A stretch of DNA of 64,000 bases from Spizellomyces punctatus DAOM BR117. Taxonomy: Eukaryota. The stretch lies in the NCBI GenBank assembly GCA_000182565.2, contig KQ257455.1, one strand, 5' to 3'. Under the pieces are notes generated by a model, which was not told where the DNA came from, ran no database searches, and saw only the letters and a list, made by a program, of their open reading frames with translations. The first letter of the stretch is position 1. Each line of letters begins with the position of its first letter. Below, in pieces: positions 1 to 64,000 of this stretch. A program made the position numbers and the translations under genes.

Positions 1-903
1 TGGATCACAATCAAATACAGATAAAGTCACACGATCGGGCCACGCCCCGCTGAAGTCAGGGAAAATAGGAAAGATCTCAACCGCTTTCACATCCTTCCCA
101 TCAGGATGTTTGAGATTATCGATCGAAAATTTCTTAACCGCTTCAAAAGTATTCTCAATCGTCTTGAGCTTATCTTCTTCCGTGTGATGTATGTGTTTTG
201 CGAGCTTTTCGTCCCGCATGATAGACACGCCCATTCTATGTTACGAAGGAGTAAATAAATGGTCGTCCTTACTGAGGCACCAGTTCAGTCTACCCGCTAC
301 TCACTGTCTCTCAATACCCATTTGCACTCGTCCGTACGTTTTGGCTTCTCCGGCCATATTGACATTCGTTCTTCTCAAAAACAGGGGTGAATTCGCAAAG
401 GAGATCTCTTTGGACTTTGCCTTTGCTGTATTTAGTTGATGGGGCTTTGCAAGCAGCTCCTCATCCTCCGGGTCAAGTTGTTGTGGAACCAGCTTTGCTG
501 CATATCGATGAACAGCTTGTTATTAGCTATACGGGGGCTTTCTCCAAAACGAGAGGAACCATGGACCCACCATCCGGATTACGAAATGAGTCCTCCAAAA
601 ATCCCATTCCTAGTGGCGCGCATGGAACCCCGTTTTCATTATCTGGTCCGCACACTTCAAAGAAGAACTTGTCGGATAAAGAGTTTGGCTCGTAGCGGTA
701 AAGCCGGTCTGGCGGAAACGGGTATTCGAGAAGTTTGGGCTGGAAAGGAAGATCTGGGAGGTCGTTCCGATACACGTAACGAAACGCCCAATCGTTGCCG
801 TATCTGACAGGAAAAATACATTGGGTTTAGGACTATGAAGAGGATCGAAATGAAACATCACGCTATCTAACTTCTTTGTCTCCTGCTGTCGGTGCTTCGA
901 CAT
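1..903 (-). CDS. PAF1: RNA polymerase II-associated factor 1 (PAF1 complex subunit), multi-exon, 3' end runs off the window
   Basis: Spliced translation MSKHRQQETK...YVYRNDLPDLPFQPKLLEYPFPPDRLYRYEPNSL matches the Paf1 N-terminal motif (YxNxLPDxPFxPK). Downstream LHPEDEELL, FLRRT and KHP...AVEIFPIFPD also fit Paf1. Confidence 0.85.
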
Positions 904-1223
904 TATGACCGTGAAAGTGCCCTGAATCCACCGCTGGTTTAAAGCTGGTAGCGCGGAAGCTGAAGGGAAGGTTTAGAGCTGGAATCGACACACACGTAAC
1001 CACACTGCTCTTGATCGCTTGCTGTGACCGGTCACGTGCTCTGGTCGTCGATCTGAATACCCTTCGTAGAGGAATAGATGGATGCTTTTTCCAAACGAGC
1101 TTCCATCTCTGTTTGGATTACATTTCCCATGAAATTTTAAACGTTTCTTGCTGGAATGCAGGGTCCTTCATGTGCCATAACCAAAATCAAATCATACAAC
1201 AGCGTGCTTTGTTTATGTACAAT

Positions 1224-4181
1224 TTATCGACCTTGTCTATTCTGCGGTATTGCGACTGCTTGCTTTCCCAACATTTGGTCCATCCACCGACTGACAAATG
1301 GGGAGGTCGGGGTACATTGGAGTCGCCGCACCTCGCTGTCTGACAGATGAGCAAACTGGCACTAGACAAAACAAGACATCCACTTAGAAAAAACGGTTGC
1401 TACGCTCGACAATTATGAATGCAACTTACACTCGTATCCTGACATTGTTTATTGAACCTATAAGCTCGACACCATTTTATTGGTAGTACAGGTTTTCGGG
1501 AAGGTATGCTCGCTTTGGGTATTGGCGTGAAGGTATAGGGGATTTGCAATGGTAAATCCAGACTCCCTTTCCATTCCAGCGGTATGTATGATGCTTCGTC
1601 CGCTCGAAGAGTGATATCTTGATGTTTGCCGTGCAAGTCGTAAAGTTTTAGTCGTGCTTCGTACGGTATGTCCGACGCGCGGTCAAATGAGACGCTTTTC
1701 TTGATAGTGAGGTGATCTGCTCCTTTGCCGTGCCAGATCAGGTATGTCCCGAGGCTCAAGCTGATAGGCGAACCTTGAGTCAGGTTATCTCCATAGTAGA
1801 GAAAACTAAGCAATACCTCTTTGTCGAAGTCAAAATATCATGCAAATATTGGCTGAAGGCCAAAGGCCTAGAAAAAAGCGGGTTGAAGAAAGGCCCTCAC
1901 TAAACTATCTTTTTTCGACCTTACCAGCTGGTCTCGACAGCCATATCTTCCAGTGATCCCCGCTCTATGTGCACCAATTGTGAGTTCATAGGGTTAAATC
2001 GCACTAGAGTTGATGGAGAGCATTGATGAGCCCCTATATGTGGACATCGGGTGCCCTTCTATTGCTCACCCAGTACCAACTGACTTTCGGGGCGGATTAG
2101 CAACTTGATCCATAATCGAATCGATTCCTCGTTCGTAAGCTGCTCCAACCCTCGTTCTAGCTGATATTCCATCTTTGATTGCACATACGCATATCGCTTC
2201 TACGTAAAGATATCTGTACGTTATCGCGCTGAACTGCACCTATCTCATGTTAGATCTAAGCTGTCGCACCTGTCCAGACCGTTTTTCAGGGATCCAACCA
2301 TGAATTGTATACCTGACAAGGAGCCGTAGCGCACCAAGTTCCCACACAGCATACTGTAAGTTGTCGTTTTGGTCAGTACCGGTAACATCAATCTCGTTTG
2401 AGGCGTCCACTTCGCCCTCCTCGTTTTGCCCATTTTTTTGTGACTGATCGGTCATCAAGACATCCGAGAAAACTGTCGCGTCGGCCCCTTGAATGTTCAA
2501 AAACTGCGCCTTCATCTGGTTCTTAAAGAATTTATCATTTTGTTCACGTCGCCCTATGTCATTGCACGCACAGGGTTTGTCGAAATATACAACCGAGCGT
2601 CCTTTTTCAGCGTCATTCAGATTGCTCATCACCTCCTTGACGACAACAGGAAGTTCAACTTCTCGCACTTGAGACGCGCCCATAGATGCAAGTGCTGACA
2701 AAGTACTCGATGAAATGACCATATCGATGTCATGTTCCGCCGCTAACCTTTGAGCGACGGGGTCCGTGCTCACGGGAGGCTTGCACTAAACAGATGGCAC
2801 TTAGTAGTGGCCCACATATTTGCGGGCAAAACAGGACCTCACCCGATGACACCATTTGCAAGCTTGGCTGGAATTCTGTGGATCAACACAAGCCTGCGAG
2901 TTTGACATTGTGACTGGGGCTTTCATTGAAGGAAGCGCAAGCGCATGGCATTTGCCTTTCTGATGCACTATTTTCAAAAACCGGAATGCCACACTTTTGT
3001 GCGGGGACGTACTCGGTGCGATCGATAGTGTACGGTGGTCAAGGTAATACCGAGGATACTTCAAAGCTGCTGCGTGCCTACGTCTTTGTAGTTCCTAATC
3101 AATCTCTCGGCATCAGATTGTGTCTCTCATCTTATGTATATCAATCCGCAGTACCTGGATCCCGCGCTCTATCTTGTGGTTTATGTACCCTAGCCTTTCT
3201 TTGATGCCGATGGTCAAGTTCTTGTCAACCAAATAATATAGCTCTTGCTCTTCCTTGACGCGTGCCGATAAACTCGCATAGGCTTCCCTGTCTCCCTGGC
3301 TCATGGAGTCCGGCTGGAGTACATCACATTAACGCCCACATTGGCAGATTCAGTTCCTGATGTACTTCACTCACATTTGTCTTTTGCATATGCTGCAGGC
3401 GGAGGAAGTGCGCATGCTCCTCTAAACACAGGCTGGATATAGGGGTAGCGACCGGGATCTCTGCTGGCCGTTCGGTATCGGCTCTGGGCCTATCACTTGA
3501 ATTATTTTTGTGGTACAGTCTTTCATCATCCGCACGATCCAATGTGAGATTGACCGCTTGGTCAACATCACTCTGACGGACAGCTGATTTGGATGAAGCC
3601 TCCTCAGGCTGTCTTAAAGATGACGGTGCTTCCAGACAGGATGAGCTTTCTACTCTCAAGTTACACGTCGTATCAGCTGCACGCGCAGAGTGAGAAATTG
3701 TGTCCGTAGATACAGGTTCTAAAAGAGACATTTTCCATTTTTCCATTTCCAAACAATTCGCTGTCTCAAGACCAGTAAAGTACCTGTCCAAGTTCCCAAT
3801 ATTCGTGACTCGCCTGTCTCTGATCGACGGTCATCCTTTGCTAGGCGAGCCATAATCTCAAATCTCTCTGGCGCACGCGAAATAGAAAAGCGTTCAAAGG
3901 CCTCATCGGATATGAATTCATTTTTGTCAGAGATTGGCAAAACTTCATGGTGCTGCCTAGAAAGGATTGAGTAAATGATAGTATCCATCGACTCCATATT
4001 GGTGGTGCACTGACCGAAACGCGCTTAGGTTGAATGGGGAGGTCAGAAGACGTTCATATTCAACATCGTTAAGGTCATCTGCCTCCTGTACAGTCGTCTG
4101 GCGGGTAAACAAGCTCTCTTCAGCAATTTCAATCGAAGGCTGTCGCTTGCATTTCGTTCCAAAGTCACTCCCGACGGACAT
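1224..4181 (-). CDS. ICE2/NARG2-like protein (NARG2_C domain) with a C-terminal CCCH zinc finger, multi-exon
   Basis: Exons encode NLQYAVWELGALRLLVRY, KMEYQLERGLEQLTNEESIRLWIKLL and LSLGTYLIWHGKG, which resemble the NARG2_C domain. Splicing out 1362-1429 gives CRAYRFNKQCQDTSCQFAH (C-x8-C-x4-C-x3-H). Start and stop are inferred from splice sites. Confidence 0.7.
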
Positions 4182-4558
4182 GACCAAGTTCTGCAAAACT
4201 GGGAATCCCCCCACTGCCGCTCCGTGTACCTGGCCTAAGGAACTCTGCAGGGAAGGCACCAGGTAAACTCCACAGACGCCCACAGGTCCGTCCCCTCACA
4301 CCACCCCTAGCTATACACACGGAAGCAGTCCGCTATCGCTACTGTCCACCTTGCTGGTTTTTTAGCTCAAGACCCGCACAAGTCGGCCATCTAGTCATTA
4401 TGACTGTGCCGCAGTTACCGCTTATTCATCATGACGTAAGCACCCGATCTCCTTCGATCACTTCTTGTTGCCATGGCTATGGAGGAGATCGAGAGGGTTG
4501 GAATCGACGACAACTAGGTGGTAATTCAACCTTGCTATCGTCCTCTATCACAGGCGAA

Positions 4559-6776
4559 ATGTCGGCAAAAGTTGGTATGTGACGGACCAAAATAGTGAGG
4601 AAAGTGCTGGACATGGAACCGTCCTCATTCACACGTTTATCTTTTTGCGTTACAGCTCTCTTGTCTGTCTCCGACAAAACTGGTCTCTTGGACCTGGCCA
4701 AGGCACTGCACGGCGTCAACGTGCGGTTGGTCGCCTCCGGAGGTACTGCTAAGGCTATTCGGGATGCTGGGCTTCCTGTCAGGTAGGCGAAAGGGAAGAT
4801 ATATACTCCCCATTTCTGCACGGGTCTGACTGTTTCGGAACTGAAGCGATGTGGCCGACATAACCCAAGCGCCAGAAATGTTGGGTGGTCGAGTGAAGAC
4901 TCTGCATCCGGCTGTCCACGGAGGTGTGTAGAATATGTAGGGTTGGAAGGAACCCATGAATATCTTGACCTTCGTTAGCGACAGAAGGGATCGCTAATGA
5001 TGGGCACTTTTCAGGAATCCTCGCCCGCGATATTGATCAGGATAATGCGGACATGAAGGCTCGGGGATACGACAAGATTGACTTTGTCGTGTGCAATTTG
5101 TACCCTTTTGAAAAGACTGTCGCAAAGGAAGGGGTCACCATTCCGGAAGCTGTTGAGGAAGTCGACATTGGTATGATCTCATAGCATGCCCGGAAGTACA
5201 TGAAGCTCATCTCAGGGGAATCTGGTCTCAAAGGTGGCGTTACTTTACTACGAGCTGCTGCGAAGAATCACGCACGCGTTACGATCGTATCAGATCCATC
5301 CGACTACCCAACCCTCATCGCTGCACTGCAAAAATCTCATGCAGAGACTGGGGTTGCGACTGTTTCCGAGGAAATGCGCAAGACGTTTGCCTTGAAAGCG
5401 TTCACACAGACTGCTGATTATGATGCCGCCATATCTGGCTTCTTTCGCCAGCAGTACGCTGGAAACGGCCGACAGCAATTGACTCTCCGATACGGGGCCA
5501 ACCCTCATCAGAAACCTGCTCAGGTGTTCGTGAAGCATGGAGAACTGCCATTCAAAGGTTGGTGATCTGGAGCTTTTGCCTAACATGATGAGTTGTTTGA
5601 TATAGCTGACTTTTGCGAAATCGTTTTTGTAGTGCTTGCAGGTTCGCCTGGATACATCAACCTTCTGGATGCCCTTAATGCTTGGCCATTAGTCAAAGAA
5701 CTTAAACAAGCATTAAACCTGCCAGCGGCTGCATCATTCAAACACGTATCTCCTGCAGGTGCTGCTGTAGGCCTCCCTTTGACCGACGTCGAGAAGAAGG
5801 TTTACGCTGTCGAAGACATTCAATTGACACCTCTTGCCGCGGCTTACGCACGTGCGCGAGGAGCAGACCGCATGTCCTCCTTTGGAGATTGGATTGCCCT
5901 CTCCGAACCATGCGATGAAGCTACTGCCAAGATCATATCTCGGGAGGTGTCGGACGGAATCATCGCGCCTGGGTACTCACCAGCGGCCCTGGAGGTTTTG
6001 AAGAAGAAGAAGGGCGGAAAGTACACCGTTCTCCAGATCGACCCGGCCTACGAGCCCGAAGAGCAGGAAACACGCCAAGTCTATGGATTGCACCTCCAAC
6101 AGAAACGCAATGATCTGCTCATCACTCGTCAGGTCTTCAACAATGTGGTCACTAAGAAGGTTACCTCACTACCTGAAGATGCCGTGCGTGATTTGATTGT
6201 CGCAACCATTGCTCTCAAGTACACACAATCCAATTCTGTTTGCTACGCGAAGAATGGTCAAGTTGTGGGCCTGGGTGCTGGTCAGCAGTCCCGAATTCAC
6301 TGGTAAGTTGTGGGTCATTAATCGTCTACAAGAGGAAGATGGCTGAAGTTTGGTTGCCTATCATTAGCACCCGCTTGGCCGGTGATAAGGCCGACAATTG
6401 GTGGTTCCGCCACCACCCCAAAGTCCTTGGATTTCAATTCAAGAAGGAAACCAAACGTCCCGACAAGGCCAACGCCATTGACCTGTATGTGACAGATCAA
6501 ATTGACGACCGGGCGACCTGGGAATCCCTTTTTGAAGTCGTTCCTGAACCATTAACTGCCGAAGAGAGGAAAGCATGGAAGGCAGAAATGAAGGGCTTCG
6601 TACTCAGTTCTGATGCTTTCTTCCCCTTCCCTGACAATGTACAACGAGCAGCCCAAAGTGGAGTGCAGTTCATTGCTGGAGCTAGTGGAAGTGTTATGGA
6701 CGACGCCGTCGTGAAAGAGGCTGATGAGAAAGGAATTGGATACGTCTTTACTAAATGGCGCTTGTTCCACCATTAG
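4559..6776 (+). CDS. ADE16: Bifunctional AICAR transformylase/IMP cyclohydrolase (PurH/ATIC), multi-exon
   Basis: [60 protein letters not shown]-terminal RLFHH. Confidence 0.97.
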
Positions 6777-6942
6777 ATGGAGCACCTTTGGGTGTGGTGT
6801 CAACGGGAGGTTTGAATTTTGTTTTCCTTATCACTGTACTTTTCAAATGTTATTAGATGCAATTCACTGTACAAGGTTGATGATGGTGTCCACACAAAAT
6901 GTTGCATCTACGCGCCACAATCAGCTCTGCCAGCCGAATTTA

Positions 6943-7245
6943 CTATTCGTTATGATGCCCGCCTCCCACAATATGACTCGCCACACTTGCAACTCGTTCG
7001 TAAGCCTGCCATGCCTTGTGCTTAACAGCCGCCGTTATACTTGTTGATTCCTGATGCTGAGTTCCGTACGCTGTTCCCGCTGGCAGCGGTCTAGGCAGTC
7101 CATTTGCCGAAGGCGGTAGCTTTGTAGGAAGGTTTGATTGACCTGCTTCATACGAAAAATCTTGATTTTCTCCTGCTGGAATGGTTGTTCGTCCAGTGGC
7201 CGCTTTAGGAAGACTGCGGTCGATGGTAGCTGGAATTTCTTTCAT
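6943..7245 (-). CDS. Small hypothetical protein (~100 aa, low complexity, P/A/T-rich)
   Basis: ORF MKEIPATIDRSLPK...GGGHHNE with ATAATCATG start context, preceded by an acceptor-like TTCTCAG. It fills the gap between ADE16 and PLC. No recognisable domain. Confidence 0.4.
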   Translation of the reverse strand: MKEIPATIDRSLPKAATGRTTIPAGENQDFSYEAGQSNLPTKLPPSANGLPRPLPAGTAYGTQHQESTSITAAVKHKAWQAYERVASVASHIVGGGHHNE

Positions 7246-7654
7246 GATTATGATTTTCTGAGAATTCAACCCAATGTCCTACTCCTTGATCAAAAAACAA
7301 AAAACAAACAAAACAATCACTAGCAACTCTCTAGACCTTGTTTAAAAGAAAATGCACTAGCTGGGGGACACCACGCGCAGCGGAGACCTTCTGTCAGGAT
7401 TACGACATTCACATGACCACACGCTATCCCACAATTAACCACATTTCAAAGCTTTAGTTCTGGATATCGAAAGCTCAACGCAAAAAGTCTAGTGCTATTT
7501 AAATCTTGCTCAACAAACAAGAAAACTACAGGGTATCCTCAGTGCAAAACCGCCAGCTAAGCTATTTTGCTATTACAACCTCCCCAACGCAACAGAGAAA
7601 ACTAAAAAATGCACTGCATCAGCCTGCGTTCGAGCAACCAAAATTAATGACAGA

Positions 7655-10600
7655 TCATCGCAATCCAAGTGCACCACTGGCAAGGGATCCCAATGACAAA
7701 TTCCGCTGCCGGGGTGCGGACGCGTCCGAGCCGGATGCTGTTCTACTCGGTGATTTTGCATCCGATCCTGACGTTCGTTTCGTTTCAACGTGTCCGTTGG
7801 CATTCGCCCCGCCCTCCCCATTCGATTTTGGATACGATCGTCCCAGGGAGGGACTAGCGGGTGGAGAAGCGGTTTGAGTGGCGATGGGTTGGATACTGAG
7901 ACAAACAAAGAGAGAAGAGAATCGAACTAAATCGCCCTTCCAATTGTACAGTGGAACGTGTCGGTAGCCTGTTTGTCCATGAACGTCCATTCATGAGTCT
8001 GGTTGTGATCATCTAAGCCGCCAACTGTATCCTGTTAGGACCCACCTTGTTTAAGACTCTGAACAGGTATTGTATAAGAACCAATGAAATCATTGGTGAG
8101 CTTGACATCCATATCGAAAATTGAGAACCTAAAATGCAGTATGTACATTCAATGTGTCGTTGCAAGTGGTCACTATATAATTTCAGATGTCACCTCAGAA
8201 ATGCCAATTCACGATCGGTTATGATGAAGCGGAATTCTTCCTTCCACATGGGATTGAACCCTATAAGAGATTACGATAAGCATATGGACCCCTCTCATCG
8301 GAGTTTCGACAAATCTCACAATATGTACGTCCGCAGCAAACTCACCATTGTTATTAATTGCTCGTGTACGGAACCGGGCTGTGTCAACCTCGCTGCCGAC
8401 GATCTCAACCTCTACGTATGGGTCAATAACCGTACTCCCAGTACTATCTTTTGGTTTTGGTAGCTGTTGTCCCGATATGATCTGCAATTCATAGCAATAG
8501 GACGCAGTGGGTCTTCAGATGAACATTTAAATCTTCGTTTATTGATTTGGCATACCTTCACATTCAGCATGACAGGTACTGGACTCACAGCAGGTTGTCC
8601 GCGACGTAGGAAGGACGGCTTGAGGACATAGCCGCATCGACCGTTAAGGTTGAACATGGCATGATTCAGCTGCATGCCCTTATCTACGAGACACAAGCGC
8701 AACGGCCAATTTTCAGTCATCATTTTCACAAAGAGCACCTGCTTTCACTTCATACCAAATGTTTGATAGTTCATCGCAACCATCTGTGCCCCCACTTGCC
8801 AATGAGGCAATGGGTCGTAGTTTGACGAATTTACCCTTATACCGGCAGGATATATTCGAGTCAGATAACGCTTGGTGTGATCGATATACTCTTTCTTTTG
8901 CCGCTGGAGTAGAGCTAGGGACTTCTTCTCGGAAAGTGAGCACATATGATCAAAGTCAAACTTCTCTAAAACATGCTCCGTGTTATGAGTAGTCACAACG
9001 CTGACAATCGCGGAAGTTCTCTTACCTAATGCCGTTGCAAAGCTGGCAAAATGCACGCCTTTACAGTAGATCAACAAGTCGGATAACGTCTTTGCCGCAA
9101 CGTATTTCCGTGCCATACGCGGAGAGGATTTTTTGCGTGTCAACCCTACATCCTCATCGGATGTCCGTCGCCGCACTCCGATTTCCACGTCATCTACAGG
9201 GCTAGTAGCTATGACTATTTTGCGATTCACTTGGCGGGAAATCATGGGTGCAGTGCTCAACGGCAAGTCGGTTATATTTGCCATTTGCTGAATTGGGCCT
9301 TTACGAATGAGCTACATGAGTGCCTGGACGAGGTCTGAACAACACAAGTATCCTAACCTTCTTGTTGTTCCCCGTCCTCATCTTCCGTCTCGTAATCGGT
9401 GTCATCTTCCGAGGCATTCGACGGAAAAAGTTTACCCTACCAGATCAGACTCTTTAGACTTCACGGGACAGAATGTTCTTCTTCATCGGTAATCGAACTT
9501 ACCTTGATGATGATCTTGTTTTTCAAGGCCTCCGGTGATGGTAGCGCTGTCTCATTTTCTGCGAGTGGCCTCTGTAACAAAGCATCACCAAGTGCATCCT
9601 TCAGAATTTTGGCCATGACAGCCTGCTGTTCAAGTCCACAATGGGACTCTAATGACAGCGTGAGAGGATATGGACTGGCTACAAACGCGTATTTGGCGAT
9701 TGCATCAATCACATCTTTGAACAGCAACTTGGAAACACTAAATTGACGCAGCGGATCAACAGTCTTCACCAACAGAACATCAACCAAATCCAGATAACCT
9801 ACAGTGTACGTCCATGATAGATAACAGGGGACCCGTTTGGACCGTCGTAACAGTCCACTGAAATGCAGCAATGGATGAGATTTGATATACCTTGGACTGC
9901 GGTGCGTACGCGCAAGAAATAGCCTTACATTCCACACATCGACAACCCCTCTGGAGTGCACGGATGTAGCCTTCAACAGAACTTTCGCCAGTAAGTTGAT
10001 CCTTTAAAAGGTACCTGACCCTGAATGTCAATCGTAACGTTGGGTGGGAAAATATGCAAAGCCACCGTACGTGTTATGTGAAGTATTGATGTAGTAGTCG
10101 GTCAAAGGCTGCGTCATATCTTGGAACACAACAGTATGCGACTTTCGGAAAATTGCATTGTTGGCCGAAAGTAAAAAGGCTGAGAAGTGATCAACACTCA
10201 TTTGACCGCCGTCAGGAGCTGCGTACTTCTGGTAGATATCCAAGCATCGCTCTTCCGTCCATTCGTTCTAAACAAACTATGGGTTGGCATCCAGACCACA
10301 GCTGTATGATAATATAAAATAAGAGCTGATCACCTTTTGAATATTCTTGACAAAGTCTTGGAACTCCTCGTATGTTATGACCGATGTTTTTGTTCTGGAC
10401 AATGACGAAAACAATTCGCTCACTTCTGGGCGGAATCGGAGCATCCGATACAATCGCTCAAAAGCTGGAAAGTTCAAACAACCCTCTTTACCAACATTCG
10501 CACTCTGTTAAGTAGATGAGAGTCCATTAAATACTCATTCGATCAAAGGCGATAATGGGCAGCAATGTTACTTTGAAGGTGCTCTTCACTTCACTCTTTG

Positions 10601-11647
10601 ACAGACGAATGTTCAGTTTCTTCATTAACGCAGTAACCTCGTCAAGATCAAGCTTGCCATCTCCCGACGTGTCTGCCTCGTGCCATCTTTTTCGTAGCCA
10701 AGTACTCATATTTTGCGATACTCTTGCCGGATCTCCATCCGTGAGATCCGATTGGGCAATGAGCATATGCAGTCCCGATATCCACAATGCGGCGTCTTCT
10801 TTCGATGGCGCAACTGAACAATGACAAGTCAGGTCGAGTACCAGAACATCTTGGGAAAAGGAGGTCGTCCTCGGAACGTACCGAGATTTAGCATCTTGTA
10901 CTCGCCAGAAGCAACATAAATGACTGTGAATGCTCGATCCTCATATTCTGGTCGTTTCCCATGCAGCTCGAAGCCTTTTGTGTTTTGACCCAGACGTATC
11001 TCACGAACGGCATGTAGATCCACTAGTAGAGGAAGGTAGTAACATGTTAGTTAAGCGCAAATGGATATGTGGATATATGAACATATTGAAGTAGGAGATT
11101 GCCATGCTTTGGTGAGGACACTGCAACGACAGGAGGGGAAAGATAGCACAATGTTACCTGAAGATTGATGTGACTTCTTCTTTTTTGATTCCCAAAAGAT
11201 TTGAAGCGACTGGAGATCAACTCGAATATGTCTCTCTGCTGGACGAGATGACGCTTTTGATGGATATTTGATCATTCGTATTCCGCTCGTCAGAACGTGC
11301 TCGACATGCTCTGGTTTCACCGGGAGCAATGGCGGTGGGGATACTCCACTGCAGAGGGTTAGGTCAGTAGCATCAAAGGTAAGGCCGGGTTGAGGAGAGC
11401 GTTCAGGAGGCGGTAGGTCCCCCTGAACAGGGAGCGTAGATTTGGAACCTTCATCAACTTTGCTCAGACATAGAGACAGCTGCGAAAGGGGCGGAGAATG
11501 TGTGGTGCTACTGCTGAGTACTTTCTCAAAGGAAGCTTGTTTCTGGAGAATGTTTTCAGTCGACTTTGCTGCGTACACATCAACTGCCGCAGGCGCTCTG
11601 TAAAGCACCGGCTGTGAAGCTTCCGTCGTCATTGCATCAAAGGTCAT
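7655..11647 (-). CDS. PLC1: Phosphoinositide-specific phospholipase C (delta-like: PH, EF-hand, X, Y, C2), multi-exon
   Basis: [78 protein letters not shown]...[15 protein letters not shown]. Confidence 0.95.
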
Positions 11648-12310
11648 TGGAAGAAGCGATTACTTGGACAGGACGACCACGCCACTCGTGGGAGAAACCA
11701 GCGTGTACGCCTGTTCTCAGCCCACCAAGGCTTTAGCCGCTCGCTCTCACACAATAGCTCGTAGTGCTAAACAATCCGCTATTTGATAGAGGTGAGAGGG
11801 AGGATGACGGTGATTTACTTTTTATCCACTCGGGGCCGTAAGGGTCGGTGAGACTTTTTTCTACGACAACAGATTCCCCGAGATAGCGGCACAAAAGAAA
11901 AAGGCGGGAACCAATGACGACCAAAGACCACAAGGACACCGTTAAAGCAACAAGGGCTGTGAAGCTCAGCAGGAAGGGACGGTCATTGACGTTCCTGAGG
12001 TACAATGGACCTGCAAGTAGGATAAAATGGTTACGCCCAAACCAACATGCGACCGTCAACCAGCAGCGCCCGAAAGCACCGATAAGCAAGCCTTACTAGC
12101 ACGCGTTGGTGAGTCCGATGATTTCTTAGTGACAAAATCCATGCGGGTTGTTTTTGCCTCACGCGGAGGGGTCGGTGGCAGTGCAAAAGCTTCTAGAATC
12201 CATCCAATAATGACATTCGAATGCGCCATTCGGACATTCGGACAGCTGAGATTGACCCTACCCGTCTTTTGGTTTTCCCTGGCCATAACGCAAAGCTTGT
12301 CTTGAAAAAC

Positions 12311-15490
<3,180 letters not shown>

Positions 15491-15707
15491 AGTCGGAGCC
15501 GCTAGTTGTAATATCAGTTTTGTGATTATCTTTCTTGCTGTAAAATATACTTCTCCCTTATGTATTAAACCATAATGGACGGCTCTGCGGATTTGCGAAC
15601 AAATCATCCGCCCCCTGAGTCTGATACTACAAGTGAAGATTTCAAGGCCAAGAACATTATTCCCATCAGTTCTGAACGCCCATTGATCATCGATGCTTCG
15701 CAGCAAT

Positions 15708-17100
15708 CTATTTAGTTTGACGCTTTTTGATTCTCAAGCTCTGGCGCTTTGCGGCGGTTGCTTGCTGCACCAAGTGCTCCGGAATCCATTCCATATCGGG
15801 CTCACCAGGTTTGACATCGGTCTCTTTGACGACAGCGACAGGCTTGACCCGCTTTGCACGAGACGTCTACAGAAGGTTGGCGTTAGGTTCGGTGTGTTAC
15901 ACTGACAATCTGAAGCATAAATATACCTTCTTTCCACCAAAGAACGATTCATACACAAAGTAACCAACGCCCGCAAAGAAGCCGGCACCAAGAAGGTAAA
16001 TAGATATGCTAAAAAAAATCGGTTAAAATCTAAGGACAGGTCGTGCAAGCGGAAACTCGACATCGATCAATATACCTCTGAAGATCGAACAACGAATCAT
16101 TTTCGACTACGGTAACGATTCCTTTGTAGCCGATCGCACGGTGGATGTTACCCGCCTGTATAGTGAACTTGTCAGAGAATGCCCCGGAATGGTCGTCTCA
16201 AAGCCATTGGATAACGTACAGAGTTGATCATATCCACAAACACAATCAAGTTGAGTTCCATTGGTTCCACTTCGACAATAAATCTGAACGGAACGGTAAC
16301 CTCGTCGTTGATGTCGACATCTGTTCAATGGACAACGACGTTATGATGAACATTTGTTCGGGTCGGGATCAGACATATCAGTGTCCTTACCCGTCCTGTA
16401 ACGGTAGGCAGTAAGCTAGAGAGAGGAGTGTCAAACAACATTCGGAACATGACAGAATCTATGCAGCGATAGTCAGATCTAGATACTCACGTTGCGCACA
16501 ATCAACGACGAGTTGTGAGGATAAGTCAAGACACCAGATATCGCGGCTATGGTCTGGTTCAACTCTCCTTTGTTTGACACAGTAATGAGGATCTCAACTT
16601 CTTCGCCAGTGGGAATAGCTATGATACGAGAAATGCTTAGCTGACCCCATTGGCGTGTTCGCGAGGAGTTGAACGTTCCGATACTCACTGCCGAAGCGAT
16701 GTTTTGGAAATTCGTGAGCGAAGGAGACGCCAGCCAACGCTTCATTGTCTTCCTCATCGACAAACGAGCCTGATACACCGACACCTAAATGGGAATTACA
16801 AGGTCAATTGAGCGATGCACAGTACCAGTTTCTGCGGTGCAAGTTTCGCGCCTTTGGACACGGTTGCATCTTCAAAATACGATCTCGTCCAAATATGTCT
16901 TGGTCACGCAGAGTCTCATATCAAACAGTCAGCCAGCAGCCCAGAAAAACTAGGAGCCGTTCAATGTCTTTCGCCCTCATCCCGTGGTCATCTTCCTTTA
17001 ACCCCAACTTTGACGTCGCGTCTTGGGACTACCTACACAGTGGAGATATCACCAGCATGGCCAAGCCAAGCCATAACAGGAAGCGTCGCAAGGAAGCCAT
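15708..17100 (-). CDS. Translocon-associated protein alpha (TRAP-alpha/SSR1, Irc22-like), multi-exon
   Basis: Signal peptide MASLRRFLLWLGLAMLVISPL, luminal domain IPTGEEVEILITVSNKG...IVRNL, a TM segment, and C-terminal EWIPEHL followed by a basic tail. Confidence 0.7.
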
Positions 17101-17276
17101 GACGTTCAGAGATTCGGCCGAATGCGATGAGGGTCAATAAGTTATCGATCTCTGACCGACAACTTTGCTGGACCAGTGCGGTTCAAGTCATGGTCAGATA
17201 CGCTGTTGTCGTGGCAACGAAGCCCAGATCTGCCCAGGCAAACCTTCACCTTCTGCCCCAACCAGAATTCAAAAGT

Positions 17277-18117
17277 ATGGACAATAACAAGGAGCTTGGA
17301 CCTGTATCGCCGAACGGTGTTGGTACTCTGCCTGTGCCGACAGCCCAGAATGCGCTTACAACATCCTTTTCTCTGCCTCCAACCACTTCCTATTATACCT
17401 CGCTACCGTCCAATGTCTTAGCCTACATAACCGCCCGAAATTCCAAAGCCCGTGCTGAAGCCCGCTCGCAACTATCACCCGAAGTTATCTGGACGCTCCA
17501 TCTTGGTTTTGCAGGAGCACTTGGAGGATTTATGACCGGCTTTTATCTTGGTGGACGACAGAGATCATATCAATTCCTGGCGGAGAATGCTCACCGAATG
17601 CCCAAAACCGTGGCAGGATGGTATTACTATCACAAGTACAAGAATTATGAGATTGCCCATTTTGGCTTCAAATCTGGGTTCAAATATGCTGGTCGGTTTG
17701 GGGCGATATCCGCTGGATTTGGAGCATCAGAAGCCCTTTTGGAGGCGCTGACGGGGAGGGAAAGCTGGGTCAACACCGTTGGAGCGGGTCTTGCGGCCTC
17801 CATAGCATTCTCGGCTGCAAGTACGTGTAAGATGTACGATACGTTTCTGAAGGAGCACCTTGCTAATTTGCAGTACACTCTCCTGCAGGTCGGCTAACAT
17901 ATCAATACGCCAAGTACGCCGTGCTATTTGGGCTGTGCTCATCTTTTGCGGTTGGCATGCTGGAAGACACGTATGCATATCTTTATGGTCGATCGGTCAA
18001 GTATGATCGCGTACGTTCCGGGGATAGCTTTTGGATACCAGGGTGGGATAGCATACATGACATGAAAAAGGAGCCACAATAAACTATTTTACCACCAAGA
18101 GCTTTCGGCATATGTGA
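17277..18117 (+). CDS. Tim17/Tim22/Tim23/PMP24-like membrane protein, 2 exons
   Basis: Gly-rich TM helices (GFAGALGGFMTGFYLGG; GAGLAAS) and the fungal motif FLAENAHRMPKTVAGWYYYHKYKNY. Intron near 17821-17888. Confidence 0.65.
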
Positions 18118-18311
18118 GCTTCCATCGTTAAAATGGTGACAACATGCCTTGATCAATACGTAGCACCCATTTGAACAGGAAGTTTCAGTGTGCTGGAACA
18201 CCTTATCACCATGCCTCTGTAAAATTCATTGGACAAGTTGATGCGCAATCCTGCGCTGCCTTGCAAGATCACCTAAAACTAACAGAAACTTCACTCCTCG
18301 ACTAGTTGACT

Positions 18312-18475
18312 GAATGTATCCACAGCATGAAACGGTACGGAAGGGTTGGGTCCTTTCGCCCGCGATTAAAATGGCGCACCGTAGTGCTTGCTCTGGCCTC
18401 CTCCTCATCGACAAAGCATTTCAAGAGACAAAACGTCAACTCATGCTCGTACGAAGAAATGATGAAAAAGGCGTT
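18312..18475 (-). ncRNA. Box H/ACA snoRNA, probable guide for the LSU rRNA pseudouridine equivalent to yeast U2314 (snR86/SNORA48-like target)
   Basis: Minus strand: 5' hairpin stabilised by G-U pairs, H box AGAGCA (18389-18394), small GCAC-UACG-GUGC hairpin, then a 3' hairpin with pocket strands UUAAUC (18364-18369) and UUCAUGC (18325-18331). ACA lies at 18315-18317, 14 nt after the upper stem. The pocket is complementary to the conserved LSU sequence GCAUGAA-U-G-GAUUAA. Confidence 0.85.
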
Positions 18476-18520
18476 CCAAATGTAAAGAAAAAAGGCGAGC
18501 AACAAAGAAAAAGTAGGCAG

Positions 18521-18528
18521 TATTTATA
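18521..18528 (-). promoter_or_regulatory. TATA box upstream of the H/ACA snoRNA
   Basis: TATAAATA on the minus strand, about 45 nt upstream of the predicted RNA. Confidence 0.6.
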
Positions 18529-18703
18529 CCCCCCGCAAGTGGCGCAGGTCATTCCTGCGCCATGGCAACGCGTTTCGACTGAATTTTGTTTTCGAACCAG
18601 CCCGCCAGTGAACAGGCGACAAGGTAACTGGGCTCGCTTCTTCTTGCTTCCCACACTCTACAACTGCAATATCTTCCCATCCACCGAGAAGGTCGCAGCA
18701 AAG

Positions 18704-19167
18704 ATGGTATGGTTTGGACACGAGTTATTTTATTTGGGCGGAGGAGTTGGACCTTTGCAGAGTGTCCATGGGTTGCTCAAATCGACGACGAGTTGACTGA
18801 TTGCGCATTTTCGGCTTTTATCAGCCCAAGCAGATAAAGGAGATCAAGGACTTCCTTATGACCGCCAGGCGTAAGGATGCCAAGTGTGAGTGTGGCTTCG
18901 AGAGCACGTTGCTGGAAAGGAACTGCTGGACTGACAACATGCCTGTTCTCTAGCCGTTAAGATTAAGAAGAACGCCAACCAGGTCAAGTTCAAGGTGCGC
19001 TGCTCAAAGTACCTGTACACGCTCGTCGTCGCTGATGCGGAGAAGGCCGAGAAGTTGAAGCAGTCCTTGCCCCCGGGTTGGTGCTCTTACATACCAGTGA
19101 ATGTTTATTGTCTGCGCTAACCTAGTATCATGTCTTGTTAACAGGTTTGGAGGTTAAGAACATTTAA
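18704..19167 (+). CDS. RPL38: 60S ribosomal protein L38 (eL38); first coding exon is only the ATG
   Basis: ATG|GTATGG...[23 protein letters not shown]...[25 protein letters not shown]...[10 protein letters not shown]. Confidence 0.95.
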
Positions 19168-19349
19168 ATGTTTAGATAGCCCGTTTCCCGACTTCAATAA
19201 ATACTTCTTGTGCCGCTTATATTGTGGTTCACCTGGATACATTTCTGCTGTTTAAAACTGGAAGGAGTAAAATGCGACAATCTGGACAAGAGCACTATGC
19301 CGTATTCATCAGAGTAGAGTCAAGGGATTTGTTGGCCTACTTTATACAA

Positions 19350-21242
19350 TTACACCGGGATATACCATCGCCATATGTCATCGCTATTTTCATCTGTTGG
19401 GCTTTCCTGCTTTACACTCGTATCCACCGGTAGAACGAATGCGTTTGGGTCATTCCCGTCGTCAAACACATTGACTGGCGTGATGGTGACCACGTCTATT
19501 TCTTCACCGGTGTCTTCTTCCTGTACCGCACGCTTCTCTGGTTCTTCATTCTGTGCGATAATAACCATGTCGGTTTTCCACAAGGACTACCCCATAGATG
19601 CAGCGATACACTTACTTCATCAAACTCACTCTCCCGTTCATCATATTCTTCATTATCCTCCATTTCTTCAAAGTCTAAATGTGGTAGATCTCAATGCTTA
19701 GGCACCAGCACAATGAGCAATAGGATGGATTACCTGGCGCCAATGCCGAGTATTTTTGTACATAACTGGCGGACCAAATGTAAATGATTCCAGACAATCC
19801 TATGGAGGCCAACATCGGTTTAAATGGATGCGCCTATGCACAAATTTGTGAGCCGCGACAAGGAGACGGATTGAATAGGGTACCAACCGCAACGTCCACT
19901 AATCCGTCTTTCTCCCCCTCGAGCATTCTGATTAAATTTCCAATGTGCCTGTTCCACAGGTAGATATGATGCGTATGCTTAGCGGTTGATCCTAAAGCCA
20001 TTGATGAGTCCAGGCGACAAACTAGCAATACAAGTTGAACGTACCTCCGATGACATATTCCCCGTCAGCGCTGAAGCAGCATTTTGCCCATTGGCTTCGG
20101 TTCACTGAGTCCAAAAATTTCTGTTCATTGTCCAATACTATAGTATCCGCATCTTGTTCCACAATGAAAACCCTTATTGTTTTGTCATTCGAATTCACGA
20201 CAAGGTCCCTTTGTTGTGAAAGAGGGTTTAGTCTGTAACGCCTAGAGGAATCGACCCTTCAACTGTTCATACCGGCCCTTTGCGTCAAAATGCATCCCTC
20301 GAATTCCAGTACTAGTGGCCCGAATGACATTGCAAACCTAATAGCGCATGATTATCAAGTGCGCACAGCGAAACACACTCACAGACGGCAGGAGAAATGT
20401 CGAACCTTGAGAGTTTCTGTGTTCAGCACAACGATGCTGCCTTTATGGCTCCCGATGAAGACATTATTCCCATATGGAGCAAAACACACAGCCGTGCACC
20501 GTTCATCCCAAGCCTTTCTGCAAATGAGTCAATAGTTGCCACTGACCCAAACTCAATAGCTGGAGAAGATACCTTGAGGAGTTCACCAGAGGCCTCAAAT
20601 GCAGCGGGAAAATCGAATCGCTCTATCTTCCCCCCGAGATTCTCAGAAAGCCGAACGCAGACTGCTGAACCACCATGCAACAGCGCAACAAAGAGATTGC
20701 TACAGGAAACGTTTGATGAGCCAAAACAGAAGCACCTGGTCAAAAGATCCACAAATGGTACTGACGTGTTCAAGGGATGCATTTGAGCTGAAATGACAGG
20801 GCAGTCGAATCGAATCGTTCTTGCTCTTGACCCATCCATCAAATCCCAATATATACCATTCCAATCCGACGACGCGGTCAAAATATATCGTCCAGATCGT
20901 GACCAACTAGAGATATAATAGTTGGGATGACAGCAACATGATCGTAAATAGTTCCGGGCTCAGCACGAACCTGACCGAATTTATGGAATGTACGTGTCCT
21001 GTTAGCGTTCTCGCTATGCCTCGTGTATCCATGTCCCATATAGTGCACACTCCCCTGACGGACCCCGCAGCCAGGAGGTTACCCTGGTAGTTGAAAGAGC
21101 AGCATACTGCACTGTCCTCGCTAGTGAGCTTGTATGCAATGACCTCTGGAATATGCTGACCGAAGGGATCTACGTGGACATATTTAGGAAAATATTATTG
21201 GATAGTCCATGTTCTCATCCTACCAAGCAGCTCCAAATTCAT
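19350..21242 (-). CDS. SWD1: COMPASS subunit Swd1/RBBP5 (WD40), multi-exon
   Basis: MNLELLDPF start, DFLDSVNRSQWAKCCFSADGEY-like segment (FLDSVNRSQW...), IYLWNRHIGNLIRMLEG, DEFD motif, EEIDVVT. Confidence 0.88.
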
Positions 21243-22268
21243 GTTGCCCCCATGCGGTCTGCCAGTGGGCCAGACTGCAAGTCAACAAAAAAGAGGCCAC
21301 TTTGTGCGGTCTCCAAAGGCTAGCACGCACGGAAACAGATCTGGCGGGAATTCTACGCTCAATCACAATTGCGATCGTTGAGATCTCCAAGCTCTGATGA
21401 TGATATCTGTATCTGTGGGGGGAAAAGATGACAGCCTGGGAAAATGGGCACGATGACTTATATAGGATCTTTTGGATCAAATCATAGTTCATGAGTCTAA
21501 ATCGAGTAAAATGATGATTAAATTGGTTGGAATCTATGTACTAGTGCCAATACCCATCGGCTCACCAATATGGATGGTTAAGAACACGAAGCCTGGCTGT
21601 GCCATGTTTAAAGTGTTATCTTGGCCAGAATCTATCGGCTACGCATTATTTGATGATGCAAAAGTCCTGGACCTACACAGATGCAACACCGGCTTCCCCA
21701 AAGTCACCAAACTTATACTTTGGTCTAAAAGTCGTATGGGGGCTTGATCAGACGAAATTGACCGCTGACTCGATGGAGTACGTTGATGCATATATGACAC
21801 GCAGAGCAAAGCAGTCTACGTCATACTGAAAAACTCAACTCATGCATACATATATAATTGCGGTCGAGTAGCGATCCCCCTGCCAGTGTGCTCAGAGTAT
21901 TCTAGGACACCGCCAGCTTCAAGATAGGACCTTTTGATGGGCACGGATCACGTGATAAGTGTCGTCCTCAACAAGATACGCGCTGCCTGGCATTCCTCTA
22001 CCACCACTGTCGTTGAAACGGATTTAATTCAAGTCCTCAACCTTCATAACCGCTGTAAGTATCTAAACAATGATTGCTGGAGAAAAGAGGATGGAGGAAA
22101 TATATAGTGAGGTGGTTGGCCAGTTGGATGGATGGATGGATGGATCATAGTTGCTGGGCACGAATTTGTTTGCTGCCCCATTGAACATGCATGCAACACG
22201 ACTCGCTCCAGGTTGAAGAACATGAAAACTGAAACTTGGCCTGATCATATCTTGGACCTGGTAGAAAG

Positions 22269-22677
22269 ATGAAGCACCTTGCAGCCTACCTGCTCGCCAC
22301 CCTTGGCGGTAACGAATCCCCTTCCGCTGCGGACATCAAGAAAATCCTCAGCGCTGTCGGTATTGAGGCCGAGGAGGAGCGGATCTCCAAGCTCATTGCT
22401 GAACTCAATGGAAAGGACATCAACGAGGTGGGATATGCGCTGTGTTGAGGAACAAGGGGACCATGGGAAACTCAACATACGTCTATTTTGGTCATTTCAC
22501 TAGTTGATCGCTGAAGGTTCCAAGAAACTTTCCTCTCTCCCTGCTGGTGGTGCCGCCCCTGCTGCGGGTGGTGCTGCCGCTGCCGGTGGTGCTGCTGCGG
22601 AAGCTCCCAAGGAAGAGAAGAAGGAAGAGGCTAAGGAGGAGTCTGACGACGAGATGGGCTTCGGTCTATTCGACTAA
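22269..22677 (+). CDS. RPP2: 60S acidic ribosomal protein P2; 5'UTR intron at 22055-22264
   Basis: [33 protein letters not shown]...[13 protein letters not shown]. Confidence 0.96.
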
Positions 22678-23306
22678 GCTCGGCATTGTTAAATATATTC
22701 GTTACTCCTTACAAGCAGTGCGCACTATGATTTCTGTAGTTCCTTATGGAATGCCGGGTTGGTAGCTTTGACTTCATTGGATTAGGGAGTGGATTCTGCA
22801 AGAGAAGTCAGCGCTAAGTGACTTTGAGCATTGCCATATGGTAAAGTTTAGGGCGAAAGGTACTGTTGCAGAGAAGCATTGACGGAAGTCGGAACCACAT
22901 GTGTGCTTGTCATCGAACAGATATATCCCAATGGTGCCCGGGATCTGGGAAAGGATTGTTCAACCTTTTTTTGACAGTTTGGCCCAGACCTTCTCCAAGG
23001 CAATCATTTACAATGATGCGGCTCTTTAGTTTGTAGATCGCAACCGGACATCAACTTGAGACTTGTTTCTTCTCGTTAGGAACAGTTTAAATTCTCTAAG
23101 TTCCTTATATTGCAATAACCATGTCTGTTGAGGCAGTTCGTTGCTATGGAGATCCTATCAAGGGAAACACTTGCTACAACATGGATTTGCGCAGATGCAC
23201 GATGCACCTTTGCGCCTTGGTCTAAAGATAGCATGCCAATTGTGCGCCAGCTAATCCTGATCAATTTCTACAAAAGCGAACCGTTGTATATCATTTGCAG
23301 CCGGAA

Positions 23307-23993
23307 ATGAACGACAAAATCAGATCGCGAATCACAGAGTTGGAGAGCGTCGCAAAGCAGATCACCAGTGCCCAAAAGGAAACTCGTCGAACTTCGATTG
23401 CGAGAAACCGAGCTACGAAAAGACTTGGGAATCTTGTTTTCTGAGAGAATACATGACAAAACTCTGCTGTCCCATCTTCATGTCAGTCGAGATTTGAGTA
23501 ATCTGATTGAGCGTTACAACGAGATCAGCGCTTTCAAAAAGACCTGTCGCTGATTCCGCCGCCCAAAGGATTTCACGAATTCTAGAGAACTCGGCATTTG
23601 CTGTCCTCTCTGACAGAAGTCAGCTTGCCTCTACATGATGTAGAGTTTCAAGGTGGTAAACACAAACATATATTTCGCTATTTGGTAGGAACCACCGGAC
23701 CTTTGTGCGATTGGATCGATTTCAACGTGGTAGAGAAAGAGCTGGCAGTTCAAAATTGCATTCTTCAGCTGTCCAGCATGTTCGACGCTAACTATATTGG
23801 CGGAAAAAGTGGAGACATGTACGAATGCCGAGTGTGTATGGTCTCCAATGTTCAAATGGTTGCTCTCACCGTTTGTGGGCACGTGATATGCGAAGCTTGC
23901 AGCAAAAGGCTCGATCGCTGTCCCGTCTGCAAAAAATGGTTGGGATCGACCTTCACGGAGCGCACAAACGTTGCGAAGAAAATTTACTTGTAG
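23307..23993 (+). pseudogene. Coiled-coil + C3HC4 RING finger gene, apparently disrupted
   Basis: C-terminal CRVC...CGHVICEAC...CPVC RING. The upstream coiled coil (MNDKIRSRITELESVAKQITSAQK / LVELRLRETELRKDLG) is split across frames, and there is an in-frame TAG at 23583-23585. One break could be an intron (23482-23585). Confidence 0.5.
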
Positions 23994-24027
23994 TTTTAGT
24001 CGCCGGCGGTGCGGGGTCATGTGGGGT

Positions 24028-24058
24028 ACGCCAATGGGAACGCCAATGGGAACGCCAA
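24028..24058 (+). repeat. 12-bp tandem repeat ACGCCAATGGGA x2.6
   Basis: acgccaatggga acgccaatggga acgccaa, read directly. Confidence 0.85.
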
Positions 24059-25421
24059 ATGCTCTTAACTCAGTCCCGTCACATATCAAAAATCAGACCG
24101 CCCGCGCAGGTCGCGGTGGGGAAGATAATCGATGTTTCCGGGAGGGGCGTTCAGGAGAGGGCAATCTGTAAAGCGCAGGCCCAGCGACCATAGAGAGCCA
24201 AAACAAACGAGAAAGGGGCCGTAACCCTTCACTCCGCCCGTCACCGCATAGCATGGTATTGCCATGCGTTTAACAATCCTTCATACAAAACCGCGGCCAA
24301 CATGTCATTCACCCCGTCATTGGATTTCTTCCGGACGCGTTATTATTCGTCCGAGTCGTCTTCAGTCTTAATTAGACTCCTACACATTCTATCCTGTGAC
24401 ATAATATCTATTAGCCATCTATCGGAACTAATTTTAACATGGCACTTTTTCAATAGAGCGTATTTAATTCAAATTGAGGTACTTTTCACTGTCTTAAAGA
24501 GGCGACAGGGCGCTTTCAGAGGTTTACGTATAATTTGTAACTCATCTTTGGCCCCTCATTTGCCGGACATGTGAGCAATTCATTGGCGGTATGAGGTTCA
24601 ATGTAATAATACAGATTCCACCGGATGTCCATTCCCGCACGACTTAGATGCACGTCACCCTACCTAACGATGGTGATTATCGGCGATGCCGTAGTCATTC
24701 ACACTGTCTTTCATTGAAATAGCATTGACGGCGCATAATCCTCCCCTCAATCTCTTCGCAAACCATCTTCAGCCCTGTTCCCTCTCGCATGCATTTTTCT
24801 ACTGGGCAGTCGAATAGTCGTTAGTACGCTGCTGATCGTAGGTAACCGACGCATTTAAACGTGCCATTTCGAAGGGGGAAATGCATGTAAGGAGGCGAGT
24901 GTCAAACATTCAGAGATCTTTGCAAATGGGCTATCAACACTCATATGGGACTCTGTGAGACTGACAGTAACCAACTTGTCAATGAAAGTGTAATATTAAA
25001 TCCCTGAACGCAATCGGGGATGACCTGGCCGCATTTACTTTCGTAGACAGGAAGCTTGGCACGTTATATCATCTCTTTGACATAAGAACGGTTCTGTGTC
25101 CCTCCAGATACTTCATTTTGCTGCTATGCGCCACGATGAGGAAAACCAAAGGGGTGCAAGCAGGAATAGTAATATAATTATGCACGCAGCGATCAAATCA
25201 GTGTGCCATGCTGTGCTCTTCTTTGTCAGGTGGAAGTTAACGACCAACTAACTGATTGTAACAAACAATCTATGGTTTGATGAGCCTGGTCTGTATGTCA
25301 AAAATGAACGCTGAAATACCAGCTCCCCATGCCCCATCCCCTCCCACAGCTGCAATCTGCCCATTTACACTCAGTGTAATCCAACTAATTGTACCCCTCT
25401 TCAGTATACTCCTGCTCCGTA

Positions 25422-27266
25422 ATGGACGTCGCTTTCCAAGACATCTCTTATTCGATTACTCGCAAAGGCCGGCTCCCATGCTCCGAATCAATTGAGATGT
25501 CCATCCTGGATAACCTCACCGCGCGCTTCAAATGCGGGCATCTAGTGGGCATTCTCGGTGAAAGCGGAAGTGGCAAGAGTACGTTGATTGATATTCTTGC
25601 AGGTGTTTCGAAGATGGGCAAAGTATCCGGACATGTCTTGTACAATGGTATCCTCCGGACAAAAACCAATGAAGTTGCCTTTCATCCTCTGATTGGATAT
25701 ATACCGCAAGACGATGTGTTTATGCCGAACCTGACTGTCCGCGAGACCCTCCTATATTCTGTGCAACTGCGGGTTCCGAATCTGAGCCGCTCCCAGCAAC
25801 AGGAGCGAGTGAACGAGGTTTTAGATACGCTCAATCTCACTTACGTTGCCGAGACCCGCGTGGGCGATCCTCTCAAACGCGGCATTTCCGGCGGTGAACG
25901 CAGAAGGCTTTCAATTGGCGTCGAGCTGGTGGCATATCCTGCCTTACTCCTTTGTGATGAAATCACCAGCGGCTTAGACGCATTCAATGCCCTAAATACA
26001 ATGCGGACTCTTCGGACTCTGTGCGATACCGGAAAGCACACGGTCGTATGCGCAATTCATCAGCCGCGTTCGTCCATCTTTGCAATGTTTGACGACATTC
26101 TACTGTTAGCGAGCGGCCGATGCGTTTATGCTGGATCATCGGAGGATATGATGACGTACTTTGAGACTATGGGGTTGAAATGCCCCATACATAGTAACCC
26201 AGCGGATTGGGCGCTAGACGTTGTGGAACTCAGTCGCAATCAGGTTGGAGACGAGATGCAGGTGATTCACATTGGGGGACGTAGCCCTGACGATAAGTTT
26301 GTGAAAATGAGGAGTTGTACAAACGATTGTAGTGACTCTGACAGCTCGGTATCGTTCACCACCTTGGTCGGTGCGTTTGAAACGTCAGGCTACCAAACCG
26401 GTCTCAAAACGGAACTAAGCAACCTACGTACGGTTTTTGCAAATACCGATGCCCGACGCGCACAGAAAGCTTCCCTTCTCCGCCAAACGCTAGTTCTCAC
26501 ACGCCGACTTGCCACGCAGACCAGACGTGACAAAGTCTTGGTTGCCATCCGATTCTTTACGTCCGTCCTTTTAGGCCTCCTCGGCGGATTCATGTTCTTT
26601 CCGCGCAAGCATGGAGCCGAATCCGCCGAAGCGCGCGTATATGCAATCAACTACGTTATCTGTGCTTACTGTTTTTCCTGCGTTCCGACCGTCACAAAGG
26701 CAATAGAAGACCGTGTCCTGTTCATCCGCGAACACTCGCGGGGCTGTGTGTCTCTCATGCCGTATCTTCTTTCCTACGCGGCCATTGAATTACCAGTACT
26801 GCTCATCAACGCAATGATATTTTCGTCCATCACTTATTGGATGATCGACTTTTACAAGGATGTATGGCACTTTCTCTTTTTTATCGTGGTCGTTACAATG
26901 TCGATCTTTGCAGGGTTTTCGGCAGCTCAGATGTGCGCGTCGGCTGTGAACTCTGCGATGCACGCGTTGGTTCTATTGGCCGGGTTATCGGTGTACCAGT
27001 TTCTGCTCGCGGGAACCTCACTTCCGAAAAGCGACATTGGGGTACCGTGGCTATTCTACACATCCTATTTCTATTTTGGAGCAAACGCTCTAATTCTGAA
27101 CGAGTTTGGTGATAGAGACTGGGTGTTACCGAAGCTTGAGGACAACTGGAGGATCCATTCGGCCAAGAAAGGGTGGAGTTTGGTTTGGTTGGGTCTGCAT
27201 ATTGTACTGTACCGGGTGGCCAGTTATCTGCTCCTCAAGTGGCGAGTGTCAAAATCAAAATCTTAA
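25422..27266 (+). CDS. ABCG (White-type) half-transporter, uninterrupted ORF
   Basis: Walker A GESGSGKS, signature ISGGERRR, Walker B LLLCDEITSGLD, IHQP switch, NPADWALD, and a C-terminal ABC2 membrane domain. Confidence 0.93.
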   Translation: MDVAFQDISYSITRKGRLPCSESIEMSILDNLTARFKCGHLVGILGESGSGKSTLIDILAGVSKMGKVSGHVLYNGILRTKTNEVAFHPLIGYIPQDDVFMPNLTVRETLLYSVQLRVPNLSRSQQQERVNEVLDTLNLTYVAETRVGDPLKRGISGGERRRLSIGVELVAYPALLLCDEITSGLDAFNALNTMRTLRTLCDTGKHTVVCAIHQPRSSIFAMFDDILLLASGRCVYAGSSEDMMTYFETMGLKCPIHSNPADWALDVVELSRNQVGDEMQVIHIGGRSPDDKFVKMRSCTNDCSDSDSSVSFTTLVGAFETSGYQTGLKTELSNLRTVFANTDARRAQKASLLRQTLVLTRRLATQTRRDKVLVAIRFFTSVLLGLLGGFMFFPRKHGAESAEARVYAINYVICAYCFSCVPTVTKAIEDRVLFIREHSRGCVSLMPYLLSYAAIELPVLLINAMIFSSITYWMIDFYKDVWHFLFFIVVVTMSIFAGFSAAQMCASAVNSAMHALVLLAGLSVYQFLLAGTSLPKSDIGVPWLFYTSYFYFGANALILNEFGDRDWVLPKLEDNWRIHSAKKGWSLVWLGLHIVLYRVASYLLLKWRVSKSKS

Positions 27267-29424
27267 CCAACAAGAAAGATACAAGTAGTGTAGCTAGTTA
27301 GTTTTTGAATTGTTTGTAGTTATGGTAGTGAACCATGTTATGAACCAAGTGCTGCTATTGTTTTTAGCAAAAGTGTGTCACGTGGCTATCCTGGACTGTT
27401 ACACACAGTTAAAGATGATTGAACAACAACTAGAAGAAACTCATCATGGCTCACCTCACCTTGTTACTAAAAAGCATTTCGATACAAGACCTCCAACTCA
27501 ATATTGGCAATTGTTGCACCTAGATTGTATTAATGGGTACTGTAGCAACGATCCAAATAAGACTGTTTATTTGGGTGAACTGGCATCAACACGTTACATC
27601 ATGTCGTGAACCGCGTGAACCAGGACAGAAATCGCTGAAGCCATAAAGACTGAACATTTGCAATGGGAAAGGATGCAAAATGAGGTCCAAGGACGCAAAA
27701 ACAACGGTCTTGTTGGTTTGGTATTGTCGTTGAGGGATATCGGGCGCTTGTATATTAACGCGGTGAAGTTCCAGTTATTTGTTCATTAAACGACTTGTTA
27801 GCATTCAGAGAATCGCACAAATACATAAGCAATTTTGAGTGCAGGGTACTTACTCACGACCTCCTTTGCCTGTGCCAGTGTTGTTATCGGGAGAGAGCGC
27901 CAGTAGGAGATGAATCGAAGTGCTAAAGGGTGATGCGTCCCAGAATATCTTGGCGATTGCAGGAAAGCCTAACTGTACGTACCATTCCAGATTTGATACA
28001 GCACAAACAGGTAGAGCACTTCTGTAACCTACGCACGCCCAAATTTCTGCGTTGGAGGTCGGGTACGACAAACAGTGCCTTTGTAGCGGTATTGAGTAAA
28101 TATGGGTCAAATGGCCTGTTTCACTCCAAAGATCCGGTTCTGATGGAGGTCTGACAAGAACAATCCAACGACAGTGTCTATCCACTTTTCGGTGATTGTT
28201 GTTCTGCTTATAGGTATGTCGCACACGGTCCACCGCGGAGGTGACCGATAAACAAGATGCGGAATGAGCTCATCACACAAATGGAATGGCTCTTGGCGCA
28301 GTTCGAAGAATTCGTATCATCACTGTGCAGAGTCCTGGTTTAATACTGCTAATTCAGAGCAGTTGTACCTAATATGAACCTGCTAACGGAGTACTGCAGC
28401 TCCCATCTGATATCCCAAGGAATGTGACTGATGATCCATGACGAAGGGCTGGAGTAAAGCAGCCACAGGGAACATGGCGTTGGAAACTGAAGGCAGCAGT
28501 TGAAAGCAAGCATATTGACCTGCAGCAGCGGCGCTAGCAAACACCCACATGTGACTAAAACAATCGAAGATGATGAGTCGCAGAAGAAGGTGTCGGGTTG
28601 GTTTTTGATGATTCTGAGAAGAGAAGCACAGATCCCCTTTTGTTGATTTGCAATATTTCAGGGTCAGCATGATGAAGTGAAGCCTTGGTACAGCGAGCTG
28701 GTTGATGTAAATTCCATCCAAGATCGGCGGGCGATACATTTGGGTGCAGTCTGCTTTATCTTTCCGCCTTCTCGAGACCTCCAGCTCCTCACCGGCCATT
28801 GAGTGTGAAAGAGTGGCCAAATTAGGCCTTGGAACCCCCCCGTCCGGAGGTAGTCGTTTGCTGATCGACTTTGTCCCTTTCATTACCAACGCGTATCCTT
28901 TGGCACCCCTGCCTTTTACCACCACCCCGCTTCCAGTCTGTGGGTTACCTTTAACATTAGAGTTTTGCATCCGCAGCGAACTTTTGGCATTTGCTCCCAG
29001 CCGGTCTGAGCGCAGGCTTCGCGCGGCGCCTTTGTCTTTATGCAACTGGTGCAATCGCCTTGACACTCTGCCAAGGAAGGACAGTAGGGGAGTCTGCCTT
29101 GCGACCCCCGCAAACCCATTGCTGCCCAATTACGGAGACCATTAACTGGCAGCACTGAGAGAGGATAAAAACTGTCCGCCCCCGTCCTGCGCTTGGTAAA
29201 GTCCAGAGTCAGTTCCCACGTGGAGAGTTCCAGTAGCGCCCTGCCGCCCTCCCGTCGTTCATTTCCTCGATTCCGCTGTGAACAACCGTTGATATCCATA
29301 ATACACACAAGTAAGCAGCCAGTACAGAATATCTTTATTACTCTATAGCTCGGGCGCTCGCGCTGTGGCAATACATGCACTGCTGGTGTGGAGAGGATTT
29401 TAACTGCTGAAAATCACAGGCGCC

Positions 29425-31936
29425 ATGGAGTCACCATTATTGTCCCCAACATCATCCCCACCCGACTCACCTCTCGACTCACCCCTCAACTCACCCATGG
29501 AAGGCTTGGAATCTACGCACCTAGATAATATGGTTCCACAGCCAGCAGAATCGGCAGACGGCCCAACGCCATTGGGCCGTGCGCCAGATTCTTTTCCTTG
29601 CTTTTGGACGCTACTCTCCTACCAGTCGCTGCGCTTTCTATATTTACCCACGTCGCTGAAGGAGCGGGTATCTCAGACGGGAATGTCGGCCGACTCTTTG
29701 TTAGGACAAAGCCTATTCGATTTCCTTCATCCCGCTGATGCACACCTAATTCAAAGAGATTTCCGCTGCTTTATGGATTTGCGAACTTTACAGGGGAGCA
29801 TCATAAGGTTAGGCTCGTAAGCTTTGTGATATATCATCTGATCATAGTATATCAAGCCATATCTTTCTTCAATCAGATGCCGTATAAGACATCCGTTCGC
29901 CGATCGCGCCCGGCAGGTTGATTACGCTCTACGATTGCAGCCTTTTTCCCTTCAAGAAGCACTGGAATTTCCCAAACTTGAGCCCACTCTAAACTTCCTC
30001 CATAGAGAAGATGACTATATTCTTGCAGACATTGGTGTAAATGCAATTAATGAGGAATGCGTACTCGCTTTCTTCCATGTTGGACGAGGTACAATCTGCT
30101 GTCAATTGATTGCCAACTGCTTTTGTGATTGACTGATTGACCATACCACTATAGATCACGGAGGAGCCCGTTGCGCGGAATCCTGGAAAGGTGAAGCCCG
30201 GTGGTCAGCGAACGAGATTGCGGAATTGGGGTTGGGCCTGAAAGACATGTTGAAGAAGATTGAGGAATTGGATCGAACTGCTGAAAGTTCCCGAACATTA
30301 GATGCGGAATCTGATCCGGCTGCCTCCAAATCACGCTGCATCCAAGTGTTGGACTCGGAAGATCTAAGCCTCCTCTTCGCATATCCAAAAGGCAGGCTTT
30401 CGTCAATATTGAAGACGGATATAGAGAAGTTCGTTCGGGAGCCTGACTTGCCGAGTCAAACTATGCATCCAGACGATGCTCGAAGATTTCGCGGCATGCT
30501 AAAGAAAAAGCGGACAGCGAAACCGAGCATCAAGAAGGAGAATGTGGATTTTCAGCCAGCAGAAGTTGAGAAACTGCACTGCACAAGTAGCCTATTCTAT
30601 ATGCAGCATCGCATGCGCGTACTGGATCAGGAAACAGCCAAATCTGAACATGACACTTATATAGAAGTTGAAAGCGTCGTTGTTCCTTACGGGAGTGTTC
30701 TGTTTATTTGCACGCAAACTTTGGGGCCAATCATAAAATGTGAACCAGGACAAGACACTTTGGAGTTTCTCCTTGATTCGCCAGCGAAGACACAGGAGTG
30801 GGCAGACGAACACAAGCATAAGATAGAACTGCTGGATGGCGCCAAGGAAAAAGCGAAGCAGTCGTCACAGGGCCCTCTTCAATCCGCAGCAAAATCTGGC
30901 CACAATTTCCCCGGCTCTCTGTCGGGTCGCCAGAATGCAGCACCCGGGGAAGATGTATTCGTGCCTTTAGAACAGGTGACAAGAAGGTGGATTGAAGATG
31001 CAGAGGCTCGTCGGGTGCTGAATCCTGGACCATACGATTACTTGTCTGGCCGCCATGGCCGGGGTCCGCTTGAGGCAATAGGTCGAGGGAAAGGCTGGCC
31101 TCCGCATGATTCGTATGGATCAGGGGTAATGCCCCCCGGCTACTATGAGTATTGGTATGGCTTAACCTCTGGCAAATCCGGGCACCGTCCAACGTCTCCT
31201 ACTCAGCAAGGTTCCGCGACACCCGACGACCCAAATCGCAAGACTGATTCCCAGCCTTCTGGAAGCGATGTCTCATCAACTCTAGCACAAGCGTACGCGC
31301 AATGGGAAAAATTGGGATCTTCAGGAACCGGACCAGCACATGCGCACATCCCAAAAGCGTACTACCCTCCTTCTGAGTTCGGACGGATGCGGGCATATGG
31401 ATGGGATGTACCAGCTGGTCAGGTTCCTGAAGGACATCGTGCTCAGCTATTTTCACATGCCGGCATATTCCCAGAACGGGGAGAACGTAGATATTCGGAT
31501 GATCTTGGGGGACGACCGTATGCCGCCCCAAAGAAGGAAATTAAGGCTAGGGTTTGCGAGAGCTGTCTTACTACCGAAAGCCCCGAGTGGCGCCGAGGTC
31601 CAAGTGGGCAAAAGACGTACGTATATTGTTTAGGCATCCCATTTGACATTCTTCGTCTTACCTTTCATCTGGGCTTTCAGTCTGTGCAACGCCTGCGGCC
31701 TTCGCTACTCACGTAGCATCGCCAAACAGCGAACTGGTTCAGTCGGACGGGGCGGCGGCGGCGGTCGTGCACCTCTTGCTAGCCCGGCAGTGGGCGGTGC
31801 CCAACCAGATTATCGTGAGGGTTTTGAGCGTGCTGCAACGACCACACCAGGATGTCCAGCCCCTGGAACCCCCATATCAGCTGTTCGACCGCTGTCTGAG
31901 GAATGGACCTCGGTTGGAGGATACACAAAGCCATAG
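29425..31936 (+). CDS. PAS-domain GATA zinc-finger transcription factor (WC-2-like architecture), multi-exon
   Basis: PAS-like LLGQSLFDFLHPADA and MHPDDA. Spliced GATA finger [30 protein letters not shown] (C-x2-C-x18-C-x2-C). Confidence 0.8.
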
Positions 31937-32675
31937 TATCTGCGTAGAGTTGAGGTGAACGCGACAGAAGCACACGCAATTTCTTTCGTCATAAATTTGT
32001 GGCATCTTTATATTTGAAGGGAGTTTTATGACTCTCTCTTTTCTTTTTTAATTCCATGTATAGTCCTTTTTTTGTGTTTATGGATGGGGCAGGACATTCA
32101 GGTATCACACACTGGTTGTGGACTCTGTTGGAGGGTTTCCTGTACAAAATAGCATTTTTCCTTCTTTTTCCTTTATATCTGGCATCTGCGCAAAAGTGGT
32201 CAGCTTATAATTGTTGTTGGCCGTATGGAATTCGGTGGGAGACGAAGCACCAGCACTTGACCAGATCGCGTGTCCCACGGAAAGCGTCGCGCATCACGTC
32301 AGCAATCCTTGGTAACAAGAGCACGTGAAGGGTGGTTATTTGATGCATCCAGATTATAATGCATTCCAAGCATCATCTCATAGCGTAAGCAGTGACGTCC
32401 CCTCCCTCCGATAATCAATGGAAAAGTGGGGCCGAATCTGTCGAACGAGGCTGTGAATATTTCCGTCATGATTTTGAGGGTCGACTTTGTCAAGAGTGGC
32501 TAGTTGGGTTATCGTTCGTGTATATCGACAAGACTTATATAAAGGCGAACAGGTCCTGGTTTTATTTCCCTTGGGCTTTTAAGAATAGATTTGAATTTCC
32601 GCGTCTGGTTTTCTTTTTTTATTTTTTCTTGTGTCTGTCGCCTTGTTTATTGTTGCGCGCTTGGGAATAGCAGTC

Positions 32676-33439
32676 ATGCCACCAACCACAATGACGGCAG
32701 CATCGGCCTTTCTGAACCGTACGACATCCCGTCCGGGTTTTCAGCCCATTACTCGTGCCTGGAAGCGTTACCTGCAGCTACTCGAGGAGAAACCCCTCAT
32801 CACAAAATCCCTCTCGGCAGGTGCCATCGGCGTTGCAGGAGACATTATTGCACAACGCATCGATTCACCGTCCGAACACAAAAAATGGGATCCTAAAAGA
32901 ACACTCCGGTTAGGTGTTTATGGAATGCTTATCGGTGCGCCATTGACGCATGGATGGTACAAAATTTTGGATCGGAGGATCGGAGGGGGCATGGATATGG
33001 CCACAAGTTTGAAAAAGGTGGCCATGGATCAGCTGTTGGCCGCGGCACCGTTCACCGCCTTGTTTTTTGTGTGCAACTCGTACATGGAGGGATGCACCAG
33101 ACCACAGATACAGGAGAGACTGCAATCCAACTTGTGGCCAACACTCAAAGCCAACTGGGCAGTGTGGCCTGCTGCTCTTGCGATTAACTTTAGATTTGTG
33201 CCATTAAAATGTAGAGTTTTGGTCGTCAACATTTTGGGATTGGGTAAGTGGCTGCCAGAATCAATAGGCAAATGTCAAAGTCAATCTAAACTTTCTGTTT
33301 TGTAACAGGTTGGGGAACGTATCTTTCAATGGTGCAACACCGTGAACACGCTCATAAGAAAACTCACCTACCCGACCCATATCCACCAGACTCCTTACCT
33401 GTTCCGTTTTACCCTCCTGGAAATGTGAAGGAGCAATAG
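32676..33439 (+). CDS. SYM1: Mpv17/PMP22 family membrane protein (Sym1-like), 2 exons
   Basis: YLQLLEEKPLITKS, GDIIAQ, KVAMDQ, NWAVWPAALAINFRFVP. Confidence 0.85.
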
Positions 33440-33562
33440 ACGACAAGGGAATCATCTGTACATAGATTGTTTTTACTGAACATTTCGGGACATTTCTCCC
33501 TTACATGAAACTTCAATATACCAATATATCGTATTGGAGTTTTTCATTTCTGAATCTTCCTG

Positions 33563-35263
33563 TTATGTCGCGACATAGTGGAGGTCAACGTATCGTCTCT
33601 TCGAAATAAGGGTCCTTATCGAATTAGGCAGCACATCCAATTTGAAGAATCGCCCCTTTGCATTTGATACCTCGGTCAGAAACTCGTTGATCGCGTCCTT
33701 GTCAAAAGGGCCGGTGAGTAATCTGTATGCTTTCTTCTTTCCGTTGAAGGCCATTAGTCCCGGCAATGAGTCGCTCATTTGGACCGTGCGCATAAAGTTC
33801 TTTCCCTTATCAAGCGCGTTAAACCACAAGTAACGGAATCCTGGGTGGAGTTTGGCAATGTCTTCAAGTAGTGACAGGTTGTTAGTGTGCTCCTTGACGC
33901 TTTCCTCGTATTCTGGTTCGACGGCAAAGAAGGCGAGGACACAAAAGCCAGACTTTTCGACGCACTCTGCATCAAATGTTGACTGAGATGTTACCTCGAT
34001 CGGCTTCGGTACTGCCATCCATGTATTGTCAATTCACAAACGAAATAGTAGTGTCCTGTATGATAACAATCGTTTTACCTTCTGCTTCGCTTTTTGAAGA
34101 CTTTTCCCCTGCTTTCTTTTCAGATGGTGCGCCCTTCTTTGCTAGCGCATACTTGTCCAAGAACTTCACCAAACCAGCATGCTTCAAAGGCCCTTGAAAA
34201 ACAAAGTTGTGAGCACTCAAACAGTAGGAGTATAGCGCATTTACGTTGATTCACCTTCATAGAGGATAGGCTGACCGGAATCTTTGGGGATCAAAATGAC
34301 AGAGGGAATGTTCGTCACGTTCAATTTTTCGATGATGTCTTTTGCTGAAGATTTGACCTCTCCCAAGATGAGGCGGTTCTTATATTCGGTAGACAGAGCT
34401 TTGTATAGTGGTGGCGTTGATGGTTTTTGGGACACAAGAATCACTTTATCCAGTTCTCCGGCCTATTTGCGGATCCCATTTGAGTCACCAACTACCCACA
34501 CTGCGATGTTGGATGGAATAACGAACCTGCTGCGCTAGGAATGCGTCATATTCAATTCCTCGTTTTCCACTACCTCCAATCTGAAGGACGTTGTTTGGGA
34601 TCTTTGCAATAGCAGCATCAACGAGCGCCTTGGCGGTTCGCGGACCTTGGTAATCTACATAGCCGAAAACAATATGATGAGGAGACTCGCAGCGAGGCAC
34701 CTAAATTTCTTTCTTACCTTGTGGTAACCCTTTTACACCACCAGGGAATATCTTAATAGTGGGAAAGCCTTGGTCGAGCACATCAGTCATACGTCCGACC
34801 GCCGGCATAGAATAAGGTCAATGTTCGAACCTTGAACACCATATTGGCTACACAGAGGCTGATTCTGCTTATCGTCACAGTCGACTGCAACCACTTTGGC
34901 GAGTCCTTTGAGCTTCTCTGCTGCCTTTTTATACTCGGGCACCTTGCACACTGTGTGAGGTTTCCTCTTGAAGTGTTCTCGGAGGCGTCCCATAACTTGT
35001 ACTTACCAATCTTTGGCAGTGTCCACACCACGGAGCAAAAAACTCTGCTATCACCACATGCTGGAACAATTGAATTACCTTAGACCATGTGCATCGAGTG
35101 GGGACGAATCTGCTGATCTACGAATTCCAACCTCCGTGTCGAGCACCTCCTTTTTGAAGTTTTTCAGATTCAACTGAATAACAGCGTCCTTTGACGAGTA
35201 CAAGGCATTGGCGGCTGGAAGCACCACCCCCAGCAGCCAAACCAGCGCTCCAGTCACCTTCAT
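33563..35263 (-). CDS. Protein disulfide isomerase (PDIA6/Mpd1-like), multi-exon
   Basis: Signal peptide MKVTGALVWLL, FFAPWCGHCQ active site, VVAVDCDD, GFPTIKIF, DYQGPRTAK, plus further thioredoxin-like domains. Confidence 0.88.
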
Positions 35264-35613
35264 CTTGTGCAAATCCTCAAAGGTGGGAAGGTCCCAGAGC
35301 CTCCAACAGCACTGCCTTTCATCGGTGCCATCGTATTGCGGCACAGTCATGCGTTGTAATCTAACCTGTTTGAGGATGTGGAGCGCGCGGCGATAGGGCG
35401 TCGCCGTTGACCACCCCTTTTGTTTTTCCCTTGGCGAGATATGTTCTTTTTCCTAAAACTCACATTTACACTGGGTTTTGCCATCATGAACAGTAACTAA
35501 GGACGACAACGACGAGCGACTTTCCGTTTCTTCTTTCTACAGAACGCTTCGCTTCTCTGCTCCGTCGGATAACTGTTAAGGCTGGCGTGCCTTGGTCATT
35601 GTGAAAGGCCGGC

Positions 35614-36171
35614 ATGTCAGATAATCATCCTCCTTCGGACGGCCCTTCCGGCCAAGGCTGGGGTCCGGGTACAGAAACGAGTCAGCACATTATTGTGATA
35701 CTGGGGATTACCGTTCCCGCGGTATTTTTCACACTTCTTCTATGCTTTTTCTTCACGAGATATGCCGTCCGCAAAAGACGGGCGCATGCAATGAGCTTCA
35801 TACAGTCTATGAGCGATCGTATGGATGAACGTCTGGGCGGGACGATGGTACAAGCGGATCGATCTGCGCTGAGGCCTGGAGGATTTACAGTCGCTGGTAC
35901 GATTGGATATAATGGACGAAGGCGGCAGAATTCAGTGACGGGCCCGCCCATGCTGGAGAATGATTGGGATCTAGAGTCTCAAGAAGCTGGAGTCCATGCG
36001 CAGAGCGATGAGACAGAGGAGGAAGGGGAAGAGAGCGACGTCGAGCACGAGAATTTACCGAAATACGAACCTGACCGCCGGTCCAGTCATCCATTGGCGC
36101 CTCTTGACGTCCCTGCAGCACCGTCTCCAGCGCGGCGAGTCAGCAGCCCACCGCCGGCATATCATCCATAG
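35614..36171 (+). CDS. Single-pass membrane protein with PY motifs (candidate Rsp5/Nedd4 adaptor)
   Basis: TM segment IIVILGITVPAVFFTLLLCFFF, then RKRR, then a cytosolic tail with LPKY and PPPAY. Confidence 0.65.
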   Translation: MSDNHPPSDGPSGQGWGPGTETSQHIIVILGITVPAVFFTLLLCFFFTRYAVRKRRAHAMSFIQSMSDRMDERLGGTMVQADRSALRPGGFTVAGTIGYNGRRRQNSVTGPPMLENDWDLESQEAGVHAQSDETEEEGEESDVEHENLPKYEPDRRSSHPLAPLDVPAAPSPARRVSSPPPAYHP

Positions 36172-36509
36172 GGCGGCTGCTCTGAGAGCGATATATATAT
36201 AATATTCTTTTGTACAAATAATGTTTTTGCTGTTATCCTGCGGCTTAGATAGTGCCCGAATTTTTGATACAGGTGGTTTGATATTTGATATTTGACGATG
36301 CTGCAGTATTGGGGATGGATATGTTGCAAATACGATTTTTTTTTCTCTTTTCACTGTCAGTTCTAGTTTGTATGTAGATTGTAGATGCCATGAAAGCTTG
36401 CTCTACGGTCACATGATCCATGGACTGGGATGGTGGGCCGCGGTCATAGTCGAGGTGCTCTCTGCCAACGGCGTCCGGACGACCCGGTACGGCCGTTTTC
36501 GCTGCTAAA

Positions 36510-38592
36510 ATGACAATGAATCACCTTCCCCAGACGCCATACTCTCGTTCGAACTCGTTCTCCATTCAACCCCCGTCCCCAATAATACCTGTGACCTCCT
36601 CAACGTCCCCAACAACGCCATTTTCCGAAATTTCCGAATCCCGGTTCATTCGCGATCTCCGTTCAATAACGACAGATTTTTCTAGCCCAGAGTCAGAAAG
36701 GATATCACGATTGCTGAATATATTAGATGCCAGAGCTGCCTGGATAACGGCTTCGGAAGCTTACCATAATCAGCGGGATGCGGCAGTACTGACTGCGGTC
36801 AATAGTCCGCTCACAAATGGACCTTGTATTGGCATGAGCATGGGCGGGCGGAGGACGTTGAAAATGCCAGGAAAGAGAATATGTTTATCAGTAAGTTAAT
36901 CGAGTTTTACTTTCTGTACTGGAAAAGTGGAGTTTCGTACGTGTAACCGTTGCTATTTCGTAGAACCTACCGGATGATATTCTTCTCACGATCAGTCGAA
37001 ACCTGGATGCCCCTTCCCTTTGCTCCTTTGAAGCATGTTCTCGAAAGATCCACGCCCTCATTAAGCACTACTCCCAATCGCTATGGCGACACCTTACAGC
37101 ACAATCTTGGGGCATACCAATGTCTCCATCCGACGCACGCCTATGCGGCTACTTTCTACCGGACAATCCTGACTGGAAAACAATATATGAAGAGAGACAT
37201 AATTTGTATACAGGACAGTACAGATTTCGTATGGTTGCCGATTTGACAGAATTAGACTCGCGCCCTAGGCGGCAGAAGCTTGTGGAAGAGAAGAAAGATA
37301 TCTATGCTCGGAAGAATAGGAGATATATATTGCATTGCGGTCAACCGACCACAGCTGGAAGGTGAGCATGGTTAAACTGTCATTATCCAAATAATGCAAG
37401 CTAACCGTAATTATGCGTTCAATCTCCGACTTTGCGGCCCCTACTCCAGTGGTTATGCGGTCAATCTCCGACTTTGCGGCCCCTACATGTGTTGGATCTC
37501 GGGTCATAATCTGGCTGTCTGCAAAGTCGACGGGCATACCCCAACCTTTCTCGAGGGACATAACCTTCCGCTTGTCACGTTAACAACCAACCAGCGCAAT
37601 CTTGTTGTCACCGGAGCAGAAGATAACACTATGCGCGTTTGGGATCTAGCAACCTTTGATTGCATCCATGTCATTGGCGGTGTGGATGTACTTGACTGCG
37701 CAATACATGAAAACATTCTCGTTAGCTACAATAATGATAATATTATTGACGTGTGGGATGTAAAGGCCAAGATTCGACTGACGAGGATCGATGTGAGGAA
37801 GTTTGAACATGTAGATCCGACTGTCCTTACCCGGGAGGTGAAGATTGCCGTGTGGGGAGACACTGTTGTGTGCGGATTTGAGGTATAAAATGGCGGGTCA
37901 GGAGATGTGGTAGTGGAGGAAGGCTCTAACACTAAGATTTCAGAACACCGTATTCTTAGTTATATCGCGAATCGACGGTACCCTGCGACACACATTGTCC
38001 GAACCCACACAACATCATCGGGAAGAATATGATTCCACACACTATCCGACCGTATTGGCAATGTATGACAATATCCTAGTTTCGCGAGGCGTGCGGTGTC
38101 ATGAGGTAGGCATAGTGCTAGCCAGTCCAGTATTTGCATGCCACTAAACTAGCAGCTGTTTGTTTCCTAGATATGTGTGTGGGACCTTCATGCAGGGGTA
38201 CTGCTATACCGTCTATCGGAGTCTCTGAGCTTCCAATCTACGGTTGGCTATCCAATACGGCCTAACGAAGTGATTACAGATTTCACACTTGATGCCCGGG
38301 GATCTTTTTTGATGTGTACAGTAGAGAATGAAGGAGGGGATGTGTATTTACTCGCATGGGATTTCAGGAAAGCGCCGGGGACTCAGGAAGACACTGCAAA
38401 CATGCCTGAAACAGTGACACGACGCATGAGGCGGAAGGAAAAGGAGAGAAGATTTGAAAAGAGAAGCTTGGAAAGCGTGGCTGGTGATATTCAGTTCGAG
38501 GTAAGACAACTGCACAAGGGTCGCGCAGTACGTTAGTTTGACCTCTAGCATCATTGTAGTACACGAATTTCTGGTTGTGCTATGAAATATGA
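36510..38592 (+). CDS. F-box/WD40-repeat protein, multi-exon
   Basis: F-box-like LPDDILLTISRNLDAPSLCSFEACSR...WRHL. WD repeats LEGHNLP...VTGAEDNTMRVWD and IDVWD. Confidence 0.75.
37411..37486 (+). repeat. 34-bp direct repeat spanning an intron/exon junction
   Basis: ttatgcg(t/g)tcaatctccgactttgcggcccctac at 37411-37444 and 37453-37486, one mismatch. Confidence 0.9.
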
Positions 38593-38808
38593 TGCTGTTT
38601 GCATCTGTATATTCCTGTTAGACAGGGCTAAATAACTTGACAGTATATACAGCGACATGCCTTTTCCAACCGTTCTACATCCCCATTGTTATTCAATCCC
38701 CTGCCTACCACAATGGATGGGGCCGCTTGGCTAGGCAATCCAGTCGAACCCACCCTCAAGTACCTAATGTATCATAGCCATGTACAGGAAGGTCGTCATC
38801 GTTCTCTT

Positions 38809-39833
38809 CTACGCTTTGTTGGTAACGTTCCTCAACACACTATCCCTGAGGATGGATATCACGTCCTTGGGTGATGGGGCACCAAAAATGGCGGTACCAG
38901 CAACAATAACGTTCGCACCAGCGGAAGTGGCCTTGTCGATGGTATCAGGGCCCAGTCCACCATCGACTTCTATGTCCAGTTCTGGATATTTGCTACGGAG
39001 AATCCTGACCTTCTCCACGCAGTCTTCCATAAACTTTTGACCTCCAAAGCCAGGCTCTGACCATCCATTACATTAGGGCCCCGCACAAGTTGCTGCTAGA
39101 TGATAATTTGTAGCGACGAAACGTACCGACAGTCATAATTAACACTTGGTCCAGCTTTTCTACTAGAGGGAATACTACATCCACTTTCGTTTTTGGCTTC
39201 ACAGCTAGACCGGCCTTCATTCCCGCTGCGTGGATCTTATCGATCAAACCAGAAGCGTCATCTACGGGCAGACCATGGTAAAGAATCAGACTGTTTAATC
39301 TACAACAGTTCTGACCCATACTGACCGGTTGCCTCAATGTGGAAACAATAGAGTGAGGCGCCAGCTTTCGCAAAGTCATGGACCCACTTGGAAAGGCAGA
39401 GTGAGCAGAGCCAAACTGAATTCATAGTCTCTTACGGAGATACAACCTTTTCTGGGTTTGATACCATCAGATGACAGTCTGTCGTCAGAAAGTTTACGGT
39501 CATTTAGCAACGTTTTGTCTGCAGTTCCACATGGAGTAGCTGTCTTTTGCCGACATTACCTAGGAAAGCATCCGTGTGCTTCCGAAGACTCTTGATAATT
39601 GGGGGTCCCATAGTCAAGTTTGGTACAAAATGACTATATTTTGCAAGCTGTTAGTAGAGCAGACGCATACCAGATAAGGCAACCAGGCTGCTCTTAATGC
39701 CACTCCCTCACCCGTCCATGACGTCCATATGCAAATAGTCCGCACCATAGTCAATCATGCGCTTCGCTTCGGCGGCTAATTGCGCAAAGTCGCTGGACAG
39801 CATTGAGGGGGCGATTTTCGGTTGCGGTGCCAT
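38809..39833 (-). CDS. RPE1: Ribulose-phosphate 3-epimerase, multi-exon
   Basis: [59 protein letters not shown]. Confidence 0.96.
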
Positions 39834-40037
39834 GGTTCAAACGACAATGAAATCAATAAACAGGTTTGCCAGTGGAAATGAGAAATGCCCAAATTGCATG
39901 ATGAGAGAATTGCCTGCTGTGAGATGAGGTTGGAAGCCATGGTAACAAGAATGGCACAGCACGACAAAACGCGGTCAGCAATCTTCCCCACGCCTGCTGG
40001 TAGCTGTTTCCCACTTGCAATTTGCCTTTTGTACAAA

Positions 40038-42768
40038 ATGGCGAGCAACGGCGTTGGGGAAGTTTCGCAGAAAATGAAGGACCTTGCTGTAAAGGCTGCG
40101 AATCCAAAGAAACAAAAAGGGGGCGATGCTGCCTCGCTTGAGGTGAGTACGCCGCCATGGACACTGCCTGTCGGCAGCGACGAGCGCTGAACGTTAGGCT
40201 GATCACCGTACCTTCCAACCCGCAAGATCACCCCACCACCGGAGTACATCCAGTGGCGTATCGACATGTTTGAAAGGTTGAAGAAGGAATACGATGAAAA
40301 AGTCTCAAGTAATTGGAGAAATGCATGGTTGTCGTCCAACAAATAGCTGAATACTTATATCCATTTCTGTACGCCCAGAAATGCCGCGTGAAAACATCAA
40401 AATCACCTTGCCCGACGGGAAAGAGATCTCAGGAACGTCGTGGGAAACGTCGCCATTGGATATTGCCAAGTCAATCAGCAAATCTTTATCAGAAAAGGTT
40501 GTGATTGCAAAGGTTGACGGGCAATTGTGGGATTTACCCAGACCGTTGGAGCAATCATGTCAATTGCAACTTCTGACCTTTGACGATGATGAAGGTAGGG
40601 TATGAGTTTTGGTTTTGCTTTCAGTAACGCCTGATGTTTACACGTGCTGCGGTGAACAGGACAGAAAGTCTACTGGCACTCATCTGCTCACGTGCTGGGG
40701 GAAGCTTGCGAACTTCACTACGGATGCCATCTCTGCCTGGGTCCTCCTATTGAGCAAGGCTTCTACTATGAGATGGGCATGGACGGGTATGTTTGGCTCG
40801 GTTGGAGTTTTATACTTGCCTCTATTGACGAACATTCAACGGGTTTCCAGAGCTGTGAATGCTGCTGATTACCCCGCGTTGGAAACCTTAGCCAAAAAGG
40901 CAATTAATGAAAAGCAGCCTTTCGAGCGGCTGGTGGTAGAGAAGGAAACTTTACTCGAAATGTTTAAGCACAACAAGTACAAGCAGCACTTTATCAAAGA
41001 CAAAGTCCCAGATGGCACTTCGACCACCGTCTATAGATGCGGCCCATTGATCGATCTTTGCGTCGGACCGCATATCCCGCACACGGGGCGTATCAAGGCT
41101 TTTGCCGTCACTAAGGTAGAGAATAAACGCGTAATTTACCATCCTCGACAGCAGTGAACTCACCTCCCAAGTATTCAGAACTCGGCGTCTTATTTCCTGG
41201 CCGATGCGAAGAATGATTCTCTCCAGCGTGTTTACGGTATCTCATTCCCGGACAACAAGCAAATGAAAGAGTACAAGGAATTCATGGAAGAAGCGGCGAA
41301 GCGGGATCACCGTAAGATTGGCCAGGTAGATGATATACGATATTTGAACATAAAGGGTTTGGCGTCTCACTTACGCACTTTTTTCTCACGGTTTTAGGAG
41401 CAAGAACTTTTCTTCTTTGACGACCTTAGCCCAGGAAGTTGCTTCTTTCTCCCAGCTGGTGCCAAAATCTACAACAAACTCATGGAACTTCAAAAGGTGA
41501 GGAACTTACAAAGAGATTAGATCAGCTCTGTCGCTAATATTGACCTTTGGAAAGGGCGAATACCGAAGACGTGGATTCCAAGAAGTCATCACCCCGAATA
41601 TGTACAATACGAAACTATGGGAAACTAGTGGTCACTGGGCGAACTACTCGGTAAAATAGCTCCACTACTTCACATATATTGACTCCGTTCTCATCTCATA
41701 TGCTTTGTAGGAGGACATGTTCGTTCTTGATGTCGAGAAGGAGAAATGGGCTTTGAAGCCAATGAACTGCCCAGGGCACTGCGTGATGTTCAAGCACCGA
41801 GAGCGATCTTACCGTGAGCTACCATTGCGTTTGGCCGACTTTGGTGTGCTGCACAGAAACGAAGCATCGGGAGCTCTGTCGGGATTAACTCGTGTCCGAC
41901 GATTCCAGCAGGATGATGCTCACATTTTCTGTACAATAAGCCAGGTAGAACTGCTAGGTCAATTCGGAAGTGGATAATGTTTTGGTGCTCATGCTTCCTC
42001 TATCAGCTTGGAGACGAAATCGACGGTTGCCTAGAGTTTCTGCAACACATTTATGGTATTTTTAACTTTGAGTTCTACTTGAAGCTTTCCACCCGCCCGG
42101 AGAAGTATCTGGGAGATGTTGAAACCTGGGACAAGGCGGAGAAAATCTTGGAGGAGGCTCTCGTTAAGTTTGGTAAAAAGTGGGAGTTAAATCCGGGAGA
42201 TGGTGCGTTCTACGGTCCCAAGATTGATATCGTCATGACGGACGCGCTTCGTCGAAAGCATCAATGCGCTACGTTGCAGCTCGACTTCCAACTTCCTCAA
42301 CGTTTTGAACTGCAGTACCGCTCTAAAGACATGACATATGAGCGGCCTGTGATGATCCACCGTGCTATCCTGGGTTCCGTTGAGAGATTCATTGCCATTT
42401 TGACCGAGAATTTCGCTGGCAAGTGGCCGTTCTGGCTGTCACCAAAGCAGGTGATGGTCATTCCTGTCGCTCCAAAGTATAATGATTACGCGGCCGAAGT
42501 AGCACAGCTGCTGCATGTGAAGGGATTAAATGCGGAGGCAGATCTAAGTGAATTCACTCTTAAGAAGAAGATTGTTCGGGCGGATCTAATGGCCCGGTAT
42601 AACTTCATCTTTGTTGTCGGTGAGGAAGAACAGGCTGCGCGGACTGTAAACTGCCGTAATCGGGACGATCGTGAGCTCGGAGGGAAAGGGCAGGTGGTGC
42701 CTTTGGATGAAGTGATTCCTAAGCTCCTAGCACTAGAGGAAAGCAAGTCGCTAAACCAGATCATCTAG
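40038..42768 (+). CDS. THS1: Threonyl-tRNA synthetase, cytosolic, multi-exon
   Basis: TGS domain, [58 protein letters not shown]. Confidence 0.97.
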
Positions 42769-42974
42769 ACCAATGCAGCGATGGAATTCGATACATTGTG
42801 ATGATATTTGAAGATAGTTTTGATTGTTTACATAGAAAAGAAAGAGTACGCGTACTACTGGTCCGCCGTTGTTCAATCGCCTTCGATCTCCGTTTACTTT
42901 TCGCGGGCGTTGTGCCATTATTTACATGACCGACCGATATTTACAAAGTAAGAGGACTTGTGACGCCGTCGGTA

Positions 42975-43738
42975 TTAGCTACCAGCCCCATCATCATCTG
43001 TTACAAGCGATTTCTGTCGAGCCAGGAAATCTCTTGTATCTCTGATTTCCCTTAGTATTTCCGCTTTTTTTCGCCAGACACATGGAAGATGCTGTCAGCT
43101 GATGTCTACTAAAGATTCGATCGATCGCTATCCTACCAGCTTCGTCCACCGCTTCCTGAAGTTCTATCGTTGCCGCTTTACTCTCTTCGTTTAAATCCCG
43201 CAATCGCGCGTTCTAAAAGGGACGCCAATGAAAGTCAGTTTACAAGGACACTGTGACGCGATCTACAAACGCTAACCTGGTCGTCTTGGGTCATATTAAT
43301 CGCGGGTAGATTATCGATGAGGTAGTCCATAGCCTTAACTGAGAGAATCATATCTTTTGCAGTTTCCTGGATAAAGGCTAATTGACGCTAAGAGTCAGAA
43401 AAGGTTAACAGCGCCAGCTCATAACGTTTCAACCTGTCTTATTTTGTTGGCTGCTGCGGAGTTGTTCCTCTGCGTGCGATACTCGGTTAAGACACCGCAA
43501 TCAATATCAAAAACAACAAGATTGCATTGCATGTACCTGAAAGGAAGGTTACTGGAGTGTTGAGATCTACAGCAACTGGCGGTGTCTCGAATTGCAACCT
43601 CCCCAGCGCCTTAGCAAAGTCTTGAACTGTCTACAATATACAAGTTTCGCCGTCAGTAAGAACGCACAAGCTCTCTCTGAACTGTCACAGACATAGTACC
43701 TTGTCTAGGAGCTCCTGTAGTTGTGATACCCGATCCAT
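42975..43738 (-). CDS. MED21: Mediator subunit Med21/Srb7, multi-exon
   Basis: MDRVSQLQELLDK start, DMDYLIDNLPAI-like segment, and coiled coil LRDLNEESKAATIELQEAVDEA. Confidence 0.75.
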
Positions 43739-44004
43739 CTTGGCGGTGTTTGGCAACTCTAGCAAACCAATGGCGATCACGTCAGATGAGGAGATTGGAA
43801 CCGGATAACATTTACCTTATAATGCATTCAATCCAAACAACACCGATCAGCTTGAAGCTTACATGACCTTGTCACTTTCTCTTACCGCCGACACCATCTT
43901 GAACGAGATCGCTTATTTACAGGCCCTTCCAGCCGCACACACATCACAATCTCCATTATTTGTGAAGGAAAGGTTCATTTACGCTGGCTCTCGTACGCCC
44001 TTCT

Positions 44005-47000
44005 ATGATCGTGGAGCGCAAGCCCCTTAGTCTTCCTCCACCGGTCGTCTTTGCTCCTAGGCCAATTCACACGACACTACAGAATGCTCACAGTGTAGTT
44101 CCCCCACCACTTCCACCCACTCCTCCGCCGCCTCCATTTGATCCCTCAGCTCCGCTCCCTTCCTTAAATGATATAAAGCAGGGCGAGCATGCCGCGTCGC
44201 CCGCCGATGCCACAGAAGGGTTGACCGAGGATACGCAGCTGTTAAATGGAACGTCGACTTCAACGTTAACTGATACATCTGATTTGAAATCACGACTTTT
44301 ACGGGCCAGAGAGAATTCGTTGAGAAAGATGCATGGTGGCGAACCACCAAGGAAGGTAATGTGGTGAATTTGTTTATGCTCTGCTGCGGTCCTTGGTTTT
44401 CAGACATAAGGCTTCGAATCTACTTCAAACGAGAATCCTTGTGTTAAATAGCGTTTGATGACGGTTTTAGCCGCCGCAGTACGATTTTATATATGCCGAT
44501 CATGATTCTATCGAAAATGAAATCAATGAATTCTACAATTATCAAGACAAAGCACACATCCTGGAAGGGAAAGTCCTTTTTCATTCGGATTTTGCTAGTG
44601 GTATGGGAAAATGGTGTGCCTGCTTCTCAAGAACTGTCTGTAGCAGCCGCTTATTACGTTCGCGTTCTATCAGAGTGGGCATCCGCAAGCGCCAAAGTCC
44701 GACGCGACTACATATCATTACTGCTCGAAAGACTCGAGCTCAGAGACCCGGAAGAGCGCTATACGGCCGCGAAGAAGCTTCTTTACATTGCCCAAGGTAC
44801 GGGAGTGGATGTGTGAGAAAATGATCTGGCTTCGCATTAACCACCACACGTAGGTGTTTTTGCTGAAACATCAGGGCAAGAAGAACAGCTGCGCAATATC
44901 AGAGAGTACAATAAGCTGCTTTTTGAACTGGGTGCCTTAGAATATTACTTTGGAGCTGTGAAAGTGGTCTCGAATACGCTTGATGTAATCTCGCGAGTAA
45001 CCGACCCACAAGTGACAGCAGCTGAAAGACAAGTCGCCATGGACCTAGCAAACGGAGAGACCTCTGTGTACCTTAGTCTTCTGTGCCTCATGGTTGAGGT
45101 GAATGCAAAAGATCCGAGATTGGCTAATGAACTCAGTACGTATGGCGGTAGTAATGTATAACATCGGACCCAAACTTATCGACATGATCACGTATCGTGT
45201 AGTGGATGTGAATCCAACAATGGCTGGGTATCTTTTTAGCTTGGTTGCCCAATTGGCGGAGGGTAACCGCAAGCATTATCCCGTCAAAAAGGTATGATAT
45301 GTTGGGTTGTGGAACGACCAGGGTCGATCATTACTGAACATTTCTTGCTCCAGCTCTTGTTATTGTTGTGGAAAGTGCTGCTTTGTTCGGTTGGGGACAC
45401 GAAACGTTTGAAGGACTTGAAGAACGCTTCACGGGCAATAGAAGGCCTACCCCGCTCACCATCAGACAGTAGGTATCGTGTGAGAGGCTTTCTTTTGTAC
45501 TTCATGAATATGCTCACCATAAACAGATGTTTTTCTAAAGTCAACGCCCCAGGATTACCACAATTACCATCTTATCACCGCAACCAGATACCCCACATAT
45601 GTCACACCCAGCGTAGAGTCAATATCTCCAGCGGGAGTGCGATTGGCGGAGCCTCTACCCACTAGTATTCGACGACAATTGCAGCAGCCACCCCTAATTC
45701 AGCCCTTTACCGATGCAAATGAACTTCTTCCACGTGCTTTTCAGGAAAGCGTTGAGCTATATCGCAAGCATAACTACATCAGCCTATCTTCTGTACAAAT
45801 TGCCAAAGAGAAAGCTCGTATGGAAAGGGAAGATCTCAGAAAGCAGAGGGATGATGATGACACAGGAAATCCGGATATAATGGATGGAATGGAAGACGAC
45901 TCGATAAGTCATCTTGGCAGCGAGCGTAAACGGGACGTACAAGCAATGCGACCTGGGGTTAGGGGCGGGGGAAAGAGAGCTAGGAAAGAAGATTCTGCAG
46001 GACTCAAACGGGTTGAATTGCTATACGTGAGTATGCCTATTTTTTGGATACAGTTCAAAGCCGTGGCTCATCTCATGGTTTCTTGATATCAGCGTCATAT
46101 CTTACCAAATATGGGGACGTACATTGGAATGCTTATTCGCCTCCTCTATTACGTTAATCTCGGTAATATAGTAAACTCTTCCGGAGCACCTGGGAAGCAA
46201 GAGGGCGAAGGAACCAATATCAACGGAACTGGTAAAGACACGAATCCCTCGCTACCTTCGCCCGATGCGGGTAAAAGCTCTTGGACTACGGACATCCCGC
46301 TCTCGCAAATGACGATAGAGCAGAAACAGGAGTATTTTGACCGTGTGGATCTTAACCGGCATAAGGAAGTGGTTACAAAGGCCGTGTCTGCAATTTTGTT
46401 ATTGTTGCTGAAAGCTGCCAAGTGTCACCGTAAGTGTGCCAATGAGTGAACCCGACGTACCCAAGTGTTGTTTTGACCACAGTCTATCTACAGACGCCCT
46501 CAAATTTGAATACATCGCACAGCTTTTGGTCGATAATAACTGTGCCATTTTGATCCTCAAGATGCTCAGTACATGGTTGCAGAATCCTCCCGCGCCCTCA
46601 CCAACGCACTCAGACCATGATGCAAGTGGATGGCCTGATGCGCCAAGTTCTGGATCGAGGGCCCAGCAACCCCCATATGGAATGGCTTCAGGCTGGCTGT
46701 CAGCTAGAGATGAACCGGCGGAATTGAAGTAAGCACGACCTTCAAATTTATATAGCTGATAGCGGTTGAACTTACACATTCGGTGCGTCAGTTTTTTCCA
46801 TTTCTGCCAAGCAAACAAGGAGATCGACAGGGCCACTTCCGCGGACGTAGATGCCATGGATGTGTCGAGCGATGGTCAATTGAGCGCCGCCTCCACTGCA
46901 CAGAATGGCATAGATTCTTCGGACAGCACCCACAACTTATCAACGTCAAACTCTCGTAGAGCATCAGTTTCTACGGACAGAAGAACCCCTTCTTGCTTCC

Positions 47001-48270
47001 GCAATTTCTTCACCGCAATCAGTCTACTTCGCATCCTGCAAAAGCTCACAAAATCTAAGACGCATCGTGTATTAGCCTTGGTGCAATGGAAGGCCTCCGC
47101 TGTTTTAAAGCGAGTCATGAAAGTCCATCACGTTGGATTACAGCTTTATGCCTTGAAACTCTTGAAAAGTCAAATTCCATTTTTGGGAAAGAAGTGGCGA
47201 TCAAGTGAGTTCTTATTTCTGTAAAGTGGCGATCGGCTCCAGTCCTCATATATGGTTGGATGCTGTCACTAGGTAACATGAAGGTCATTACAGCTATCTA
47301 CATGCATTTGCGTCCCTATTTAAAGGATGATTTTCTCTCTGGTGATGTGGACGTGGATGTCGACGAGGCATTGGTAAAATCATCCGATCTACAGATTCTT
47401 TTCCTCTATCCGGCTAATCCCTATTTCTAGGCACAAGAGCAGGGCCTGCGTCTTTTGATCTCATCCTACCATGAAAATCGCTACGGAGGTCTGTTCTCAA
47501 GTAGCGCTCCGACGCCTGGGGACGGGGAGGACAGCGATTCGCATGTGGACGAACTCGATCTGATTCTATCCCTCTCGCGCCGTGTCAGCTACGATGATGG
47601 GGATACTTCTCATGTGCGCTTTATAACCTCCGGTGTCCGAAATCCTGCTTACCATGATCATTTGGATTTGGACGTGAATTTCATGGAAAACTATGAGGAA
47701 TGGCTGCGGCACGAGGTGTATGAGCCAGATTCGACTGGTTCAAATGCTCTGTGGAATACCGGTATCGACGTGTTTCGGTCATCACCTCCAAATGGTGCGA
47801 ATGGTGATGTCAGCCCCGCGGATCTGCCTTCTATCAGACCCCGCTCGCTGTTTTCTGCAACACAGCGGTTCAGCAAGGAAATGCTCAGCGATTATTATGA
47901 TGATACGGAATGGACATGGGACGAAGATGATGGAGTGTTGGGAATTGGCACAGGTGTAAGTATGTGGGATGATCATGCGGACGGTCTTTTATCTCCCGAG
48001 AACTTTGAAGATGGCGAAATGGCGAATGGCTGGAAATGGCATACCGGAGTCAACGGAAGTACGGAAGGTTCCGAGGCAAGCTCCGACAGTGGCATCGGCA
48101 GCTGGGAGGAGGAAGATGGAGAACGTAATCGCAAGCAGCCTGGAGCGCAGGAGGACAATTACTATTGGCCCGATGAACTGCCAGTACAAGATGCATATGT
48201 AGATGCCTTTGATCACACCAACTCAGACAGTGCTCCCGAAGACACAATGGATGTGGATGGATTGACTTAA
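44005..48270 (+). CDS. FAR11: STRIPAK subunit Far11/STRIP (N1221 + DUF3402), multi-exon
   Basis: YADHDSIENEINEFY, KLLYIAQG, YPVKKLLLLLWK, RHKEVVTKAVSAILLLLLK, RNFF...LRILQKLTK, LYALKLLKSQIPFLGKKWRS. Confidence 0.93.
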
Positions 48271-48547
48271 GTAGCCAGGACTTTGATATCTGACGGCGAT
48301 TTTTGTTTGTATGTATACCCAGAAAGTGAGTTGTAAAAAGTAGAAACACTAGAAAGATCTCGCTCGACAACGAAGTCGGCTTTCCGCAGAGGTTTTGCCA
48401 GAGCATGATGTTTGCTGCAATAGTCCTCCTATCCAAATTCTAATCCCTGAGCTCGTCTCGTATTACCTAGTCTATTTACTATATGCAAGTTAGATACAAT
48501 GGAGTTACAGCTTCACGTCCAGATTGAGCCTTGTCTACTTTTTGCGT

Positions 48548-49268
48548 TCACCCCTTTGCAAAATCCGTCAATCCACGGTATTTCTCTTCTAGTACATAGT
48601 CTGGTCGGGATTTGAACAAGTACTTATAGCGCACTATTGTAACAACATCATACTCTGCTTGCCCCAACGCTTCAGTGGCTTGATGGGAATCAGTCTCGCC
48701 TACAAGTCCTCCTGGTCGCAGATCGGCGGTGGCTTCACTATAGTTATTTGGTTGATCTGCAAGTGAGACATTCTCTACCGAGAGCGATGGGTCGGAGGCA
48801 ATGGAGGATAGGGAGAGGTTTAGATGGACAGGTGGAGGGAGGGAGGGGAAAGAATCTGATTGGGAGGTTATCGACGGGTCCGCACTGGGTTCTATTCCAT
48901 CCATGGTATCTAGGACACCGTCCGGCGGTTGCATTCCTCCCATCGTTCGACGTTTACGAATCAAAGCGAGCGGCTTTTTGAGTTCTACACGTTGACCTTC
49001 AAGCTTGTGGTTGGCAATGTAAAGATATGGTATTCCCTGGAACAAGCGGAAATTGTCAGTTGCCCTGGGCAGTATCAGGGTAAGAATTGGACTTATGAAC
49101 TCGCACATTGGCTTTCAACTCTATTTTGCCGAGTTCCAGACCCGCCATGTCGTCAGAGCCGTCAGCAGCTAGGGTGCCCTGTAGTTCGATCATTATCCAG
49201 TCGTTTGGTGATGCGCCGTTTGTGGATTGCGGATGCAATTGCGTCGCAGGAATTACGATCTGGACCAT
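48548..49268 (-). CDS. CTF8: Chromosome transmission fidelity protein 8 (Ctf18-RFC subunit), 2 exons
   Basis: WIMIELQGTL, LYIANHKLEGQRVELKKPLALI, YDVVTIVRYKYLFKSRP. Confidence 0.88.
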
Positions 49269-49772
49269 TTTGCATGTGAATGTGGTGAGATTGGCGTTTT
49301 TTAGACCTTTTCCTAGCCAATGATGGTCTGTGAGCAACAATTGCGATACGGTAGCGATCCTTCTGCACTTGTGCCTCGTTACAGTGTAAATGTTGGAAAG
49401 AGCATTATGCTCAACAAATGCGACACGTTCGGACATGGGCATGTCGCACCGAGTTCGGACCTCTTATTATCTTGCAAGATTGTCACTACAGACTTTTATA
49501 ACGGATGTTGCATGATATACCATTGTCAAGAGGAAAAACAACAATTGCTCGGGCATATCAATGCTTTCCAATATGACCGTCGTGGCTTTCCATCTTAACC
49601 GCCGTGGGTGTTTAAGTTTGTGCAGCACGACGAAGCTTCCCGTTTAAACGAGCGATCTTTAAATTTTTTGGTGCGCTCTCCCGACTCCAGCTTTCTCGTT
49701 TACTTTTTGTTGCGTGCCAGTCAAACGACACCAGGCTTTTAAATAATAAAACCATCGTGTACCAGAGGAAAT

Positions 49773-51250
49773 ATGCCGGAATACGAAAAGTTGAGGCCTC
49801 TCTCCAACATTAAGTGGCGCACAGTTTTCTGGGCAGTCATACTGGCTTATTTTGTGAATAATGTACGCACTTCTCGTAGAGAAGGCCACTGTTGAGAGCT
49901 TTGATGTTTTCTCGCCCTGTACATATCACTAACTTGCAGACCTCGTATCCTCGGGACGCAAGGTTTTGTGGCCAAAGATAGTCATATCAGGGTTGCGGTA
50001 CACTATCAAAAACGTCCGTCCAGGGGAGTGTCACAAAGTGAAAGGTATAGCAGATCATATAGGCCATCAGTGCTCGTTGGTGATGGACTCCTGGCACACA
50101 CGGAACTGAGTCGTCTCCTTTTGGTTCAGGGCTGGTAAATTGTGAGGATGTTGTCATAGATCGATCAAGCGGAATAGCAATCCTGTCCTGCGACTCGAAC
50201 CGTGAGTACATATCCTTGTAGTTTGCGCAAATGAGAAGACCAAACGGCAGTTGTAGGTCGCCAATGGAATCCGGTCATGGGTATCGTGCCAAAAGGGGGA
50301 ATTCAAAAAAGTGGAGAACTATACGCATACGACGTAAACGTTAGTTTTTAAATGTGCACGGCCTTTCTTACAAGAAGTAACTACAACAATAATCTCAGGA
50401 ACCAAGTCACAAACCGCAACGACTCTCTACTCCGGACTTTGTCAGAGAGTTCCACCCACTCGGACTTTCCCTGTATACCCTTCCCGATAAAACGACACTT
50501 CTCTACGCCATTAACTTGGCAAATGTCGGGTTTTCCATTGAGATCTTCTCGGTTCATCTACATAACGCGACACTCAAGCATGAACGAACGATCTCACATC
50601 CACTCATCACAACTCCGAACAGTATCACCGTCGTCAATGATAGCACCTTTTACGTGACCAACGATCATGGATTCCCAAGCGGCTTTCTTCATGCTCTCGA
50701 AACGTATTTGGGGCTCCCGCTCTCCAATGTTGTCTACTATTCGGATGGGCAAGCTAGCGTCGTTGCTACCGGACTGGTTCACGCAAACGGAATTACACTG
50801 GATCATGAAAAGAAGCGCATGTATGTGTCAGAGTCATTGGCCGGTCGAGTAAGCGTCTACCGTGTTGATCGGAGCGGTAGTCTGGAGCACGACAGTAGTG
50901 TGGATGTTGGCTTCGTGACCGACAATTTGGACTTGGATCCGGCAACGGGTGATGTGACCATTGCTGGGCATCCAAAGCCGCTAGCACTCGTAGCGTTTGC
51001 AAAATGGGGAGCTGGTCCAAGTGGTAGCATTGTGAAACGAATCAAGGAGCGCAGTATCAACGATGGAAAGGTGGCTAAGGATGATCAGAACAACTGGGAT
51101 GTCCAGACAGTTTTTGAGGATGATGGCAATTTTCACCCTGCAAGTTCCACTGGGGCGTTTGTCAAGCGCAAGGATGGTACGACGAGAATGATCATGACAA
51201 GCTTGTATGGAGAAGACGCATTGACGGATTGTAGTACAGATAATCTGTAG
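49773..51250 (+). CDS. Paraoxonase/arylesterase-like six-bladed beta-propeller lactonase, multi-exon
   Basis: N-terminal hydrophobic anchor, NCEDV, FHPLG, IEIF, TPNSI...FYVTNDH, ANGI, TDNL...AGHP. Confidence 0.8.
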
Positions 51251-51965
51251 TTCATTTGCTTGCCCACAATTGTATTTACATATCGCGAAACAAAAGGTTT
51301 AATGTGCAAGAAGCAACAGCGGAGCCAGTAGTTGGCGCCCTTCAAACTTTTTCAACGAATGTATGCCTTTTTCCGCATGCTAGTCAAAGCATTTTCTATG
51401 GCAGTATTGAGCCTTTTTAGTGAGCCATTGGTGGAGACGGTGTCGAGCACCGCATAGTCCTACAATTTGAATGGATACAGAGTAGATACCTAGTAGCACG
51501 CAGGACATCACCGAGATAAGGAGTAACATGCACTGCTGGCTATTCTGCGATTGCCCACAAACGTCATGGGGTAAGCATCTAGGTACAGCTTGCCGATGAA
51601 ACGCATAGGAGTCTTTGTCTATGAGTGATTTGCATACCTGACCTTGCAGTAGACTATCGTATTCTTGGGCAGAGCAAGTACTTGACATCTTGTGCTGTCT
51701 GTGCGTACGATATTCGTCTTCATCTCGTTTGGGGAGGACCGTGGGAAAATCAAGATAAACAAATGACTCGCTTCACGCGTTTACATGATCTTGACTCGCG
51801 CGCCGTGTGCAAGGGGAACGAACGCACGCCAGGAGGTCTGCCAGGAGGTGGAAACGACGACGATGATTGGGCGTTCATGGCGTGCTCAGAAGAATGACGT
51901 ACGCAGGATACGGAATCTTCCGCTGAGAATTTCGAAATGCAAAAAAAAGCGCAGTCCCCCTGGGT

Positions 51966-51973
51966 TATAAAAA
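51966..51973 (+). promoter_or_regulatory. TATA box upstream of a structured non-coding segment
   Basis: TATAAAAA in an intergenic region, about 40 nt before the structured segment. Confidence 0.5.
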
Positions 51974-52006
51974 GGCACCCTCTCTCGCATCCCCCCCACT
52001 CGCTCT

Positions 52007-52273
52007 TCAGTACTCTCACCTTGGGACGTTGGCGTTAAACTCAACTCAGTCGAAAAGTCTTAACCGGATAACTTTAAAGGCCGTTGTAGTAATGCAACGT
52101 GATACCTTTTTGAGGTGGGCGCCTGGGACTGATCGTGTGCGCGCGCCAGAAATGGTAGGAGCAACGACTCGCCGGAGCCTTCGGGAGATGATGGCATCCT
52201 CTTCGGAGGAAGGGCCTGTGATAAAGGGTGAAAAGGATGAAAATGAGAGACTGATATTTTCTAGAGTACATTC
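52007..52273 (+). ncRNA. Candidate structured ncRNA, class unassigned
   Basis: End-to-end pairing GTACTCT/AGAGTAC, a GNRA hairpin CGTTGTA-GTAA-TGCAACG, two cUUCGg hairpins, nested AGGCC/GGCCT, an ACA-TTC 3' end and an upstream TATA. Confidence 0.5.
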
Positions 52274-52629
52274 AAAGTATCCTTGTGGTTTAGACATGAA
52301 AACAAATATCAAGCAAGGATCGAAGCAAACATAGCTCGGACGAGAAGTGCGATTGCTAGGCTCTCAGCAATAACCCAGTTTTGCCTGACTGGTTCAGTCT
52401 TTTTGTTACAGTTAATGCACCTGTCGTAGCATTTCCGGGAACTCATGAGGACTGAATTGGATTGGAATGACAATGACAGGTTAACTTGTTGCACAATCAA
52501 AAGACGTTGGTCTTGTTGGCCATGCAAACAGGTACGTTTACGCCAGCATGTTAACAAAAGCACATTGATGCTAAATCCAATTCTATGGTTTTAGACATGT
52601 CTATATCCTAGCGCAAAGAAATTGTCCGA

Positions 52630-54204
52630 TTAAGAGTAACATGCACTGCCATCGCTATTCCATGGTCCGCAAACCTCGTCGTTTGGAGTCGGCTGTCTGT
52701 ACATGCTATTCTTTGCAAAACCGAGACACTCATCAACGCGGGCGAATTTATAGTTCTTTGATAAAAAGTACTCGATGGCTTGCTGGGCGAGAGGTTTGAC
52801 AGGGGGAACCTGACTAGCAAGCTGGCCCTGGCCCTTGGGACGGAAGTCGGCTGTAGTGTTCCATACGTCATGATTCAAGGTGATAAAACGAGAAGTAGCC
52901 GCGGTCGAACCAGCCGTCTGCGTTTGGAATTCCTTTTGCATATCGGCGACCTGAGCTGCTATTGTAGCACCGTGAACAAAAGGGTTCCAGTCGACTGGAT
53001 CAAGATTCCAGGATACGATGGCTCCGGTGGTTTTCAGCGTGGTATCGGTAGAATAACCAAGTCCCCGCAGAATCTTTAGTGACGTCTCATCATAATCGCC
53101 ATACGGTGGCCGCATGCACCTGGAAATTTGAATATTTAGTCGCCATTTTCAAATAGTGCCTTTATCTCCATGCTAGACCAAGACGTACGTTGGGATAGTT
53201 CCGAGAGTTTCCCTAAATGCATGATTCATTTTTGTCATTTCGTAAGTAATGTTGTACTGGTCAGAGATGCTCGAGAGAAGGTCAATGTGCGAAAAGGTGT
53301 GACTGCAAATCTAGAAAATCGTATCTCGTTTAGGGCAAGCGATCAGACAATGTCAAAGTTGGGAAGGGCAAACCTGATGTCCAGTATCAAATGCCTTTTT
53401 GACAACATCCTTCAGAGCAAATATGCCCGGCAGAGGGTTCTTTGTGTCTATATTCTTCCAATTGAGACCATTGAGGAAGAAAGTGACTTTGACATTCTTG
53501 GAGTTCAAGTAGTCAAGTAACCCCGAGGTGAGCACAGATGGTCCATCATCAAATGTCAATGCGATAACGCCACTCTTTGCACACTGAGTATACACTTTGG
53601 GAAGCTTTCCGTCATCGCAACGACCCCACGCGGATTGGCAACCTTGGCCACAGTGCTCGGATGTCACTCCTGCCCAGCCCCATTGACTGCAACAAAGACC
53701 CGGAGCAGCACGATGGTTCACGTCGGGTCCACATGCTTGGTCGATGTACGCTAGGGGGACGCTTTGCCGGCGATTGTGAGGTCTGTTGGTCGAACCTCCA
53801 AAACCCTGACCCGGTGGGATTGCTATGCCAATACCCGAGGCAGCTTTCTTGGCAGCTTCCCTGATCTGGTCCTTGTTCGCCCCCCTGTTGGGGCCAACAC
53901 GAGCGGGGGAAAGAGGATTGTTGACTAGTTTCTCGGAAGGAATATTCGGTTGACCCGTTTGGACCTGATTGAGACCGCCAGTATGAACAGGTGGTCCGGC
54001 ATTATCTGTAACCTGGATTCACAAAAAAAAGTGTACAATGGGACATGGAGTGGACGATGCGCCATTAGATCATGTATAGACAGGGTGTAAAGGAGGAGGG
54101 GATTGGAAAACCATTCTTACAGTTGGTTCTTGTGGAGCAGGCAGAGCTTGGACGGATAGGACGACAAATCCGCACAAACTCAAAAGTAGTCGTTGAAGCA
54201 ACAT
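52630..54204 (-). CDS. Secreted chitin/polysaccharide deacetylase (CE4/NodB) with a hevein-type CBM18 domain, multi-exon
   Basis: Signal peptide MLLQRLLLSLCGFVVLSVQA, P/Q-rich linker, CCSQWGWAGVTSEHCGQGCQSAWGRC (CBM18), TFDDGP, HTFSH, RPPYG, LNHD. Confidence 0.9.
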
Positions 54205-55131
54205 GGTGCGAAAGCCCTTATAATTGTGGTCAACCTGATGTGACCACACAAAACTACCTTAACAGGGGGGACCAAGTGTCCGGCCATTGTATTTATGTAC
54301 GCTATGGCGAAGCCAAAATGACTTTCTTGTCAGAAAAGTGGACGTCCGAAACTCAGCGACAAAAACCTTTTGGGCTGAAATATGCCACCCAGGAAAAACA
54401 ACAAGAGTTTGTGCTCCAGCGCAAATTTCGAACGTTTGTTTATTGCCTCGGAATTGGATTACCCGCCCTTCATAATAGCTAGCGATCGAGCGACAAGATT
54501 TCATGGCGAGCAGCTGAAACCTTACTTTGGCCAAGTCGGGCACTTTTTCTGTTTTTGCTGGACGGATTCCCCATTGAACACTTCAGCCCTTTTAGCGTTA
54601 CAAAGACGCGTCAAAGCAGCGAGAGATTTCAAACTCACGGCGAACGTTTTGTTCATCGTCGTCGCTTTTTCGTGTTCTTTTTATAATGAAAGGCGAAATT
54701 TGGGAGGCATTTCTGGTTGGTTCCCTGCAGATGTGGCAGAACGACTCGAGGCCCCGGGAAAGCCGGGTGTGGGGGTCGACCGCCTTCACCTGAGGAGAGT
54801 GCAACGATAATCAATGCTGTTGCGTCTCGACACACAAACCGACAAGTACACCATTGCACAGATCTTTAATGGAGTAGGCCTGTACGGATGTAAGCCCAAA
54901 CCCAAGCCGTCCTGCCGTCTCGTCGCCCAAAACGTTTCCTCACCTCGTGCGTTGAACACCCCCCACGAACGTCCGACGCTTCAAACTTGGCGTCCGAAAC
55001 GACATTGGAGTCGACTAAGCATTGTACTAAGCAGGTCACGTGGCTAATCTCGATTGCTTAGCAAACCTCTCACTTTTTTTGACGAAACCAGCTCGCTGAC
55101 TTTATAATTTCCTATATTCGAGCATTTAACA

Positions 55132-57760
55132 ATGGGCAAGGCCAAGAAGAGTACCAAAAAGTTTGTAAAGAACCATCTAAAGGATACCTTGGCCAGGAGA
55201 AAGAAGGCACAGCAGGCGAACAAGTACCGAAAGAAAAAGGACGACGCACCAACCCAAGATGTGCCAGAAGAAGCAGAGGTTTCCCCAGAGGAGTTGTCGA
55301 GTGACTCGGACACTGGTGGTTTCATGGATGGGGGATTGTTGAGTTCAGACTCTGAGGCAGAGAGCGGTGCTGAGTCGGACTCGGACATGGTTGATGATCT
55401 AGATGATTTGGAGGAGCTAGACGACGAGGAAGAAGAGTCAGACGCTGGTGTCGAAAGTGAGGGGATGGATGTTGATGACGATGATGATGATGACGATGAG
55501 GAATCAAGAGGAGATGGGAAGAGCTCAAAAAAGAGCGGTCTGAAGAAGAAGTTGAGGGAGGAAATCACGTCCCACAAGCGAGAGCTAGAAGAGCTGAAGG
55601 AGAAGGATCCAGAATTCTTCAAATTCTTACAAGAGAATGACCAAGAACTGTTAGATTTTGTGAATGAGGAAGAGGAAGTGGGCAGTGATGAAGAGGGTGA
55701 GGGAGACGTCGCAGATACGGAGGGAATGGATGTCGGTGATGAACTCGACGTAGAAGATGATGACGGGGTTACCGTGGTCACAAAGGAAATGATCGCCTCA
55801 TGGAGAGCGTCTATGGTCAACAAATATAGCTTGCGGGCTGTACGAAAAGCTCTGCTAGCTTTTCGTGCTGCAGCTGCCACTGGCGATCCTGACGAAGAGC
55901 AGACCTTTTCCTACAAAGTGGAAAATGGTGCAGTGTTCAACAACATCCTCCTACTATGCATAAAGCATGCACCATCCGTGTTCAACCATCATGCATTCGG
56001 CAGCGCCGATGGCGAGAAGCAACGGTTGGTTTCACACCCGATAATGACACATTCATGTATCTCAATCTTACACATATTTTGTCTTTCAGGAAGGGACTAC
56101 CATCAAACAGCTCCAAGTGGAAGAAGATACAACCCTTGGTTAAATCCTTTCTAACGAATCTCCTTCGAATTTTGAAATCCATGACGGACACCACCGTCAT
56201 AAAGTTTGTTCTCCGGGAATCTGATGGTTCAGCGCCGTACTTTGCATGCTTTCCAAAGCTTGGAAAAGATTATGTTAGGCAACTTTTGAAGTTTTGGACT
56301 TCCTCAGACGAGGAGATTCGCATTGTTTCATTCCTTTGCATTCGTCGCATCGCCATCGCAGCACCTACCCCATATCTCGACATGTGCCTTAAAGGCACGT
56401 ATCGCGCGTATACCGACCAGTCCCGTAACACGAGCATCCACACATGGGCAAGCATCAACTTCATGATCAACTGTATTGTGGAACTATGCGGTGTGCACAT
56501 TGCTACCACATACCAACATGCTTTCGTAAGCATTAGACAGTTGGCAATGCATCTTCGAACAGCTATCACAACCAAAACCAAAGAATCCTTCAAAGCCGTA
56601 TACAACTGGCAATACGTCCACAGTCTGCGACTATGGTCGAGGTTGCTCTGCACCTATTGCGACAAAACGAATCCCTTGGAATCCGTAGGCGGCAACGCCC
56701 TCCGACCGTTGATTTATCCTCTCGTTCAAGTTTCGATCGGTGTCATCAGATTGAAGCCATCCTCTAAATTCTTCCCTTTGCGTTTCCATTGCGTGCGGGC
56801 ATTGATTGAAATCATGCGCACAACGGGCACTTTCATTCCTGTCGCTTCCCATCTGTTTGAGATATTTGAGAGCACGGAGCTGAAAAGTAGGGCAAAACCC
56901 TCGACTCAAAAGCCATTGGACTTTACGCTTGCTATCAAAGCACCAAATTCCTACTTGGGAACACGACCATATCAAACCGGGCTTGTCGAGGAGATTGTGA
57001 ACCTCTTGTTCGATTTCTATGGGGCGTTTGCACTATCGGTATCATTCCCAGAGTTGGCTGTGCCTGCTATTCTTCAGGTATGAACCGGTTCATGCAATGT
57101 CTGGAGAGAGTAGTCACGTGGTATCTGACAAGACTATGACTTTGCTCTGCAGTTGAAGCGGTACGTCAAGAAATCCAAGAACCTACAAATCAATAAGCAG
57201 CTTCAGCAACTGGTTGAAAAGGTATGCATTCTCCCCAATACATCTTGGGTCGCTAAGATTCCCGCTAACGAATGAAATAACCGTTTGATATTGTTCACGT
57301 AGCTCGAGCAAAACAGTAAATTCATTCAAGATCGAAGATCACAAGTGGAGTTCAGTCCAAAGGACGAAGCTAAAGCAGTATGTGTTTCGGAGGGTCGCAA
57401 CCAGGCGGTGTCTCGAGCGATAACATTTTATGCTCCTTTCTCCTCTCGCAGGCCGCATTCCTCTCGGATATTGATCCCAACTTGTCTCCACTGTACAAAC
57501 ATAATGCGGCTCGGCAAGCGTTAAAGGAAAAAGAGGTGGCCAGGTTGCACGCGGAGGCGGCTGCAGCAGCGGCTAAGGAGGATGGCAAAGTGAAAGCGGC
57601 ACAGAAGCGCAACGCGAAAGGCAAGCCAAACGGACGTCACGCTGGTGAGGAAGACCCAGAGGATGATATGGTGGAGGACTTTGTATTAAGTGATGGAGAT
57701 GATGAAGAGGCGGAGGAGTATGAGATGGAGGAAGAGGATGAGAGCGAGGAAGAGGGTTAG
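55132..57760 (+). CDS. NOC2: Nucleolar complex protein 2, multi-exon
   Basis: MGKAKKSTKKF, acidic tract, LKEKDPEFFKFLQEND, VYNWQYVHSLRLW, FPLRFHC, SFPEL. Confidence 0.95.
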
Positions 57761-57905
57761 GAGGAGATGGACGAGGATGAGTAGATAGTTTGTACCATAG
57801 CTCATATAACCACCACAAGCGCAGTTCAAATCCAACAGCATAGGCGATAGGTTTTATCCAAAATGTATAATTATTAACATTGGTCACTACCATACAACAA
57901 TTACA

Positions 57906-60860
57906 CTACTCTACTAGTTTAACAACGTTTTTGTATTTGGCTTGTTCGTCAGAGAGCGCCTTAACCTTTTGAACGCTGCCCCCCAGCGCCTTTGTAAGAT
58001 AATCCAACCTGTCATTCACCTCCCTCTTCACTGTCCCATTACCGGCCAGCGGGTTCAGATTATTCATCTCTGCCGTACATTTGCGAATGTTCTCCTCTTC
58101 GTCGGCGATCAATTGCTTCGTGGTCATGATTCCCATGATGGCCGAAAGTCCCTCATCAGTTAGCATTTGGGAAAACGCTCTCCGATAAACAGGGCGACTT
58201 GCACGAAGTGAATATGGCCTTCCATTGTCGTAGCTCAACATGATGAGACCGGCCCGCTCCATCGCTTGAAGAGGACTTTCGTCTCCTTTGAACAAAGGGT
58301 GGAAACGCAGTTGGTCGTAAAGGACTTCATCATGTTTACTGAGGAGTTGCACGATCTTCCAGAATTGCACTGGCGTCCATTGGAGGCTTTTTTGATCTCC
58401 AACGTCTTCGCCGAGCCCAAGTTTTCGGATCTCGCTGACAGCTCGAAGGACAATCTCCAGATACGCATCTAATTACATGGTGTGAGATGTATGTAGGCGT
58501 GATTAGAAAGTGAGTAGCCACACTCACCATTTGGCGACATGCCAGCACGAATCTTTTGGATCAATAACTCCAGATCAGTTAATCGCCCACCGAGACCTTC
58601 CACGCATTGCTTAAGCTCCTCATCATTTACAGCTTCACCTAGCCTACGCCGGACGACCGACAGCGCACTGTCCGGGCTAGCATCGGAGAGAGACACCATT
58701 TCAATCGTCTTGTTCGGCATAGCTGTGTACAAACTCCATGAGACCGCGGGGAGACAAATAGTTGAAAAGACATGGTCATGGAGAAACTACCTTTGCTGAT
58801 CGTCTTGACTGCGGTCGGGTTGTCGGAAATTAAAATGACGTGCGCCTATCAAGTTGCTTTAGCACATTGCAATACATACGCGGACAGGTAATAGAACCAC
58901 CTACCAGATGATATTCTGCTGCAACTGCTGCCCACTATCTCCGAATATGTTAGACGCCGATATCGGCCTGTTAAAGGTGTTCCCGAACAGCTTACCTCAA
59001 CAAGAAGGTCATATATCATGCTATTCTTGGCCGTTTCATTGCCCAAAAAGCCGTCAATCACAATGACTGGGTACTCAACATCTGGAACGGGAGCCGCGAT
59101 AACTTCCTTCTGTTCCGCCGCAGCCTTGGCTGGCATGATGCCACCTCCATGCTCTTCCATACGTTGATGCAGGCGCTGTTCGGCAAGAATTTTATCCCGC
59201 GCTTGCTTTTGCTTCATTGTAATGCGTGTTACGGAAGCTGACAGCAACTCTAGCATTTTCCGAACTTGACCCTCGTTAGTAGTCGATAGTCCAGCTTTTG
59301 CACCGGTTGTGGCGGTGATCATAGTGTCGATCATACTGGACATTTGCACCAACCTAACGCAGAATGTTGAAATTAATCGATCGAGAACATTCGCATCCAC
59401 GGTGACCTACCAGTTAAACATTGGCTTGAAATTTATTTGAGCTGCAAGTCGGTTGAGCATGATATGTGGAGGCTGACCCGCTAAATCCTCGACATGAATC
59501 ACGAGCTTGTACTTTGAGTGCTCGAGTGCTTTGCGGACAAGCTGGCTCTTTCCGGATCCTTTTGGTCCTGTCACGAGGACGACTGTGTCTGGCGTTTGCC
59601 GTAAATGGTGCTGCAGTCTTGCCAAGTCGGCTTGTCGCTCTGTCCAAGCTTCCGCCGGCGGTACGACCTCACGCTGTTTATGACCCCAAATGGAGCCAAG
59701 CGTCGATGCGGTTGTTGTCCATAACTGCTCAGCGGCCCCAGTGTATTTTTCTAGGCTGAAGCGCCCGGTCAACTGATTTGTGATGAAAAACACACGAACC
59801 GGGTCGAAGACAACATAGGTAAGACCCGCGAGGAGACCAAGAAGCACTGGTACCGTAATCCGTGGATGGGATGCAATCCAATTCCATGTACTCTCCCAAG
59901 TCCGGCGGCGCCTTTCATAACTGATTCGAATGGTGGCATTCTCGATTTTCTCGCCATTGAGGCAATTCCTTGCACTTGTAGCCGAGCGAACTCTCATGTA
60001 CTCTACGAGTGCGTAACGTGGTAAATCCTTTACGTTTGGAGGCTGCAGGGTGATGTCAACGATTTTTCCGTACGGCCGAAACTCCTTATAAAGACCTTCT
60101 ATAGACACATCAGGCCCATTGAATTCTACTTTGACAACTTCCGATGGCAACCTTCCAATCATATCATCGACCCATGGACTACCCTTTACAGGAAACACTC
60201 GCACCATTTGCAAGTTCATCCATGACCGCAGGCCACGCTTTTCGATATGCGCCTTGATTGACTCCACTACCTCATCGACAGACCCTCCTTCGTAGCTAAA
60301 ATGTACAAATAAGCCGCCTTCTTTCCAATTTGGTGTCGCGCCGAGATATCGAAATTCGTGTGGGAAAGTAGTTGGAATCAGACGAGCGTTTGCTGCCTTT
60401 GCGGCATCATAGGCGTATTTCCGAACCCATATCCAACGAGGATCGTACTTCCAGTATCCTGCAGCAAAGTTTTGTATTAATATGGTTAACGAAAGGTAAA
60501 GTACTGGAAGTTGTTTTCGGTGCGGGGCGCGGGACATCATACATACTGATTGGAAAGATGTTGTCGAACCAAATGGTCCTTTTAATTGGAGCTGGGCGGG
60601 ACGCATCGGGAAACGAGGTTGTTGGTTCTATTGGCGGAGTGGCAGCAGGCAACTGCGAGCAGATACATTGTCATTACAACAAGTTCCACTATCAAGCGAA
60701 ACTCAGCCTGACTTACCTCATTCGACACAGAACGATTGGTGTGAAAGGGACGAAGGTCAAAGGAAGGGTTGGAGAGCCGTCCGAGCCGGGTAGAGAACAA
60801 TCCTGGATGATAATACGCTGGACGTCGCCTACACCGTAATATCGGCAACAATCGATGCAT
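57906..60860 (-). CDS. YME2: Mitochondrial escape protein 2 (RRM + RNA12 domain), multi-exon
   Basis: Arg-rich presequence, WFDNIFP, KEGGLFV, FRPYGKI...SATSARNCLNG, HPRITVP, GPKGSGKS, LGGRLTDLE. Confidence 0.92.
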
Positions 60861-61675
60861 TTGTGCAAGACCAACAAGTGGAAGATGGACGAAAAGCCCA
60901 GAGTTGAAATCGTCGAGTCATTGAAATCGGCGGTGACCTCATCACGAACTGCTCAGCGCGCAGTCACATTCAGTTGCTTTAACGGGTTAAATTAGCTTAT
61001 CACATGCTATTCTGTCCTAGATTTGGGGACTTTGTAAAGTTATATTTCTTACAGATCTTGTTGTGATTTTGCTTGTCTGAGGCATTGGATGTCACAGTAA
61101 AGAATTATACCTATCCAGCATCGAAGCCCAGTCTGGCTTTATCTGACCCTTCTTTAAAGATATCTACCGATCTAACTACATCAACACTTGTTCACACTCT
61201 AAAGGTAAAAGGATAGCAGCCGTAATGCTTGCTTTTTTAAGCGGTACGAGTACCTCTTTCAACCTTATACTGGACGATGAACAATGACAAGAGCGGCATT
61301 GCATTATCTTCTACGCCCTCCCCTGGCAGCGCATGTTTAAATGCTGGGAACCATGATTACGTGATCAGCAGATGGAGCAATATCACGTGAGATACTAAGC
61401 TTTATGCAGACAACTCGGGTGAACGAGACGAGGACGTTTCCAATTCTTGCCTTCTTCCAGCCGTCTATATTCGTGAGATCTAGGTGAGTGTCAACGTACG
61501 AGAGCGCATCCATCCATCCATCCATCTGTTTCCAGGTCGCTTTGGATGTGGAGAATGAAGACCTGTTGTGGACGATGTTGGCTGGTGCTGAGAGGAGGGA
61601 GGGGGTGGGGGGAGGGTGGAAGGGAAATTGGACATGTGGAGCATTTCAAATTGAATAGGGAACGATCATTTATAG

Positions 61676-62318
<643 letters not shown>

Positions 62319-62851
62319 GCGTGAATGATTTCGCTATTGGGGTGTTTAGTATGATGGTGGCTCGGGCGTCAAATGGGGAAAATAAAGGACCGTATAGTCC
62401 CTTCTGATGTACACATTTTTTCATATCCATAACATGTTCGAGTATGCCATCCTTTGTGTACCGGGTGTGCCGGTTTGTGTTCTACCGTAGGCGATAGCGT
62501 TGATGACCATGCGGCGGTTATTGAGCTGCCATGAGGCGAGCAGTTATCGTGCGCAGTGCATCCACAACAAGAGCGCAATAGTCAGCTGTGGCCGTAGATC
62601 ACGAGTGCCAACATTTGTCTATATATGGCATAAAGTTTGTGGCGTAGTTACTTTATGAGCTGCGCATCAAAGGCACAGTTGAGTTTGCAAATGTCGCGAG
62701 TTTGTGGTGAACTTCCGCGCAAACAAAACCTGGCGTGGATATTTTGTGCGTTGGGCAAGAAACCCACGGACGATGACAGCAACATAAGAAGGAAAACATT
62801 CGTTTCATCCTTTGTTACCTTACCCGCCAACTCTTACCTGCCATCATCGCC

Positions 62852-64000
62852 ATGTTTCCCATCAAACAACAAAACAATCACTACTGCTACAGGTTAGTTG
62901 ACTATTCGGCAACCTTGTTTTATGACATGCTCACTGGTAAACCTTACAGACACCGACCCGGATTTCAACGGGCAAACGATGTGCGAAAGCGTGAGGAGAT
63001 GAATAGGGTACCATGCCGGAGACGTACTTGCCTGTGCGTTGCCACTCGCTAACTTTCCCCGTGCTGGCACTTGCAGCGTCTTGCAGCTCTACCACAAAAG
63101 GACAGAAATACTGTGTCGCAGTTATGGTCGCTCTTTGCCGCCACCCAAAACTCTCTTCGACCGCTGATTCTCGACGGTATCCTTGACCACTGCTGTCTTC
63201 CGCAGCTCTCGTATATGTCCAGCGCCCTTGCTCCCTTGGTCAGGATCGACTTTGTAACCACCGCTCCTACTGAAATCGCAATCAGGATCCTGCAATACCT
63301 TGATGCAAAGTCCTTGTGTCATGCAGCACAAGTCAGCAAAGCGTGGAAGAAGGTGGCCGACGATGATATAATATGGCACCGCATGTGTGAACAGCATATT
63401 GACAAAAAGTGTAAAAAGTGTGGATGGGGCTTGCCGCTGTTGGACAAGAAGCGCAAAGCGGTTGCAATGACGGAAGGATCTGATAAGAGGCGGAGAACCG
63501 ACGAAATGGCGGGCTTGGCGGATTGCGCAGTGGAACAGCTTTCTCCCAAAGAGCAAGGTGGGTTGCATTGCGTTGTAGGTGGACAGGGCGCTGGGAANNN
63601 NNNNNNNNNNNNNNNNNNNNNNNNNNNNNNNNNNNNNNNNNNNNNNNNNNNNNNNNNNNNNNNNNNNNNNNNNNNNNNNNNNNNNNNNNNNNNNNNNCAA
63701 ATAGGTACATCAGGATGTCAGATATCATCAAGGGAACGCGGAGCCATCGTCTCGACGAATGTACAAACGGCCATGGAAGGAGATTTACGCCGAGCGTCTA
63801 GTGGTGGAACGAAACTGGAGACGAGCTAATTACACGCAGCGCGAGCTAAAAGGGCACACCGACAGTGTGATGGCCCTTCACTATGATGAATGTCGATCGC
63901 TACTCGTGACAGGATCCTATGACTACAGTATCCGAGTATGGAACACAGATACGATGGAATGCATAAAAGTGCTGACGGGACACACTAGATGTGTACGCGG
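62852..64000 (+). CDS. MET30: Met30/SconB-like F-box/WD40 sulfur regulator (partial; crosses the assembly gap)
   Basis: Spliced YCYRHRP, CCLPQLS, F-box RIDF...EIAIRILQYLDAKSLCHAAQVSKAW, MCEQHIDKKCKKCGWGLPLL, WKEIYAER...ERNW, WD40 GHTDSV. Confidence 0.88.
63598..63697. other. Assembly gap (100 N)
   Basis: Run of n characters. Confidence 1.

Follow-up and report, generated by a model that had tools for sequence, protein, structure and literature searches.

A probably transcribed, conserved sequence unit with its own TATA box between convergent fungal genes

Promoter-bearing retroelement remnants and solo LTRs are known in fungi, for example as the delta and sigma elements of yeast. Small RNAs are recognized by the landmarks of their class: those of the RNase P/MRP family carry their stems in the order P1-P2-P3-P4, with CR-I, which forms P4, as the most conserved element and with consensus motifs at CR-IV and CR-V; helix 8 of the SRP RNA holds a GNAR tetraloop between conserved symmetric-loop motifs; Sm sites follow the consensus A U4-6 G; box C/D RNAs carry RUGAUGA close to the 5' end and CUGA close to the 3' end, which a terminal stem joins, U3 having box A/A' in addition; and H/ACA snoRNAs have two hairpins with an H box in the hinge, an ACA 3 nt from the 3' end and a basal stem abutting it.

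Here we evaluated an intergenic locus that an earlier note had put forward as a structured RNA gene. The locus (51716-52259) is a conserved and probably transcribed unit that has its own TATA box, and part of it may code, on the opposite (-) strand, for a small peptide. The explanation that we prefer, and advance tentatively, is that it belongs, as one copy, to a small family of units that carry a promoter, each giving a short non-coding + strand transcript that has no selected global fold.

The unit, its setting and its relatives

The locus sits in an intergenic gap of 1.2-1.4 kb within the window (the whole 64-kb stretch of DNA that was analysed), flanked by an arylesterase-like gene on the + strand and a chitin deacetylase gene on the - strand. 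Because neither of these convergent genes needs a promoter there, the gap can accommodate an additional unit. The copies of a 22-nt direct repeat (51515-36 and 52628-49), which overlaps the stop codon of the deacetylase gene, lie on either side of 1113 bp. We considered whether the region might descend from the chitin deacetylase gene by duplication and decay, and rejected the idea: in tblastn the deacetylase exons matched 51251-52627 at no better than chance level (best E 0.05, in a 1.4-kb database), and BLASTP of the two C-terminal regions, run for the same idea, returned no match. A sigma-70/intrinsic-terminator scan, which is not applicable to a fungus, flagged a hairpin with T5 at 52387-52404.

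Direct reading of the sequence found the motifs listed in the earlier note in their places. GTACTCT (52010-16) pairs with AGAGTAC (52263-69) and TCAGTACTCTCA (52008-19) with TGAGAGACTGA (52244-54), the AAGGCC/GGCCT closure is present, CTTCGG occurs twice (52179-84 and 52201-06), an ACA lies at 52268-70, and the copy in the window has an internal T5 run at 52107-11 (all other features are collected in Table 1). Upstream of the TATA box, the block that we call the U block contains TGACTC at 51764 and 51793 and TGACGTA at 51895, strings which we take to be stress-type factor sites, and its minus-frame codon score is -0.109 per codon.

Table 1. Features of the locus, with strand and the evidence on which each is placed.
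Feature	Position	Strand	Evidence and remarks
Upstream conserved U block	51716..51965	+	Promoter-like; no coding signal; X2 depth, variants
TATAAAAA box (TATA)	51966-51973	+	Sequence; no variant reported inside it in relatives
Variable leader with initiator-like TTCAGT (52006-11), P3-like hairpin and GAAAAGTCTT motif	52005..52062	+	X1/X2 comparison
Conserved core	52063..52220	+ and -	Multi-hairpin segment on +; 5' leader and ORF on -; X1/X2 contigs
GUAA-capped 6-bp hairpin	52083-52098	+	Sequence; variants 52087, 52088 and 52090 in relatives
5-bp hairpin UCCUC(UUCG)GAGGA	52197-52210	+	Sequence; no variants reported in relatives
ORF of 45 codons, ATG 52197-95, TAA 52062-60	52060..52197	-	Variable-site phase
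Tail to the TTTT run (52257-60), with closing-helix 3' halves 52226-32 and 52244-54	52221..52260	+	Sequence, X2 depth

Relatives of the locus came from two sources, a set of RNA-library contigs from a root metatranscriptome (X1) and a second public run whose type is not on record (X2), and in reading them one should bear in mind that such contigs lack strand, start and end information and that DNA can contaminate an RNA library. The X1 contig is 214 nt long and spans ~52005-52220, starting (~52005-52008) some 40 nt past the TATA box. It is near-identical to the core (~97% over 52063-52220, with 3 other letters and 1 gap in 158 nt), whereas its first 55 letters fall on 52005-52062 and are too diverged for alignment; throughout, it is collinear with the genome and has no splice joint. 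Within 51000-53500 no X1 contig lies on the U block or the flanking genes, and these uncovered parts prove nothing.

The X2 run supplied 42 contigs, all within 51592-52742, with 12 at 99+% identity, 14 at 95-99%, 14 at 90-95% and 2 below 90%, and they revealed several variants (85-100% identity) of ~51716-52259, promoter block included. Unit depths are ~3, and summed depths reach 15-31 over 51756-52175 vs 2.88 over 52260-52742; over the U block the sums are 11.5-31 vs ~2.9 in the flanks. The bin 52260-52343 holds exactly one contig, identical to the window (2.88), and by this depth arithmetic the extra copies would extend to at most 52259. The equal unit depths suggest that the variants, from a run of type not on record, are copies within one genome; a second copy within the 64-kb window was looked for and none was found.

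Variation among these relatives is very uneven. Contigs have loose ends at 51964, 51976, 51996 and 52022, and the TATA box is kept both by contigs that diverge to its left (before 51964) and by contigs that diverge to its right (behind 51976), which makes it a constant island between variable flanks, given the ends at 51964, 51976 and 51996. The U block has 10 substituted sites without common phase and 4 indels. Downstream, the stretch 52005-52062 is unalignable, 6 sites and an indel fall within 43 nt (52063-52105) and only 4 sites within 115 nt (52106-52220), so that just 10 variable sites are known for the core in X2. Relatives carry a 1-nt insertion after 52103 (5/5 in X1; 7.48 of 10.6 depth in X2). 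Position 52108 reads C in the X1 contig and in all 4 overlying X2 contigs, and the family is therefore without the internal T5 run of the window copy. Two of the related contigs, that of X1 (to 52220) and X2 record 8 (to 52216), end inside the proposed closing helices.

Searches beyond these two sources gave no relatives. Scans of JGI metagenomes, GTDB and IMG/VR found no true homologue: a 21-nt pattern from the most conserved stretch matched one JGI metagenome (L001) and one Burkholderiales MAG (L002), over 22-33 nt and at chance level, and IMG/VR held no match for that pattern nor for a second one. Sequence strings of the locus had no occurrence in a full-text literature search. Mobile-element tests found no terminal inverted repeats around the unit, and the five TG..CA pairs with matching 4-6 bp flanks (best 6 bp, 51622/52597) are close to the estimated chance rate, such that no transposon hallmark was found at the locus beyond estimated chance.

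Under our preferred explanation, the unit (~51716-52259) would begin with a promoter block of ~250 nt ending in the conserved TATA box, after which would come a hypervariable ~50 nt around the start site and then a conserved segment of ~160-200 nt. RNA polymerase would start ~40 nt downstream of the TATA box, at ~52005-52009 on the + strand, the leader being the probable 5' end, and the product would be a transcript of ~215-255 nt. As this short transcript has no usable + strand frame, the unit is read as a non-coding one, and it would be lineage-restricted and multicopy, of the kind expected from repeat or retroelement remnants or from young lncRNA genes. The strong and constant TATA box, the initiator-like TTCAGT and the RNA-library contig beginning at ~52005-52008 make the independently transcribed + strand unit of the earlier note plausible. 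The conserved upstream block, the multiple variants and the opposite-strand codon-phase signal taken up below are absent from that note.

Codon-phase signal and possible neutral divergence

The earlier note had seen no credible ORF at the locus, and this held for the + strand. There a 101-codon frame (52029-52331) was rejected, as it has no relatives, its variants fall on second positions and the insertion after 52103 breaks it, and the other + frame meets TGA at 52100 and 52130. It did not hold for the - strand, where an ATG-initiated ORF runs from 52197 to 52060. A downstream - strand ORF (51380-51688, 102 aa) was tried as a second exon or main ORF and set aside, with a codon score of -0.03 per codon and no Pfam family.

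We consider it unlikely, while giving it more weight than the readings taken up after it, that the core is protein-coding on the - strand, either as a small ORF or as an exon, initial or terminal, of a gene missing from the annotation, with ATG 52197 as the start. Codons 1-31 (to 52105) would then be under purifying selection, the + strand structure would be incidental, and the copy present in the window may itself be frameshifted. What speaks for this is mainly codon phase: 8 of the 10 variable sites (52081-52186) fall on third positions of this ORF (permutation P=0.0075), a bias not expected of a purely non-coding unit, and 6 of 9 such changes are synonymous. Within codons 1-31 (52197-52105), the five changes comprise four synonymous ones and one D>E, so that on sequence comparison these codons behave as if protein-constrained, but the phase signal there depends on 4 sites only. 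The frame is the sole ATG-initiated open one in its phase, and its codon score (+0.057 per codon) falls near the bottom of the range spanned by the real exons in the window (0.052-0.215). Just upstream, at 52216-52260, CAG follows a pyrimidine tract, and it is there that both the X1 contig and X2 record 8 terminate. Variation density rises at 52101-52103, adjoining a GT at 52105-04; judged by the donor consensus, however, this GT (52105) has a poor context in the window copy, and the X1 contig crosses the region without a splice joint.

The relatives' insertion after 52103 bears on this reading in two ways. With it, on our reading of the letters available for the X1 contig, no stop interrupts the frame there, but everything past codon 31 is altered; most copies are frameshifted from there on and one variant has a stop at codon 32, which means that the copies share no C-terminus. 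Moreover, the 66-residue frame had 0 matches at E<=0.001 among 1.84 billion representative proteins, with no relatives of near length and, among 42 word-sharing candidates of greater length, none at E<=1; nor was a Pfam family matched. The indels of the upstream block and its lack of phase also speak against coding, and a - strand gene would leave unexplained why a TATA box on the + strand, 40 nt away from where the contig ends, is conserved.

An improbable alternative is that the locus has no function, the compared sequences being recent duplicates or close strains of neutral DNA and the RNA contig stemming from DNA carry-over or read-through. The promoter and downstream blocks are indeed similarly variable (~5% vs ~4.5%), a contig from an RNA library that lacks ends and strand is no proof of transcription, and, as set out below, there is no fold signal. 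Against neutrality stand the very uneven variation across 52005-52220, the TATA box held constant amid variable flanks and the phase bias of the variable sites. DNA carry-over from a repeat should also have brought the equally conserved upstream block into X1, where it is missing.

Folding and known RNA families

In line with the proposal of the earlier note, the locus could be the gene of a structured small RNA whose family is new and restricted to one lineage; we regard this as hardly probable. Pol III might make such an RNA, directed by the TATA box upstream, and might terminate at the T run 52257-60. A terminal stem (52008-19/52244-54), followed by a 3' U tail, would close a multi-hairpin core. 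In its favour, the extra X2 depth ends at the family's first T4 run after the start, and the RNA-library contig is limited to the downstream segment. Counts of structural features also point this way when compared with 2000 dinucleotide shuffles of 52000-52275: three tetraloop hairpins were observed vs a shuffle mean of 0.34 (at least 3, P=0.004), two or more CTTCGG have P=0.0045, and a perfect terminal helix of at least 7 bp has P=0.035. These are, however, the very features for which the region was picked from 64 kb (~230 windows), and for that reason the P values do not survive.

Folding energies revealed no thermodynamic excess. On the + strand the 276 nt of 52000-52275 have an MFE of -82.6 kcal/mol vs -79.97 +/- 5.13 kcal/mol for shuffles (z -0.51), with 56 of 200 dinucleotide shuffles folding as well or better, and the - strand gives z -0.61; thus the segment that the earlier note called dense in RNA-like structure has no more of it than chance provides, and its folding is no better than that of the shuffles by which that note had proposed to judge it. 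The whole-unit MFE on the + strand reaches only z -0.5 to -1.1 and + strand sub-windows range from z +0.23 to -2.16, the lowest value being that of the multibranch core 52072-52226 (z -2.16 on + vs -1.30 on -), which favours a + strand RNA. The 36-nt hairpin pair 52082-52117 alone reaches z -3.5, and does so on both strands. Over 363 single substitutions the mean ensemble-energy change is -0.09 kcal/mol, meaning that the average random mutation is not destabilising and that the fold is not fragile, and the 11 natural variants did not disturb the fold less than random ones did (P=0.34). With ordinary folding energy and variants of this kind, the terms "highly structured" and "new class" used before are unsupported.

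Individual variants read somewhat more kindly for an RNA, as most keep pairs or loops. Three one-sided changes preserve or improve a pair (52087 U>C, U.G to C-G; 52081, C-G to U.G; 52186, G.A to G-C or G.U), one breaks a pair (52088 A>C, the sole such case) and none is doubly compensatory, counts drawn from only 10 known variable sites; 52090 U>G retains the GNRA loop, and four other variants lie in predicted loops or junctions. Capped hairpins commoner than in shuffles and the pair-keeping variants at 52081, 52087 and 52186 thus lean towards a real fold. Against it, the 5' 55 nt, which supply half of every closing helix, are conserved least of all, some contigs of relatives reach no further than 52216-52220, and the codon-phase signal has no RNA-level explanation. 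Judged from the sequence, we take the hairpins to be local features of a G+C-rich stretch that probably has no evolutionarily maintained global fold.

Two further readings deserve mention. More improbable still is that the locus belongs to a multicopy family of small RNA genes confined to one lineage of filamentous fungi. Each gene would be driven by a conserved TATA promoter of its own, and the RNA, of ~255 nt and fitting no described class, would combine a terminal stem with a 3' U tail and a core rich in tetraloops. A bolder version would make the locus bifunctional, its core serving both as a structured + strand RNA and as the template of a 31-codon peptide on the - strand.

Comparisons with known families bear out the earlier note's failure to match the locus to U1-U6, U3, SRP, RNase P/MRP or TPP. 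Rfam at gathering score gave 0 matches in the whole 64-kb window, and at E<=10 queries of 901 nt and 291 nt scored nothing above 15.7 bits; the hits to asX2, CRISPR-DR57 and JPX_1 (13.8-15.7 bits), and those to CRISPR-DR57 and sR47 in a second sub-range (sR47 at 10.5 bits vs 40 needed), are far under thresholds and are dismissed as chance matches. With ARAGORN the 64 kb yielded neither a tRNA nor a tmRNA. For SRP there was no model match, and the CCA-GAAA-UGG hairpin is without the expected flanking motifs. The only strings near an Sm site are CCUUUUUGA, which reads UUCUU in all relatives, and AUAUUUUCU, and no snRNA model matched. Box C/D RNAs, U3 included, find no TGATGA at the locus and an ATGATG only at 52188, in mid-molecule; CTGA occurs at 52129 and 52251. 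Telomerase RNA was rejected as well, with no template-like telomere-repeat complement near the locus and the sole CCCTAACCC at 45964 on the - strand. The likeness of the ACA-TTC end to an H/ACA snoRNA fell away, as the hairpin-hinge-hairpin-tail arrangement is absent, no Rfam H/ACA model matched, and the sequence abutting the ACA (52268) has no complementary strand to form a basal stem.

A diverged nuclear RNase P/MRP RNA is close to refuted: its stems (52010-16/52263-69 and 52016-22/52226-32 as P1 and P2), hairpin (52025-52051 as P3), CR-I-like GAAAAGUC and GAGACU as P4 partner can be laid out in the P1-P2-P3-P4 order, with GAAAAGTCTT (52052-61) and GAGACT (52247-52) placeable in the same order, but the RNaseP_nuc and RNase_MRP models gave no match at gathering score (64 kb) nor even at E<=10 (901-nt and 291-nt queries), the expressed relative (X1), whose core is ~97% identical, reads CAAAAGTAT for GAAAAGTCTT, the hint on which the earlier note had drawn, CR-IV and CR-V motifs could not be placed by eye in 52217-52270, and several copies are unusual for such an RNA.

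Significance and comparison with known systems

If the cautious reading holds, there is little unusual about the locus, an unannotated element that would be either a repeat with a promoter or a young non-coding transcript between two convergent fungal genes, and it serves mainly as a warning that UUCG- and GNRA-capped hairpins beside a TATA box are insufficient to call an RNA gene. If a maintained fold were true, we would be dealing with a previously undescribed family of fungal small RNAs, present in a root metatranscriptome, and if the codon signal were true, with a conserved small peptide gene overlooked by every annotation.

Set beside the systems that it most resembles, the unit shares features with each and departs from each. 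Like H/ACA snoRNAs, it has an ACA (52268-70) three nucleotides before the proposed 3' end and an ANANNA-type string at 52186, but the CTAGAGT before the ACA has no partner past the putative H box, and the ACA lies outside the block conserved in relatives. Like unannotated sORF genes of filamentous fungi, it offers a short ATG frame with variation mostly synonymous at third positions, an RNA-library contig and a short transcript; unlike them, the C-terminal third of its - strand ORF is unconserved (frameshift and stop among copies), there is no homologue among the 1.84 billion representatives, codon usage is marginal and the strongest promoter element points in the opposite direction. The likeness to Pol III RNAs (U6, 7SL, RNase P/MRP and vault/Y-type RNAs) lies in a TATA box ~35-40 nt upstream of the apparent 5' end, in ends that can pair (52008-19/52244-54) followed by UAUUUU, in a length of ~255 nt and in a conserved block that reaches to the first run of four Ts in the family consensus, whereas the lack of a covariance-model match, the internal T5 of the window copy (52107-11) and the hypervariable 5' arm of the terminal stem set it apart.

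Solo LTRs provide the remaining comparison. The unit resembles them in what would be several diverged copies (85-100% identity), a restricted taxonomic spread and no catalogued RNA family, and differs in lacking TG...CA termini with a 4-6-bp target duplication beyond estimated chance, a CA at the right edge that we infer (<=52259) and retroelement internal genes nearby, its copy number being drawn from one run (X2) of a type not on record. In layout, too, the two agree, with an enhancer-like block, then a TATA box, then a transcribed segment giving what would be a short non-coding transcript, and the unit may be of mobile or repeat origin.

Related sequences, variation, and genomic setting of the candidate

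A search of public sequencing runs returned two that contain sequence related to the candidate, and their contigs were compared with positions 51000-53500. The first, X1, an RNA library from a root metatranscriptome, contributes a single 214-nt contig. Its letters 56-214 correspond to 52063-52220 except for one gap and three differing letters (among the differences are T>C at 52108, an inserted A after 52103, and A>C at 52186), and its letters 1-55 are homologous to 52005-52062 and too diverged to align. The second, X2 (run type not on record), gave 42 contigs confined to 51592-52742, with records 2, 3, 5, 6, and 9 identical to the window and the others 85-99% identical. Depth was ~3 for a single X2 contig; summed, it reached 15-31 across 51756-52175, whereas 52260-52742 is spanned by just one contig at exactly 2.88. 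We read this as probably reflecting several copies of a unit at ~51716-52259; the variants could instead come from a strain mixture, or X2 could be an RNA data set, since contigs reveal neither strand nor ends nor copy number. Contigs identical to the window represent 51592-52742 in X2 (1151 bp, 115 nt of it coding sequence of the deacetylase), and X2 has none in the 592 nt to the left of that stretch or the 758 nt to its right within the compared range. Record 2 (512 nt) is identical to 51592-51760 only and continues with 343 letters that match nowhere in 51000-53500. Within the 64-kb window there was no second copy of the unit. Matches to a 21-nt pattern of the most conserved stretch turned up at one JGI metagenome locus and in one Burkholderiales MAG, but each extends over only 22-33 nt and was rejected as a chance hit; neither this nor a second pattern was found in IMG/VR, and a full-text literature search did not find the candidate's sequence strings.

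Variation within the unit was uneven, with 4 variable sites in 52106-52220, 6 plus an indel in 52063-52105, no alignable sequence in 51976-52062 (loose ends at 51976, 51996, 52022, and 52063), and 10 substituted sites plus 4 indels in the upstream block (51716-51965). The TATA box formed a constant island: contigs that diverge upstream of 51964 retain it, and so do those that diverge beyond 51976. All 5 related contigs covering 52108 (X1 and four from X2) carry C where the window reads T, such that the T5 run at 52107-52111 is private to the window's copy, and most related contigs carry the A after 52103 that the window lacks. Given these two differences, the window's copy is either an odd member of its family or contains sequencing errors.

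The candidate sits in a ~1.2-1.4-kb gap where an arylesterase-like gene (50393-51250, plus) and a CBM18-NodB chitin deacetylase gene (53353-54018 and 52630-53148, minus) converge with 3' ends facing; Pfam also identified Noc2, RNA12/YME2, and ABC transporter genes in this fungal window, whose short, broken-up ORFs fit genes that bear introns. Just downstream of the unit, minus-strand 51380-51739 is an open frame of 119 codons, 102 of them counted from its ATG (51688). It includes a hydrophobic stretch, its codon usage is non-coding-like (-0.03 per codon), and it has no Pfam family. A plus-strand hairpin at 52387-52404 (GACTGGTTCAGTC, then TTTTTG), ~130 nt past the candidate, probably belongs to the 3' UTR of the opposite-strand deacetylase gene. 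The unit has no terminal inverted repeats, and five TG..CA pairs with matching 4-6 bp flanks are about the rate estimated for chance. A non-random, 91% identical 22-nt direct repeat (51515-51536/52628-52649) bounds 1113 bp including the whole unit, with weaker similarity for ~60 nt further (to ~51591 and ~52710). Its right copy covers the final codons of the deacetylase along with the stop codon, and SACYS is encoded in the left copy as well. The repeat may be what an insertion or local duplication left behind; comparing its two sides at the protein level gave nothing.

Possible plus-strand transcription

The conserved strong TATA box, TTCAGT at 52006-52011 (which we take to be initiator-like), and the left end of the X1 RNA-library contig coincide within a few bases. 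The upstream block is as conserved and deep in X2 as the downstream block, yet no X1 contig covers it in 51000-53500, which argues against plain DNA carry-over. This block also contains TGACTC motifs at 51764-51771 and 51793-51800, and TGACGTA at 51895-51901 inside an 18-nt inverted repeat (51702-51719/51888-51905); presumably these resemble bZIP factor sites of the Gcn4/CpcA and ATF/CREB types.

Coding on this strand was rejected: the long frame at 52029-52331 is without relatives and has variants on its second codon positions, stops at 52100 and 52130 interrupt the other frame, and the insertion after 52103 disrupts every frame spanning it. Because promoter elements and contig end coincide and no plus-strand frame is usable, the simplest reading is a short non-coding transcript of ~215-255 nt. 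As for its 3' end, the X1 contig and X2 record 8 both terminate at 52216-52220, and depth arithmetic suggests that other X2 copies extend at most to 52259, a TTTT run. We lean, tentatively, toward the candidate being one copy of a small family of promoter-bearing units that would fire a short non-coding plus-strand transcript and whose global fold shows no sign of selection. The earlier note's observations and interpretation each held in part: an independent transcription unit is plausible, while dense structure and a new class were not borne out, and its absence of a credible ORF applies to the plus strand and is qualified by the minus strand.

A minus-strand reading frame

That the conserved stretch is instead a minus-strand small ORF or exon is a less likely alternative, second in probability among the readings. 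Eight of the 10 variable sites in 52081-52186 fall in the same phase modulo 3 (P=0.0075 by permutation); they are third positions of a 45-codon ORF from ATG 52197 to TAA 52060. Six of 9 third-position changes are synonymous, as are 4 of 5 in codons 1-31 (the remaining one D>E), variation density increases sharply right after codon 31, and a pyrimidine tract plus CAG at 52216-52260 lies where two related contigs end; none of these features is predicted by an RNA fold. However, the insertion after 52103 (X1 5/5; X2 7.48 of 10.6 depth) shifts the frame past codon 31 and one variant creates a stop at codon 32, leaving the copies without a C-terminus in common. The donor context of the GT at 52105 is poor, and the X1 contig has no splice joint. 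At +0.057 per codon, vs 0.052-0.215 for the window's exons, codon usage is marginal, no relatives were found among 1.84 billion protein representatives at E<=0.001 nor among near-length and longer proteins, no Pfam family was assigned, and with codons 1-31 alone just four sites carry the phase signal.

Fold and known RNA families

All of the sequence elements that the earlier note had listed were found at the positions it gave, including two alternative end pairings, two CTTCGG, and the AAGGCC/GGCCT closure.

Elements of the candidate located by coordinate
Feature	Position	Strand
TATA element TATAAAAA	51966-73	+
GUAA hairpin	52083-98	+
ACA	52268-70	+

In 2000 dinucleotide shuffles, a terminal perfect helix of at least 7 (P=0.035), at least 2 CTTCGG (P=0.0045), and at least 3 tetraloop-capped hairpins (P=0.004; shuffle mean 0.34) were infrequent, but such values are not evidence alone because the stretch was picked from 64 kb for showing these features. 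Global measures, independent of that choice, were unremarkable: the plus-strand minimum free energy was -82.6 vs -79.97 +/- 5.13 kcal/mol in shuffles (z -0.51; 56 of 200 folding as well or better), the minus strand gave z -0.61, and other boundaries gave z -0.77 to -2.16 (plus) and -0.49 to -2.19 (minus). Across all 363 single substitutions in 52075-52195 the mean ensemble-energy change was -0.09 kcal/mol, and the predicted fold is thus not one that mutations tend to damage. The earlier note had named a folding energy no better than shuffled controls among the grounds against its RNA candidate, and the folding energy measured here is indeed no better.

It is rather unlikely that the stretch has no function, and marginally less likely still that it is a structured RNA of a new family. 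Variants at 52081, 52087, and 52186 preserve or strengthen predicted pairs, that at 52090 preserves the GNRA loop, 52088 disrupts a pair, and the rest fall in predicted loops, a placement whose improbability under neutrality is, by rough count, similar to that of the codon-phase signal. An energy test, though, showed no preference for fold-preserving changes among natural variants (P=0.34 on plus, 0.098 on minus), and the known variants include no double compensatory changes.

The earlier note's failure to match known families was reproduced, as Rfam at E<=10 (901-nt and 291-nt queries) returned only asX2, CRISPR-DR57, JPX_1, and sR47, rejected at 10.5-15.7 bits as far under family thresholds. 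Over the whole 64 kb, Rfam at gathering score and ARAGORN gave no RNA gene, so the H/ACA snoRNA that the note placed at ~18.3 kb is no catalogued family member either. Hallmarks of H/ACA, C/D-U3, SRP, and Sm-snRNA are absent from the candidate. An RNase P/MRP RNA is highly improbable: the RNase P-like hints can be drawn by hand into what we take to be the family plan (P1, P2, a P3-like hairpin, CR-I-like GAAAAGUC, and a GAGACU partner), but the expressed relative has CAAAAGTAT at the CR-I-like site and CR-IV and CR-V motifs could not be placed. A small share of probability falls outside these five readings. Structured RNA candidates have been reported from earlier screens in Pezizomycotina (PMC8216456).
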